46,090 nt of DNA, from the IMG/VR virus record IMGVR_UViG_3300037423_001455, positions 1-46,090 of that record. The stretch is one strand, 5' to 3'. The position numbers were made by a program, and so were the translations under genes. The notes beneath the pieces are model-generated. The model did not search any database and was not told the DNA's origin. It was given only the letters and a program-made list of their open reading frames with translations. Below, one piece after another: positions 1 through 46,090 of the stretch. Numbering within the stretch: position 1 is the stretch's first letter; every line of letters begins with the position of its first letter. The DNA comes from a virus (taxonomy: Duplodnaviria; Caudoviricetes).

Positions 1-160
1 GCTTCAGGATCCTCTGTCGCAGCCCCTCGCCAATCTCATGGCTCGGGTGGCGGGGCAGCGTGGTCTGCTTTCCGTTCAGGTAGACCTTCAAGTGCTTGGT
101 GCCCTCCTCGAATGTCGCCCCTTGGGTAGCGAGCCATCGCCTGAACTCGCTTTGCTTCAT
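1..160 (-). CDS. hicA: HicA-family toxin, 3' end cut by window edge (allele 1)
   Basis: MKQSEFRRWLATQGATFEEGTKHLKVYLNGKQTTLPRHP...; near-identical to 45674-45850. Confidence 0.85.
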   Translation of the reverse strand, partial: MKQSEFRRWLATQGATFEEGTKHLKVYLNGKQTTLPRHPSHEIGEGLRQRILK

Positions 161-224
161 CGTCCTCCTCAGGTGTTGAACATGGGAGAATGATAAACAA
201 AAATGTGGAATGAGAGAGGATGTA

Positions 225-246
225 GATTCAACAATTTTGTTGAATC
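225..246. promoter_or_regulatory. Near-perfect palindrome upstream of hicA, likely HicB operator
   Basis: GATTCAACAATTTTGTTGAATC; related degenerate site ATAAACAAAAATGTGGAAT at ~193-211. Confidence 0.6.
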
Positions 247-355
247 CGACGAGCGGCAGAGTGGCCGCAGTGACGCGGGCGTCGATAGCTGCCGCACTTG
301 ATCTGCGCCCTGCAGCGTGTATGGTGATCCGTCAGCGCAGCGACGAGGAGCGGAA

Positions 356-490
356 ATGGACTACTCGGATTACCTGATCGCCAAGCTGATCTTGATTGCT
401 GTCGGCGCCGCGATCTACGGAGCTTGGCGCGGCTGGAACGGCCTGCCGCTGGAGCGCCAGCCTGACGAGGACGACCAGCGCCGGCCCTAG
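356..490 (+). CDS. 44-aa single-TM membrane protein
   Basis: GAGGAG RBS; MDYSDYLIAKLILIAVGAAIYGAWRGW...; start conserved in repeat copy 2 (46045). Confidence 0.6.
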   Translation: MDYSDYLIAKLILIAVGAAIYGAWRGWNGLPLERQPDEDDQRRP

Positions 491-682
491 CGGCTCACCG
501 CGGGGGCTGGAGCCGAGCGCGCAGCACCTGCCGGGCCCGCCAGAGCAGGCGCTCGCGCGAGGGTTTCAGGCGCAAGCGCAGGGCGATCCAGCAGAAGCGG
601 CAAGACATGGTGCATGCTGCAGTGGGTGGCCACGTGCGTTCACTGTTGGGCGTCACATCCGCGGCGCGACATCCTGCCACTG

Positions 683-889
683 TCAGTCCCGCTTGTTCAC
701 CGTCATCGGGGCGCCGCAGATGGTGCACACGTAGACCGGGTTACCGTGCACATCTTTCCCCGTTTCTCGCATGCCGGTTACCTCCACGGTCTCCCACGGC
801 TTCGAGTAGGGCTGGTCGTTTTCGCTGGTGCGCTCGACGCCCTCGTGCCCTACCGGGCAGCTGAAGTAGCGGTAGGTGCGCATGGTCAT
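683..889 (-). CDS. Small putative Zn-ribbon protein
   Basis: GAGG RBS; CPVGH...CTICG metal-ligand pattern. Confidence 0.65.
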   Translation of the reverse strand: MTMRTYRYFSCPVGHEGVERTSENDQPYSKPWETVEVTGMRETGKDVHGNPVYVCTICGAPMTVNKRD

Positions 890-912
890 GGCTGGTCCTC
901 GGTTCGCAGTGT

Positions 913-1530
913 TCACTTCCGCCAGGTTCGTCCTTCTTGCCACCCCGGCCTTTTGATCTTCAGCCAGTCGCGCGAGCGCACGCCGGGCGTGTAGATGCTG
1001 TCGCGGCGCTTCGCAACGAACCCCTCCAGCTTCGCCCCGATCACCGCCTGGTCGAAGAAGGCCGCCTCGGCCGGCAGCTCGCCGACGATCACCAGCAAGC
1101 CCTTCAGCGGCGCCAGCAGCTGCTGCTGCATCGCCTTGCGCTCCAGGAGCGGCCGCGCCATTACGCTGCGCCCGTCCAGGTACAGCAGGTCGAACGCGCA
1201 GAAGGTGACGGGATCGCAGCCGGCGTACCATCGCCGCCGGCGCGCCCGCTGCTGCAGGCACTCGAAGTCGGAGCGGCCGATGTCGTCCAGCACGCACGCC
1301 TCGCCGTCGATCACGTGCGGCCCGCCCGGCAGCTTCTCCAGCAGCATGGCCACCTCGGGGAACCACCTCGTGCAGTCCACGCCGCTCTTCGTGCGGAGCT
1401 CCACCGGCTGGCCGCCGCCGGCGCGGGCCAGACAACGGTAGCCGTCGTACTTGATCTCGAAGACCCAGTCCGGGTCGGTGAAAGGCTTCCCGCCTTCGGT
1501 GGCGAGCATAGGGGCAGGGATGGCAAGCAC
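913..1530 (-). CDS. ATP-dependent DNA ligase, adenylation domain only (LigC/LigD-like)
   Basis: Motifs I (EIKYDGYR), III (IDGEA), IIIa (AFDLL), IV (EGFVAK), V (WLKIK); ends shortly after motif V; start may be ATG 1509. Confidence 0.9.
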   Translation of the reverse strand: MLAIPAPMLATEGGKPFTDPDWVFEIKYDGYRCLARAGGGQPVELRTKSGVDCTRWFPEVAMLLEKLPGGPHVIDGEACVLDDIGRSDFECLQQRARRRRWYAGCDPVTFCAFDLLYLDGRSVMARPLLERKAMQQQLLAPLKGLLVIVGELPAEAAFFDQAVIGAKLEGFVAKRRDSIYTPGVRSRDWLKIKRPGWQEGRTWRK

Positions 1531-1536
1531 GCGAAA

Positions 1537-1737
1537 CTAGCTCTTCGTGTGGAACGCGGCGCGAAACAGCGTTTCGGCGCGCTCCCGAAGTACGGCTATT
1601 TCAAGGTGCGCCCGGTCCATGTGGCGGTCCGATACCGCTCCCCTGGCTAGCAAGATCGCTAGCTGCGCTATCTCGCGCTCCTTCTGCAGAAGCTCCGAGT
1701 GAACCTTCTGCCATTCTGCAAGCGCCTCTTTGTTCAC
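1537..1737 (-). CDS. Hypothetical helical protein
   Basis: 66-aa ORF directly upstream of and co-oriented with the ligase. Confidence 0.55.
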   Translation of the reverse strand: MNKEALAEWQKVHSELLQKEREIAQLAILLARGAVSDRHMDRAHLEIAVLRERAETLFRAAFHTKS

Positions 1738-2095
1738 GGGGAGCGTCGGGGAGGTTGGTGGGCGGAAAGGTACCTTACTGTACCGTTGGGGGCATTGAAT
1801 CTACGGCGGGCATAGCCAGCCGTCTGGCGCGGTCAGAAAAGAAGAGCGGCCGCACAGGCGCCCGCGTGAAGATCCCGGTCAGTAGAGGAAAGGCTTGGCA
1901 GACTCCGGGATGGGGTGAATCATGCCGAGTCGGCCGGATTCGCGACAGGAACCGTGGGGCCAACTTCCACGGAACTCTAGCCAGGGCCTCCAAGCACTTT
2001 CGTGCCGGCCGATCAGCGACCCGCTCCAAGTAGGCAGGCGGTCAGCTACCCTTCGCTACGATGCGCGCCGCTGATCAACTCATCACTGGGGAATC

Positions 2096-2305
2096 ATGGT
2101 GCACCTGAAGCGTTGCAAGTGCCCCGCCGCCGAACTGAAGCGGGAGCGGCGCTCTGGCTGGATGAAATTGCTCTTCCCTTCTCGCGGGCTCTACTCGTGT
2201 TACCACTGCGGGAAGCGCATGCTATTGCCCCTGCCGCACACGCTGGCCGAGAGCCTGACGGACGAAAAAGAGACGGCCGCGCGGGGGCGGCCGGGAACGC
2301 AGTGA
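2096..2305 (+). CDS. Small Cys-rich (Zn-ribbon-like) protein
   Basis: GGGGA RBS; CKC...CYHCG. Confidence 0.6.
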   Translation: MVHLKRCKCPAAELKRERRSGWMKLLFPSRGLYSCYHCGKRMLLPLPHTLAESLTDEKETAARGRPGTQ

Positions 2306-2419
2306 CGCGTGTGACAGCAAACCCGCCATGCCGTGGCGGGAGGACAAACCATATCCGATTCACTGAAAGCAGTGGCGCGTCGCTACTCGGGGGAATCCCG
2401 GGAGTCGCCGGACTGAAGC

Positions 2420-2446
2420 AAAACGGCCGCCGGGGCGGCGCGGCCG
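2420..2446 (-). terminator. Probable intrinsic terminator (minus strand)
   Basis: CGGCCGC/GCGGCCG stem followed by TTTTG on the minus strand. Confidence 0.45.
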
Positions 2447-2502
2447 GAGGGTAAGCCCGTCAGGGAGGGTTTCCGGGCTCCCGCGGTGCAGCCCGCGGCG
2501 GT

Positions 2503-2667
2503 CTAACTCCGCGTCTCGGGGATCTCGCGCCATTCGGGCTCGCCCACTGGCCGCAGCGCGCCCAGCGCCGCCGCTTCCTCCGGATTCATCCGCCAGTTGC
2601 TCACGTGCGGCGACTTCTTGCCGGGTCGGGCCGGCAGCAAGTAAAGCGAGTAGGGGACGCGGCGCAC
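2503..2667 (-). CDS. Hypothetical small protein
   Basis: VRRVPYSLYLLPARPGKKSPHVSNWRMNPEEAAALGA...; start uncertain. Confidence 0.45.
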   Translation of the reverse strand: MRRVPYSLYLLPARPGKKSPHVSNWRMNPEEAAALGALRPVGEPEWREIPETRS

Positions 2668-2719
2668 GGTTGCTGAAGCATACGTGCGCGGCCGCTGGCC
2701 GCACAAGTGCCCCGAAACC

Positions 2720-2969
2720 TGTTCCGCAAAGCGCAAATCGGGCGCTTTTTCGCCTCTGAGTAAAATGGCCTGATCCGCTTGAATTGCGGAACAATTTTCC
2801 GTCCAACTAGTTGTTTTTCCTCACCTTCTCGCTGGACTTAAAATCCGCCGCTTCTTAGCCGGAGCGTCCCGGTTCGATCCCGGGTCGAGGCACCAACGCT
2901 CAATTTCTCGCTACTGAATTCGGAGCGCGCCGAGCGGTTGTTCCGCAATTCGGCTTGGTTGTTCCGCAA
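2720..2969. mobile_element. attP-like site: tRNA-derived core with integrase arm-type repeats
   Basis: TGTTCCGCAA at 2720-2729, 2784-2793 (inverted), 2939-2948 and 2960-2969, flanking the tRNA fragment; integrase nearby. Confidence 0.85.
2834..2895 (+). pseudogene. 3' half of tRNA-Leu(TAA) (att core)
   Basis: GGA-CTTAAAA-TCC anticodon arm, long variable arm, CCCGG-TTCGATC-CCGGG T arm, ends ACCA; no D arm or 5' acceptor strand. Confidence 0.9.
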
Positions 2970-2992
2970 AGCAAGATGGCTGAGGAGGCCCG

Positions 2993-4189
2993 ATGCTGCT
3001 GCAGTCCCTGGACCGTATCGATGGGGCCCTGCTAGAAAAGCTCTGTCTCGACCGCTGCCCTGAATCGCAGACGCTGGAATTCAAGCGCGATCTGCCCGGC
3101 AGCATGGACAAGGATAAGCACGAGCTGTGCAAGGACGTTGCCGGGCTGGCCAACTCAGACGGGGGTGACCTGATTTACGGGATCGACGAGAAGGGTGGCG
3201 CCGCGGGCGCAATTTGCCCGGCCACAGGCGAGCCAGCTGACGCCGCCATCCGTCGACTCGGGCAAGTGCTGGACGCCGGCATCGAGCCACGGGTGCAGGG
3301 ACTAAGGCTCCGAGCTGTTGACGTACCGGGCGGCTACGCACTTGTCGTGCGCGTGCCTGGTTCCTTCGATGGGCCACACTGCGTCAGGGCGAACAACAAC
3401 CGCAGGTTTGTGATCAGGAATGGGACGGGAGTGGTCGATATGTCCTTCGATCAGATTCGTGGTGCGTTCGGTCGCACGGCTTCCCTGGCCGAAAAGGCGA
3501 GTGCCTTCATCGCAGAACGGCGCGACCGGATCGCGGTCGGCCATACGCCTGTCGCACTCCTGCCCGGGCCACAGCTCGCGCTGCACCTTGTGCCAATGGC
3601 GGGACAGGCGGGGCGGCGCTCCGTAGATGTCCGGGCGGTCCACTCCACCGGCTTCACCTCGTTCGTGGGTCAGGACTGGGGCGGAGCCAGCTCTGGCCTG
3701 AACCTCGATGGTGTGTACGTGTACCCGGGGGGCGCTCACAGCGACGGCCATTATGGGTACAACCAGATCTTCAGGACGGGCGCCCTGGAGGGGGTGACGC
3801 TGATCGGGGGCGAGGTGGAGCTATCGCCAGGAAAAAAGGAACTGGCGGTCTTCGCGCTGGAGATGTCGCGGTTCGTGCACCGATGGACAACGCGATTCCT
3901 TGCTTCCGCGAACGATTGGGGGTTTGCGGGGCCCGCCTTGCTGGGAATCGCAGTTCTGAACGTCCAAGGCTATAGCCTCGGAATTGGCGCGATGTTCGAT
4001 CCGTTCAGCCGAGCGGCGGCCGATCGGCCGCACTTGGCTCCCCCAGACGCTTGGATTGAGGACGTCGAAGTGGCAAAGGTCGACGACCTTATCCGACCGC
4101 TTCTTGACACCCTCTGGCAGGGGTTCGGCGAGGACCGCTGCCTGGACTTCGACGAAGCTTCGGGCGCATACAAGCCGCGGCGCCGTTAG
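2993..4189 (+). CDS. Schlafen/AlbA_2-domain protein with uncharacterised C-terminal domain
   Basis: GAGGAGG RBS; ESQTLEFKRD and ELCKDVAGLANSDGGDLIYGIDE match the AlbA_2 signature. Confidence 0.88.
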   Translation: MLLQSLDRIDGALLEKLCLDRCPESQTLEFKRDLPGSMDKDKHELCKDVAGLANSDGGDLIYGIDEKGGAAGAICPATGEPADAAIRRLGQVLDAGIEPRVQGLRLRAVDVPGGYALVVRVPGSFDGPHCVRANNNRRFVIRNGTGVVDMSFDQIRGAFGRTASLAEKASAFIAERRDRIAVGHTPVALLPGPQLALHLVPMAGQAGRRSVDVRAVHSTGFTSFVGQDWGGASSGLNLDGVYVYPGGAHSDGHYGYNQIFRTGALEGVTLIGGEVELSPGKKELAVFALEMSRFVHRWTTRFLASANDWGFAGPALLGIAVLNVQGYSLGIGAMFDPFSRAAADRPHLAPPDAWIEDVEVAKVDDLIRPLLDTLWQGFGEDRCLDFDEASGAYKPRRR

Positions 4190-4197
4190 TGCGCTAG

Positions 4198-5361
4198 CTA
4201 CTTCAACGGCCGCACCTTCTTGCCCACCTTGTTGCGGATATAGCGCACCGTCATTGCCTCGGTCGTATGCCCCAGCATCGCCTGCGCGGCGCGCGTTCCT
4301 TCGGCTTCGTCGAGCTCCGTGGCCACCTTGGCGCGGAAGTCTCGGAACTGGAATAGATCCTTTCCGACGCCGGCTCGCTCGCGTGCGTCATCGAACCGGC
4401 CGCGCAGCATGGAGCGCGTAAGCGCCTGCCCGTCCTCGTTGACCAGCAACGCCATCGTGTGCAGCACCGGCTTACCGCCGGCGGCGTGGCGCTGGGCGAG
4501 CTCCCGCTTGAAGGCGCGGATCTCGGTGATTAGATCCGCCAGTGCGCCCTCAATCACGATTCGCAGCTTCATGCGGGTCTTCCCCTGCTGCACCTTTAGG
4601 ATGCCGCCGGGCACCTGGCCCTGGATGTGGGTTTCGCTCACGCGCAGCACGTCCGCTGGGCGCTGGCCGACGATCCCCGCAAGCCGCATTGCGAATTCCA
4701 GCGGCTTATCCGCTTCCGCCTGCACGCGCGCCACCAGCTCGGCGTCCGGTAGCGCGTCGCGGCCTTCCTCTTCGTAGCCCTTCACGCCGGCACACGGGTT
4801 CGGAAGCTTCGTCATGCCGTGCGCCCGGGCATAGTTCCAGATGTGGGAGAAAAGGGCCTTCTCGCGGTTGGCGCGCACATGCCCGTGATCGGGCGGAATC
4901 GGCTGTTCTGGCTTCCCGTCGCGCCGGCGCTCGGCGTTCTTGGCCTCTGCCGCCTCGCGGGCCGCGCGCACGCGCCAAGACAGGTACTGAGTGATGTGCA
5001 CCGGCTCGATCTGCTCGAGCGGTGCCGGCGGGTCACCGAAGAACTGCAGCAGCCAAGCCAGCTCTTTCTCGTTGTCCTGTTGGGTGCGCGGGGCCTTCAA
5101 GGGCAGCACGTCCTTGCGGTAGCCTGCCACCTTCCCGCGGCCGTTCACGGCGTCCAAGAAGGTCACCGGGCCGGCCACAACGGGCGCTGGCTTGCTGGTG
5201 AGCTCGGCCCACTTGGCCACCGCCTCGACGTAGTTGCTGCCCAGCGGGATCTCGCGCCGCGGCCGCTCGCCAGTGTCGAGGTAGTAGTGCACCTTCTGGC
5301 CTCGCGGGCGCGCGCGCATGCCCGGCGGCAGGTTGCTCCATCGGCTGGGCTTGCGCCCCAT
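4198..5361 (-). CDS. int: Tyrosine integrase
   Basis: GQRPADV (R), FRDFRAK, LGH and TVRY (Tyr) catalytic motifs; adjacent att and xis. Confidence 0.93.
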   Translation of the reverse strand: MGRKPSRWSNLPPGMRARPRGQKVHYYLDTGERPRREIPLGSNYVEAVAKWAELTSKPAPVVAGPVTFLDAVNGRGKVAGYRKDVLPLKAPRTQQDNEKELAWLLQFFGDPPAPLEQIEPVHITQYLSWRVRAAREAAEAKNAERRRDGKPEQPIPPDHGHVRANREKALFSHIWNYARAHGMTKLPNPCAGVKGYEEEGRDALPDAELVARVQAEADKPLEFAMRLAGIVGQRPADVLRVSETHIQGQVPGGILKVQQGKTRMKLRIVIEGALADLITEIRAFKRELAQRHAAGGKPVLHTMALLVNEDGQALTRSMLRGRFDDARERAGVGKDLFQFRDFRAKVATELDEAEGTRAAQAMLGHTTEAMTVRYIRNKVGKKVRPLK

Positions 5362-5363
5362 CG

Positions 5364-5582
5364 TCACACTCCTCCGGCGATGACTCTCGGCGACCAGGCG
5401 CGGGTCTCCTGCGGGTTCTCCGCGGACTGCTGGCGGCCTTCCACGGCCGCCCAGGTCACCACCGGATGGCCGGTGGCGTTCACGTGGAATGGTATGCCCT
5501 GGGCGCGCAGCCACTCAACCTGTCGGCTCTTTTGGGCACGGCCGGTCAGGTGGCGGAGGTCGTCGTCCGAGAGAAAGCTCAT
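5364..5582 (-). CDS. xis: Excisionase-like protein (DUF4224 type)
   Basis: MSFLSDDDLRHLTGRAQKSRQVEWLRAQGIPFHVNATGHPVV; directly upstream of int. Confidence 0.8.
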   Translation of the reverse strand: MSFLSDDDLRHLTGRAQKSRQVEWLRAQGIPFHVNATGHPVVTWAAVEGRQQSAENPQETRAWSPRVIAGGV

Positions 5583-5776
5583 CCCCGACACCCCGCCACA
5601 TCCAGCCGCGCCGCCTCGACCAGCACGGCAGTGAGGATGCCCAGGAAGACGTTGAGCACGAGCACCATGATCACCGGGATCGGCTCGTGCTGACGCCAGG
5701 CGCGCAGCACCGCGGCCAGAGGCACCGCCGTCACGCAGGCGAGAACGAGCGCGGCGGTCCAGAGGGTTCGCATCAC
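5579..5776 (-). CDS. Two-TM small membrane protein
   Basis: Two hydrophobic segments; ATGA overlaps with neighbours. Confidence 0.6.
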   Translation of the reverse strand: MMRTLWTAALVLACVTAVPLAAVLRAWRQHEPIPVIMVLVLNVFLGILTAVLVEAARLDVAGCRG

Positions 5777-6408
5777 CGCTGCAGCTCCTGCAGCGCCTGG
5801 GCCCGCGCCGCATTGAGCTCCGCCATCTTCGCCGGGTCGCCGCCGCGGTCAGGATGGAAAGCGCCGGCCATGCGCCGGTACACCTCCTGCAGCTGCTCGC
5901 GCGTCTGCACGCCGGTGCCGAACACGTCCCGCCAGTGCTTCAGGCGAGCCGGCGCGCCTGGCGCCGGCGGCGCGGCCGCGGGCGGCGGGGGCAGGGCGGC
6001 GAAGCCGGTGAACGCGGCCTCCAGCATGTCGCCGGTGCCCCAGCGCGCGATGCCGCGCAGCGCCTCGATCGTCTTGGCGATCGCCTGCATGTTGTGCTCG
6101 ATCTTGTGCCAGCGGTCGCAGGCGAAGGACATAGGCCGCTTCTTGTAGAGGAAGTAGACGGCGACGCCGGGATCGTCCGGGGGGCGTTGCCCGGCCAGTG
6201 GCAGGCCGTCGCGGCGCAGGGCGACGTTCGTGCTGATGACGATCTGCGGATCGGGGCCCCAACGCCCGCCGGCGAGCAGCGTCACCTCGCGCACGATGTT
6301 GTCCCGCGCCCTGGCGAAGGTGACATCGAACTTGCCGTGCTCGCGCTTCCACCGGTCGGTGCGGGCGCGGCGCTCGGGCCAGTAGAGGGGGTACGCTTCG
6401 GCCGTCAC
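5773..6408 (-). CDS. Phage protein with C-terminal J-domain
   Basis: YRRMAGAFHPDRGGDPAKMAELNAA (HPD motif); GTG start overlaps upstream stop. Confidence 0.85.
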   Translation of the reverse strand: MTAEAYPLYWPERRARTDRWKREHGKFDVTFARARDNIVREVTLLAGGRWGPDPQIVISTNVALRRDGLPLAGQRPPDDPGVAVYFLYKKRPMSFACDRWHKIEHNMQAIAKTIEALRGIARWGTGDMLEAAFTGFAALPPPPAAAPPAPGAPARLKHWRDVFGTGVQTREQLQEVYRRMAGAFHPDRGGDPAKMAELNAARAQALQELQR

Positions 6409-6641
6409 GGCTGGGGATCTCCAGGCATTGGCGTGTAATCGCGTTTCGTGTCGCCAAGGGGCGCTCGCCGGTTCCACGAATAGGCAGCGGCCGGCCGCTC
6501 GCTGTACGCGCCCTCGACGGGGTCGGTGCGAACGCCGCAGTCGTCGCACTCCACCCAGGTTTCCACGCAGTCCTCGGCCACCTGCTGGTCGTGCATCACG
6601 GCCTTGCCGCCGCAGAACGGGCACGGTTTCAGTTCAGCCAT
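6405..6641 (-). CDS. lar: Lar-family restriction alleviation protein
   Basis: MAELKPCPFCGG...VECDDCG...WNRR. Confidence 0.8.
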   Translation of the reverse strand: MAELKPCPFCGGKAVMHDQQVAEDCVETWVECDDCGVRTDPVEGAYSERPAAAYSWNRRAPLGDTKRDYTPMPGDPQP

Positions 6642-6825
6642 TGCTGGCTCCCGGGATCGGGTCGCCCGGCTTACCGCCGTGCCAAGCCCACACGAACAGC
6701 AGCAGCCAGGTGCCGCGCTCGCGGTCCTCGCGGGAGAACTTGCGCGCGTGGAATTGCAGGTACGCCTGGAGCATCGCCATCGCGGCCAGACGCTGCCGCT
6801 TCGTTGGTTGTTTCCGGTCAGCCAC
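6634..6825 (-). CDS. Hypothetical protein
   Basis: Fills operon with overlaps at both ends. Confidence 0.5.
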   Translation of the reverse strand: MADRKQPTKRQRLAAMAMLQAYLQFHARKFSREDRERGTWLLLFVWAWHGGKPGDPIPGASNG

Positions 6826-7078
6826 GCGGCACCTCCCGCATGCCAACGGAGCGTGCAGCCAGCCATGCGCGGACCTCGCTGTACTTCTCGACGTGCCCGC
6901 ACGGGTTAGACCACGTGTGGCAGGCGAGTTGCCTGCTGCCATCCCAACTCACGCCGTCAACGGGCTCGCCGCGCGGACCGCCGCAGTGGATGCAGCGCCA
7001 CGCCAGCGTGACCGTCATGGCGGAGTAGCCGTCGTGCTGGACGCACGCTGGGATCGTCACGGTCCGTTCAGCAGCCAT
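6818..7078 (-). CDS. Hypothetical Zn-binding protein
   Basis: CIHCGGPRGEP...CHTWSNPCGH; GGAGG RBS. Confidence 0.7.
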   Translation of the reverse strand: MAAERTVTIPACVQHDGYSAMTVTLAWRCIHCGGPRGEPVDGVSWDGSRQLACHTWSNPCGHVEKYSEVRAWLAARSVGMREVPRG

Positions 7079-7541
7079 CGTTGCCTCCCATCCCATAGAC
7101 GTGTTGCAGCAGCTTCTTGCAGTCGGCTAGCACCAGATCGGGATCGGAGTTTTCGGCCGGCACGCGCATCGCGCCATTGCCGGACGTGATGCGCTGGATC
7201 GCGGCATCGATCCGCTGCACCAGTGCGGCCGGGTCGATGGGCTTGTCGCTCCAGCCTGAGCTCGGCGCCGCGCGTTCAACCGCTTCATTGAAGCAGAGCA
7301 CCTGTTCTTCCAATCCGCACCGCGCGCCATGGTGCCACAGGAAGGCGCAGTAGGCCGCCACGTCGCGCGGGTCGCCCTTGTGGACGTGCTCGATCAGCTT
7401 CGCGCGGCACTCGTCCACCCAGCAAGGATCGGCCCAGCCATCGCTGTAGCCGTACTTCTCCTGGGCGGTCGCCAGCTTCTCCTTCAGCGCCGCAGCGAAG
7501 CGATTCACCAGGTCGGCGGTGCGGGGGTGCAGTTCAGGCAT
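7068..7541 (-). CDS. Hypothetical phage protein
   Basis: 157-aa ORF with GGAGG RBS; KGDPRDVAAYCAFLWHHG motif. Confidence 0.7.
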   Translation of the reverse strand: MPELHPRTADLVNRFAAALKEKLATAQEKYGYSDGWADPCWVDECRAKLIEHVHKGDPRDVAAYCAFLWHHGARCGLEEQVLCFNEAVERAAPSSGWSDKPIDPAALVQRIDAAIQRITSGNGAMRVPAENSDPDLVLADCKKLLQHVYGMGGNDGC

Positions 7542-7923
7542 CGCCGCCTCCCACCTTTACGACCACGATTTTGCTCGGGTGCACCATCTCGGCCAGCTCC
7601 GACATCGGGTCGATCTCGTAGTGCTCGCCTGGCGGCATCGTCTCCACCTCCAACTCCGCCGGCAGCCGCGCGAGCAGGTCCTCAAGGAACGCCTGGACGT
7701 TCTCTGGTGTGACAGCGCTCGTGTCGATTCCCGCGAGCTGCGGAAACTGCTTGAGCAGGTACGGCGCGCACTCTCGGCACACGCGAGGGATCTGGTGCGT
7801 GTAGAGGTTGTCGCCAGTCATGAAGTTCAGGATCTCGTACACGCCGCTGATTCCGTTCGGCGCGAGCAAGCAACCGGTGGTGATGCTCAGGACGGTGCCG
7901 AGCGGAAAGGTCTTCGTAGTCAT
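7534..7923 (-). CDS. Hypothetical phage protein
   Basis: AAGGAG RBS; typical codon usage. Confidence 0.75.
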   Translation of the reverse strand: MTTKTFPLGTVLSITTGCLLAPNGISGVYEILNFMTGDNLYTHQIPRVCRECAPYLLKQFPQLAGIDTSAVTPENVQAFLEDLLARLPAELEVETMPPGEHYEIDPMSELAEMVHPSKIVVVKVGGGDA

Positions 7924-7948
7924 TTCAATTGCGCTCCTTGTCCACTCC

Positions 7949-8644
7949 TCAATAGGGGTTTCCCGTGAACGGCACCAGCCGGCACGACGACGGCAGCATC
8001 AGCGGGTGCTGCGGATATCCACTGCGCGTGGTGCGCAGGCAATACAGGCGGGTGGGGTGAACGATGGCGCGCAACAGGTCCAGCACCTCACGCGGGCGCA
8101 CCAGGCCCGTGGCATGCGCGCCCCATGCGACGCATACGGCGGCTGAATCGCGCGCCGCCTCGCGGATGTGGTCGTCGTTGTCCGGCCCCACCGGATAGCC
8201 GGCGTGGCGCAACGCCAGCGGGTCCGTGGCGCGGTAGGCGAAAAGGTTGACGACCTCCAGCTCGCCGAAGTTGTGGGCCTCCGCGAACCGCAGGCAACGG
8301 CGGATCGTGGCGTCGTCGATCGTGGCGTCTGCCGTGCTCGGGTTGAGCATGACAAACAGCAGGGGCGAGCCGCAGCCCCACTTGCGCCACAGCCGGTACC
8401 GAAAACGGCCGCACTCGCTGATGACGGCGTATCGCTTCATCTCGCCGGCTTCGAGCGGCCACATCGGCCGGGTCTCGGCGGCTTCCGGGTGCTCCCGGGT
8501 GTCCTGTCGCTGCGGCTGGGTGTCGTCGGCCGGTTCGGCGCCCTTGCTGGGCCGGTCGGTCGGCTCGATCTGCGAGGCCTCGCCGGCCTTGCCGGCCGCG
8601 GCCTTCTCCCGCAGCGCCTCTACGGAGACATGCTTCGTTTTCAT
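7949..8644 (-). CDS. DUF1643-family protein
   Basis: RYRLWRKW, FVMLNPSTAD, DDATIRRC, VVNLFAYRATDP, AWG, HPL motifs; alternative start at 8440. Confidence 0.85.
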   Translation of the reverse strand: MKTKHVSVEALREKAAAGKAGEASQIEPTDRPSKGAEPADDTQPQRQDTREHPEAAETRPMWPLEAGEMKRYAVISECGRFRYRLWRKWGCGSPLLFVMLNPSTADATIDDATIRRCLRFAEAHNFGELEVVNLFAYRATDPLALRHAGYPVGPDNDDHIREAARDSAAVCVAWGAHATGLVRPREVLDLLRAIVHPTRLYCLRTTRSGYPQHPLMLPSSCRLVPFTGNPY

Positions 8645-8856
8645 GCAAGTGCCTTCCAGAGATTCGTCGCAGCGACAACAGTGGTCGCCAGGTTGAGGGG
8701 CATCAGGCCCCACATCCGCTTGCCGACCGTCAGCCAGTACCAGAAGACCAGGCTGACCAGATACAGCGCCGCCCCGGCCGCTGTCGTCGACCCGGCATAG
8801 ATCCCGGCTAGCGTGAGCACGCTGGCGAGCAGTTCGATTGGCAGCCAGGTCGTCAT
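8641..8856 (-). CDS. Small 3-TM protein (PnuC-half-like)
   Basis: MTTWLPIELLASVLTLAGIYAG...FWYWLTVGKRMWGLMPLNL. Confidence 0.6.
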   Translation of the reverse strand: MTTWLPIELLASVLTLAGIYAGSTTAAGAALYLVSLVFWYWLTVGKRMWGLMPLNLATTVVAATNLWKALA

Positions 8857-9431
8857 GCCGGACCCTCGATGCGCTCGTACAGCACCACCCGGCGGAGGCC
8901 CAGTTTGGCCAACAGCTCGTCGACGGGGTTGTGCCGCTCGCCGGTGCGCATGCGGCTGATGTATCCGGGATCCACGCCGAGCCGCCGGGCGAGACCGCGC
9001 ACGCCGTATCTGGCGATCAGCTCTTCGACCCGCTCGGGCAGCGTGACATAGCCACCGGGCTCCTCCTTCGCGGCGACAGCTGTCCGCAATGCGACTTCGT
9101 CGGGTGTGCCCAGCCCAAGCGCCCACTTCCGGAGCTCGTCGGCCGTGGGCATGGGCCGCTTCCCCCGGGCGGCATCGAACATCAGCTGCTCGATCTCGGC
9201 GCGGCGGTTCAGCGAGCGGTCCCACTGCGGGCTGAACTCTCGCCATCTGGCAGCATCGCCAACGTCGTCGACGCGGCCGGCGCGCTCTCGCTCTGCCCGC
9301 ACACCTGCGTCAAAGCACAGGCCCACCAGCTGGCCGATATTCGTCTGCATTGGCACCTGGCGCAGCACCTGGCGGAACGAGTCGCGCACCTCGGGCTCGA
9401 TGTCGACCTGGACGACCGTGGCATCAGCCAT
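8853..9431 (-). CDS. Protein with C-terminal Cro/C1-type HTH
   Basis: GVRGLARRLGVDPGYISRMRTGE. Confidence 0.7.
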   Translation of the reverse strand: MADATVVQVDIEPEVRDSFRQVLRQVPMQTNIGQLVGLCFDAGVRAERERAGRVDDVGDAARWREFSPQWDRSLNRRAEIEQLMFDAARGKRPMPTADELRKWALGLGTPDEVALRTAVAAKEEPGGYVTLPERVEELIARYGVRGLARRLGVDPGYISRMRTGERHNPVDELLAKLGLRRVVLYERIEGPA

Positions 9432-9705
9432 CGAAGTTCCCCACGGTGTAGGCCATGCGCTGGAAGGGGTTCGGGCGCTCGCCCTGGGGTACCAAGGCGA
9501 GGGACGCCTCCAGTCCGTCCAGCGACACTCGCGCGCCCTGCGTGTCGAGGCCCGGATCGAGACCGAGAAACTGAAACGGCTTGCCGCAGTCCGCGCAGTT
9601 CACGCGGACCTCGGCGACGTATCCAGTGACAGGGCCGCCCTTGGTTTCCGTAAGCCGGCATACGCCGACGGTCGCGGAGAAGTTCACGTGCGTGCACTGG
9701 CTCAT
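9424..9705 (-). CDS. Hypothetical protein (CxH...CxxC)
   Basis: MSQCTHVNF...NCADCGKPFQFLG; overlaps neighbours. Confidence 0.7.
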   Translation of the reverse strand: MSQCTHVNFSATVGVCRLTETKGGPVTGYVAEVRVNCADCGKPFQFLGLDPGLDTQGARVSLDGLEASLALVPQGERPNPFQRMAYTVGNFDG

Positions 9706-9929
9706 GGCGAAGACCCCTGGTGTTTGGAACAGGGCACGGCGCGGCCATCCTTCAGCCATGGGTCATCGCCGCACCAATTCAGGCAATCGCAGCTGTCAGG
9801 CCCGTCGGCGCGCCCCGCGCAACGCGGGCCGCGCTTGCCGTCGCCGATCGAACCGCAGCGCGTCGGAGTCGTGCACTCCAGGCATTCGCGCGGCCTTTCC
9901 GGCGGCAGCGGGCGTGCCTCGCGCTTCAC
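9702..9929 (-). CDS. Cys-rich small protein
   Basis: Eight Cys in 75 aa; overlaps on both sides. Confidence 0.55.
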   Translation of the reverse strand: MKREARPLPPERPRECLECTTPTRCGSIGDGKRGPRCAGRADGPDSCDCLNWCGDDPWLKDGRAVPCSKHQGSSP

Positions 9930-11962
9930 GTTTCGGCTCCGTTTCGACCTCCACGGTCGATAGGGAAGGGCCATGCCGCCTTCGGGTCGATCGTGGGGCC
10001 AGCCGGCGGCAGAACCTCGAACTCCTTCCCGTCGGTGCGGTACTTCGCGCCCTCGATGTCGACCATCCAGTCGTCGCCGAGCACGTGCTTGACCAGAATG
10101 CCTTCCTTGCCCCTGATCTTGCGGAACTTGCCGTTCGGGCCGCGGGCGTCGTCGTGGATGCGCACGCGGTCGAAGAGCTTCGGCTTCGCGGGCGCGGGCT
10201 GCTCCTGGCCGCCGGCTGCGTCTTCCTGCTTTTGCATGGCCTTGGCAATGCCCGCCTTGGCATCCTTTGCACTGGTCTTCTTTGTCTTCGGCGTGGGGGC
10301 GGTCTTCTTGGCCGGCTTCTCCGCTTCCAGCTCCGCCCGAATGGCTTTCTCGACCTCCGCCTTCACTGCATCGACGTCGACTTCGCACGCGGCGGTGATC
10401 ACTTGCGCGGCGGTGCCGTTGCGCAGGTCGAGCCCGTCGTTACCGATCTCGTCCTCCATCAGGATCACCAGCAGCGCGGGCGCGACCTGGTCGGCCGGAC
10501 ATGTCTCCAGAAAGTCAGCGATCGCATCGCGCGTGCCGACGGCGGAGTCCTCGACCTGGAAGAGGCGGCAGAAGCGCTCCCGCGGCGGGCCGTTGTAGAG
10601 CGCCATGTCCGCCAGACGCAGGCACAGAACGCGGGCGACGTCCACCGGCATCTGCTGCACCTTGCCGGCCATCAGCGCCGCGTGCACGCTCTCCACCACG
10701 CGCTCCTCGATGGCCAGCTCGATCTTCTGTTCCAGATCGCGCGCCTTCTGCTTCTTGTCCTTCGGGCTGCCTGGCGCCTTGGCTTCCGCCTGCGCCTTCT
10801 TTACCAGCTTGCTGGCCACGTCGGCGGGCAGGGCTTCCTTCAGCTGCTTCGTGTGTGGGTCAAGGATCAGCACCGGCTTCGGTGCGTCCTTGCCCTTGGC
10901 CACCTTGTTGATCACTGAGCGCACAGACTTGTAGCCTTCGCCCTGGAAGTACTCCTTCTCGTCCAGCAGGGTGTACCCCTTGGGGTGGCTGCCCTCGTGC
11001 GGGATGAGCTCCTGAGCTTCCTTACCCATGATCACCTTCTGGCCCTTCGCTTTCGCGGCCTCGGCGATGCGCTCGAAGTGCGCCACCTTCTTGCTGTCGA
11101 AGCACTTCGGGTCGGTGCACGTGTCCGCCGCCTCGATGTCATCGAACAACGCTGCGTTCGCGCCGGTGCGCTTGGGGCATGCCTTGCAGTCGCCCGCGGC
11201 CGGCACGAGCGCCGCGTCCGCCAGGTCGAACGGGGCCTGCACCAAGCGCAGCATGTAGTGCTGGTGGATGTGGCGGCTGGCCTCGCGGAACGACATCGGC
11301 TCCGCCATGCCCTCCGGGTAGTCGGCGCGCATGATGTCGCGCGCGATCTTCGCCTGCAGGTACGCCGGCTGTCGAGCCACCAGCAGCGCCGTCGACTGGG
11401 TCAACTTGCCGGCATACAGCTGCTCGCGGCACTCCGGCGTGAGCTCCAGCAGCTTCAGCGACTTGTAAACGTAGTCCTTGCTGCGGCCGATTCGCGCACC
11501 GATCTCCACCGCGTCCATGCCGTGCTCGGCCTGCAACCGGCTGAAGCCCTCCGCCTCCTCCAGCGGGTGCAGATCCTTGCGGCGCAGGTTCTCCACCAGC
11601 TGGACCTGCAGCACCTGCAGGTCGTCCAGGTCGCGGATCAGGACCGGCAGCTGCTCGACGCCGGCGAGCTTCGTGGAGCGCCACCGGCACTCGCCGCAAA
11701 CGATCTCGTGCGTCGGCAGCGGCTGGCCAGGCTCGCGGTCTTCGAAGGTGTCTTGCAGCCGGCTGGCCGGAAGCGGCCGGGCCAGGATCGGCTGCACGAC
11801 GCCGTGCTGCCGGATGCTGTCGGCCAGCTCCGCCAGGTAGGCCTCGTCGAAGCGGGTGCGGGGGTTCGTCTTGCTGCGCACCAGCAGTGCCGGGCTCAGC
11901 ATTGTCATCGCGGCCTCGCCGGTGGCGGCCTGCGTTGCTTCCGTCTCAGTGTCTTTGCTCAC
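9926..11962 (-). CDS. ParB/Spo0J-family protein with long C-terminal extension
   Basis: NPRTRFD, GVVQPILAR, IVCGECRWR, ENLRRKDLHPLEEA, HTH. Confidence 0.9.
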   Translation of the reverse strand: MSKDTETEATQAATGEAAMTMLSPALLVRSKTNPRTRFDEAYLAELADSIRQHGVVQPILARPLPASRLQDTFEDREPGQPLPTHEIVCGECRWRSTKLAGVEQLPVLIRDLDDLQVLQVQLVENLRRKDLHPLEEAEGFSRLQAEHGMDAVEIGARIGRSKDYVYKSLKLLELTPECREQLYAGKLTQSTALLVARQPAYLQAKIARDIMRADYPEGMAEPMSFREASRHIHQHYMLRLVQAPFDLADAALVPAAGDCKACPKRTGANAALFDDIEAADTCTDPKCFDSKKVAHFERIAEAAKAKGQKVIMGKEAQELIPHEGSHPKGYTLLDEKEYFQGEGYKSVRSVINKVAKGKDAPKPVLILDPHTKQLKEALPADVASKLVKKAQAEAKAPGSPKDKKQKARDLEQKIELAIEERVVESVHAALMAGKVQQMPVDVARVLCLRLADMALYNGPPRERFCRLFQVEDSAVGTRDAIADFLETCPADQVAPALLVILMEDEIGNDGLDLRNGTAAQVITAACEVDVDAVKAEVEKAIRAELEAEKPAKKTAPTPKTKKTSAKDAKAGIAKAMQKQEDAAGGQEQPAPAKPKLFDRVRIHDDARGPNGKFRKIRGKEGILVKHVLGDDWMVDIEGAKYRTDGKEFEVLPPAGPTIDPKAAWPFPIDRGGRNGAET

Positions 11963-12635
11963 GTTGTTCTCCGGGGGTGGGGCTCAGGCCTGCGTGATGC
12001 GCGGCCGCTTCGATCAGCTGTTCGCCGACCATGTCCAGGTAGCGCACCATCTGCCGCGTTTCTTCCAGCGTCAGCTCGATCTTGTGGCCGGCCTTCTCCA
12101 CGGCGAAGCAGCCGTCGCTGGCGATGTAGCAGCGGAAGGACGGGCGAACCGGCACCAGGTGCACGTTCGAGGTGCTGACGGCTAGCGTCCGGGCGGTGCC
12201 GCGCTGCTTGTCTAGGTTGCCGCCGCCCGTGGCCCATTCGCGCCCGGCCTCCGTCAGCCGCCAGCGCTGGGTGCCGTTCGGGCGGTCGACGCGGCCGGCG
12301 CTCTTCATGTTGAACAGCGCGTTGGACAGCACCTTCGTGGCGACGCCGTCCAGTTGCGCCGCGATGGTGTCGTGGTGCAGGCCCTCCTCGCCGGCGGTCA
12401 GGAGGACGCACGCGACCTTGAACTGGGCGCCGTCGGCACGCGTCGCGCGCGGCTTCCTGGAAGTGGTTTTCGAACCGGTGGGCTTTGCTGCCACGACGGG
12501 CTCCTCTGGCTGCTCCTGGGCAGCCGCTTGCGATGCGGAGACTTTCGGGAAAGGCCACGGCGTGCGCGGAGCGGTCGCTCCGGCCTGCGCCTGCTGCTGC
12601 CGCTCGAATTCGGTCATGTCCGGCTCGCTGGCCAT
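11946..12635 (-). CDS. Hypothetical protein with winged-helix-like segment
   Basis: LSNALFNMKSAGRVDR...WRLTEAG. Confidence 0.65.
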   Translation of the reverse strand: MASEPDMTEFERQQQAQAGATAPRTPWPFPKVSASQAAAQEQPEEPVVAAKPTGSKTTSRKPRATRADGAQFKVACVLLTAGEEGLHHDTIAAQLDGVATKVLSNALFNMKSAGRVDRPNGTQRWRLTEAGREWATGGGNLDKQRGTARTLAVSTSNVHLVPVRPSFRCYIASDGCFAVEKAGHKIELTLEETRQMVRYLDMVGEQLIEAAAHHAGLSPTPGEQREQRH

Positions 12636-12637
12636 GG

Positions 12638-12838
12638 TCAGCCCCAGGAGACCAGGAGCAGCAGCAGGAGCATCGCGACCTGTACTGCCCGGAGCCGGAG
12701 GGCGAGATCGGTGTCAGCGGCCGAAGGTGCGGGGAGCAGCTCGGAGAAGTCCGTGTGCAGCCGGGCGCCACCGTCGTACTGATTTAGGCGGACGGGGCAC
12801 GCGCGCCCCTCGTGGCAGTTGGCGTTACAGCAGCGCAT
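12638..12838 (-). CDS. Small protein, Cys-rich N-terminus and C-terminal TM
   Basis: CCNANCHEGRACP; hydrophobic tail. Confidence 0.65.
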   Translation of the reverse strand: MRCCNANCHEGRACPVRLNQYDGGARLHTDFSELLPAPSAADTDLALRLRAVQVAMLLLLLLVSWG

Positions 12839-12839
12839 G

Positions 12840-12956
12840 TCAGATCGTGAAGATCAGCGCAGCCGCCAAGGCGGCGAGGAGGAGGACACCGACATAGCGC
12901 GCGATCGCGCCCAGCAGCTGCATCAACTCCGGGTCTAGGAATTGGTCGTCGTTCAT
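12840..12956 (-). CDS. Small membrane peptide
   Basis: MNDDQFLDPELMQLLGAIARYVGVLLLAALAAALIFTI; GGAG RBS. Confidence 0.5.
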   Translation of the reverse strand: MNDDQFLDPELMQLLGAIARYVGVLLLAALAAALIFTI

Positions 12957-13105
12957 CGCAGGCTCCGCAGGTGGTTGAGCGTGTGCACGATGGCGGGCAC
13001 GTCGTCGTGCAGCGGGTCGATTTGCGCCAAGGCGGCGCCGTAGTAGAAGAGGCACCAGCGGCGCCAAGCTTCGGCCAGCAGGTCGCGAACGGGTTGGAGG
13101 CCCAT
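12953..13105 (-). CDS. Hypothetical 50-aa protein (not in ORF track)
   Basis: MGLQPVRDLLAEAWRRWCLFYYG...; AAGGAG RBS; overlaps both neighbours. Confidence 0.55.
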   Translation of the reverse strand: MGLQPVRDLLAEAWRRWCLFYYGAALAQIDPLHDDVPAIVHTLNHLRSLR

Positions 13106-13314
13106 CAGTCGGCTCCTTCGATGCGGTTGTCCATCGCCTCGTCCGGGTCCGCTCCGACGCTCGCTGCGTAGAGCGCGTCCGTTACGGCCTTCGCCTCACA
13201 GCCCTGCAGGCCGTAGCGCAGTTCGATATCCGCGCGATCGAGTGGTCGGCGCGCGTGGTAGCTCTTGATCCAAGTGATCAAATCGGCGCGGGCCTGATCC
13301 TGCGGCGTGGTCAC
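13105..13314 (-). CDS. Hypothetical protein
   Basis: GTG start, GGAGG RBS, operon packing. Confidence 0.6.
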   Translation of the reverse strand: MTTPQDQARADLITWIKSYHARRPLDRADIELRYGLQGCEAKAVTDALYAASVGADPDEAMDNRIEGAD

Positions 13315-13484
13315 GCCCAAGCCCTCCGCGCAGGCCGGTGCAGCACGATCGCGGCGCGCGCGATGGCGAGGAAGCGCTGCGGCGCCGCCGACACCTTCGC
13401 GCCCGTGTCCATGCGCACGATGCGCCAGTTCGTCCCGACTCGCATCACCGAGCACGGCACGCGGTGAATGCGGGTCGTGCTCAT
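13311..13484 (-). CDS. Hypothetical protein
   Basis: MSTTRIHRVPCSVMRVGTNWRIVR; ATGA overlap. Confidence 0.55.
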   Translation of the reverse strand: MSTTRIHRVPCSVMRVGTNWRIVRMDTGAKVSAAPQRFLAIARAAIVLHRPARRAWA

Positions 13485-13789
13485 GCCTCGCTCCCGGTCG
13501 CCATGTCGATCGCCTGCCGGGCCTGCGTCACTTGCTGCATGGCGAGCTTGCGCGATTCCGGGTCCTTCATGATCAGGCACGCGGCCTGGAGACAGGACGA
13601 CGTGGCGCGCAGCTCCTCGAGCACGCGCGGCAGAGCCGCGATGCAGCGCATGTTGATGACGTCCTCTTCCCGGCGGGACTTCGCGTAGGCGACGATGCCG
13701 CGGCCCTGCGCCCAGACGCTGGGGCCGTGCACGGCGTCGTTGCGGAACTCCCAGGAGGGAAGGGAGAGCAGCGGCTTGCCGGCGGTCAT
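13481..13789 (-). CDS. Hypothetical protein
   Basis: 102 aa; operon packing. Confidence 0.65.
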   Translation of the reverse strand: MTAGKPLLSLPSWEFRNDAVHGPSVWAQGRGIVAYAKSRREEDVINMRCIAALPRVLEELRATSSCLQAACLIMKDPESRKLAMQQVTQARQAIDMATGSEA

Positions 13790-14286
13790 GGCGCAGCGCC
13801 CTCCGGCGCGGCCGGCTTCTTCGTGACGTCGATCTTCAGCAGCAGCGCGCGTCCGTGCTTGAGCGTCACCTGCTCGTAGTCAGACCTGGGGCTGTAGCTG
13901 CTTCGGTCTACCTCGTGGAAGCCGAGCTCGATCAGCGCGGCGTACAGCTTGTCGTCCCGAAGGCTGAACGCCTCGCACTCGATGCGAAGCGTCTTGCCCT
14001 TGTCCTGGGTGCCGATGTTGCGGTAGGAGAACTTCAGCCCGCGCTCGAACAGCGCCGGCAGGAACGGGTCCAGCAACTCCAGCTTCTTCGCCATCGCCTT
14101 CACCTCGGCGCGGCGCCGCTGGTGCTCGTAGTCGGCGCGGGCGAGGGCCAGCTCCTGCAGCGTGCGCGGCTCGCGTCCCGCGAACTTGAGGTAGCCGGCC
14201 TGCCAGTGATCGACCAGCTTGAACGGCTCCGGGGCGGCAGCGTCGTGGATGTCGGGTTCGGCAGCGCCGGCGGCGAGCGTCATCAC
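13786..14286 (-). CDS. Hypothetical protein
   Basis: 166 aa; GGAGG RBS. Confidence 0.7.
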   Translation of the reverse strand: MMTLAAGAAEPDIHDAAAPEPFKLVDHWQAGYLKFAGREPRTLQELALARADYEHQRRRAEVKAMAKKLELLDPFLPALFERGLKFSYRNIGTQDKGKTLRIECEAFSLRDDKLYAALIELGFHEVDRSSYSPRSDYEQVTLKHGRALLLKIDVTKKPAAPEGAAP

Positions 14287-14438
14287 GCCGGCCTCCCGAC
14301 GTGCACGATCTCGACACGCTCACCCGGCTCGGCCAGGCATACGTTCTGTTCAAGGGCGGTCACGCTGTCCGCTGCGAACACGGCGAACTCCAGGCGCGGA
14401 TTGCCGCGCGGGCCAATCAGGATGTGAAAGAGGTACAT
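14283..14438 (-). CDS. First gene of leftward early operon, hypothetical
   Basis: GGGAG RBS just downstream of PL. Confidence 0.6.
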   Translation of the reverse strand: MYLFHILIGPRGNPRLEFAVFAADSVTALEQNVCLAEPGERVEIVHVGRPA

Positions 14439-14463
14439 CTGCGCTCCCTGCTGAAGGACTTGC

Positions 14464-14506
14464 AGAATAGTAAAACATTCCTTGTTGGTCAAGGAAAAAA
14501 TTACTA
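14464..14506 (-). promoter_or_regulatory. PL promoter with overlapping operator (OL)
   Basis: Minus strand TTGACC-17-TATTCT; 39-bp inverted repeat TAGTAAAACATTCCTTG-N5-CAAGGAAAAAATTACTA. Confidence 0.85.
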
Positions 14507-14520
14507 CAGCAGAGGATGAG

Positions 14521-14540
14521 AAAGCCCGCCGAGGCGGGCT
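14521..14540 (-). terminator. Intrinsic terminator of the cI operon
   Basis: AGCCCGCC-TC-GGCGGGCT followed by a short T run on the minus strand. Confidence 0.7.
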
Positions 14541-14564
14541 GATCAAGAAATCAGGTGCGTACCG

Positions 14565-14813
14565 TCACGGCGCGTGGCCATATTTCTGGCGGAACTCGTC
14601 TTGCATCCGTTCGCACGTCGAAGCGACGAACCGCGCAACGCTCGGCTCCAGGGACTTCTTTGCCTGCTGCTCCCAGCACGCGGCGATCGCGTCTCGCGCC
14701 TGCTGCTTGTCGTTCGGGGAGTTGCCTGCGATGAGAGCGACCACGAACACGATCAGGCCGGTGACGCCGACCACCCATGCCCACAGCGGGGCCGACTTCT
14801 TCTCCGAGATCAC
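14565..14813 (-). CDS. Single-TM membrane protein with periplasmic Cys pair
   Basis: N-terminal TM; two Cys; in cI operon. Confidence 0.7.
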   Translation of the reverse strand: MISEKKSAPLWAWVVGVTGLIVFVVALIAGNSPNDKQQARDAIAACWEQQAKKSLEPSVARFVASTCERMQDEFRQKYGHAP

Positions 14814-14817
14814 CGCC

Positions 14818-15072
14818 TTATCCGCAGCGCCAGGTTTTGGTCCGGTATTCGTCTGGCGGACCGGCGTCGATCACCGTCACGCTCTTACCCTTGCAGTAGG
14901 CAATGACCATGGCCTGGGCCTCTGATTCCGTGAATCGCAGCGAGTGCCAGCGGAGCTTGATCGTCTCCGGGGTGGTGAACAGGACCTGGACGGCCGGCTG
15001 GTGCAGGCTCTCGGTCGCGCATCCGCACAGAACGGCGGCGGTGCACAAAGAAGCGAGGGAAATGGCTCTCAT
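14818..15072 (-). CDS. Putative lipoprotein
   Basis: Signal peptide ending in the lipobox LCGC. Confidence 0.7.
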   Translation of the reverse strand: MRAISLASLCTAAVLCGCATESLHQPAVQVLFTTPETIKLRWHSLRFTESEAQAMVIAYCKGKSVTVIDAGPPDEYRTKTWRCG

Positions 15073-15093
15073 GATCGGTCTCCAAACGGCCGC

Positions 15094-15336
15094 TCAACGT
15101 CCCTCGAAAAGGTCCATCTGGTGCGCAGCCTCCCGCGAGATCTTCACGGCCGCGACGATGGCCGCGTCCGCGCTGCATCTGAACACCCCTGTAAAGAACA
15201 CCTCGTCAGGGCCTTCGCCGGGCCGATGAAGAATCACCAGGCCGCGCGTCTTGCGGTTCATCGCTTTTCTCAAGAGAAATTTCAAGACGGCAACGCATTG
15301 CTTGCACTCAAACTGCACGAGTTGCAACACCGGCAT
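15094..15336 (-). CDS. Hypothetical protein
   Basis: AAGGAG upstream; downstream of cI. Confidence 0.55.
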   Translation of the reverse strand: MPVLQLVQFECKQCVAVLKFLLRKAMNRKTRGLVILHRPGEGPDEVFFTGVFRCSADAAIVAAVKISREAAHQMDLFEGR

Positions 15337-15426
15337 CTGACGCCCACTCCTTTTGAGTTCTTTTCTGGCATGGTCGTCATGGCTGCGTTATTTCGTCTAG
15401 TGGCTGTTTGGAGTAGGTCGATCTCT

Positions 15427-15885
15427 TTAACTCTTCTTGGTACGCCTGATGGTGCCGTTTTGTCGTCGAGTACGCGCGTCAGTGACAAGGGGATCCTCAG
15501 CTTCCGTGTCGGGGCGTGATCCGGCATCCTCTTTTTGCGTTGCTCCTGGCTCGATTGCGGACCGCTGCTGCCGCGCGGCCACAAGCAGGTCACGGAACGC
15601 CTTCTCGACCGTTTCATAGACGGAGCGTTCCGCAGGCGTCATTTGGCGCGTGAGCTGCCACAGCTCCACGCCCAGCGCGTGCGCAATGCGGTCCAGTTCC
15701 ACGAGCTTCGGTGACCCGGGTTTCCCGCGGGACCCTTCGGTACGCTGCGCCGGGTTTAGGTAGTTGCTGATCGTTTTCTGAGAGACCTTGGCCTCCACGG
15801 CCAGCGCCTGCTGGGTGAGCTTCCGCTCGCCCATCCAGTAGGCCAGGTTGTCCGCGACGACTCGGTTGATATCTTTTACTGCCAC
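15427..15885 (-). CDS. cI: CI-like repressor (HTH only, no S24 domain)
   Basis: LTQQALAVEAKVSQKTISNYLN...LDRIAHALGV; divergent from cro; start uncertain. Confidence 0.82.
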   Translation of the reverse strand: MAVKDINRVVADNLAYWMGERKLTQQALAVEAKVSQKTISNYLNPAQRTEGSRGKPGSPKLVELDRIAHALGVELWQLTRQMTPAERSVYETVEKAFRDLLVAARQQRSAIEPGATQKEDAGSRPDTEAEDPLVTDARTRRQNGTIRRTKKS

Positions 15886-15908
15886 CCGGCGAGCGTGCTC
15901 GACCGCTC

Positions 15909-15951
15909 TAGGAAAGTGTTCCTTGATGGGCAAGGAATGTTTTACTATGAT
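15909..15951 (+). promoter_or_regulatory. PR promoter with overlapping operator (OR)
   Basis: TTGATG-17-TATGAT; 39-bp inverted repeat whose right arm is the exact reverse complement of the OL left arm. Confidence 0.85.
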
Positions 15952-15957
15952 GGCTGG

Positions 15958-16179
15958 ATGTCGACCGATCTGGATGTCGAAGTCAAGCGTCTCCTGGAAG
16001 CGAACCGGGGCGAGTGGCCCCGCGTGTGCATACGAGCGCAGGTGAGCCACTCCTGGGTCTCCAAGTTCGTGCGAGGCGAAATTCCGAACCCCGGATTCGC
16101 GACGTTGAAGCGTCTGCATGCCGCGCTCACCACCGTGGGAGGGGAGAGCGCAGCAGTTCCAGCACCAAAGGCGGGCTGA
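15958..16179 (+). CDS. cro: Cro-like HTH protein, probably leaderless
   Basis: WPRVCIRAQVSHSWVSKFVRGEIPNPGFATLKRL; ATG follows the -10 after 6 nt. Confidence 0.82.
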   Translation: MSTDLDVEVKRLLEANRGEWPRVCIRAQVSHSWVSKFVRGEIPNPGFATLKRLHAALTTVGGESAAVPAPKAG

Positions 16180-16218
16180 CATGAGTTCTTCGCCACTGAC
16201 CGGCCGCGCCGGTCGTTT

Positions 16219-16260
16219 CCCGTCGTCCCATCCGCCCCGGGACGACGGGCATTCTCTTTC
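16219..16260 (+). terminator. tR1-like hairpin after cro
   Basis: CCCGTCGTCCC/GGGACGACGGG stem followed by CATTCTCTTTC. Confidence 0.5.
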
Positions 16261-16310
16261 TAGTTCGGTACTGCTCTTCCATGGCTTGAAGTTTTGCCCG
16301 GCCGAGCTTC

Positions 16311-16324
16311 GCAACGCCACGCAA
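16311..16324 (-). promoter_or_regulatory. CII box, PRE-like
   Basis: TTGC-GTGGCG-TTGC on the minus strand, upstream of cII and pointing toward cI. Confidence 0.6.
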
Positions 16325-16347
16325 TTCTTCTGCGGAGGGCTGCGGCC

Positions 16348-16737
16348 ATGACTCAGCCCACTCTGATTTCCGTCGAGGTTCCGCTATCCGAGGTGGTGCG
16401 CAAGCCCACCTTAGGCAAGGCAATCGAGTATTGCGCCGAGCTCGCCGGCTACAGCTACGACAAGGAACTGGAGAAGGCGCTGAACGAGCATGGGGTCAAG
16501 GTCGATGCGACCCAGCTGACCCGCTGGAAGCAAGGCGGCGAGGGTATCAAGTGGGAGAAATTCGCCGGGCTCATGGACGTGTGCGGCAACGACGCGCCGC
16601 TGTTGTGGATGGTCCACGCCCGTGGCTTCGACGTCGGCAGCGTAAGGCGCGTCGAGACCGCGGTGGAACGCGAGAACCGGCTGTTGCGTGAGGAAAACGC
16701 AGCACTGCGCCGGGTACTAAAGGGCGAACCGCGATAG
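16348..16737 (+). CDS. CII-like regulator
   Basis: HTH (VDATQLTRWKQG), position after cro, adjacent CII box. Confidence 0.65.
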   Translation: MTQPTLISVEVPLSEVVRKPTLGKAIEYCAELAGYSYDKELEKALNEHGVKVDATQLTRWKQGGEGIKWEKFAGLMDVCGNDAPLLWMVHARGFDVGSVRRVETAVERENRLLREENAALRRVLKGEPR

Positions 16738-16744
16738 GCCCCCC

Positions 16745-17815
16745 ATGTCCTGGGACAACTACGCCGAGGTGGTGCAGCAGCTGGACGCGCTGCTGACCGC
16801 CGAAGGCCGCACCTGGAAGACGCCGACCGAGAAGGATAGCCTCAGGGTCGACGGTCGCCGGCACGGCTTCGGAAAGCGCGGCACCTGCTGGTACCGTCTC
16901 CACACCTTCGCGCCTCGCAACAGCTCCCGGACCATCATCGTCGGGGCCTTCGGTTCCTGGAAGTCGGGCAAAGTCTTCAAGGTCGAATGGGACCGCGACA
17001 GCCTGAGCAAGGAATCGCTGGAGGCCTACCGTCACCAGCAGCAGCAGGCGAGAGAGCAGGCCCGCCGGGAAGCGGAGGAAGCTGCGGCGCTGGCCGCCAT
17101 GACCGCCGGCGAGCTCTGGGGCCGCGCAGTGCGCGTCGGCCACTCCCAGTATCTGGAGCGCAAGGGCCTGGAGCCGGAGGCGTGTCGCTTCTTGGCGGAG
17201 AAGATGGTGCTGGGCCGGCGTGATCCTAACGACAAGCCGATCTACCTGCCGGCCGGCACGCTGGTGCTGCCGCTGATCCGCTATGACCTGCCGCGCGAGG
17301 AGGCGCTCCGAGGCCTCCAGTTCATCAAGCCCGACGGCGGGAAGGTGTTCACCGAAGGCTTCGCAAAGTCAGGCTGCGCCATCCGGCTGGGGACCGTCGA
17401 TGACACCACTGGTGTGATCCTGGTCTGCGAGGGCTACGCCACGGGCCTGTCGATCCGCCTCGCAACGGGCCGGCGCTGGCCGGTGTTCGTCGCCCTGGAC
17501 GCCTACAACCTGCAGTGGGTCGTCGAGATTCTGCGGGCGCTGTATCCACCGGCGCACCTGTTGATCTGCGCGGACGACGACTGGAAGACGAAAGACCACG
17601 ATGGAGCGAACCCGGGTCGGCGCAAGGCCTGGAAGGTGGCCAAGACGACGCCTGGGTGCGAGATCGTTTGGCCCGTCTTCGATCCGGCCAGGCGGCAGCT
17701 GAAGGACACCGACTTCAACGACCTGCACCTGCGTCAAGGCCTGCCGGCGGTCGAACGGCAACTCGTGGGCGTGCTGAGCATGATCGAGGAGCGAAGGGAG
17801 GCCTGTGGAGCCTGA
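16745..17815 (+). CDS. TOPRIM primase (TraC/P4-alpha N-terminal-like)
   Basis: VCEGYATGLSI, ICADDD, TDFNDLH. Confidence 0.9.
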   Translation: MSWDNYAEVVQQLDALLTAEGRTWKTPTEKDSLRVDGRRHGFGKRGTCWYRLHTFAPRNSSRTIIVGAFGSWKSGKVFKVEWDRDSLSKESLEAYRHQQQQAREQARREAEEAAALAAMTAGELWGRAVRVGHSQYLERKGLEPEACRFLAEKMVLGRRDPNDKPIYLPAGTLVLPLIRYDLPREEALRGLQFIKPDGGKVFTEGFAKSGCAIRLGTVDDTTGVILVCEGYATGLSIRLATGRRWPVFVALDAYNLQWVVEILRALYPPAHLLICADDDWKTKDHDGANPGRRKAWKVAKTTPGCEIVWPVFDPARRQLKDTDFNDLHLRQGLPAVERQLVGVLSMIEERREACGA

Positions 17816-19367
17816 CGCGCCCGGCACGCCGTCCTCACCCTCGAAGGTCGTGGATCTCGCCTCCAGGCGGCCGGAGGGTGCAGCTGCGCCCCCGCCGGAA
17901 GCCCCGGCACCCCCTTCCGAAGAGAGCGCCGCAGGCGTGCAGTCGAAGGGGTCCGGGGGGCGGCGCCAGAAGAAGATCGACTGGGGCACCTTCAACTACA
18001 TGCTGGAGAACTTCGTCCTGGTGTACCCCACGGACACGGCATGGGACCGCGAAAAGCGCAAGCAGGTCAAGATCGCCAACATGGGCCACAAGTTCGGCAC
18101 GGACTATGTCCGGCTGTGGAAGGCCAATCCCAAGCGGCAGACGATCGACGAAGAGGACCTGGTCTTCGATCCGACGATGTCCTGCCCGCCCGAGGCCATC
18201 AACCTGTACGACGGCCTGGCGATCGAGCCGCAGCCATGCGACCCTGAAGAGGTCGACGTGATGCTGCAGCTGCTGGAGCACCTGTGCAGCCGCTGCGAGC
18301 CCGGCGAGGGCAGGGCGGATGTCCACCAGGTGATGCAGTGGGTGCTGCGCTGGCTGGCATTGCCGCTGCAGCGGCCAGGCGCGAAGCCTCGCACCGCGCT
18401 CGTCTTCCACGGTCCCCAGGGCACAGGCAAAAACCTGTTCTTCGACGTGATCCGCGGAATCTACGGGCGCTACGGCGTCATGGTCAGCCAGACCGAGATC
18501 GAGGAGAAGTACAACGGCTGGTTGTCAGCCAAGCTGCTGATCATCGCGAACGAGGTGGTCAGCCGGCAGGAGCTCTACCACCACAAGAATCGGCTCAAGT
18601 GGATCATCTCCGAGGCCGAGAAGATCCCGATCCGGACGATGAACACGGACACGCGCTGGGAGGCCAACCACGCGAATCTGATCTTCATCTCGAACGAAAA
18701 GCAGCCGCTGGCCCTCGAAATCGGCGATCGGCGCTACCTCGTGGTCTACACGCCGACGCCTGAGGACGGCGACCTGTATGACCGGGTGCGCGGGTTCCTG
18801 CAGGACGGTGGCGCTGCCAAGTTCTTCCACTTCCTCCTGCAGTACGACTTGGGCGACTTCGACGAACACACGAAGCCGCTGATGACCGAAGCGAAGGAGG
18901 AGCTGATCGGGCTGTCGATGCGGCCAGCTGAACGCTTCATGTCCGAGTGGATCGGCGGGTTCCTCAACCTCCCGGTGCAGGTTTGCTCCGCGGAGCAGCT
19001 GTACCGGGCCTTCCGACGATGGTGCGACGACAGCGGCGAGCGATGGCCGCCGGCGCAGGCGGCCTTCACCACCGATGCGAAGCGCTGGGCCTTGGAGCGG
19101 GTGGAATACGACGACCAGAAGCGCAAGCTGCCGCCCTGCCTGGCGTACACCGTGGCCACGCCGTCGACCAGGGACGGGCCCAGGAAGTCGGTGCGGTGCT
19201 GGCTGCCGCGAGGCACCGGGCCGCTGAGCGGGGTGTCGTTGGGCGACTGGGCCTGGGAGTCGGTCGAGGCCTTCGAGCTGCCGCTCGGGCGTTTCCTGCG
19301 CCGTCATGGTGCATCCGACGATGCGCCCCCGCCCCCCAAGCCGGGGAAGAGAGGGGAGGACGAGTGA
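17805..19367 (+). CDS. SF3-type (DUF5906-like) replicative helicase
   Basis: Walker A GPQGTGKN; IIANE; FISN; DRRY. Confidence 0.88.
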   Translation: MEPDAPGTPSSPSKVVDLASRRPEGAAAPPPEAPAPPSEESAAGVQSKGSGGRRQKKIDWGTFNYMLENFVLVYPTDTAWDREKRKQVKIANMGHKFGTDYVRLWKANPKRQTIDEEDLVFDPTMSCPPEAINLYDGLAIEPQPCDPEEVDVMLQLLEHLCSRCEPGEGRADVHQVMQWVLRWLALPLQRPGAKPRTALVFHGPQGTGKNLFFDVIRGIYGRYGVMVSQTEIEEKYNGWLSAKLLIIANEVVSRQELYHHKNRLKWIISEAEKIPIRTMNTDTRWEANHANLIFISNEKQPLALEIGDRRYLVVYTPTPEDGDLYDRVRGFLQDGGAAKFFHFLLQYDLGDFDEHTKPLMTEAKEELIGLSMRPAERFMSEWIGGFLNLPVQVCSAEQLYRAFRRWCDDSGERWPPAQAAFTTDAKRWALERVEYDDQKRKLPPCLAYTVATPSTRDGPRKSVRCWLPRGTGPLSGVSLGDWAWESVEAFELPLGRFLRRHGASDDAPPPPKPGKRGEDE

Positions 19368-19370
19368 GCG

Positions 19371-19580
19371 ACTTACGGCACTTACGGCGGTCACTTACGC
19401 GCGCAACCCGCGCCATTACGTCACTTACGGCCCTTACGCCACTCTCCCGCGTATGCGCGCGGGTGCGTGTGCGCAGGCGTGCGGGCGCGCGCATGCGTGA
19501 GGCGCACCCCCCGTAAGTGGCGTAAGTGACGTAAGCACGCGGGTTCGCGGCGTAAGCACGCGCGTATGTGGGCGTAAGTG
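19371..19580. repeat. Convergent iteron array, probable replication origin
   Basis: CTTACG at 19372, 19381, 19394, 19424, 19433; CGTAAG at 19512, 19521, 19530, 19551, 19573. Confidence 0.85.
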
Positions 19581-19636
19581 ACACGTGTCTCTTTTTTTCC
19601 AAAAGGGAAGAAGAGGGAGAAAGGGAAAGGCCAGCA

Positions 19637-19969
19637 ATGAACCGAGATTCCGAAGCCGCCCTGGCGCCGAGCTTCGTCGCGCCGGACCGCTCGATGCGGG
19701 TGCCGCCCGGCATGGTCGTGCGCACGGGCTACGTCAGCGTCTGGAAGTGCCAGCTCGGGAGCCGTGCCTCGATGGCTGTCGGTGACGTTGCGGACGCGCA
19801 CCGCCGGCTGCTGCAGCTCGGACCCGACACGCTGTGGCCCTGCATCAACGGCGAGTGGAGCGGCAGCGAGGTGTTCGTCATCCATGACGGGCGGCACGAG
19901 TACATCGCCTCGCTGATGCTGGGACGTGCGTACGTCCTGGTTGCATGGCTGGAATCGGCGGCGGCTTGA
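19637..19969 (+). CDS. Stand-alone ParB/Srx-like N-terminal domain protein
   Basis: WPCING...FVIHDGRHEYIASLMLG. Confidence 0.6.
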   Translation: MNRDSEAALAPSFVAPDRSMRVPPGMVVRTGYVSVWKCQLGSRASMAVGDVADAHRRLLQLGPDTLWPCINGEWSGSEVFVIHDGRHEYIASLMLGRAYVLVAWLESAAA

Positions 19970-19971
19970 CC

Positions 19972-20781
19972 ATGGAGTTCTCGATCCAGACCGACCTAGT
20001 CAAGGGCGCCGAGGCGCTGGGCAAGCAGGCCCGCCAGTACCGCTTCGCCCTGGAACGCACGATCCGCGGCGGCGCCTACCGCATCCGCGCCGTGGAGCAG
20101 GAAGAGATCCGGAAGGTGTTCGACCGGCCGACGCCCTTCATCGTCAACAGCGTGACGGTTAAGGACGAGGCGAAGGCGAAGCTGCGCGCCGAGGTGTTCT
20201 TTCGCTACCCTGGCGGCAAGACCACGCCTCCGGAGAAGGTGCTGGCCGCCGAGATCCTAGGCGGGCCGCGCCGTGCCAAGCGGGCTGAGGTGGCGCTACG
20301 CCGTGTCGGCATCCTCCCCCAGGGCTACTTCCTCGTGCCGGGCAAAGGCATCGCTGCCGACAAGGTGGACCAGTACGGCAACGTGAAGGGCAGCTTCATC
20401 GTGCAGCTGCTGTCGTACTTCCGCGCATTCAGCGAGCAGGGCTACCGGGCCAACATGACGGACCGCAGGCGGGCGCAGCTGGCCAAGGTCAAGCGCACTG
20501 AGCGTGGCTTCAAGATTATCCAGGGCGTGCAGTACTTCGTGAGCTACGGCCGGCTGCGGTCGCTGTCGATGGCGAGCGACAAGATGTCGAGCCTGGCGCC
20601 CGGCATCTGGTCTCGCCGTGGCATCCATGGCAGCAACGTGCAGTCCGTGCTCATGTTCGTGCGCCAGCCGACCTATGCCGAGCGCTTCGACTTCGTCGGC
20701 GTGGGCGAGCGCGTCGTGCGGCAGGAGATCCCGGGCATGCACGCGGCCTACCTGCGGCAGGCGCTGGAGACGGCACGGTGA
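19972..20781 (+). CDS. Phage protein, gpZ-like minor tail/neck family
   Basis: VFDRPTPF motif; position just upstream of terminase. Confidence 0.6.
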   Translation: MEFSIQTDLVKGAEALGKQARQYRFALERTIRGGAYRIRAVEQEEIRKVFDRPTPFIVNSVTVKDEAKAKLRAEVFFRYPGGKTTPPEKVLAAEILGGPRRAKRAEVALRRVGILPQGYFLVPGKGIAADKVDQYGNVKGSFIVQLLSYFRAFSEQGYRANMTDRRRAQLAKVKRTERGFKIIQGVQYFVSYGRLRSLSMASDKMSSLAPGIWSRRGIHGSNVQSVLMFVRQPTYAERFDFVGVGERVVRQEIPGMHAAYLRQALETAR

Positions 20782-20845
20782 GCAGCCTGCAGCGTGCCAC
20801 CTCCGCGACCTCGTTGCGTCCGAGCGGCTGTTGCATGGCCGCGAC

Positions 20846-20968
20846 GGGTCCTTCCAGCGAGCCGCGCCGCACGGGTAATTCGAACCCCGCCGCCGCGCCA
20901 GTGCACGGCCCGTCGAATAGTTGACGGGACGGTTGACGATGCCCAAAACCGACCCGAATTTGTTGACG
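20846..20968 (+). other. cos-like packaging site
   Basis: Lambda cosQ heptamer GGGTCCT at 20846-20852; GTTGACG x3 at 20920, 20932, 20962; start of terS. Confidence 0.55.
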
Positions 20969-21583
20969 ATCAGCGAGTACGCGCGCAGTCGGAAGGCACG
21001 CGGGCTGTCGGGCGGGACGAAGCAGGCCGTCCACAAGGCGATCGCAGAGAAGCGGATCAGCGCCTTCGGTCCTGACAAGCTGATCGATGCGCAGCTGGCC
21101 GATTCGCAGTGGGATCGGAACACGCGGGCGCGCGTCGCCGCTGCCAGCCAGGCGCCCGACCTGGCGCGGAGGGGGGATGCCGAAGTGCCTCGGCCGGATC
21201 TGCCCGACCTGGCGGCAGCGGCGGCCGGCGCCCCGGAGGTGCCCTCGCCCGAGCAGGTTCCGCAGCAGCTGCACGCCGAACCCGGATACCTGAAGTCGCG
21301 CGCGGCCCAGGCCGAGGCAGACGCGCGGATCGCTAGGCTGAAGGCGGCGGAGCTGGAAGGCCAGCTGGTGCGCATCGACCAAGTGCGCTCGGAGCTCGCA
21401 TCGCGACTGGCACCGGTTCGGGAAGGCCTGCTGCAGATCCCGGCGCGCATCGCGTCGACCTTGGCTGCCCAATCGGACCCCGGCCGCATCCAGACGCTGC
21501 TCGAGGCCGAAATCCACCAGGTGCTCGCGCCTCTCGCCCGTCCAGACCCGGCGGATGCTGCAGTTTCAGGGGGAGAGGGGTGA
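20939..21583 (+). CDS. terS: Terminase small subunit (Nu1-like)
   Basis: N-terminal wHTH (TISEYAR...KQAVHKAI), coiled coil, GQLVRIDQV; overlaps terL. Confidence 0.85.
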   Translation: MPKTDPNLLTISEYARSRKARGLSGGTKQAVHKAIAEKRISAFGPDKLIDAQLADSQWDRNTRARVAAASQAPDLARRGDAEVPRPDLPDLAAAAAGAPEVPSPEQVPQQLHAEPGYLKSRAAQAEADARIARLKAAELEGQLVRIDQVRSELASRLAPVREGLLQIPARIASTLAAQSDPGRIQTLLEAEIHQVLAPLARPDPADAAVSGGEG

Positions 21584-23595
21584 GCGCGCGCGATCTCCCC
21601 GATCACCAGGCCCGTGCCGCGGAGGTGGTGGGCCAATGCCTATCGCAATACCTCGCGCCTCCGCCGCGGGTGAGCGTGTGGGAATGGGCGGGGCGATTCC
21701 GGCACATCGCGAAGGGGCCGGAACGCGGCCGCTGGCGCAACGAGCGCACGCCCTACCTGGTTGAGCCAATGGAGTGCGCGTCCTCGCACAACCTGTACCA
21801 GCAGGTGGTGCTGATGTTCGCCACCCAGATGGGGAAGACGGAAATCCTCTACAACTCGCTCCTGCAGCGGATCCACACCGAGCCGCAGGACATGATGATG
21901 GTTCAGCCGACGCTGCAGGATGCGCAGGACCACAGCTCCAAGCGTTTCCTGCCGACGGTAATCGCCACCCCGGTGCTCGCGGGAAAGGTAGCGGTCCGGA
22001 AGTCGCGCGACGAGTCCACCAGCTGGCGCAGCCGCACGATCCAGGGCGACTTCGCCGTGTTCTTCGCCGGCGCGAACTCCGCATCCTCGCTCGCGTCCAA
22101 GCCACTCGGCTTTGCCCTGGCGGACGAGGTCGACAAGTGGCCAGCAGACGTCGACAACGAAGGACCGCCGCTCGGCCTGCTCGAGGAGCGCATGAGCAAC
22201 TTCGCACGCCGCAAGTTGCTGATCGCGTCGACACCGACGGTGAAGGACGGGTCGGAAATCGAGCGGCGCTACCTGGCCAGCGATCGCCGCAGGTACTTTG
22301 TCCCGTGCCCGCACTGCGGCGAGTTCCAGGTGCTGGTCTGGGGCGAGGACCAGGACTACGGGATCAAGTGGCTGCACACCGCCGCCGGCGCGCCGCGCCC
22401 CGAGAGCGCGGTGTACATCTGTAGGCACTGTGCCAAGTCGATCAGGGAGCACCACAAGACGCAGATGCTCGCGGAGGGGGCGTGGCGCGCCGAGCTGCCT
22501 GGCGCCTCGGCCGGGAAGGTCGCGGGCTTCTGGATCAACAAGATCTACTCGCCGCTCGGATGGCGGTCCTGGGAGGAACTGGTCGAGGAGTGGATTGCAG
22601 CCCTGGAGCAATCCCGTATCGGCAACAGTGGCCCTTTGAAGAAATTCCGAAACTCCAGTCTGGCGGAGACCTTCAAGGAAAGCGGCAGCGGCGCCGACCA
22701 CAAGGACCTGGCAAACCGTGCCGAGAACTATCAGATGGGTGTGGTGCCGCGGCGTGGCCTGATGCTCACGATGGGGACCGATACGCAGCCGGACCGCCTG
22801 GAGGCCCGGGTGTGGGCCTGGGGTCGCGGCGAGGAGTGCTGGCTGGTCGCCAGGCACATCGTTTACGGCGATCCCAACATCGAGGAGGGCCAGCCTGGCT
22901 CACCCTGGACCGACCTCACGCGCGTCCGACGCACGCCGGTGGAACACGAGGCCGGAACCTTCATGCTGATCGAGGCGACGTCGATTGACATCCAGGGCCA
23001 CAACACTGACGCCGTATACAAGTACTGCCGCGAGCATGGGCGCGAGAACGTCCTAGCTGTGCGCGGCGACAAGACCATCGGCGAGCCGGTACTAAAGCGC
23101 CCGAAGCTAATCGACGTGACCTGGCGCGGGAAGACCGTCCGCAACGGCGTGAAGCTGTGGAACCTCTGCGTCGACACGGCAAAGCACCTGTTCTACGGCC
23201 GGCTGAAGCTCTCCGCGGGCGGCGGCGGCTACATCCACGTCCCCGAGGCACTCAAGATGACCGACGAATTCGAGCAGATGTGCGCGGAACGCCTCATGCC
23301 CACGATCTCCGCCGGCAAGAAAGTGATGCGGTGGGTGCTGCCGGCGGGAAAGCGCAACGAGGCGCTGGATTGCTGGAACTATGCCTATGCCGCGGCGTGC
23401 TACCTGGGCATACAGAGCTACCGCGAGCCGAGCTGGGCGCGTCGCGAGCAGAAGTACTGTCCGGCGCGCGACTTGTTCACGGGAGTGGATACGTCTCCAC
23501 CCAAATCTGCCGCGGCAACGGGCACGGCTCCTTCGTCCGCGGTGGGCGCTGTCCGTGGCCGTATTTCGCTCACTGGGTGGAAGCGCGGCGAATGA
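21580..23595 (+). CDS. terL: Terminase large subunit, lambda GpA family
   Basis: ATQMGKTE, LADEVD, ASTPT, CPHCG/CRHC, RNEALDC. Confidence 0.95.
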   Translation: MSARDLPDHQARAAEVVGQCLSQYLAPPPRVSVWEWAGRFRHIAKGPERGRWRNERTPYLVEPMECASSHNLYQQVVLMFATQMGKTEILYNSLLQRIHTEPQDMMMVQPTLQDAQDHSSKRFLPTVIATPVLAGKVAVRKSRDESTSWRSRTIQGDFAVFFAGANSASSLASKPLGFALADEVDKWPADVDNEGPPLGLLEERMSNFARRKLLIASTPTVKDGSEIERRYLASDRRRYFVPCPHCGEFQVLVWGEDQDYGIKWLHTAAGAPRPESAVYICRHCAKSIREHHKTQMLAEGAWRAELPGASAGKVAGFWINKIYSPLGWRSWEELVEEWIAALEQSRIGNSGPLKKFRNSSLAETFKESGSGADHKDLANRAENYQMGVVPRRGLMLTMGTDTQPDRLEARVWAWGRGEECWLVARHIVYGDPNIEEGQPGSPWTDLTRVRRTPVEHEAGTFMLIEATSIDIQGHNTDAVYKYCREHGRENVLAVRGDKTIGEPVLKRPKLIDVTWRGKTVRNGVKLWNLCVDTAKHLFYGRLKLSAGGGGYIHVPEALKMTDEFEQMCAERLMPTISAGKKVMRWVLPAGKRNEALDCWNYAYAAACYLGIQSYREPSWARREQKYCPARDLFTGVDTSPPKSAAATGTAPSSAVGAVRGRISLTGWKRGE

Positions 23596-23897
23596 AGCGC
23601 GATCCATTCGCCGTCTCAGCTGACCTCGGGGAAGACTGCGACATCGTCCGCGAGATCCTGCAGCTGGTGATCGAACTGACGTCGCTGGACCCGCATGTCG
23701 CCGACGGTATCGAGGCGGAGCTGCGCGCGCGGTACGGTGGCCAGCGGGTGCGCATTCCGAAGCGGGGCAAGCATCTGCGACCTGAGCAACGCGCGCAGGT
23801 CTTCCAGGAAGCGCTCACCGACATGCCGACGGAGGAAATCCTCAAGAAGCACAAGATCAGCGCCAGGTCGCTGCGGCGCTGGCTGAAGCAGGGCTGA
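23592..23897 (+). CDS. Mor/C-family late transcription activator
   Basis: YGGQRVRIPK hairpin plus C-terminal HTH. Confidence 0.75.
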   Translation: MKRDPFAVSADLGEDCDIVREILQLVIELTSLDPHVADGIEAELRARYGGQRVRIPKRGKHLRPEQRAQVFQEALTDMPTEEILKKHKISARSLRRWLKQG

Positions 23898-23902
23898 TGT
23901 CG

Positions 23903-23944
23903 GGCCAATTTGCCCTGTTTCGAGACGCCCACCCTTCCTAGACT
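23903..23944 (+). promoter_or_regulatory. Activator-dependent late promoter 1
   Basis: GGCCAATTTGCCCTGTTT, with -10 TAGACT 36 nt from motif start. Confidence 0.7.
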
Positions 23945-23953
23945 GCCGCCACC

Positions 23954-24178
23954 ATGGCCGGAATCACATCCGCACAAGCACAGGAGCACCTCGACGCCTA
24001 TCTCGCCGCCGAGAAGGCTGCACTCTCCGGGCAGTCATACGAGATCGGGGACCGACGCCTCACGCGCGCGAACCTGGCGGAGATCCGCCAGGGCATCGAG
24101 TACTGGAATGCGCAGCTGCGCGACCTCTCCAGGCCGCCTGGACGGTCGAGGGCGCGAACCATCATCCCAGGAGGCTGA
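23954..24178 (+). CDS. gpW-like head-tail joining protein
   Basis: GQSYEIGDRRLTRANLAEIR. Confidence 0.85.
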   Translation: MAGITSAQAQEHLDAYLAAEKAALSGQSYEIGDRRLTRANLAEIRQGIEYWNAQLRDLSRPPGRSRARTIIPGG

Positions 24179-24182
24179 AAGC

Positions 24183-25928
24183 GTGTCGGGCAATCCTCCG
24201 TCATTGTGGGTCCGTACCAGCCGCTTCGTCTCGGAACTGTTGGCGCGGGGACCAGCACCGCGGCCGGTCGTCGACGCGCCACCGTCGACCAAGACCAAGA
24301 CACTGGCAGGCGGCGGTTACAGGGGCGCGCGGATAGATCTCGCCCAGCTCTCGCGCTGGTGGCCGTCGGCCGGTTCCCCGCGTGCCGACATCATCCGCGA
24401 CCTGCCGACGCTGCGGGCGCGCAGTCGGGACCAGATGCGCAACGCCCCCGTGGCGCTGGGTGCACTGAACACCGAGGTGAACAACGTAGTCGGCACGGGC
24501 CTGTCCTGCCGGCCCGCGATCAACGGGAAGCTGCTCGGACTGAGCGACGAGCAGGTGACTGCGTGGCAGGACGACGTCGCATTCCGTTTCGACGAATGGG
24601 CGAGCTCGCGCGAAAGTGACGCTGCGCGTGCGACCGATTTCTATGGGCTCCAGGAGCTGACGTTCCGATCCTTCCTTGAATCGGGAGACGTGTTCGTGAT
24701 GACGCCGCGGCTTGAACGTGCGGCCGGCGGAAAGCGACTGGCCCTACAGGTGATAGAAGCCGACCGTTGCTGCAATCCCGACCGCAAGCAGGACACCGAC
24801 ACGCTCGTCGATGGCGTCGAAATCCGGCCGGAGACTGGCGAGGCGATCGCGTACCACTTTGCAAAGGTCCACCCGGGCGAGCCGATGTCGCTGGCCGTAG
24901 GGGCGAACAGCTGGAAGCGGGTGGAGGCGCGCGGCCAGACGGGGCGCCGCGCCGTGCTGCACCTGATGAAGCGGCTGCGACCCGATCAAGTGCGCGGAGT
25001 GCCGTGGATCGCACCTATCCTCGAGCCCCTCAAGCAGTTGCAGCGCTGGACCGACGCAGAGCTGAATGCAGCGGTCGTTTCCAGCCTGATGTCCGTCTTC
25101 ATCAAGATGGACCCGGACGCGTTCGACACCTTGTTCGAGGAGGACGCGCAGGATGCCATCGTGTCGAAGGCGACTTCCTGGTCCGGTGAGATCGAATCGG
25201 GGAAGGCGGTCAACCTGCTGCCTGGCGAAGAAATCCAGACCCCCACGCCGGGGAGGCCGAATCCTGAATTCGACCCCTTCTGGCAGGCCGCTGTGCGCCA
25301 GATCGGCATGGCCTTGGGCATGCCTTTCGAGGTGCTCGTGATGCACTTCCAGAGTAGCTACAGCGCGGCGCGTGCGGCGTTGCTGATGGCATGGAAGGAG
25401 TGGCGCGGACGCAGAGACTTCCTCGCTAAGGAGTTATGCCAGCCCGGATACGAGCTGTGGCTGGCCGACGAGGTGGCCGAGGGACGAGTTCAGGCGGCGG
25501 GCTTCTTCACGGATCCGGTCCTGCGCGCTGCCTGGTGCGGTGCCGAGTGGACTGGCGACGCGCTGGGCAGCCTGGACCCGGTGAAAGAAGCCGAGGCCGC
25601 CGAAAAGCGCATTGCCCTGAACATCAGCAGCAAGGACGCCGAAAGTATCGCGCACGACGGCATTCCGTGGATCGTCAAGCACCGCCAGCGCGTGCGAGAG
25701 GAGCAGGCCGAGCGCGCGGACGGGTTGGCAGCCGACCCGCTGGCAGCGGAAGAGGCACAGCAGCAGCGCAGGAACGACCGGAAGCAGCAGAACAACGACG
25801 GACAGACGCAAGCGCTCGCGGAGATCGAGCGCCTGCAGGCGTCGGTGTTGGCGTTGGATCGGAAGATCGACGTCTTGATGGCATCACTGGCCAGGCCGCA
25901 AGTGACGGCCCTCAACACGCCGCCGTGA
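24183..25928 (+). CDS. Portal protein, lambda family
   Basis: LRARSRDQMRN, QVRGVPW, SYSAARAALL, LDPVKEA. Confidence 0.93.
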   Translation: MSGNPPSLWVRTSRFVSELLARGPAPRPVVDAPPSTKTKTLAGGGYRGARIDLAQLSRWWPSAGSPRADIIRDLPTLRARSRDQMRNAPVALGALNTEVNNVVGTGLSCRPAINGKLLGLSDEQVTAWQDDVAFRFDEWASSRESDAARATDFYGLQELTFRSFLESGDVFVMTPRLERAAGGKRLALQVIEADRCCNPDRKQDTDTLVDGVEIRPETGEAIAYHFAKVHPGEPMSLAVGANSWKRVEARGQTGRRAVLHLMKRLRPDQVRGVPWIAPILEPLKQLQRWTDAELNAAVVSSLMSVFIKMDPDAFDTLFEEDAQDAIVSKATSWSGEIESGKAVNLLPGEEIQTPTPGRPNPEFDPFWQAAVRQIGMALGMPFEVLVMHFQSSYSAARAALLMAWKEWRGRRDFLAKELCQPGYELWLADEVAEGRVQAAGFFTDPVLRAAWCGAEWTGDALGSLDPVKEAEAAEKRIALNISSKDAESIAHDGIPWIVKHRQRVREEQAERADGLAADPLAAEEAQQQRRNDRKQQNNDGQTQALAEIERLQASVLALDRKIDVLMASLARPQVTALNTPP

Positions 25929-25934
25929 CTCTCC

Positions 25935-25976
25935 GGCCAATTTGCCCTGTTTTTTCGTGCTCGCGCGAAATATGGT
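25935..25976 (+). promoter_or_regulatory. Activator-dependent late promoter 2
   Basis: Identical 18-mer, with -10 TATGGT at the same 36-nt offset. Confidence 0.7.
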
Positions 25977-25984
25977 TCACGCTC

Positions 25985-26089
25985 ATGAACTGCGCCGGAG
26001 ACTCGTTCGAGAGCTACAGCTTCAGCATCGTCGCCAACTCGCGCGAGAAGGCGAAGGCGACGGCGGCCGCCGAGAGGACCGCGGCATGA
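25985..26089 (+). CDS. 34-aa hypothetical protein
   Basis: ATG just after promoter 2; ATGA overlap with next ORF. Confidence 0.4.
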   Translation: MNCAGDSFESYSFSIVANSREKAKATAAAERTAA

Positions 26090-26298
26090 ACGAGCGGGAA
26101 GTGCTCGCCTACCCCCGGTTCGTGCAGAACCCGAGCGGCAGTGCCACGGACCGCAGCTCGGTGATCGCGCGGTTCATGGTCGGCCAGGACTTCTGCGACC
26201 GAACGAGCGAGGCGAAGACGGTCTACATCATCACGCGCATCGATCATGAGGGCATCTGGGGCATCGAGCGCGAGGAATCGCTGGAGCCGAGCAAATGA
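26086..26298 (+). CDS. Hypothetical protein inserted in head operon
   Basis: GAGG RBS; overlaps S49 start. Confidence 0.6.
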   Translation: MNEREVLAYPRFVQNPSGSATDRSSVIARFMVGQDFCDRTSEAKTVYIITRIDHEGIWGIEREESLEPSK

Positions 26299-27692
26299 GG
26301 TATCCCCACCTCGCCTCGCGGATCTTCAACACGCCGCTGCTGATCCACCCCCAGAAGCTGGATGCGATCATCGCCGGTCTGGGGCCCCGTCTGCTGGGAG
26401 CAGCCTTGGCTCCGGGGTCTGATGGGTTGGGCGAGTCCGACCTTCTGGCGCCGGAGCTTTTTTCCACGCGCCGCGGCGAGCGCAGCGACGGCGGCTATCG
26501 CGTCAGCGAAGGCGTGGCCCTCGTGCATGTGATGGGCGCACTTGCGCACCGCACGAAACTCGACGCCGAGTCCAACTTCATCCTAGGGTACGACTCCATC
26601 GCGACCAGGCTCGAGAACGCGATGGAGGATCCAGAGGTGCATGCGATCGCCGCGATTGTCGATAGCCCGGGCGGCGAGGCACAGGGCGCATTCGAGCTCG
26701 CTCAGCGCACGTTCGAACTGCGCGGCAAGAAGCCGATGACTGCACTGGTCGACAGCATGGCGCTCTCGGCCGGTTACCTGTTCGCCAGTGCTGCCCAAGA
26801 GGTGGTGATGACCAGTGCCACCGCTCACGCAGGAAGCATCGGCGTCGTGATGCGGCATGTGGACATTTCGCGGCTCCTGGCGAATGAGGGCATCAGGGTC
26901 GAGCACATCTACGCAGGGGCACACAAGATCGACGGCAACCAGTTCGAGCCGATGTCACCGGCCGTGCGCGCCGCCTTCCAGGAGGTCGTGAATGAGCAGT
27001 ACGAGCTGTTCGTGCAGGCCATCGCGCGGTACACAGGGCTCGCAGCCGACGCAGTACGCGCGACAGAAGCGCGCGTATTTATGGGCGAGGCCGCAGTAAG
27101 TGCTGGGCTCGCGAAGCGCCTGGCCAGCGCCGACGCTGTCCTCACCGAATTGGCCGGGCGCCGTTCCCGGACATATCCCGCCGGGCAGGTGGCCCGGTCT
27201 TCTCTCTCCTCCGAAAGGAAAGGAACTTCGATGTCATCCACGAACGCCGGGGCGGACGGCAGCCAATCCGCCACCCAGCCGCCGGCGCTCACCGCCGCGG
27301 ACGTCGAGAAGGCGCGCGCCGAAGGCCGTGCCGAAGGTGCGACGCAGGAGCGCACCCGCATCAAGGCCGTCATGGCGCTGTCCGCTTCGATGCCGGGACA
27401 CCAGGAGCTGGTGCACAAGCTGGCGTTCGAATCCGACACGCCGGCCGGCGAGGCCGCCTTGCAGGTGATCGCCGCGGAAGGAGAGCTGCGCGCCAAGCGC
27501 GGCCAGGACCACCTGAACGACGCGCCCGGGGCGCTGCCGCTCAAGCCGTCCGCCACCGTGCGCAACGAGGGTGGAAAGCAGGAGCTGTCGCGCGCGGAGC
27601 TGGATCGCAAGGCCAAGGAGTACATGGCCGCCAACAAGGGCGTCAGCTACGTCGCCGCCGTGAAGCACATCGAAGCAACCCAAGGAGCCTGA
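26295..27692 (+). CDS. S49 prohead protease with C-terminal scaffold
   Basis: VDSPGG, ALSAGY, GSIGV, AGAHKIDGN. Confidence 0.92.
   Translation: MRYPHLASRIFNTPLLIHPQKLDAIIAGLGPRLLGAALAPGSDGLGESDLLAPELFSTRRGERSDGGYRVSEGVALVHVMGALAHRTKLDAESNFILGYDSIATRLENAMEDPEVHAIAAIVDSPGGEAQGAFELAQRTFELRGKKPMTALVDSMALSAGYLFASAAQEVVMTSATAHAGSIGVVMRHVDISRLLANEGIRVEHIYAGAHKIDGNQFEPMSPAVRAAFQEVVNEQYELFVQAIARYTGLAADAVRATEARVFMGEAAVSAGLAKRLASADAVLTELAGRRSRTYPAGQVARSSLSSERKGTSMSSTNAGADGSQSATQPPALTAADVEKARAEGRAEGATQERTRIKAVMALSASMPGHQELVHKLAFESDTPAGEAALQVIAAEGELRAKRGQDHLNDAPGALPLKPSATVRNEGGKQELSRAELDRKAKEYMAANKGVSYVAAVKHIEATQGA
27231..27692 (+). CDS. Nested in-frame scaffold protein (Nu3-like)
   Basis: GAAAGGAAAGGA RBS before an in-frame ATG. 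Confidence 0.65.
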   Translation: MSSTNAGADGSQSATQPPALTAADVEKARAEGRAEGATQERTRIKAVMALSASMPGHQELVHKLAFESDTPAGEAALQVIAAEGELRAKRGQDHLNDAPGALPLKPSATVRNEGGKQELSRAELDRKAKEYMAANKGVSYVAAVKHIEATQGA

Positions 27693-27696
27693 CGCC

Positions 27697-28035
27697 ATGG
27701 CCGCTGCCTACAAGGACGTCGACGTCGTCGGCGTGAACGTAACCCAAGCCATCGCGCAGTGGCAGCCCGTGACGGCTGCCGGTGCGCTCGCTGCCGCCGC
27801 GGGCAACTCCCTCGGCTTCGCCATGCAGGCCACCGCTTCCGGCGGCCGCTGCCCGGTGCTCTGGATGGGCCGCTCGATCGCCGTTGCCGGCGGGGCCATC
27901 GCGCAGGGCGCGCTGGTCGAAATCGGCGCCGGCGGCACGGTCGTCACGAAGGCTGCCGGCGTCACGGTGGGCCGCGCGCTGACCGCTGCGGCGGCCAACG
28001 GCGACCAGATCGAGGTCGCGCTGATCCCGAACTGA
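27697..28035 (+). CDS. Capsid cement/decoration protein
   Basis: Ala/Gly-rich 112 aa ending GDQIEV; between protease and capsid. Confidence 0.8.
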   Translation: MAAAYKDVDVVGVNVTQAIAQWQPVTAAGALAAAAGNSLGFAMQATASGGRCPVLWMGRSIAVAGGAIAQGALVEIGAGGTVVTKAAGVTVGRALTAAAANGDQIEVALIPN

Positions 28036-28058
28036 TCGCAACTTCCAGGAGCACCACA

Positions 28059-29003
28059 ATGGCTGGCCTCAACCTCTCCCAGACGCGGATCGTCGATCCC
28101 GTCCTGACCTCGATCGCGCAGGGCTATCAGAACAACGAGATGGTCGCGCAGTTCCTGTTCCCGCGCGTCGACGTGACGGTGCGCGGTGGGCAGATCATCC
28201 AGTTCGGCAAGGAAGCGTTCATGCTGTACGCGGCGCAGCGTGCGCCCGGCGAGAACACGAAGCGCGTGCAGTTCGGCTACGCCGGCGTGCCGTTCGCCCT
28301 CGTCGACTACAGCCTGGAAGGCCAGGTGCCGATCGAGAACCTGCAGGAAGCCGAGAACGGCCCCGGCATCGACGCGGCACAGATCGCGATCGATGGCGTC
28401 GGCGCGATCTTCGACCTGCGCCTGGAGAAGTTCTCCGCCGACCTGGCGCGCAACGCCGCGAACTATCCAGCGGCCAACAAGATCACCCTCTCGGGCACGT
28501 CGCAGTGGTCGGACTTTTCGGGCGTGAGCAGTCCGGCCTCCAACATCGAGACGGGCAAGGAAGCGATCCGCGCTGCCACCGGCAGGCTGCCCAACACGAT
28601 GGTGATGGGCCCGAGCGTGCTCTCTCGCCTGCGCCTGCATCCCGCGATCATCGACCGCATGAAGTACACCGGCCGCGACGTGGCGACGCCGGAGTTCCTC
28701 GGCGCGCTCTTCGGCATCGAGCGGGTGGTCGTCGGCAACGCGATCTACAGCAACGACGCCGGCACGGGCTTCACCGATGTGTGGGGAAAGGACGTCGTGC
28801 TCGCGTACACGAACCTCGCCGCGGTGCGCAGCCGCGGCACGCCCACGTATGGCTACACGTACAACCTGCGCGGCTACCCGCAGGCCGAAGAGCCGTACAT
28901 GGATCGCAACGCCAAGTCCTGGCTCTACCCGGTCGACCGCAGCGAGGCGCCCGTCATCGCCGCAGCGTCGGCCGGCTACCTGATCACCAACGCCGTCGCC
29001 TGA
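28059..29003 (+). CDS. Major capsid protein
   Basis: IVDPVLTSIAQGY...; 314 aa; synteny. Confidence 0.88.
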   Translation: MAGLNLSQTRIVDPVLTSIAQGYQNNEMVAQFLFPRVDVTVRGGQIIQFGKEAFMLYAAQRAPGENTKRVQFGYAGVPFALVDYSLEGQVPIENLQEAENGPGIDAAQIAIDGVGAIFDLRLEKFSADLARNAANYPAANKITLSGTSQWSDFSGVSSPASNIETGKEAIRAATGRLPNTMVMGPSVLSRLRLHPAIIDRMKYTGRDVATPEFLGALFGIERVVVGNAIYSNDAGTGFTDVWGKDVVLAYTNLAAVRSRGTPTYGYTYNLRGYPQAEEPYMDRNAKSWLYPVDRSEAPVIAAASAGYLITNAVA

Positions 29004-29035
29004 TCCGGCGACACCACCGCAGGAGAAACAGCACC

Positions 29036-29302
29036 ATGAAGATCACCGTCCGCAGTCCCGTGCAGCACGATGGCGTGACCTACTCGGAAGGCCGGCACGA
29101 CGTCGAGGACGAAGATGTCGCCCAAGCCCTGATTTCTTCCGGCGCAGCCACCGAGGGCTGGACCGAGAAGGAGGGCGCGCTCAGCCAGTCCGGCACGCAG
29201 ACTCCGCCCGCGCGGTCGGCGCCGACCTCCACGCCGCGCCGCGGCGCCGTCGACGAGCATCCGGACAAGACCAGTTCGGGCGCCTCGAAGTCCAAGAGCT
29301 GA
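29036..29302 (+). CDS. Small post-capsid protein (packaging chaperone-like)
   Basis: PVQHDGVTYSEG...ALISSGAA; AGGAG RBS. Confidence 0.65.
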   Translation: MKITVRSPVQHDGVTYSEGRHDVEDEDVAQALISSGAATEGWTEKEGALSQSGTQTPPARSAPTSTPRRGAVDEHPDKTSSGASKSKS

Positions 29303-29314
29303 GGCTGACCAGCC

Positions 29315-29605
29315 ATGCCCTTCGCCGAGAACCTCTCGACGTTCTTCGCCGACTTCGGCACGCAGGCGCTGTTCGACGGCGCCTCGGCGCCGGTACTAGC
29401 CATCTTCGACGGCGCGGCGGACACGTCGGTTCTCGGCGGCATGGGCATGGCTACGACCTCTCCGGCGCTGACCTTGCCTACCTCGGACGTTCCAGACCCG
29501 GTAGAAGGCCTGGGCGTCGCGGTTGAAGGCGGCCAGTACCGCGTGGCCGAGCACCGGCCTGACGGAACGGGCATGTCCACTCTTTTTCTCACGAGGGTGG
29601 CATGA
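29315..29605 (+). CDS. Head-tail connector/closure protein
   Basis: YRVAEHRPDGTGMSTLFL; synteny. Confidence 0.75.
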   Translation: MPFAENLSTFFADFGTQALFDGASAPVLAIFDGAADTSVLGGMGMATTSPALTLPTSDVPDPVEGLGVAVEGGQYRVAEHRPDGTGMSTLFLTRVA

Positions 29606-30045
29606 CGGGCGCGCATCCCGAGCTTGTGTCGGCGGTGAAGGCGCTGCTCGCCGCAGACCCGCCTGTATCCGCGGCGATCTTCGTGAACCGCCGCCGCGCC
29701 GTGGCGCAGGACCAGCCGAACGCGCTGGTGGTGCGCATCGACACCTCAGACCCGGAGGAGGGTGCGATCCAGGGAGCCCCCGTGGACTGGAGCACCTCGC
29801 TGGCCGTCGAGTGCTACGCCCGCGGCGCGGACGACGAAGACGCGTTCCAGGACGTGCACGACCTCGCGGCGCAGGTCTGGCAGCGCGTCATGAGCGATCC
29901 CACCCTAGGCGGCCTGGCTATGGGCATCGAGCCGGGCCGCCTGGAGTGGGATTTCGAGAACACCGGCGAATTCCTCGCCGTCGAGATCCTGAACTTCACT
30001 GCGCTGCACCAGACGGCAGCCAACATCCTGGAGAGCCAGTCATGA
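29602..30045 (+). CDS. Tail terminator-like protein
   Basis: Acidic 147 aa, DPTLGGLA; upstream of tube gene. Confidence 0.7.
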   Translation: MTGAHPELVSAVKALLAADPPVSAAIFVNRRRAVAQDQPNALVVRIDTSDPEEGAIQGAPVDWSTSLAVECYARGADDEDAFQDVHDLAAQVWQRVMSDPTLGGLAMGIEPGRLEWDFENTGEFLAVEILNFTALHQTAANILESQS

Positions 30046-30254
30046 GCGACGCGACGGCACCCAAGCAGCAGCTTCCGACCGAGGGTGGCAGCTACGAGCG
30101 CACCGAGGGCGGCGAGCTGCAGCGCTCGGAAGGCACCGAGGCGGCGCCGGAGCGCGCGCAGCCCGAACCGGACGGCCAAGGCACCGCGCGGCCGGCGGAA
30201 GAAGAACCTGCGCATCAGCCCCGCCGCAGCCGGCGCCAGGACACGCAGGAGTAA
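30042..30254 (+). CDS. Small low-complexity protein
   Basis: GGSYER motif; ATGA overlap. Confidence 0.55.
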   Translation: MSDATAPKQQLPTEGGSYERTEGGELQRSEGTEAAPERAQPEPDGQGTARPAEEEPAHQPRRSRRQDTQE

Positions 30255-30260
30255 CGCGCC

Positions 30261-31244
30261 ATGGCCATCACCCGCTACATCCGCAAGACCGCCGTCCTGG
30301 CCGGCATGGAGGCCACCTACGGCCTGGACCCCGCGCTCACCGGCGCGGCCAACGCCATGCTGGTGAGCAACGTCAACTTCACGCCGCTGAACTCGCAGAA
30401 CGTCGACCGAGGACTGCTGCGCAATTTCTTCGGAGCCTCGGAGCAGTTGATCGGCACGGCCGATCAGCTCATAAGCTTCGACGTCGAGATCGCCGGCAGC
30501 GGCGTGGCCGGCACCCCTCCCGCCTGGGGTCCGCTGCTGCGGGGCTGCGCCTTCGCCCAAGTGATCACGGCCGGCAGCCGCGTGGAGTACACGCCGATCA
30601 CGGACGCTCAGGAGTCGGCAGCCATCTATCTTGCCGACGCGCAGGGTTCGGACGGGCAGGGCGCGCTGCACAGGCTGCTGGGCGCGCGCGGCAACGTGCA
30701 GTTCCGGCTCGGCCTGGGCGACAAGCCAGTCATGTCGTACAACTTCATCGGCCTGTACGTCCCGCCGACGGCGGCAGCCAATCCGGTGCCGACTTACACG
30801 GCATTCAAGACGCCGCTGGTCGTCACGGATGCCAACAGCGGCGACATCACCCTCGGAGGAGCCTACGCCAACGGCGTGATCACCGGCGGCACTTCCTATC
30901 CGTCGCGAGGCCTTGAGTTCAACGTTGGCAACCAACTCGATCACGCGGCGCTGCTGGGCGACGAATCGGTGGACGTGACGGACCGCGAGGTGACCGGCAG
31001 CTTCCAGCTGAAGCTCTCGGCCGCCCAGGAGGTTGCCAACCTCGCCTCGGTGCGCGCCAACACGCTGCAGTCGTTGTCCTTCCAACACGGCACGGTCGCC
31101 GGGAACATCTTCCTGATGTATACGCCGGCAATCCAGCTCGTGAGCCCCACCAAGCAGGAGCAGAGCGGCAGGCGCCTCGGCGGCTACGACTTCCGGGCGC
31201 TGCCGGTCGTGGGCAACGACGAACTGATGATCTGCATGAAGTAG
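30261..31244 (+). CDS. Major tail tube protein
   Basis: EATYGLDP, PAWGPLLRGC, GNDEL; synteny. Confidence 0.82.
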   Translation: MAITRYIRKTAVLAGMEATYGLDPALTGAANAMLVSNVNFTPLNSQNVDRGLLRNFFGASEQLIGTADQLISFDVEIAGSGVAGTPPAWGPLLRGCAFAQVITAGSRVEYTPITDAQESAAIYLADAQGSDGQGALHRLLGARGNVQFRLGLGDKPVMSYNFIGLYVPPTAAANPVPTYTAFKTPLVVTDANSGDITLGGAYANGVITGGTSYPSRGLEFNVGNQLDHAALLGDESVDVTDREVTGSFQLKLSAAQEVANLASVRANTLQSLSFQHGTVAGNIFLMYTPAIQLVSPTKQEQSGRRLGGYDFRALPVVGNDELMICMK

Positions 31245-31258
31245 GGGAGTCGCGGCGG

Positions 31259-31588
31259 ATGTTCTTCGACCTGAATCCGGCTCCGACGTTCCAGGCCACG
31301 GTGCAGATCACGCAGCCTGGCGGAGGGCACCGACCACTGCCGCTCGTGTTCAACCACAAGACGCGCACACAGCTCAGTGATGCCCAGAAGAAGTGGGAGA
31401 GCTCGGATTCAGCGATGGCAGCGGATCTAGCCATGGCGGCCGACATCGTGCACGCGGTCCCTCAGCTCCCCGATGGCACGACGCAGGAGAAGTTCTTCGC
31501 GCAGCTGTTCGAGAACTTCCCAGCGAGCGCGTCCGACGTCTACTCGACCTACATCCGCGAGCTGCACTCGTCGCGCATAAAAAACTGA
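31259..31588 (+). CDS. Tail assembly chaperone (gpG-like)
   Basis: Ends ATA AAA AAC TGA at a slippery site. Confidence 0.82.
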   Translation: MFFDLNPAPTFQATVQITQPGGGHRPLPLVFNHKTRTQLSDAQKKWESSDSAMAADLAMAADIVHAVPQLPDGTTQEKFFAQLFENFPASASDVYSTYIRELHSSRIKN

Positions 31589-31926
31589 AGGAGGCGGCCG
31601 TGCGATTGGTGCAGGGTACGACCGCCGATGACGGCAACTCGCACGAGAACGGCTTGGCGGTGCTGGGCCTGAAGCTGGACGCTCCGACCGACGAGGACCG
31701 GCCTTTCACCGTGTGGCCCGAGAACGAGCAGATCGTGGACGTCTTCGGCCACATGCTCACGCAGTTCCACATCGCCGAGGGTGGCATCGTGCTGGGCCTG
31801 CGGTACGAGGGCCTGCCGCACGTGTACCGGGCGCTGCGCGTCGGCCCGGGCCGCCAGCGGAAGATCTTCCCTGCGCTGCAGGTCATGGAAGGCGCCGCGG
31901 TGGCGGCGCTGAACCGGAAGCACTGA
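31579..31926 (+). CDS. gpT-like -1 frameshift extension (DUF1799-like)
   Basis: -1 frame open: VWPENE...TQF...LGLRYE...LQVMEGAA. Confidence 0.78.
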   Translation, partial: KKLKEAAVRLVQGTTADDGNSHENGLAVLGLKLDAPTDEDRPFTVWPENEQIVDVFGHMLTQFHIAEGGIVLGLRYEGLPHVYRALRVGPGRQRKIFPALQVMEGAAVAALNRKH

Positions 31927-31928
31927 CC

Positions 31929-34586
31929 GTGCCCGACCAGATCAACCGCATCATCCTGCAGGGGGTCGACCAGACCGGTCCGGCAACACTGTCGGCGACG
32001 CGGAACATGGTTGGCCTGAGCAACACAGCCCAGATGTCGGCCAAGCAGATGACGGCCGCCATGCGCGGGGTACCGGCGCAGATCACGGACATCGTGGTGA
32101 GCCTGGCGTCCGGCCAGAAGCCCCTGACGGTGCTGCTGCAGCAGGGCGGGCAGCTGAAGGACATGTTCGGTGGCGTGGTGCCTGCGGCGAAGGCGCTGGG
32201 CGCGTCGCTGCTGGCCCTGGTCAACCCGACGACCATCATCGCCGGCGCCGCGGGCGCGCTCGCGATCGCCTACCTGCAGGGGGCGAAGGAGTCCGACGAG
32301 CTCAATCGCGTGCTGATTCTCACCGGCAACTACGCCGGCCAGACCGCCGGCTCGCTGAACGAGATGGCCAAAGCCATTTCGGCCAACGGCAAGGTCACGC
32401 GCAGCGAAGCGGTCGACGCGCTCGTCCAGGTGATCGCCACCGGTAAGGTGGCCCACGACCAGCTCCAAACTGTCGCGCAAGCAGCGGTCGACTGGGCAAA
32501 GGTCACGGGTGATTCCGTGAAGACCGTGGTGAGCCGGTTCGTGGAGCTGGGCGACGAGCCCACCAAGGCCTCGGCGAAGCTGAACGAGCAGTACCACTTC
32601 CTCACAGCCAGCGTGTACGCGCAGATCGCGGCGCTGGAGCAACAGGGCACGAAGGAGCAGGCCGCGGCCGTCGCGCAGAAGGCGCTGGCGGACGCGGCGA
32701 GAGAGCGCGCGAAGGCTGTCACCGAGAACCTGGGGTTCCTCGAGACCGCATGGAACGGCGTCGGCAAGGCCGCGAGCTGGGCCTGGGACAAGATGCTGGG
32801 CATCGGCCGCGACCAGACCGGCGCCGAGCAGCTTACCGCCAAGCGGCAGGAGCTCGCCATCCGCCTACAGCGCGGCCCCATGCGGCCGGATGATCCCGCC
32901 TCGGTGCGAGCATTCGAGGCCGGCAACGAGGCGCTGCGCAAGGAAATCGAGCTCATGCAGCGCCTGGGCAAGGCGCAGGCCGATACCGCCAAGCAGGCAG
33001 GCGACGCCCAGCGCGCACAGGACGCCGCGATTAGCGCCAGCGAACGGGTGCGAGCCCTGGAGGACCAGGCCAAGGGCATCGCTGCCGTCGACCGCGAGCT
33101 GAAGAAGTACCGCGACGACCTGGCCGCAATCCGTAAGGTCGACCCGAACAGCCCGCTGCTCGACCCCGCCACTGTCAAGCGCACCGAGGCCGACATCCGC
33201 AAACGTTTCGCCGGCCCTGTGCCGGAGCAATCGATCGATGCCCGAATCAAGCAGCTGCAGGGCGCGCTCGAGGCGGAGGAGCGCAGCACGAAGATGTCGC
33301 TGGACCGCATCCGCACTGACTACGACGTGGGCGTGCTGACGACGCAGCAATACCTCGACCGCGAATACGAGGTGCGGCAGGCGGGATTGGAACGCGAGAT
33401 CGCGATTGCGAAGAAACAGGAACAGCTCGCGCGCGGGAAAAGCAACATCGCGGCGGTCGAGCAGTACAAGAACGAGCAGAAGAAGCTGCAGGACCAGATC
33501 GAGGCGAACTTCATCCAGCACAACGCGCAGCTCGAGGTGCTGACGGCCAAGCGCCAGCGTGCGGTGGCGGATTACGCGCGCAGCCTCAGCGTGGAGCTGC
33601 GGGACCGCCAAGGCAGCATGGACGACACCCTTGCCGGCGCTGGCCTGTCCGCACGCCAGCAGCAGGAACAGCAGCGCCTGCTCGATGTGCGGCGCGACTT
33701 CGAGCGCCGGCGCGAGGCCCTCGACCAAGCCCGCGCGAAGCCGGAAGCCGAAGGTGGCATCAACCAGGAGGTCTACGACCGCGAGCTCGCTGCGCTGCAG
33801 GGCTTCTACAACGCGCGACTCGCCCAGGAGCAGGATTACAACGTGAGGTCGCAGGCGCTGCGTGAAGACTGGCGGGTGGGCTTCAAGGCAGCGTTCGCGG
33901 AGTACGTGGACAGCGCGCGCGACGCGGCGAGCCAGTCGGGCAGGTTCTTCACCACCACCCTGGGGGGCATGGAAGAAGCGCTGGTGCGGTTCCAGACGAC
34001 GGGCAAATTCGGCTTCCGCGAGTTCGCCACCACGATCATCGGCGAGATCGCCCGGATCAACGCCAAGGCCGCCGTGTCCTATCTGTTCGGCCAAGGCGGC
34101 GGGGGCGGTGGGCTGCTCGAACAGATCGGCGCCGCCATCTTCGGCCGCTCCGGCGGGATGTCGCCTTTCCCCGATGCGGGATCCTTTGCGCTGCCACTCA
34201 CGGTGGCCGCGAAGGGCAATGTGTTCAGCGCGCGAGCGCTGCGCGACTACTCCAACCGCATCGTGGACCGGCCGACGCTGTTCGCTTTCGCCAAGGGCGC
34301 GGGCCTCATGGGCGAGGCGGGCGCGGAGGCTGTCATGCCGCTGCGGCGCGGGCGCGACGGCCGACTCGGCGTCGATGCAGCGGCGGCGAGCGTGAACGTC
34401 TCGATTGCGAACCTCGGCCCTCCGATGGAGGTAGTGTCCCAACGCCGCTCCGGCTCCGATCTGCAGCTGGTCGTGCAGGCGGCTGTGCAGGCATCAAGAC
34501 AAGCCGTTGCGCGCGACATACGCGGCCAGCCGAACAGCCAGATTTCCCAGGCCCTGACGGGCCGCGGCCTGAGACCGGGGCGATGA
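31929..34586 (+). CDS. Tape measure protein
   Basis: VPAQITDIVVSL...LLQQGGQLKDMFGG; helical; GLMGEAGAEAVMPL. Confidence 0.93.
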   Translation: MPDQINRIILQGVDQTGPATLSATRNMVGLSNTAQMSAKQMTAAMRGVPAQITDIVVSLASGQKPLTVLLQQGGQLKDMFGGVVPAAKALGASLLALVNPTTIIAGAAGALAIAYLQGAKESDELNRVLILTGNYAGQTAGSLNEMAKAISANGKVTRSEAVDALVQVIATGKVAHDQLQTVAQAAVDWAKVTGDSVKTVVSRFVELGDEPTKASAKLNEQYHFLTASVYAQIAALEQQGTKEQAAAVAQKALADAARERAKAVTENLGFLETAWNGVGKAASWAWDKMLGIGRDQTGAEQLTAKRQELAIRLQRGPMRPDDPASVRAFEAGNEALRKEIELMQRLGKAQADTAKQAGDAQRAQDAAISASERVRALEDQAKGIAAVDRELKKYRDDLAAIRKVDPNSPLLDPATVKRTEADIRKRFAGPVPEQSIDARIKQLQGALEAEERSTKMSLDRIRTDYDVGVLTTQQYLDREYEVRQAGLEREIAIAKKQEQLARGKSNIAAVEQYKNEQKKLQDQIEANFIQHNAQLEVLTAKRQRAVADYARSLSVELRDRQGSMDDTLAGAGLSARQQQEQQRLLDVRRDFERRREALDQARAKPEAEGGINQEVYDRELAALQGFYNARLAQEQDYNVRSQALREDWRVGFKAAFAEYVDSARDAASQSGRFFTTTLGGMEEALVRFQTTGKFGFREFATTIIGEIARINAKAAVSYLFGQGGGGGGLLEQIGAAIFGRSGGMSPFPDAGSFALPLTVAAKGNVFSARALRDYSNRIVDRPTLFAFAKGAGLMGEAGAEAVMPLRRGRDGRLGVDAAAASVNVSIANLGPPMEVVSQRRSGSDLQLVVQAAVQASRQAVARDIRGQPNSQISQALTGRGLRPGR

Positions 34587-35084
34587 ATGCCGCTGCCCAC
34601 CATTCCCGCGGGAATCTTCTTCACCGTCTCGGGCTACACCTCCGAGGGCCCGGGTGGCGTGAGCGCGTCAGAAGTCGCAGGCGGCCTGCCGCGCGTGGCG
34701 ATGGAGTGGGATCGAGGCGTGCAGGCATTCCGTGGCACCGCGATCTGCAAGCCGATCGAGTTCGAGATGTGGACGCTGTTCTATCTCCACACGATCAAAA
34801 AGGGGGCGATTTCGTTCCAGATGTACCTGGACAGCGGCTTGGGCGTGTCGCTGCACAACGTGACGATGATCCCCGGCTCGTATGCGACAGCGCGTTCCAG
34901 CAACGGCGTCGACACGGCCGTGACCTTCGGCGTGTGGGCCGAGAGCCAGGGGTACGGCATGACGGCTGACGAGGCTGCCGACGTCCTCGCGCTCTACGAA
35001 GCGACCAGAGAGACGCTGTCGCCGCTGCTCGCGCGGGTGGCGACCTTCGTGGCCGACGACATGGACTCGGTGAGCGCGCCATGA
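34587..35084 (+). CDS. Distal tail (gpM-like) protein
   Basis: Position after TMP; size. Confidence 0.6.
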   Translation: MPLPTIPAGIFFTVSGYTSEGPGGVSASEVAGGLPRVAMEWDRGVQAFRGTAICKPIEFEMWTLFYLHTIKKGAISFQMYLDSGLGVSLHNVTMIPGSYATARSSNGVDTAVTFGVWAESQGYGMTADEAADVLALYEATRETLSPLLARVATFVADDMDSVSAP

Positions 35085-35587
35085 GCCTGGACCTCGAAAG
35101 CAGCCTTCGCGAGTTCTTCGCCGCGTCCCCGCAGAGGAAATACCGCGTGCCGACCCTGCAGATCGGACACAGCGCGATGACGAAGACCTACTACCTGTGG
35201 AGGGAGCCATACGCGGGCGAGATCACCACCGAGGACGGCGTGCAGGCCGTTCAGTTCCTGCCGTTTCAGGAGCAGATCGCTGGCAGCGAGAGCCACCTCG
35301 ACCAGGTATTCGAGCTCGCCCTGGACACGACGGAGGCGGAGGACGATTTCCGTACCGAAATGGCGCGCATTCCGATTGAGACCACCGAGCGCGTGCAGGT
35401 CATCTTTCGCGAGTACCTGAGCGACGATCTCACCGAGGCTCTCACTCGCGCGGTGCTGCAGGTCGAAAGCGTCGTCTATACCACCGGCGCGGCCAAGATC
35501 ACGGCAGTCTCTCCGCGCCTGAATGTAACGCGCACGGGCGAGCTGTACACGCCACGGGAAATCCCCATGCTGCGGAGCCTGCTGTGA
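35081..35587 (+). CDS. Minor tail protein (DUF1833-like)
   Basis: FREYLSDDL, TGELYT; synteny. Confidence 0.7.
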   Translation: MSLDLESSLREFFAASPQRKYRVPTLQIGHSAMTKTYYLWREPYAGEITTEDGVQAVQFLPFQEQIAGSESHLDQVFELALDTTEAEDDFRTEMARIPIETTERVQVIFREYLSDDLTEALTRAVLQVESVVYTTGAAKITAVSPRLNVTRTGELYTPREIPMLRSLL

Positions 35588-35976
35588 CCGCGATGCTGGA
35601 CGTCAACACCTATCTTGGCCGGGTCTACGAGGGCGACGCTCCGTGCTGGCAGTTGGTGGCAGACGTGTACCGCGACCTGCTGGGCACCGACCCTGCAGAA
35701 GTAGACACGGTCAGCGAAACGATCCGTCGGCTGGCGCGCGTCTTCCGCCTGGAGCTGCACAAGCGGCAGCACGGCATGCACCAGCTCGACGAACCGCGTG
35801 ATTTCGCGGTTGTACTGATGTGGCCCTCGGATAGCAAGAAGCGGCCGCATTGCGGAGTGTGGTGGCAGGGCAAGATCCTGCACGCAGCGGAGGCCGGCAA
35901 CTTCTACCAGGACCTCGCCTCGCTGCAGGACACCTACCAGGCCATGGAGTGGTGGGGTCGGGAGGACGCGGCATGA
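35584..35976 (+). CDS. NlpC/P60-like tail assembly protein (gpK-like)
   Basis: CWQLV...HCGVW...ILHA. Confidence 0.75.
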   Translation: MTAMLDVNTYLGRVYEGDAPCWQLVADVYRDLLGTDPAEVDTVSETIRRLARVFRLELHKRQHGMHQLDEPRDFAVVLMWPSDSKKRPHCGVWWQGKILHAAEAGNFYQDLASLQDTYQAMEWWGREDAA

Positions 35977-38777
35977 CGCGTATCCGCCTGCACGCTCACC
36001 CCTTCGAGGCCGAAGGGCCGCGCATCTTCGACGCGCCCAGCATCGGCGAGTGGCTGCTGCGCCACTACGGGGCACGGCCCGGCCGCGAGGTGCATGTCTA
36101 CGCGGGCGAGCCCTCTCGGGAAACGGACCTGACCGGCAACGTGGCGGCGCTCTTGCGCAACGATGCGCCCCTGTACGTTGTACTGGAGGCGCCGGGGTTC
36201 GAGCCGGTGAGCTGGTCGGCGATCCTGGTGAACCTCGCGATCACTACGGCAGCGAGCCTGGTGCTGAACCTCCTGCTCGCCAAGGATCCGAAGCCGCTGG
36301 ACAACCGCAGGCAGGAGAGCCCGAACAATGCGTTGTCGGCGCGTGAGAACCGGCTGCGGGCGCTGGAGCGGGTGGAGGACATCTTCGGCACCGTGCGATC
36401 CATCCCGTCGCTCATGATGGCCAGCTACACGAAGTACATCGCGAATCGGCAGGTGGAATACGCTCTGCTGTGCATCACGCGCGGCTACGCGCAGGTCAGC
36501 GACATCCGCGAGGGCGACACGCCGCTGGATGAGATCAGCGGGGCCAGCGCCCGCGTGTACTGGCCGTTCACCTCGCCCAACTCAGGCTCGGCGGTGCTCT
36601 CCATCGGAGACCCGATCATCGATCCGGTGCTGAATGTGAAGCGTGGCTTCGGCGTCGACGGCGTGGTGCTCAAGCCGTTGAATCAGATCCAGCTGCCAGA
36701 CCCGTCGAACCTCTCGTATGGGGTGAGCTTCGGCTACGACACGTTGACGCAGGCAGGCTGGGCCGGCGGCCCGAAGCCGAACTTCCTGGCCATCGCTGCC
36801 GTGGGGCAGACACTGACGATCAGCGGGACGAATCAGGTCGTGACGTTCCAGGACGAGAGCGGGGTGGAGGGCACGCCAGTGACCACGATCACTGCGGTCG
36901 CCTCCACGAAGACCTATACCAGCACGACGGCGGGGTTCTTCCGCAGCATCGTCAACGGGACGCCGATCACATTCGTGGGGTTCGGGGACCCGCTCAACAC
37001 GGCGACGAAGACGGTGGCCTCGCACACGGACAACAGCGTTACCGTGGTGGAGGCGGTGGCGGATGAATCAGGGAGCGTGATGTCTGTCACTGCAACGATC
37101 GGCATCAACGGAACCAGGACCATCGTGGAGGTGGGCGATGGGTTCGTGCGGCTGCAGGGCCCGATCCAGTTCCCGGCGGGCCCGGTGGCGGCCAGCTTCA
37201 CTGTGGTTGTGAACAACGGGCAGACGGAGTGGACGAACTGGACGGTGCTGCCGCAGGTGGACCGCACGGAGGTGTGGACGAACGTGGTGGCCCTGTCGGG
37301 CATGTATAAGGACGACGGTTCCAAGAGCACGGCCTCCGTGTCCTACGAGATCCAGATCGAGAAGCTGGACCCTGTGACCCTGGCGCCGACAGGCGTGGTG
37401 GAGACCGTGACGGGTAACGTGTCTGGCGCGGCCAGCGCGGAGCAGGCCGAGACCCTGGAGCACGTGACGGCCTGGGTCGGGCCGGCGCGGGTGCGCGCGC
37501 GCAGGACCACGCCCTACGACTACGACTTCCAGGGCGCGGTGGTGGACGAGATCACGTGGACCGATGTCTATGCGGTGGCTCCTGTCACGAAGCTGCACTT
37601 CGGCAACAAGACCATCATTCACACGGTCACGCACGCGACCATCGCGGCCGCGGCGGTGCGCAACCGCCAGCTGAACTGCCTCGCGTCCAGGCTGCTACCG
37701 ACCTACGACGGTGCGGCGTGGTCAGGAGCCTTCGACGCGACGGGCCTGCACACGACCGGGACCATCCACGCGACGAGCAGGATCATCGACATCCTGGCGG
37801 CTGTCACCCAGGACCCGCAGATCGGCGGGCGGCCGCTGACGGACCTGGATGTCGCGCAAGTTTGGTCCGTACAGCAGGCGCTGGACGCCTGGAACACCGA
37901 ATGCGGCCAGTTCAACTACACGTTCGACAGCGACCAGCTCTCCTACGAGGAGACGGTCAACGCGATCGCCGATGCGGCCTTCTGCCGCGGCTATCGGCAG
38001 AACGGAATGATCCGGCTGGCGCTGGACCGACCCCAGCCAGCAGGCGTTGCGCTCTTTTCCCACCGCAGCAAGCAGCCCGGGGCCGAGCAGATCACTCGTA
38101 CCTTCGCCAACGACAGCGAGTACGACGGTGTGGAGCTGGTCTACGTCGACCCCGAGACGGATAACCACGAAACGATCCGCCTGCCGGTGGACGGCAGCTT
38201 CACGAAGCTCAAGAGGGTCGAGGTCACTGGCATTCGCAGCTACGAGCAGGCGTGGCTGCGTGCTAACCGCGAGTACCAGCGTCTGCGCTACCAGCGCCTC
38301 GCGCTGGAGACCGTGGTGACAACGGAGGCCAGGGCTCTGCTGCCGAATAGCCGCATCGAGAACGTCGACAACACGAAGTTCAAGAGCTACGACGGAGAGG
38401 TGCTCGCACAGATCGGCCTGGAGCTGACCTTGAGCCGCGAGGTGGAATTCGTGCCGGCCACCGCGCACAGCATCGTCCTGAAGCACCGCAACGGCAGCAT
38501 CGAGGCGGTTACCGTCACCGCGGGCAGCGCCTCCAATCGAGTGGTGCTCGCAGCGCCGCCCGCCGAGGCCATCGTGACCGAAGCCGACCCGGATGTCGGC
38601 GTGCGAACGGAGTTCAGCTTCGCCGCGGACACGGCGCGCGGTGTGCAAGCATGGCTCGTGCAGGAGATAGAGCCTCCTGATGCCGGCTACATGCGCATCC
38701 GAGCCATCAACTATGCCCCCGAGTACTACGCCGCCGACTCTCTCGCGATCCCCGCGAAGGCCACGGTGATCTTCTGA
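35973..38777 (+). CDS. Tail tip/central fibre (gpJ-like)
   Basis: SPNNALSAREN, DIFGTVRSIPSL, AINYAPEYY; 934 aa. Confidence 0.85.
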   Translation: MTRIRLHAHPFEAEGPRIFDAPSIGEWLLRHYGARPGREVHVYAGEPSRETDLTGNVAALLRNDAPLYVVLEAPGFEPVSWSAILVNLAITTAASLVLNLLLAKDPKPLDNRRQESPNNALSARENRLRALERVEDIFGTVRSIPSLMMASYTKYIANRQVEYALLCITRGYAQVSDIREGDTPLDEISGASARVYWPFTSPNSGSAVLSIGDPIIDPVLNVKRGFGVDGVVLKPLNQIQLPDPSNLSYGVSFGYDTLTQAGWAGGPKPNFLAIAAVGQTLTISGTNQVVTFQDESGVEGTPVTTITAVASTKTYTSTTAGFFRSIVNGTPITFVGFGDPLNTATKTVASHTDNSVTVVEAVADESGSVMSVTATIGINGTRTIVEVGDGFVRLQGPIQFPAGPVAASFTVVVNNGQTEWTNWTVLPQVDRTEVWTNVVALSGMYKDDGSKSTASVSYEIQIEKLDPVTLAPTGVVETVTGNVSGAASAEQAETLEHVTAWVGPARVRARRTTPYDYDFQGAVVDEITWTDVYAVAPVTKLHFGNKTIIHTVTHATIAAAAVRNRQLNCLASRLLPTYDGAAWSGAFDATGLHTTGTIHATSRIIDILAAVTQDPQIGGRPLTDLDVAQVWSVQQALDAWNTECGQFNYTFDSDQLSYEETVNAIADAAFCRGYRQNGMIRLALDRPQPAGVALFSHRSKQPGAEQITRTFANDSEYDGVELVYVDPETDNHETIRLPVDGSFTKLKRVEVTGIRSYEQAWLRANREYQRLRYQRLALETVVTTEARALLPNSRIENVDNTKFKSYDGEVLAQIGLELTLSREVEFVPATAHSIVLKHRNGSIEAVTVTAGSASNRVVLAAPPAEAIVTEADPDVGVRTEFSFAADTARGVQAWLVQEIEPPDAGYMRIRAINYAPEYYAADSLAIPAKATVIF

Positions 38778-38793
38778 CGAACAAGGAGAAGCG

Positions 38794-40764
38794 ATGCCAG
38801 TCCCGACCGTCAACGACTTCAACAATGCAGCCGTCGACCTCCAGACCATCGGCGAGTTCGCAACGTCGCCGGAGCCAACGCTGCTGGACCGTTTGGGACA
38901 AGAGCGCAACACCCTGGAAGGTGTGCGGCAGCAGGCGGCGGACACGGTGGCAGGCGAGATTACTGGCGTGACAGCTGCCCGGCTAGCCGCAGAGACCGCG
39001 AAGGCGGGCGCGGAGGCGGCGCGGGATCAGGCGAGCCTGGCGACGGCGACGATCGGTGGGGTGTACCCCAACGGCGCTGCGACGAATATTCCGAAGGGCA
39101 TTCCGCAGAGCGGGGTCGGCGCTATCACACCCGGCGCGGGCGGCACGAATGGCACCTTCGCCCTGGCGTGGCAGGCGGGGACAGGAAACTTCGAAATCAA
39201 CCCGAGCGGGACCTTCACCGTCGCGGGCGGCGTGCTGACCAACGTGACCATGACGGGGCCTGGCCGCTACATCGGCGCGCCGGCGGCGGTGGCGCCGACC
39301 CCGAGCTTCGCGGCGTCAGCGGGGCTTGCGGGTGCGGCGGTGGTGCTGACTCCGCAGCTCCTGGTGGGCGCGGGCCAGGGCTACTGGGTGTCGAGCGCGG
39401 ACGGCCTGCGGCTGGACCGCTACAAGAACGTCGGCGGGGTGGCGACCAGTGACACGGCCAACGTCGCGTCAATCCCCACAAGCACCGCGGTCGATGACAC
39501 GTACCACGAACGGTTTTTCTCTGCGCAGTCCCGCTACCTTTCCGAGCGGAGGCTGCACAACAAGGACGTCAGCAGGCGGAAGGCGCTCGTCGCGATGTAT
39601 CTCGGGCAGTCCAACGGCACTGGCGGCGTGAATGCGCAGAGCCTGAGCGGGTCGCCTTCGGCCAATGCGTACATGCCATTCGCCGGCCCGTACCTGGGTT
39701 ACTACAGCTTCTACTCTGCCAATATTGAGTACCCGATGAACTTCACGGACATCGCATCTGCGGTCCCCTACGTGGAGGCAGCGGCGAGCGAGGGTCCGTG
39801 CGGTGGCCTGGTGGCTGCGCTGGATGGAATATTCCCCCGTATCTATTGCGCGTCTGCGGCCATTGGTGGGCAGTCCCTCCTGAAGCTGATGGGAAGCGGC
39901 CTGCGGTGCAACCTCTACGCGATGCTGCACAAGCTCTGCGACTATGCGCGCGCGGCGGGCTATGAGCCCGTGGTGGTTGGCGCGACGGTCCACGGCGAGG
40001 CGAACATGGGCGGCTTCGGGGACATGACCGAGGACGCGTACTACACCTACGCGCCGGAGTATTACCGGGACTTCCAGAAGGCGGCGGCGCAGGCGATGAA
40101 TCGGCCCGAGTGGCGCGCGCCGATTGTCTTCCACAATCCCGCGCAGAACGGGACGGCCGCCTGCTGGAAGATCCACCGAGCCATCGTGCGGGCCGCCGCG
40201 GAGGTCGAGAACGCGATTCTCAGCAGCCCGATCAACCAGTGGCAAGTGAACGGCGATGGCGTTCACAACAGCGCCCTCGGCTACCGCGAGCGCGGCGAGT
40301 GGGACGGCTATCTGCTGCGCCGTTTCTTGCAGGACGGGGTGAGGAAGGCGTCGCCGAAGCTGGTGCAGGCGGTGCGCAACGGCGTGAACGTGACGATGAC
40401 CTTCGACCAGGAGGTGACGCTGCGCACGCAGGGCGGCGCGTTCAACTTGGGCTCAGGGCTCAATGTGGGCGTGGCACAGAACGGCGTCGAGTTCGTGGAC
40501 AACGGGGCCATGATTGCGATCAATGCGGGCTCCATGGTGTTCAACGGGCGGATCGTGACGTTCTCCCTGGCCAGCGCGCCTGTCGGCGCGGCGGGGACGC
40601 AGGAGGTGCGTATCGGCATGCAGGCGGGCACCCAGTCAGGCTGGCCGAACAACATTTCAGGTTCTCCCATCGCCGCGGCCAACGACGCTGGGGAGCCTTC
40701 CATCTACGACCCGACGAAGCGGTCCTATCACTACGTCGCCCCGTTCTCCGTCACAGTGAGGTGA
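38794..40764 (+). CDS. Tail spike with SGNH (SASA/CE6-type) acetylesterase domain
   Basis: N-terminal virion anchor (DRLGQERNTLEG); GQSN, GGQS, HGEAN and DGVH blocks. Confidence 0.8.
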   Translation: MPVPTVNDFNNAAVDLQTIGEFATSPEPTLLDRLGQERNTLEGVRQQAADTVAGEITGVTAARLAAETAKAGAEAARDQASLATATIGGVYPNGAATNIPKGIPQSGVGAITPGAGGTNGTFALAWQAGTGNFEINPSGTFTVAGGVLTNVTMTGPGRYIGAPAAVAPTPSFAASAGLAGAAVVLTPQLLVGAGQGYWVSSADGLRLDRYKNVGGVATSDTANVASIPTSTAVDDTYHERFFSAQSRYLSERRLHNKDVSRRKALVAMYLGQSNGTGGVNAQSLSGSPSANAYMPFAGPYLGYYSFYSANIEYPMNFTDIASAVPYVEAAASEGPCGGLVAALDGIFPRIYCASAAIGGQSLLKLMGSGLRCNLYAMLHKLCDYARAAGYEPVVVGATVHGEANMGGFGDMTEDAYYTYAPEYYRDFQKAAAQAMNRPEWRAPIVFHNPAQNGTAACWKIHRAIVRAAAEVENAILSSPINQWQVNGDGVHNSALGYRERGEWDGYLLRRFLQDGVRKASPKLVQAVRNGVNVTMTFDQEVTLRTQGGAFNLGSGLNVGVAQNGVEFVDNGAMIAINAGSMVFNGRIVTFSLASAPVGAAGTQEVRIGMQAGTQSGWPNNISGSPIAAANDAGEPSIYDPTKRSYHYVAPFSVTVR

Positions 40765-40768
40765 GGCG

Positions 40769-40933
40769 ATGCCGCGAGTCGCCATTCTTCTTACCCTGGG
40801 TACATCGAACAACGTGGCATGGCAGCCGCGAGGTCGTCGCCTTTCGCTCGCCCTATGGGAGCGCGACGAAGTTCCCTCGCTGCGCACCGCCACTGCTTGC
40901 GCCGTCGCCCTCCTGCTGAAAGGCTCCCTATGA
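40769..40933 (+). CDS. 54-aa hypothetical protein (not in ORF track)
   Basis: GAGG RBS; MPRVAILLTLGTSNN...; ATGA overlap with next gene. Confidence 0.45.
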   Translation: MPRVAILLTLGTSNNVAWQPRGRRLSLALWERDEVPSLRTATACAVALLLKGSL

Positions 40934-41733
40934 AGTTCGCCTTCAACGTGCCCGGCTACGTGATGGGGCACCGCTTCTCATCCGATAAGCGCTACTTCGA
41001 TACGAGCGGCGCGACGCCGCGCTTTCTGGACCTCGCTGGCTATGGGGACCTGGACCAGCACTGCGAGCAGACCTCTGGGGTCGCGCGGTTCTCCCTTCAT
41101 GGGCCGAACAACCGCGAGGGTCTGCTGCTGGATAACAGCAATCAATGGCAGGTGGCATGCCCCGCGCCCTGGGAGGGGTGCGTGGTGGCTGTCATCAAGC
41201 CGCACATGCCGACGCTGAACAAAACGCTGCGCTTCTGGTACGTCGGGAACAACCTCACGCTGGGCCAGAACACTGGCATCGGCGCGGCGAGCACCGGCGT
41301 GGCGGGAGTGGTGAACATCGCCGGCAGCACGCAGGCGATCAGCGCGATCTGGCCGAACTGCGCGATCACAAGCGACCAGCTCGCGGTGGTGGCGTGGTCC
41401 TCGGACCAAGAGACGCGACAGCTTTACATCACGAAAGACGCGGTCAACATCCTGACCAGTGCGGCGGTAGCGGCGAGCAACCATGGGCGAGCGCTGGCCC
41501 TGGGCGCTGCGGCCTATGCGGGCGCTGTGGGCCTACTCGGGGACCCCAAGATAAAGATGGAGCGCCTGGGGAACAACATCGCCAGCGGCTCGCAAACGGA
41601 CTTCACCGCGGATGCGGTGGACTACCTGCACATCTTCGAACGGCATTGGTTCAGGGGCAACCCGCTGCGGAACAACCTGCCCGAGATGAAGGAGGTTTTC
41701 GACGGCCTGAAGGCGTACTACGGGATCCCGTGA
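40930..41733 (+). CDS. Beta-rich tail-associated hypothetical protein
   Basis: 267 aa following the spike; C-terminal LKAYYGI. Confidence 0.65.
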   Translation: MKFAFNVPGYVMGHRFSSDKRYFDTSGATPRFLDLAGYGDLDQHCEQTSGVARFSLHGPNNREGLLLDNSNQWQVACPAPWEGCVVAVIKPHMPTLNKTLRFWYVGNNLTLGQNTGIGAASTGVAGVVNIAGSTQAISAIWPNCAITSDQLAVVAWSSDQETRQLYITKDAVNILTSAAVAASNHGRALALGAAAYAGAVGLLGDPKIKMERLGNNIASGSQTDFTADAVDYLHIFERHWFRGNPLRNNLPEMKEVFDGLKAYYGIP

Positions 41734-42209
41734 TGGACAAGCAGCAGTTCCCGCCTGACGCGCCGGCATGCGACTGGGAGCAGTTCTGTCGCGAGCTGCC
41801 CGGCATGCTGGACCAGCTGCACGCCCTTGCCGAGGCGCAGCAGCGCCTGGAAGGGCGGCTGGCCGCGATGGACCGGCGCGACGAGAGCATGGCCACGATC
41901 ATGGCGGCCTTGCACCAGAACCAGCTCGCGCTGCACGGCCAGCTCTCGACGCATTCGCGGCAGCTGCGCCACCTGGTGGACGGCATGGACTCGCTGGGGA
42001 TGACGCCGTCCGGTTTCGTCGGCCTGGCGCGCGACGTGCGCGGCTCGTTCGGCCTGACACGCCGGTTCGTCAAGTGGGTGCTGCTGCCGCTGGGCGCTGC
42101 TGCCGGCGCTGTCGCGGCGCTGTGGGGTCTCTTCCACCTCTCGGCCGGCAAGGCGGCCGAGCCCACGCCGCCGGTGATCGCGGAGCCCGCGCCGCGAGGC
42201 GACGAGTGA
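41733..42209 (+). CDS. Coiled-coil protein with C-terminal TM
   Basis: Heptad region then WVLLPLGAAAGAVAALWGLF. Confidence 0.7.
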   Translation: MDKQQFPPDAPACDWEQFCRELPGMLDQLHALAEAQQRLEGRLAAMDRRDESMATIMAALHQNQLALHGQLSTHSRQLRHLVDGMDSLGMTPSGFVGLARDVRGSFGLTRRFVKWVLLPLGAAAGAVAALWGLFHLSAGKAAEPTPPVIAEPAPRGDE

Positions 42210-42763
42210 CCATTCCAGTGTGGGACGAGCTTCTCACCAAGGCCAATGCCGCATGGCTGGTTCTGTCCGGCATCGGTGTCGCCGCGGTCAACCACATCAT
42301 CAAGCTGCGGCGCCAGCTTTCCGAACTCTCCACCAAGCTCGCGAAAGATCGCGCCAATGAGAAGGTGCTGGCGGTGGAGACGACCCTTCAGACCGGCTGG
42401 CTGCAGGGGATTCTCACAGACCGAGAAAACCTGCAGGCCGAGGTGCGCAAGTTAGAGGACCGCATTGAGTCGTTCCGCGAGTCGGAGTTGAACAGCGCAC
42501 GGATCATCGAACGCCGCGACGCCGAACTCGTGGCATGCCGCGAAAAGATCACCGAGGCGAAGACGGAACGTGACCTCGCCTTGGAAGAAATGCTCAAGAC
42601 CAAGGAAATGCTGGCCGCGGTGCGGGAGCACGTCATCGTGGTGGACGGGCAAATGCTGAATCTGCGTGTCGCTAACGCCCGCCTCTTCGCCGCGTTGCCC
42701 GATGAGGCGCGTCAACAAATGATCGACCTCCTGCTGAAACCTGAAGAGGCTGCCAAGAAATGA
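42206..42763 (+). CDS. N-terminal TM plus long coiled-coil protein
   Basis: AAWLVLSGIGVAAV then ~140 aa of coiled coil. Confidence 0.7.
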   Translation: MTIPVWDELLTKANAAWLVLSGIGVAAVNHIIKLRRQLSELSTKLAKDRANEKVLAVETTLQTGWLQGILTDRENLQAEVRKLEDRIESFRESELNSARIIERRDAELVACREKITEAKTERDLALEEMLKTKEMLAAVREHVIVVDGQMLNLRVANARLFAALPDEARQQMIDLLLKPEEAAKK

Positions 42764-43296
42764 GCGCCATCCCAGCCCTGACCCTGGCCGAAGTCACCGA
42801 GCGCGCGATCGACCCGGCGCTGCGCCTGCTGCCGGCCAGGATGGACACGCCGCCGGCGCGCGTGCTGCTGCTGGCCATCGGGCTGCAGGAAAGCGGTTTC
42901 CGCGACCGCCGGCAGCTGATCGTGGTCGACGGCAAGCTCAAGCCGCTGGGCCCGGCCAAGTCGTTCTGGGGTGCCGAGAAGCCCGGCGGCATGGTCAAGG
43001 GCGTTCGCACCCACCCGGCGACGAAGGACCTCGCGTTGGCCTTGTATCGGGCGCGCGGTGTGCGCCGGCTCGATTCGGCGATCTGGAATGCCATCGAGCA
43101 CGACGACGTGCTGGCCGCGGGCCTCGCGCGCCTGTTGATCTACACGGACCCGTACAAGCTGCCGGCTCTGGGCCGCTCGCAGGACGCCTGGGAGCTGTAC
43201 GCCGTGAGGCTGTGGAGGCCGGGCCGCCCGCGGCGCCAGGACTGGGACGGCAACTACACGCGCGCGCTGGAATTCGTGACCGGGCAGCAGTGGTGA
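42760..43296 (+). CDS. Endolysin, lysozyme/transglycosylase-like
   Basis: LAIGLQESG (catalytic Glu), GPAKSFW, DDVLAAGLARL, WRPGRP. Confidence 0.8.
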   Translation: MSAIPALTLAEVTERAIDPALRLLPARMDTPPARVLLLAIGLQESGFRDRRQLIVVDGKLKPLGPAKSFWGAEKPGGMVKGVRTHPATKDLALALYRARGVRRLDSAIWNAIEHDDVLAAGLARLLIYTDPYKLPALGRSQDAWELYAVRLWRPGRPRRQDWDGNYTRALEFVTGQQW

Positions 43297-43299
43297 GCC

Positions 43300-43521
43300 G
43301 TGGAAGAGAAGCGCTGCATGTGCTGCGGCCAAGCCGGTCACGACAGTAACTCGTGCACGAACAAGGACTGGACGCGCGCCAGCCAAGGAGAGACCGATGA
43401 ACCTAGTACCGAATCCGGGCCGGGTGCTGGCCCGAGCCAGCAGCCTGTGGGCGGTGTACGGCGGCCTGGTGATCCTGCTGGTGGACAAGGCGCCGGAGTG
43501 GCTCAAGGGGCCCGGCGCTGA
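43300..43521 (+). CDS. CCHC zinc-knuckle microprotein
   Basis: CMCCGQAGHDSNSC = C-x2-C-x4-H-x4-C; 3' part overlaps the holin. Confidence 0.5.
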   Translation: MEEKRCMCCGQAGHDSNSCTNKDWTRASQGETDEPSTESGPGAGPSQQPVGGVRRPGDPAGGQGAGVAQGARR

Positions 43522-43654
43522 GAAGCTGATCTCGCCCGAGTGGCGGGACGTTCTGATCGGGCTTTGCCTAGCGCTGGCGCCCATCCTGCGAATCATCCAG
43601 CAGCGATCGCTGCACGAGCCGACCCTGCCGGCCGGCCCGGTCCTGAAGGAGTGA
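43397..43654 (+). CDS. Holin-like 2-TM protein
   Basis: AAGGAG RBS; two TMs; RIIQQ C-terminal motif. Confidence 0.72.
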   Translation: MNLVPNPGRVLARASSLWAVYGGLVILLVDKAPEWLKGPGAEKLISPEWRDVLIGLCLALAPILRIIQQRSLHEPTLPAGPVLKE

Positions 43655-43659
43655 CCTCG

Positions 43660-44523
43660 ATGTCCGAAGACTTCACCCTCAAGGTGCACCGCTTCGATCC
43701 TCGCGATCGCCGCCTGGGCCGGCATGTCGTGCACGACTCGCGCTCGCTGCGCTACCGGGCGCCGGCGCGCGATCCGGCGCAGCTCGCCTCGGTGCGGCAC
43801 CGGATCAACATCCCGATCCTCGACCAAGGCGCGCTCGGCAGCTGCACCGGGCACGCCGGCACCGCGGCGATCGCCTCGGATCCATTCTGGCGCGCCGCCG
43901 AGCCGCCGCTCACCGCCGCGGGCGATCCACACCTGTACGCGGTCGGGCTCTACAGCGCGGCGACGAAGTTTGATCCCTGGCCGGGCGAGTACGAGCCCGA
44001 GGACACAGGCTCGGACGGCCTCTCGATCGCGAAGGTGCTGCACGCACGCGGGCTGATCTCGGGCTACATGCACGCGACCTCCCTCGCCGCGGCGCTGACG
44101 GCGCTCGCCGAGCGCGTCGTCATGGTCGGCTCGAGTTGGCTGAACGGCATGTTCGAGCCTGGCAGTGACGGGCACCTGAGAGTGGCCGGCCCGAGCGCCG
44201 GTGGCCACGAGTACGCGCTCGACGAGCTCGATGTCGAGCGGCAGCGGGTGTGGATCCGCAACAGCTGGGGGGAGGCATGGGGCGTCGCCGGGCGCGCGTG
44301 GGTGTCCTGGCAGGAGCTCGGGCAGCTGCTGGCCGACGACGGCGATTGCACGGTGCTCGTCCCAGCCTCGCAGCCCGCGCCGCAGCCGCAGCCCGAGCCG
44401 GCGCCCTCGATCCGTCCGGAGGAGCGGGCGCTCGTCGAGGCACTGCGCCGCCTGACCGACAACCGATCCTGCCCGCGCTACATGCGGCAACCCGCCGCCG
44501 ACTGGCTCAAGACAAAGGAGTAG
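43660..44523 (+). CDS. Papain-like C1 cysteine peptidase
   Basis: DQGALGSC (Gln/Cys), GGHEY (His), IRNSWG (Asn). Confidence 0.9.
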   Translation: MSEDFTLKVHRFDPRDRRLGRHVVHDSRSLRYRAPARDPAQLASVRHRINIPILDQGALGSCTGHAGTAAIASDPFWRAAEPPLTAAGDPHLYAVGLYSAATKFDPWPGEYEPEDTGSDGLSIAKVLHARGLISGYMHATSLAAALTALAERVVMVGSSWLNGMFEPGSDGHLRVAGPSAGGHEYALDELDVERQRVWIRNSWGEAWGVAGRAWVSWQELGQLLADDGDCTVLVPASQPAPQPQPEPAPSIRPEERALVEALRRLTDNRSCPRYMRQPAADWLKTKE

Positions 44524-44526
44524 CCC

Positions 44527-44898
44527 ATGCGCCGATCCCTGACCATCCTCACGCTCGCGGCGGCCCTGGCGGCCGGCTGTGCCAGCACGAGCAGCACCAC
44601 GCCCGCACAGGTCGTGTTCGCCACGAAGGGGGCCTACGCCACGGCGCTGACCGCCGCGGTCGCCTACGAGTCCCTGCGCCGCTGCGCGCCGGCCGTGCCC
44701 AAGCCGTGCTCCGACCCGGACCTGGTCGCCCAGATCCGCAAGGCCGACAACGTCGCCGCCGCGGCTCTGGAGGCCGCCGAGGCCGCCGTGCGCACGCCCG
44801 CCATCGGCACCACCGCACGCGACCGCGCCATCCAGGCCGCGCAGGCCGCGCTGGCCGCCTTTTCCGCCCTTGTCACCTCGCTGGGAGCACCGTCATGA
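44527..44898 (+). CDS. Lipoprotein
   Basis: Lipobox LAAGC; Ala-rich helices with a Cys pair. Confidence 0.82.
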   Translation: MRRSLTILTLAAALAAGCASTSSTTPAQVVFATKGAYATALTAAVAYESLRRCAPAVPKPCSDPDLVAQIRKADNVAAAALEAAEAAVRTPAIGTTARDRAIQAAQAALAAFSALVTSLGAPS

Positions 44899-45110
44899 AC
44901 GCACTCGCCTACGCCCTGCAGCTGCTGCAGGCTCTGCCGGCCCTGATCCAGGCTGGCCAGGACGCCGCCGACCTGGTCGCTCGCGTGAAGGAAATGCACG
45001 ACCAGGGCCGCGACCCCAGCCCGGGCGAATGGGACGACCTGAACGCGCGCATCGCCACGCTGCGCGGGGACTTGCACGCCGACGACATTACGGGCACCGA
45101 TGCCGGCTGA
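44895..45110 (+). CDS. Small protein coupled to the lipoprotein
   Basis: ATGA overlap; amphipathic N-terminus; GRDPSPGEWDDL. Confidence 0.72.
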   Translation: MNALAYALQLLQALPALIQAGQDAADLVARVKEMHDQGRDPSPGEWDDLNARIATLRGDLHADDITGTDAG

Positions 45111-45156
45111 CCGAGCTTCGTAGAGCAGCCTCCTCCAACGCGGAGGCTATCTCCTT

Positions 45157-45185
45157 ACCCCGGGCGGGAAGGCCCGGGGTTTTTT
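45157..45185 (+). terminator. Late-operon intrinsic terminator
   Basis: ACCCCGGGC-GGGAAG-GCCCGGGGT followed by TTTTT. Confidence 0.88.
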
Positions 45186-45619
45186 CATTGCTCGTTCGCG
45201 ACGCGCTTCACCAGGCGCAGGTCCAGCGACCGGCCCAGCGCCTGCAACGCTGCGTTGATGCTGTCGATCTTCGTGGCGTGCTTCAGGTCTACGAGCCTGG
45301 TGACCTCCTGGGGCGTCTTGCCCATCCTGCGCGCCAGGTCGATCGGCCGAACCTCCTGCTTGATCATCTCGTTCAGCAGGAGCACCTTGGCCGCAACGCT
45401 GGCGGGCAATTCCACCAGCGGCTGGCCCTTGGCCGCCTTCGAGGGCATCGGCACCGGCCGGCGGTCTTCGAAATAGAACTCCATGGCGGTGGCCAGGGCG
45501 TCGGCCGCCATTTCCAAGGCTTCCTCCTGCGTCTTGCCGGACGTGTTGGCCTCCGGGATATCCGGGAAGGTCACCATCCAGCCATCACCATCGGGCTGCA
45601 GATCAGCGGGATAGAACAT
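45185..45619 (-). CDS. hicB: HicB antitoxin with C-terminal HTH
   Basis: VTFPDIPEANTSGKTQEEALEMAADAL; DLARRMGKTPQEVTRL. Confidence 0.93.
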   Translation of the reverse strand: MFYPADLQPDGDGWMVTFPDIPEANTSGKTQEEALEMAADALATAMEFYFEDRRPVPMPSKAAKGQPLVELPASVAAKVLLLNEMIKQEVRPIDLARRMGKTPQEVTRLVDLKHATKIDSINAALQALGRSLDLRLVKRVANEQ

Positions 45620-45673
45620 AAGAACTCGACTCCACTTCGCGAGCGTGGAAGGGAGGGGCCGGAGCCCCTCCTT

Positions 45674-45850
45674 TCACTTCAGCCCCAACTGCTTCAGGAT
45701 CCTCTGTCGCAGCCCCTCGCCAATCTCATGGCTCGGGTGGCGGGGCAGCGTGGTCTGCTTTCCGTTCAGGTAGACCTTCAAGTGCTTGGTGCCCTCCTCG
45801 AATGTCGCCCCTTGGGCAGCGAGCCATCGCCTGAACTCGCTCTGTTTCAT
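45674..45850 (-). CDS. hicA: HicA toxin (allele 2)
   Basis: 58 aa; GTKH, LPRHP; upstream of hicB. Confidence 0.92.
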   Translation of the reverse strand: MKQSEFRRWLAAQGATFEEGTKHLKVYLNGKQTTLPRHPSHEIGEGLRQRILKQLGLK

Positions 45851-46090
45851 CGTCTCCTCAGGTGTTGAACATGGGAGAATGATAAACAAAAATGTGGAAT
45901 TCAAAAGGACATTGATTCAACAATTTTGCGGAATCCGACTAGCGGCAGAGTGGCCGCAGTGGTGCGGGCGTCGATAGCTGCCGCACTTGATCTGCGCCCT
46001 GCAGCGTGTATGGTGATCCGTCAGCGCAGCGACGAGGAGCGGAAATGGACTACTCGGATTACCTGATCGCCAAGCTGATCTTGATTGCTG
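45691..46090. repeat. Imperfect direct repeat, copy 2
   Basis: Aligns to 1-401. Confidence 0.97.

Follow-up and report, generated by a model that had tools for sequence, protein, structure and literature searches.

How is a gene expressed that lies directly behind half a tRNA gene in the attachment site of a temperate phage, and what does it do there? The question is raised by a window of DNA (the whole stretch of 46,090 nt analysed here) in which the gene of a Schlafen-type nuclease follows the 3' part of tRNA-Leu(TAA) and converges on the integrase gene. An initial annotation, made from the sequence without database searches, saw in it a possible tRNase defence gene with an uncharacterised sensor domain, brought under the host tRNA promoter only after integration. 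The reading preferred here, to which an even chance is given, is that of a nearly promoterless pSlfn8-type cassette, the product of which would cut tRNAs and act against phages in the lysogen, and which would be transcribed at least in part by read-through from tRNA-Leu(TAA).

The phage genome and its attachment region

The virus record consists of one piece of 46,090 nt, the termini of which overlap over about 400 nt with few differences. Its gene set comprises terminase, portal, head, tape-measure and tail genes in addition to a tyrosine integrase, and the tRNA segment is flanked by both integrase arms; the window is therefore a circular temperate phage in its attP form. The best-matching sequencing run, a soil metagenome (run X1), contains one contig that covers 2345-5632 with zero differences. 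This run is probably the source sample of the record, so that the identical contig is not an independent confirmation, and a further run (X2) held only scattered short pieces of the window. No match to the phage was found among 50,697 GenBank phages. A search of 401 genomes of one family (that of genome G001, reached through a Roseateles record) found no lysogen and a single close integrase, located at tRNA-Lys. Among the matches listed for the sequencing runs, none was a contig linking a host tRNA 5' half to the phage P' arm. Since the best matches of the tRNA segment among the 401 genomes reach 87% identity, the phage host is likely a member or a relative of the G001 family.

The features of the attachment region and of the genes next to it are the following.

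2720..2729, plus strand: integrase arm-type site P1 (putative role), of repeat family D1, with the same spacing to P2 in relatives
2761..2766, plus strand: -10-like hexamer TAAAAT in the P arm, facing the core, with a poor -35; sole strict match on the plus strand in 2306-2835
2784..2793, minus strand: integrase arm-type site P2, inverted (putative role), belonging to inverted repeats I1-I3 and kept in relatives
2804..2816, minus strand: IHF-like site between P2 and the core, with one mismatch to the consensus
2834..2895, plus strand: attP homology segment, the 3' part of tRNA-Leu(TAA) from the anticodon stem to the CCA (anticodon TAA 2839-2841, CCA 2893-2895), aligned with whole tRNA-Leu(TAA) genes (L194, L240)
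2896..2972, plus strand: ancestral P' arm, with arm sites P'1 (2939-2948) and P'2 (2960-2969), a weak hairpin and no intrinsic terminator
2972..2977, plus strand: CAAGAT, a -10-like hexamer lying where the cassette joins the arm, 15 nt upstream of the ATG; the corresponding -35 region would fall in the arm repeats
2973..4197, plus strand: inserted cassette, made of a leader of about 20 nt with GAGGAGG, the gene and 8 nt; junction seen by comparison with empty relatives
2993..4189, plus strand: pSlfn8-type gene of 398 aa, with an N-terminal Schlafen (AlbA_2) nuclease (about residues 1-160, including E24, E29 and K31) followed by a putatively TBP-like (helix-grip) C-terminal domain (about residues 166-398)
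4198..5361, minus strand: tyrosine integrase (int), 387 aa (PF00589, E 5.3e-13; phrog_1)
5364..5582, minus strand: DUF4224 gene directly upstream of int (PF13986, E 1e-18), likely the excisionase given its position

ARAGORN called no whole tRNA in the window and Rfam found nothing in 2400-3200. A motif resembling the IHF-like site was read by eye at the same place in many of 40 P-arm regions. The four arm-type repeats, at 2720 (+), 2784 (-), 2939 (+) and 2960 (+), form a layout that recurs around the tRNA halves of integrase relatives and are therefore not a product of chance. The initial description of the spacer between tRNA and ORF, with its two arm sites, an imperfect hairpin at about 2929-2954, no strong promoter and an ORF start 98 nt after the CCA, convergent with int, was accurate. 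The arm sites lie at 2939 and 2960, the ATG at 2993 leaves 97 nt behind the CCA, the stop codons of the two convergent genes are 8 nt apart, and a sigma-70 scan of 2300-4400 returned no promoter, to which only the weak CAAGAT has to be added. The hairpin is indeed the predicted minimum-energy fold of 2896-2960, with a z of -1.88 and 10 of 200 shuffles folding as well; it has no U-tract, and the fold of the whole leader gives a z of -0.27. In view of these weak fold statistics it was rejected as a meaningful structure. A terminator scan of 2300-4400 found none on the plus strand.

A Schlafen nuclease with a putatively TBP-like C-terminal domain

The protein matches PF04326 over residues 24-150 (E 2.3e-14; 54.4 bits against a cut-off of 25.3), and its remaining part has no match in Pfam. 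The catalytic motif, E24-x4-E29-F-K31, is intact and corresponds to the Ex4(E/D)xK of prokaryotic Schlafens (PMC13056530). E24 and K31 are invariant in an alignment of 76 homologues, taken from 120 listed, and the whole motif is kept in 201 of 206 collected proteins of 371-419 aa. The predicted model (pLDDT 88.5) has a Schlafen fold, with Foldseek matches at E 4e-6 to 1e-4 to SLFN13, SLFN11, SAMD9 and others, and a profile match relates the protein to CbCash (E 2.6e-4). PADLOC had no match for the whole protein. The AlbA_2/Schlafen ORF with acidic motifs noticed at first sight is thus confirmed by family, motif and predicted structure alike.

The C-terminal domain is also modelled with confidence (pLDDT 95.1), and the model has no significant match in the PDB: the top Foldseek rows are AdoMetDC and TBP, at E values of at least 0.04. 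When its profile was searched against PDB sequences, no match fell below E 0.12, and PADLOC matched none of 68 C-terminal domains. The domain is nevertheless common, with 7,474 clusters found by its profile at E 0.001 or better, that is about 7,500 clusters at 50% identity. Among 149 new top matches of the profile, 89 include the Schlafen active-site region, two (P0228, P0138) carry the domain fused to a TIR, and most of the 60 without the active-site region are shorter proteins, maybe fragments or stand-alone domains. The domain further resembles part of DUF4062 proteins (an Atlas cluster, TM 0.69 between predicted models). Defence sensors typically recur on different effectors, from which we infer a sensor-like module. 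A search for longer fusions yielded two proteins only, both Schlafen. Two Atlas clusters of 571-576 aa join the C-terminal domain to an unnamed partner.

Judged by its sequence, the protein is not new in kind, as full-length homologues are already catalogued as pSlfn8, a Schlafen-TBP-like class of 89 members with a group defence score of 0.82 (Perez Taboada et al. 2026, PMC13056530). In a search of plasmids, 20 records had a coverage of 80% or more. Supplementary Table 2 of PMC13056530 was consulted for seven of them: three are labelled pSlfn8 (NZ_CP066077.1, E 1e-32; NZ_CP014580.1, E 6e-28; NZ_CP041744.1, E 7e-21), two are listed as unannotated fusions, one has a row at another place only and one has no row. 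The present protein shares with the three labelled members the two-domain layout, a similar length and 28-33% identity over 94%, and differs from them in being phage-borne at attP; the boundary of the group is soft, because two full-length homologues stand in the table as unannotated fusions. The C-terminal domain, at first called unrecognised and uncharacterised, accordingly has no Pfam family, but probably falls in a TBP-like class already in this catalogue. As in RorSlfn5 (Schlafen-Ig-like, PMC13056530) and Cash (Schlafen-Csx15, PMC13462974), an N-terminal Schlafen with Ex4(E/D)xK precedes a C-terminal sensor, whereas the C-terminal fold differs from those described for these two proteins and the present gene has no CRISPR link. 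A further Schlafen, that of E. lactis in PMC13552941, has an unknown C-terminus. A literature search on Schlafen-TBP-like proteins, extending mostly to papers outside subscription, found no report beyond these cited precedents.

Distribution of the homologues

The survey of homologue loci covered the best 80 of 217 genome loci and the viral loci. A same-strand tRNA 3' end lies within 300 nt upstream of three of the 81 homologues with enough upstream DNA, against four of 348 other long ORFs from the same loci (p = 0.13). The enrichment of homologues beside tRNA att sites, for which a survey had been suggested, is thus not significant and was rejected. The tRNAs directly before the three homologues are Ala, Val and Glu, in no case Leu(TAA), and one of the three (L067) has, by eye, a terminator and its own near-consensus extended -10. 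Distant homologues stand directly behind tRNAs at L034:4780-5001 (Val) and L032:4850-5001 (Ala); the L034 spacer holds a tandem repeat resembling arm sites, and an AbiU2 gene lies downstream.

The neighbours read in 31 loci include integrases in six (L014, L015, L020, L025, L026, L070), a CBASS pair, AbiU2, transposases and housekeeping genes, most neighbours being without a Pfam family. Of the 401 genomes, 5 match the C-terminal profile, one of these being the seed genome. From this patchy spread and the few tRNA neighbours, the gene can be described as mobile and patchy, and not as tied to tRNAs.

A variable cargo site between att and int

The relatives of the integrase gave 164 rows, from which 30 were set aside for too little downstream DNA, 39 for having no arm pattern and 13 as near-duplicates. 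In type A loci the tRNA points at int, as in the phage; in type B loci the att is inverted. After dereplication, 40 type A loci are empty and 8 filled (n=48), compared with 30 and 4 of type B (n=34). Three more type A loci have cargo: L111 and L134, which the arm pattern did not recognise, and L088, which it misfiled. In the resulting 11 type A cargo cases, eight have the cargo in the direction of the tRNA and three have genes on the int strand. The cargo includes a DUF3800/PDC-M04A protein, an AAA and DUF4276 pair (HEC-01-like), an HNH protein resembling type IV restriction enzymes and a GHKL ATPase, next to a solute-binding protein, Rha and several unknowns. Across this integrase family, the slot between int and att holds variable cargo, other defence-like genes included, and shows the pattern of an att-int defence hotspot: empty in most relatives, occupied by unrelated defence-like cargo in some. 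The tRNAs targeted across the family are Leu, Lys, Met, Asn, Thr and Phe. No close Schlafen homologue was present in 23 integrase-relative loci or in the slot ORFs read later.

In the empty relatives L084, L086 and L094, the int stop follows within a few nt of arm site P'2, and the upstream DNA that belongs to the cassette itself is therefore limited to about 20 nt. The GC3 of the Schlafen gene (0.74, against 0.86 for int) is consistent with its acquisition. An att-int defence hotspot is already known in P2-like phages and PICIs (PMC13586616). The present slot likewise holds variable defence-like cargo between att and int; it differs in belonging to another integrase family, with relatives in a Burkholderiaceae-family genome and many metagenomes. 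The hotspot passages of PMC13586616 do not treat the transcription of the cargo.

Two further observations concern the family. The whole att region occurs in either orientation to int (48 against 34 dereplicated loci), with arm motif and spacings alike in both (e.g. L092, L109, L197, L205). The int-strand slot genes L088:6129-6692 and L134 at about 6824-7513 have an N-terminus resembling the integrase N-terminal region, and the L088 gene matches phage endonuclease families.

Transcription of the Schlafen gene

The tRNA segment and the gene are co-directional, and no terminator-like site lies in the 97 nt between them. The host loci point in the same direction. Among the best 30 host tRNA loci, a DUF6806 gene starts at most 118 nt from the CCA in 21 and at most 17 nt from it in 12, one of the 12 being counted by an upstream in-frame ATG, and a terminator-like hairpin was flagged at three of the 30 tRNA-Leu(TAA) loci. 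In most related hosts, then, the tRNA has no terminator and is coupled to a DUF6806 gene. The closeness of DUF6806 to the CCA and the rarity of terminators suggest that the native host transcript already runs past tRNA-Leu(TAA) into DUF6806; some of the longer spacers carry -10-like hexamers of their own by eye. At L254-L283, the close DUF6806 genes mostly have no evident ribosome-binding site by eye. As is generally known, tRNA transcripts are processed at their 3' end, and such processing might yield a near-leaderless DUF6806 mRNA. Integration at tRNA-Leu(TAA) would shift DUF6806 to attR, away from the tRNA promoter.

The missing terminator is an ancestral trait of the phage arm and not an adaptation, because empty type A relatives often have none either: terminator-like sites (by eye, -13 kcal/mol) were seen in two of the eight loci of this type that carry cargo and in 12 of the 37 empty ones, and the nearest empty relatives, L084 and L086, also have none. 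Terminator loss as an adaptation to cargo was rejected on the same ground, the terminator being absent from empty sister phages as well. Position alone does not imply capture by the tRNA promoter, since the co-directional cargo of L118 and L121 lies behind a tRNA terminator and the convergent cargo of L169 on the arm beyond the reach of tRNA read-through.

A precedent is given by ICEKp1, in which integration puts an element gene under the tRNA promoter and RNase E cuts the co-transcript (PMC13023037). As described there for ICEKp1, ICEclc and ICEEc1, an element gene lies shortly behind the tRNA 3' end with no terminator. In these elements, however, it is int that is captured; it runs in the direction of the tRNA, and its capture was demonstrated, whereas int is convergent here and the candidate for capture is a cargo gene. 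A search of the literature on tRNA-promoter capture of phage defence cargo, for the most part in non-subscription papers, found such precedents only and no report of this kind.

The geometry, the leader of about 20 nt, the DUF6806 coupling and ICEKp1 favour the part of the initial proposal that places the gene behind the rebuilt host tRNA, and a contribution of tRNA read-through to Schlafen expression in the lysogen appears somewhat probable. The words "only after integration" found no support: both -10-like hexamers, that at 2972 and that at 2761, could be active in the circular form, and expression strictly dependent on integration seems unlikely.

The first of these hexamers would be the basis of another source of transcripts, a hybrid junction promoter with CAAGAT (2972-2977) as its -10 and a -35 in the arm repeats, active in circle and prophage and possibly damped by Int. 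CAAGAT keeps the second and last consensus positions, and its first position, which is not T, has parallels in eight of nine hexamers located 8-10 nt before host tRNA-Leu genes (29 loci); the -35, however, matches at two of six positions only, and the sigma-70 scan returned no match. CAAGAT is the sole -10-like match in the 120 nt upstream of the ATG, where one match is about the chance expectation. Among the homologues, 41 of 68 have a -10-like motif 20-50 nt upstream, a mild excess over shuffled sequences (33.5 +/- 3.8), and other slot cargo has -10-like motifs of its own by eye (L099, L111, L118, L121), but a transcript started here would carry no more than about 9 nt ahead of its start codon. 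The integrase promoter of KplE1 overlaps the attL arm sites (PMC2951348), and the arm sites lie within the leader of the first element gene in both cases; the KplE1 promoter drives int and is autorepressed, whereas the phage's own promoter is a weak candidate here. On balance, a functional junction promoter is considered rather unlikely. Under either promoter, Int bound at P'1 and P'2 may modulate expression.

In the empty type A relatives L084, L086, L094 and L194, which have no terminator, transcription continuing from the tRNA would enter int in antisense after some 80-100 nt, and it may act as a damper of int in the lysogen of such empty elements.

Proposed function

According to the reading preferred here, integration would put the P' arm and the Schlafen gene in place of the host gene that follows the tRNA, which in most related hosts is DUF6806. 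RNA polymerase would pass the CCA and cross the 97 nt leading to the gene with its strong ribosome-binding site (GAGGAGG, 2983-2989), and tRNA 3' processing would free the mRNA. The Schlafen protein would remain inactive until its C-terminal domain binds a product of a superinfecting phage; the activated nuclease would then cut tRNAs and slow phage growth. An anti-phage role of the gene is quite likely: the initial prediction of a Schlafen-sensor defence gene is supported by PF04326, the invariant E24 and K31, the SLFN-like model and the pSlfn8-listed homologues. Among the prokaryotic Schlafens tested in PMC13056530, two of seven gave protection and the other five none; pSlfn8 is not among the four architectures tested for defence in that study.

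A bolder form of this reading makes integration itself the on-switch, with a toxic gene silent on the circle and following the growth-linked tRNA promoter in the lysogen, and sees in the C-terminal domain a swappable phage sensor for Schlafen, TIR and DUF4062 effectors. It is held to be doubtful. Less probable again is a passenger gene, poorly expressed or without anti-phage role. The single occurrence of the gene, with no close Schlafen homologue in the 23 integrase-relative loci or the later slot ORFs, would fit a passenger, but the ORF and its catalytic motif are intact and the ribosome-binding site is strong. The 30.4% of pSlfn genes without defence neighbours and the five of seven without protection (PMC13056530) would fit it as well, yet other defence-like genes occupy the same slot.

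Promoter switching as in ICEKp1 (PMC13023037), with the host tRNA promoter used in the prophage and the P-arm TAAAAT (2761) in the circle, has little probability. This hexamer faces the core and no terminator follows on the plus strand in 2300-4400, but its -35 is poor and its placement is inconsistent among the 40 P-arm regions. It is a possible promoter in the circle, or possibly part of a protein-binding site. A conserved P-arm promoter was rejected, as TAAAAT is not consistently present in these regions.

Human SLFN11 and SLFN12 prefer tRNA-Leu(TAA), and the att tRNA could by analogy be the substrate of the phage nuclease too. Such a specific coupling is highly improbable: to the adjacency in one genome and a distant homologue (L070) in an element at tRNA-Leu(TAA), located on the opposite strand and beyond its integrase, are opposed the three homologues directly behind Ala, Val and Glu tRNAs, the at least six tRNA types used by the integrase family with unrelated cargo, and the bacterial Schlafens so far described, which cut tRNA-Lys(UUU) or many tRNAs. 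RorSlfn5 mainly cuts tRNA-Lys(UUU) (PMC13056530); the cuts made by Cash fall in 28 tRNAs, for the most part in the T-loop, and a preference of SLFN11 for type II tRNAs is reported in the same article (PMC13462974). With other tRNAs beside homologues and in the integrase family, Leu(TAA) specificity was rejected. The match with the human substrate is therefore best read as a coincidence, which the initial annotation had allowed for, and the identity of the att tRNA is likely incidental.

Significance of the locus

The distinctive feature of this locus is a near-promoterless insertion behind a tRNA that is already read into a protein gene in related hosts. If the gene works as proposed, it would offer a small, one-gene system in which to test pSlfn8, a large class known from the catalogue, as well as a C-terminal domain found on at least three effector types. 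If read-through is the main source of its mRNA, promoter capture would apply to defence cargo of prophages as well as to ICE integrases, and would explain how a bare ORF becomes a lysogen-specific defence in one insertion step; cloning such genes "with native promoter" could then give false negatives. With a junction promoter of its own, it would be one of the ordinary moron-type defence genes, in a hotspot of a kind already known.

Other genes near the attachment site

A stand-alone ATP-dependent DNA ligase domain gene (PF01068) lies close to attP at 913-1530 on the minus strand, and a similar ORF is found near att in L085. A HicB-like gene occupies 45185-45619 (minus strand), and the small ORF just upstream of it, at about 45674-45850 / 2-160 (minus strand), is its likely HicA partner. 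At several positions, the terminal overlap is not identical in its two copies.
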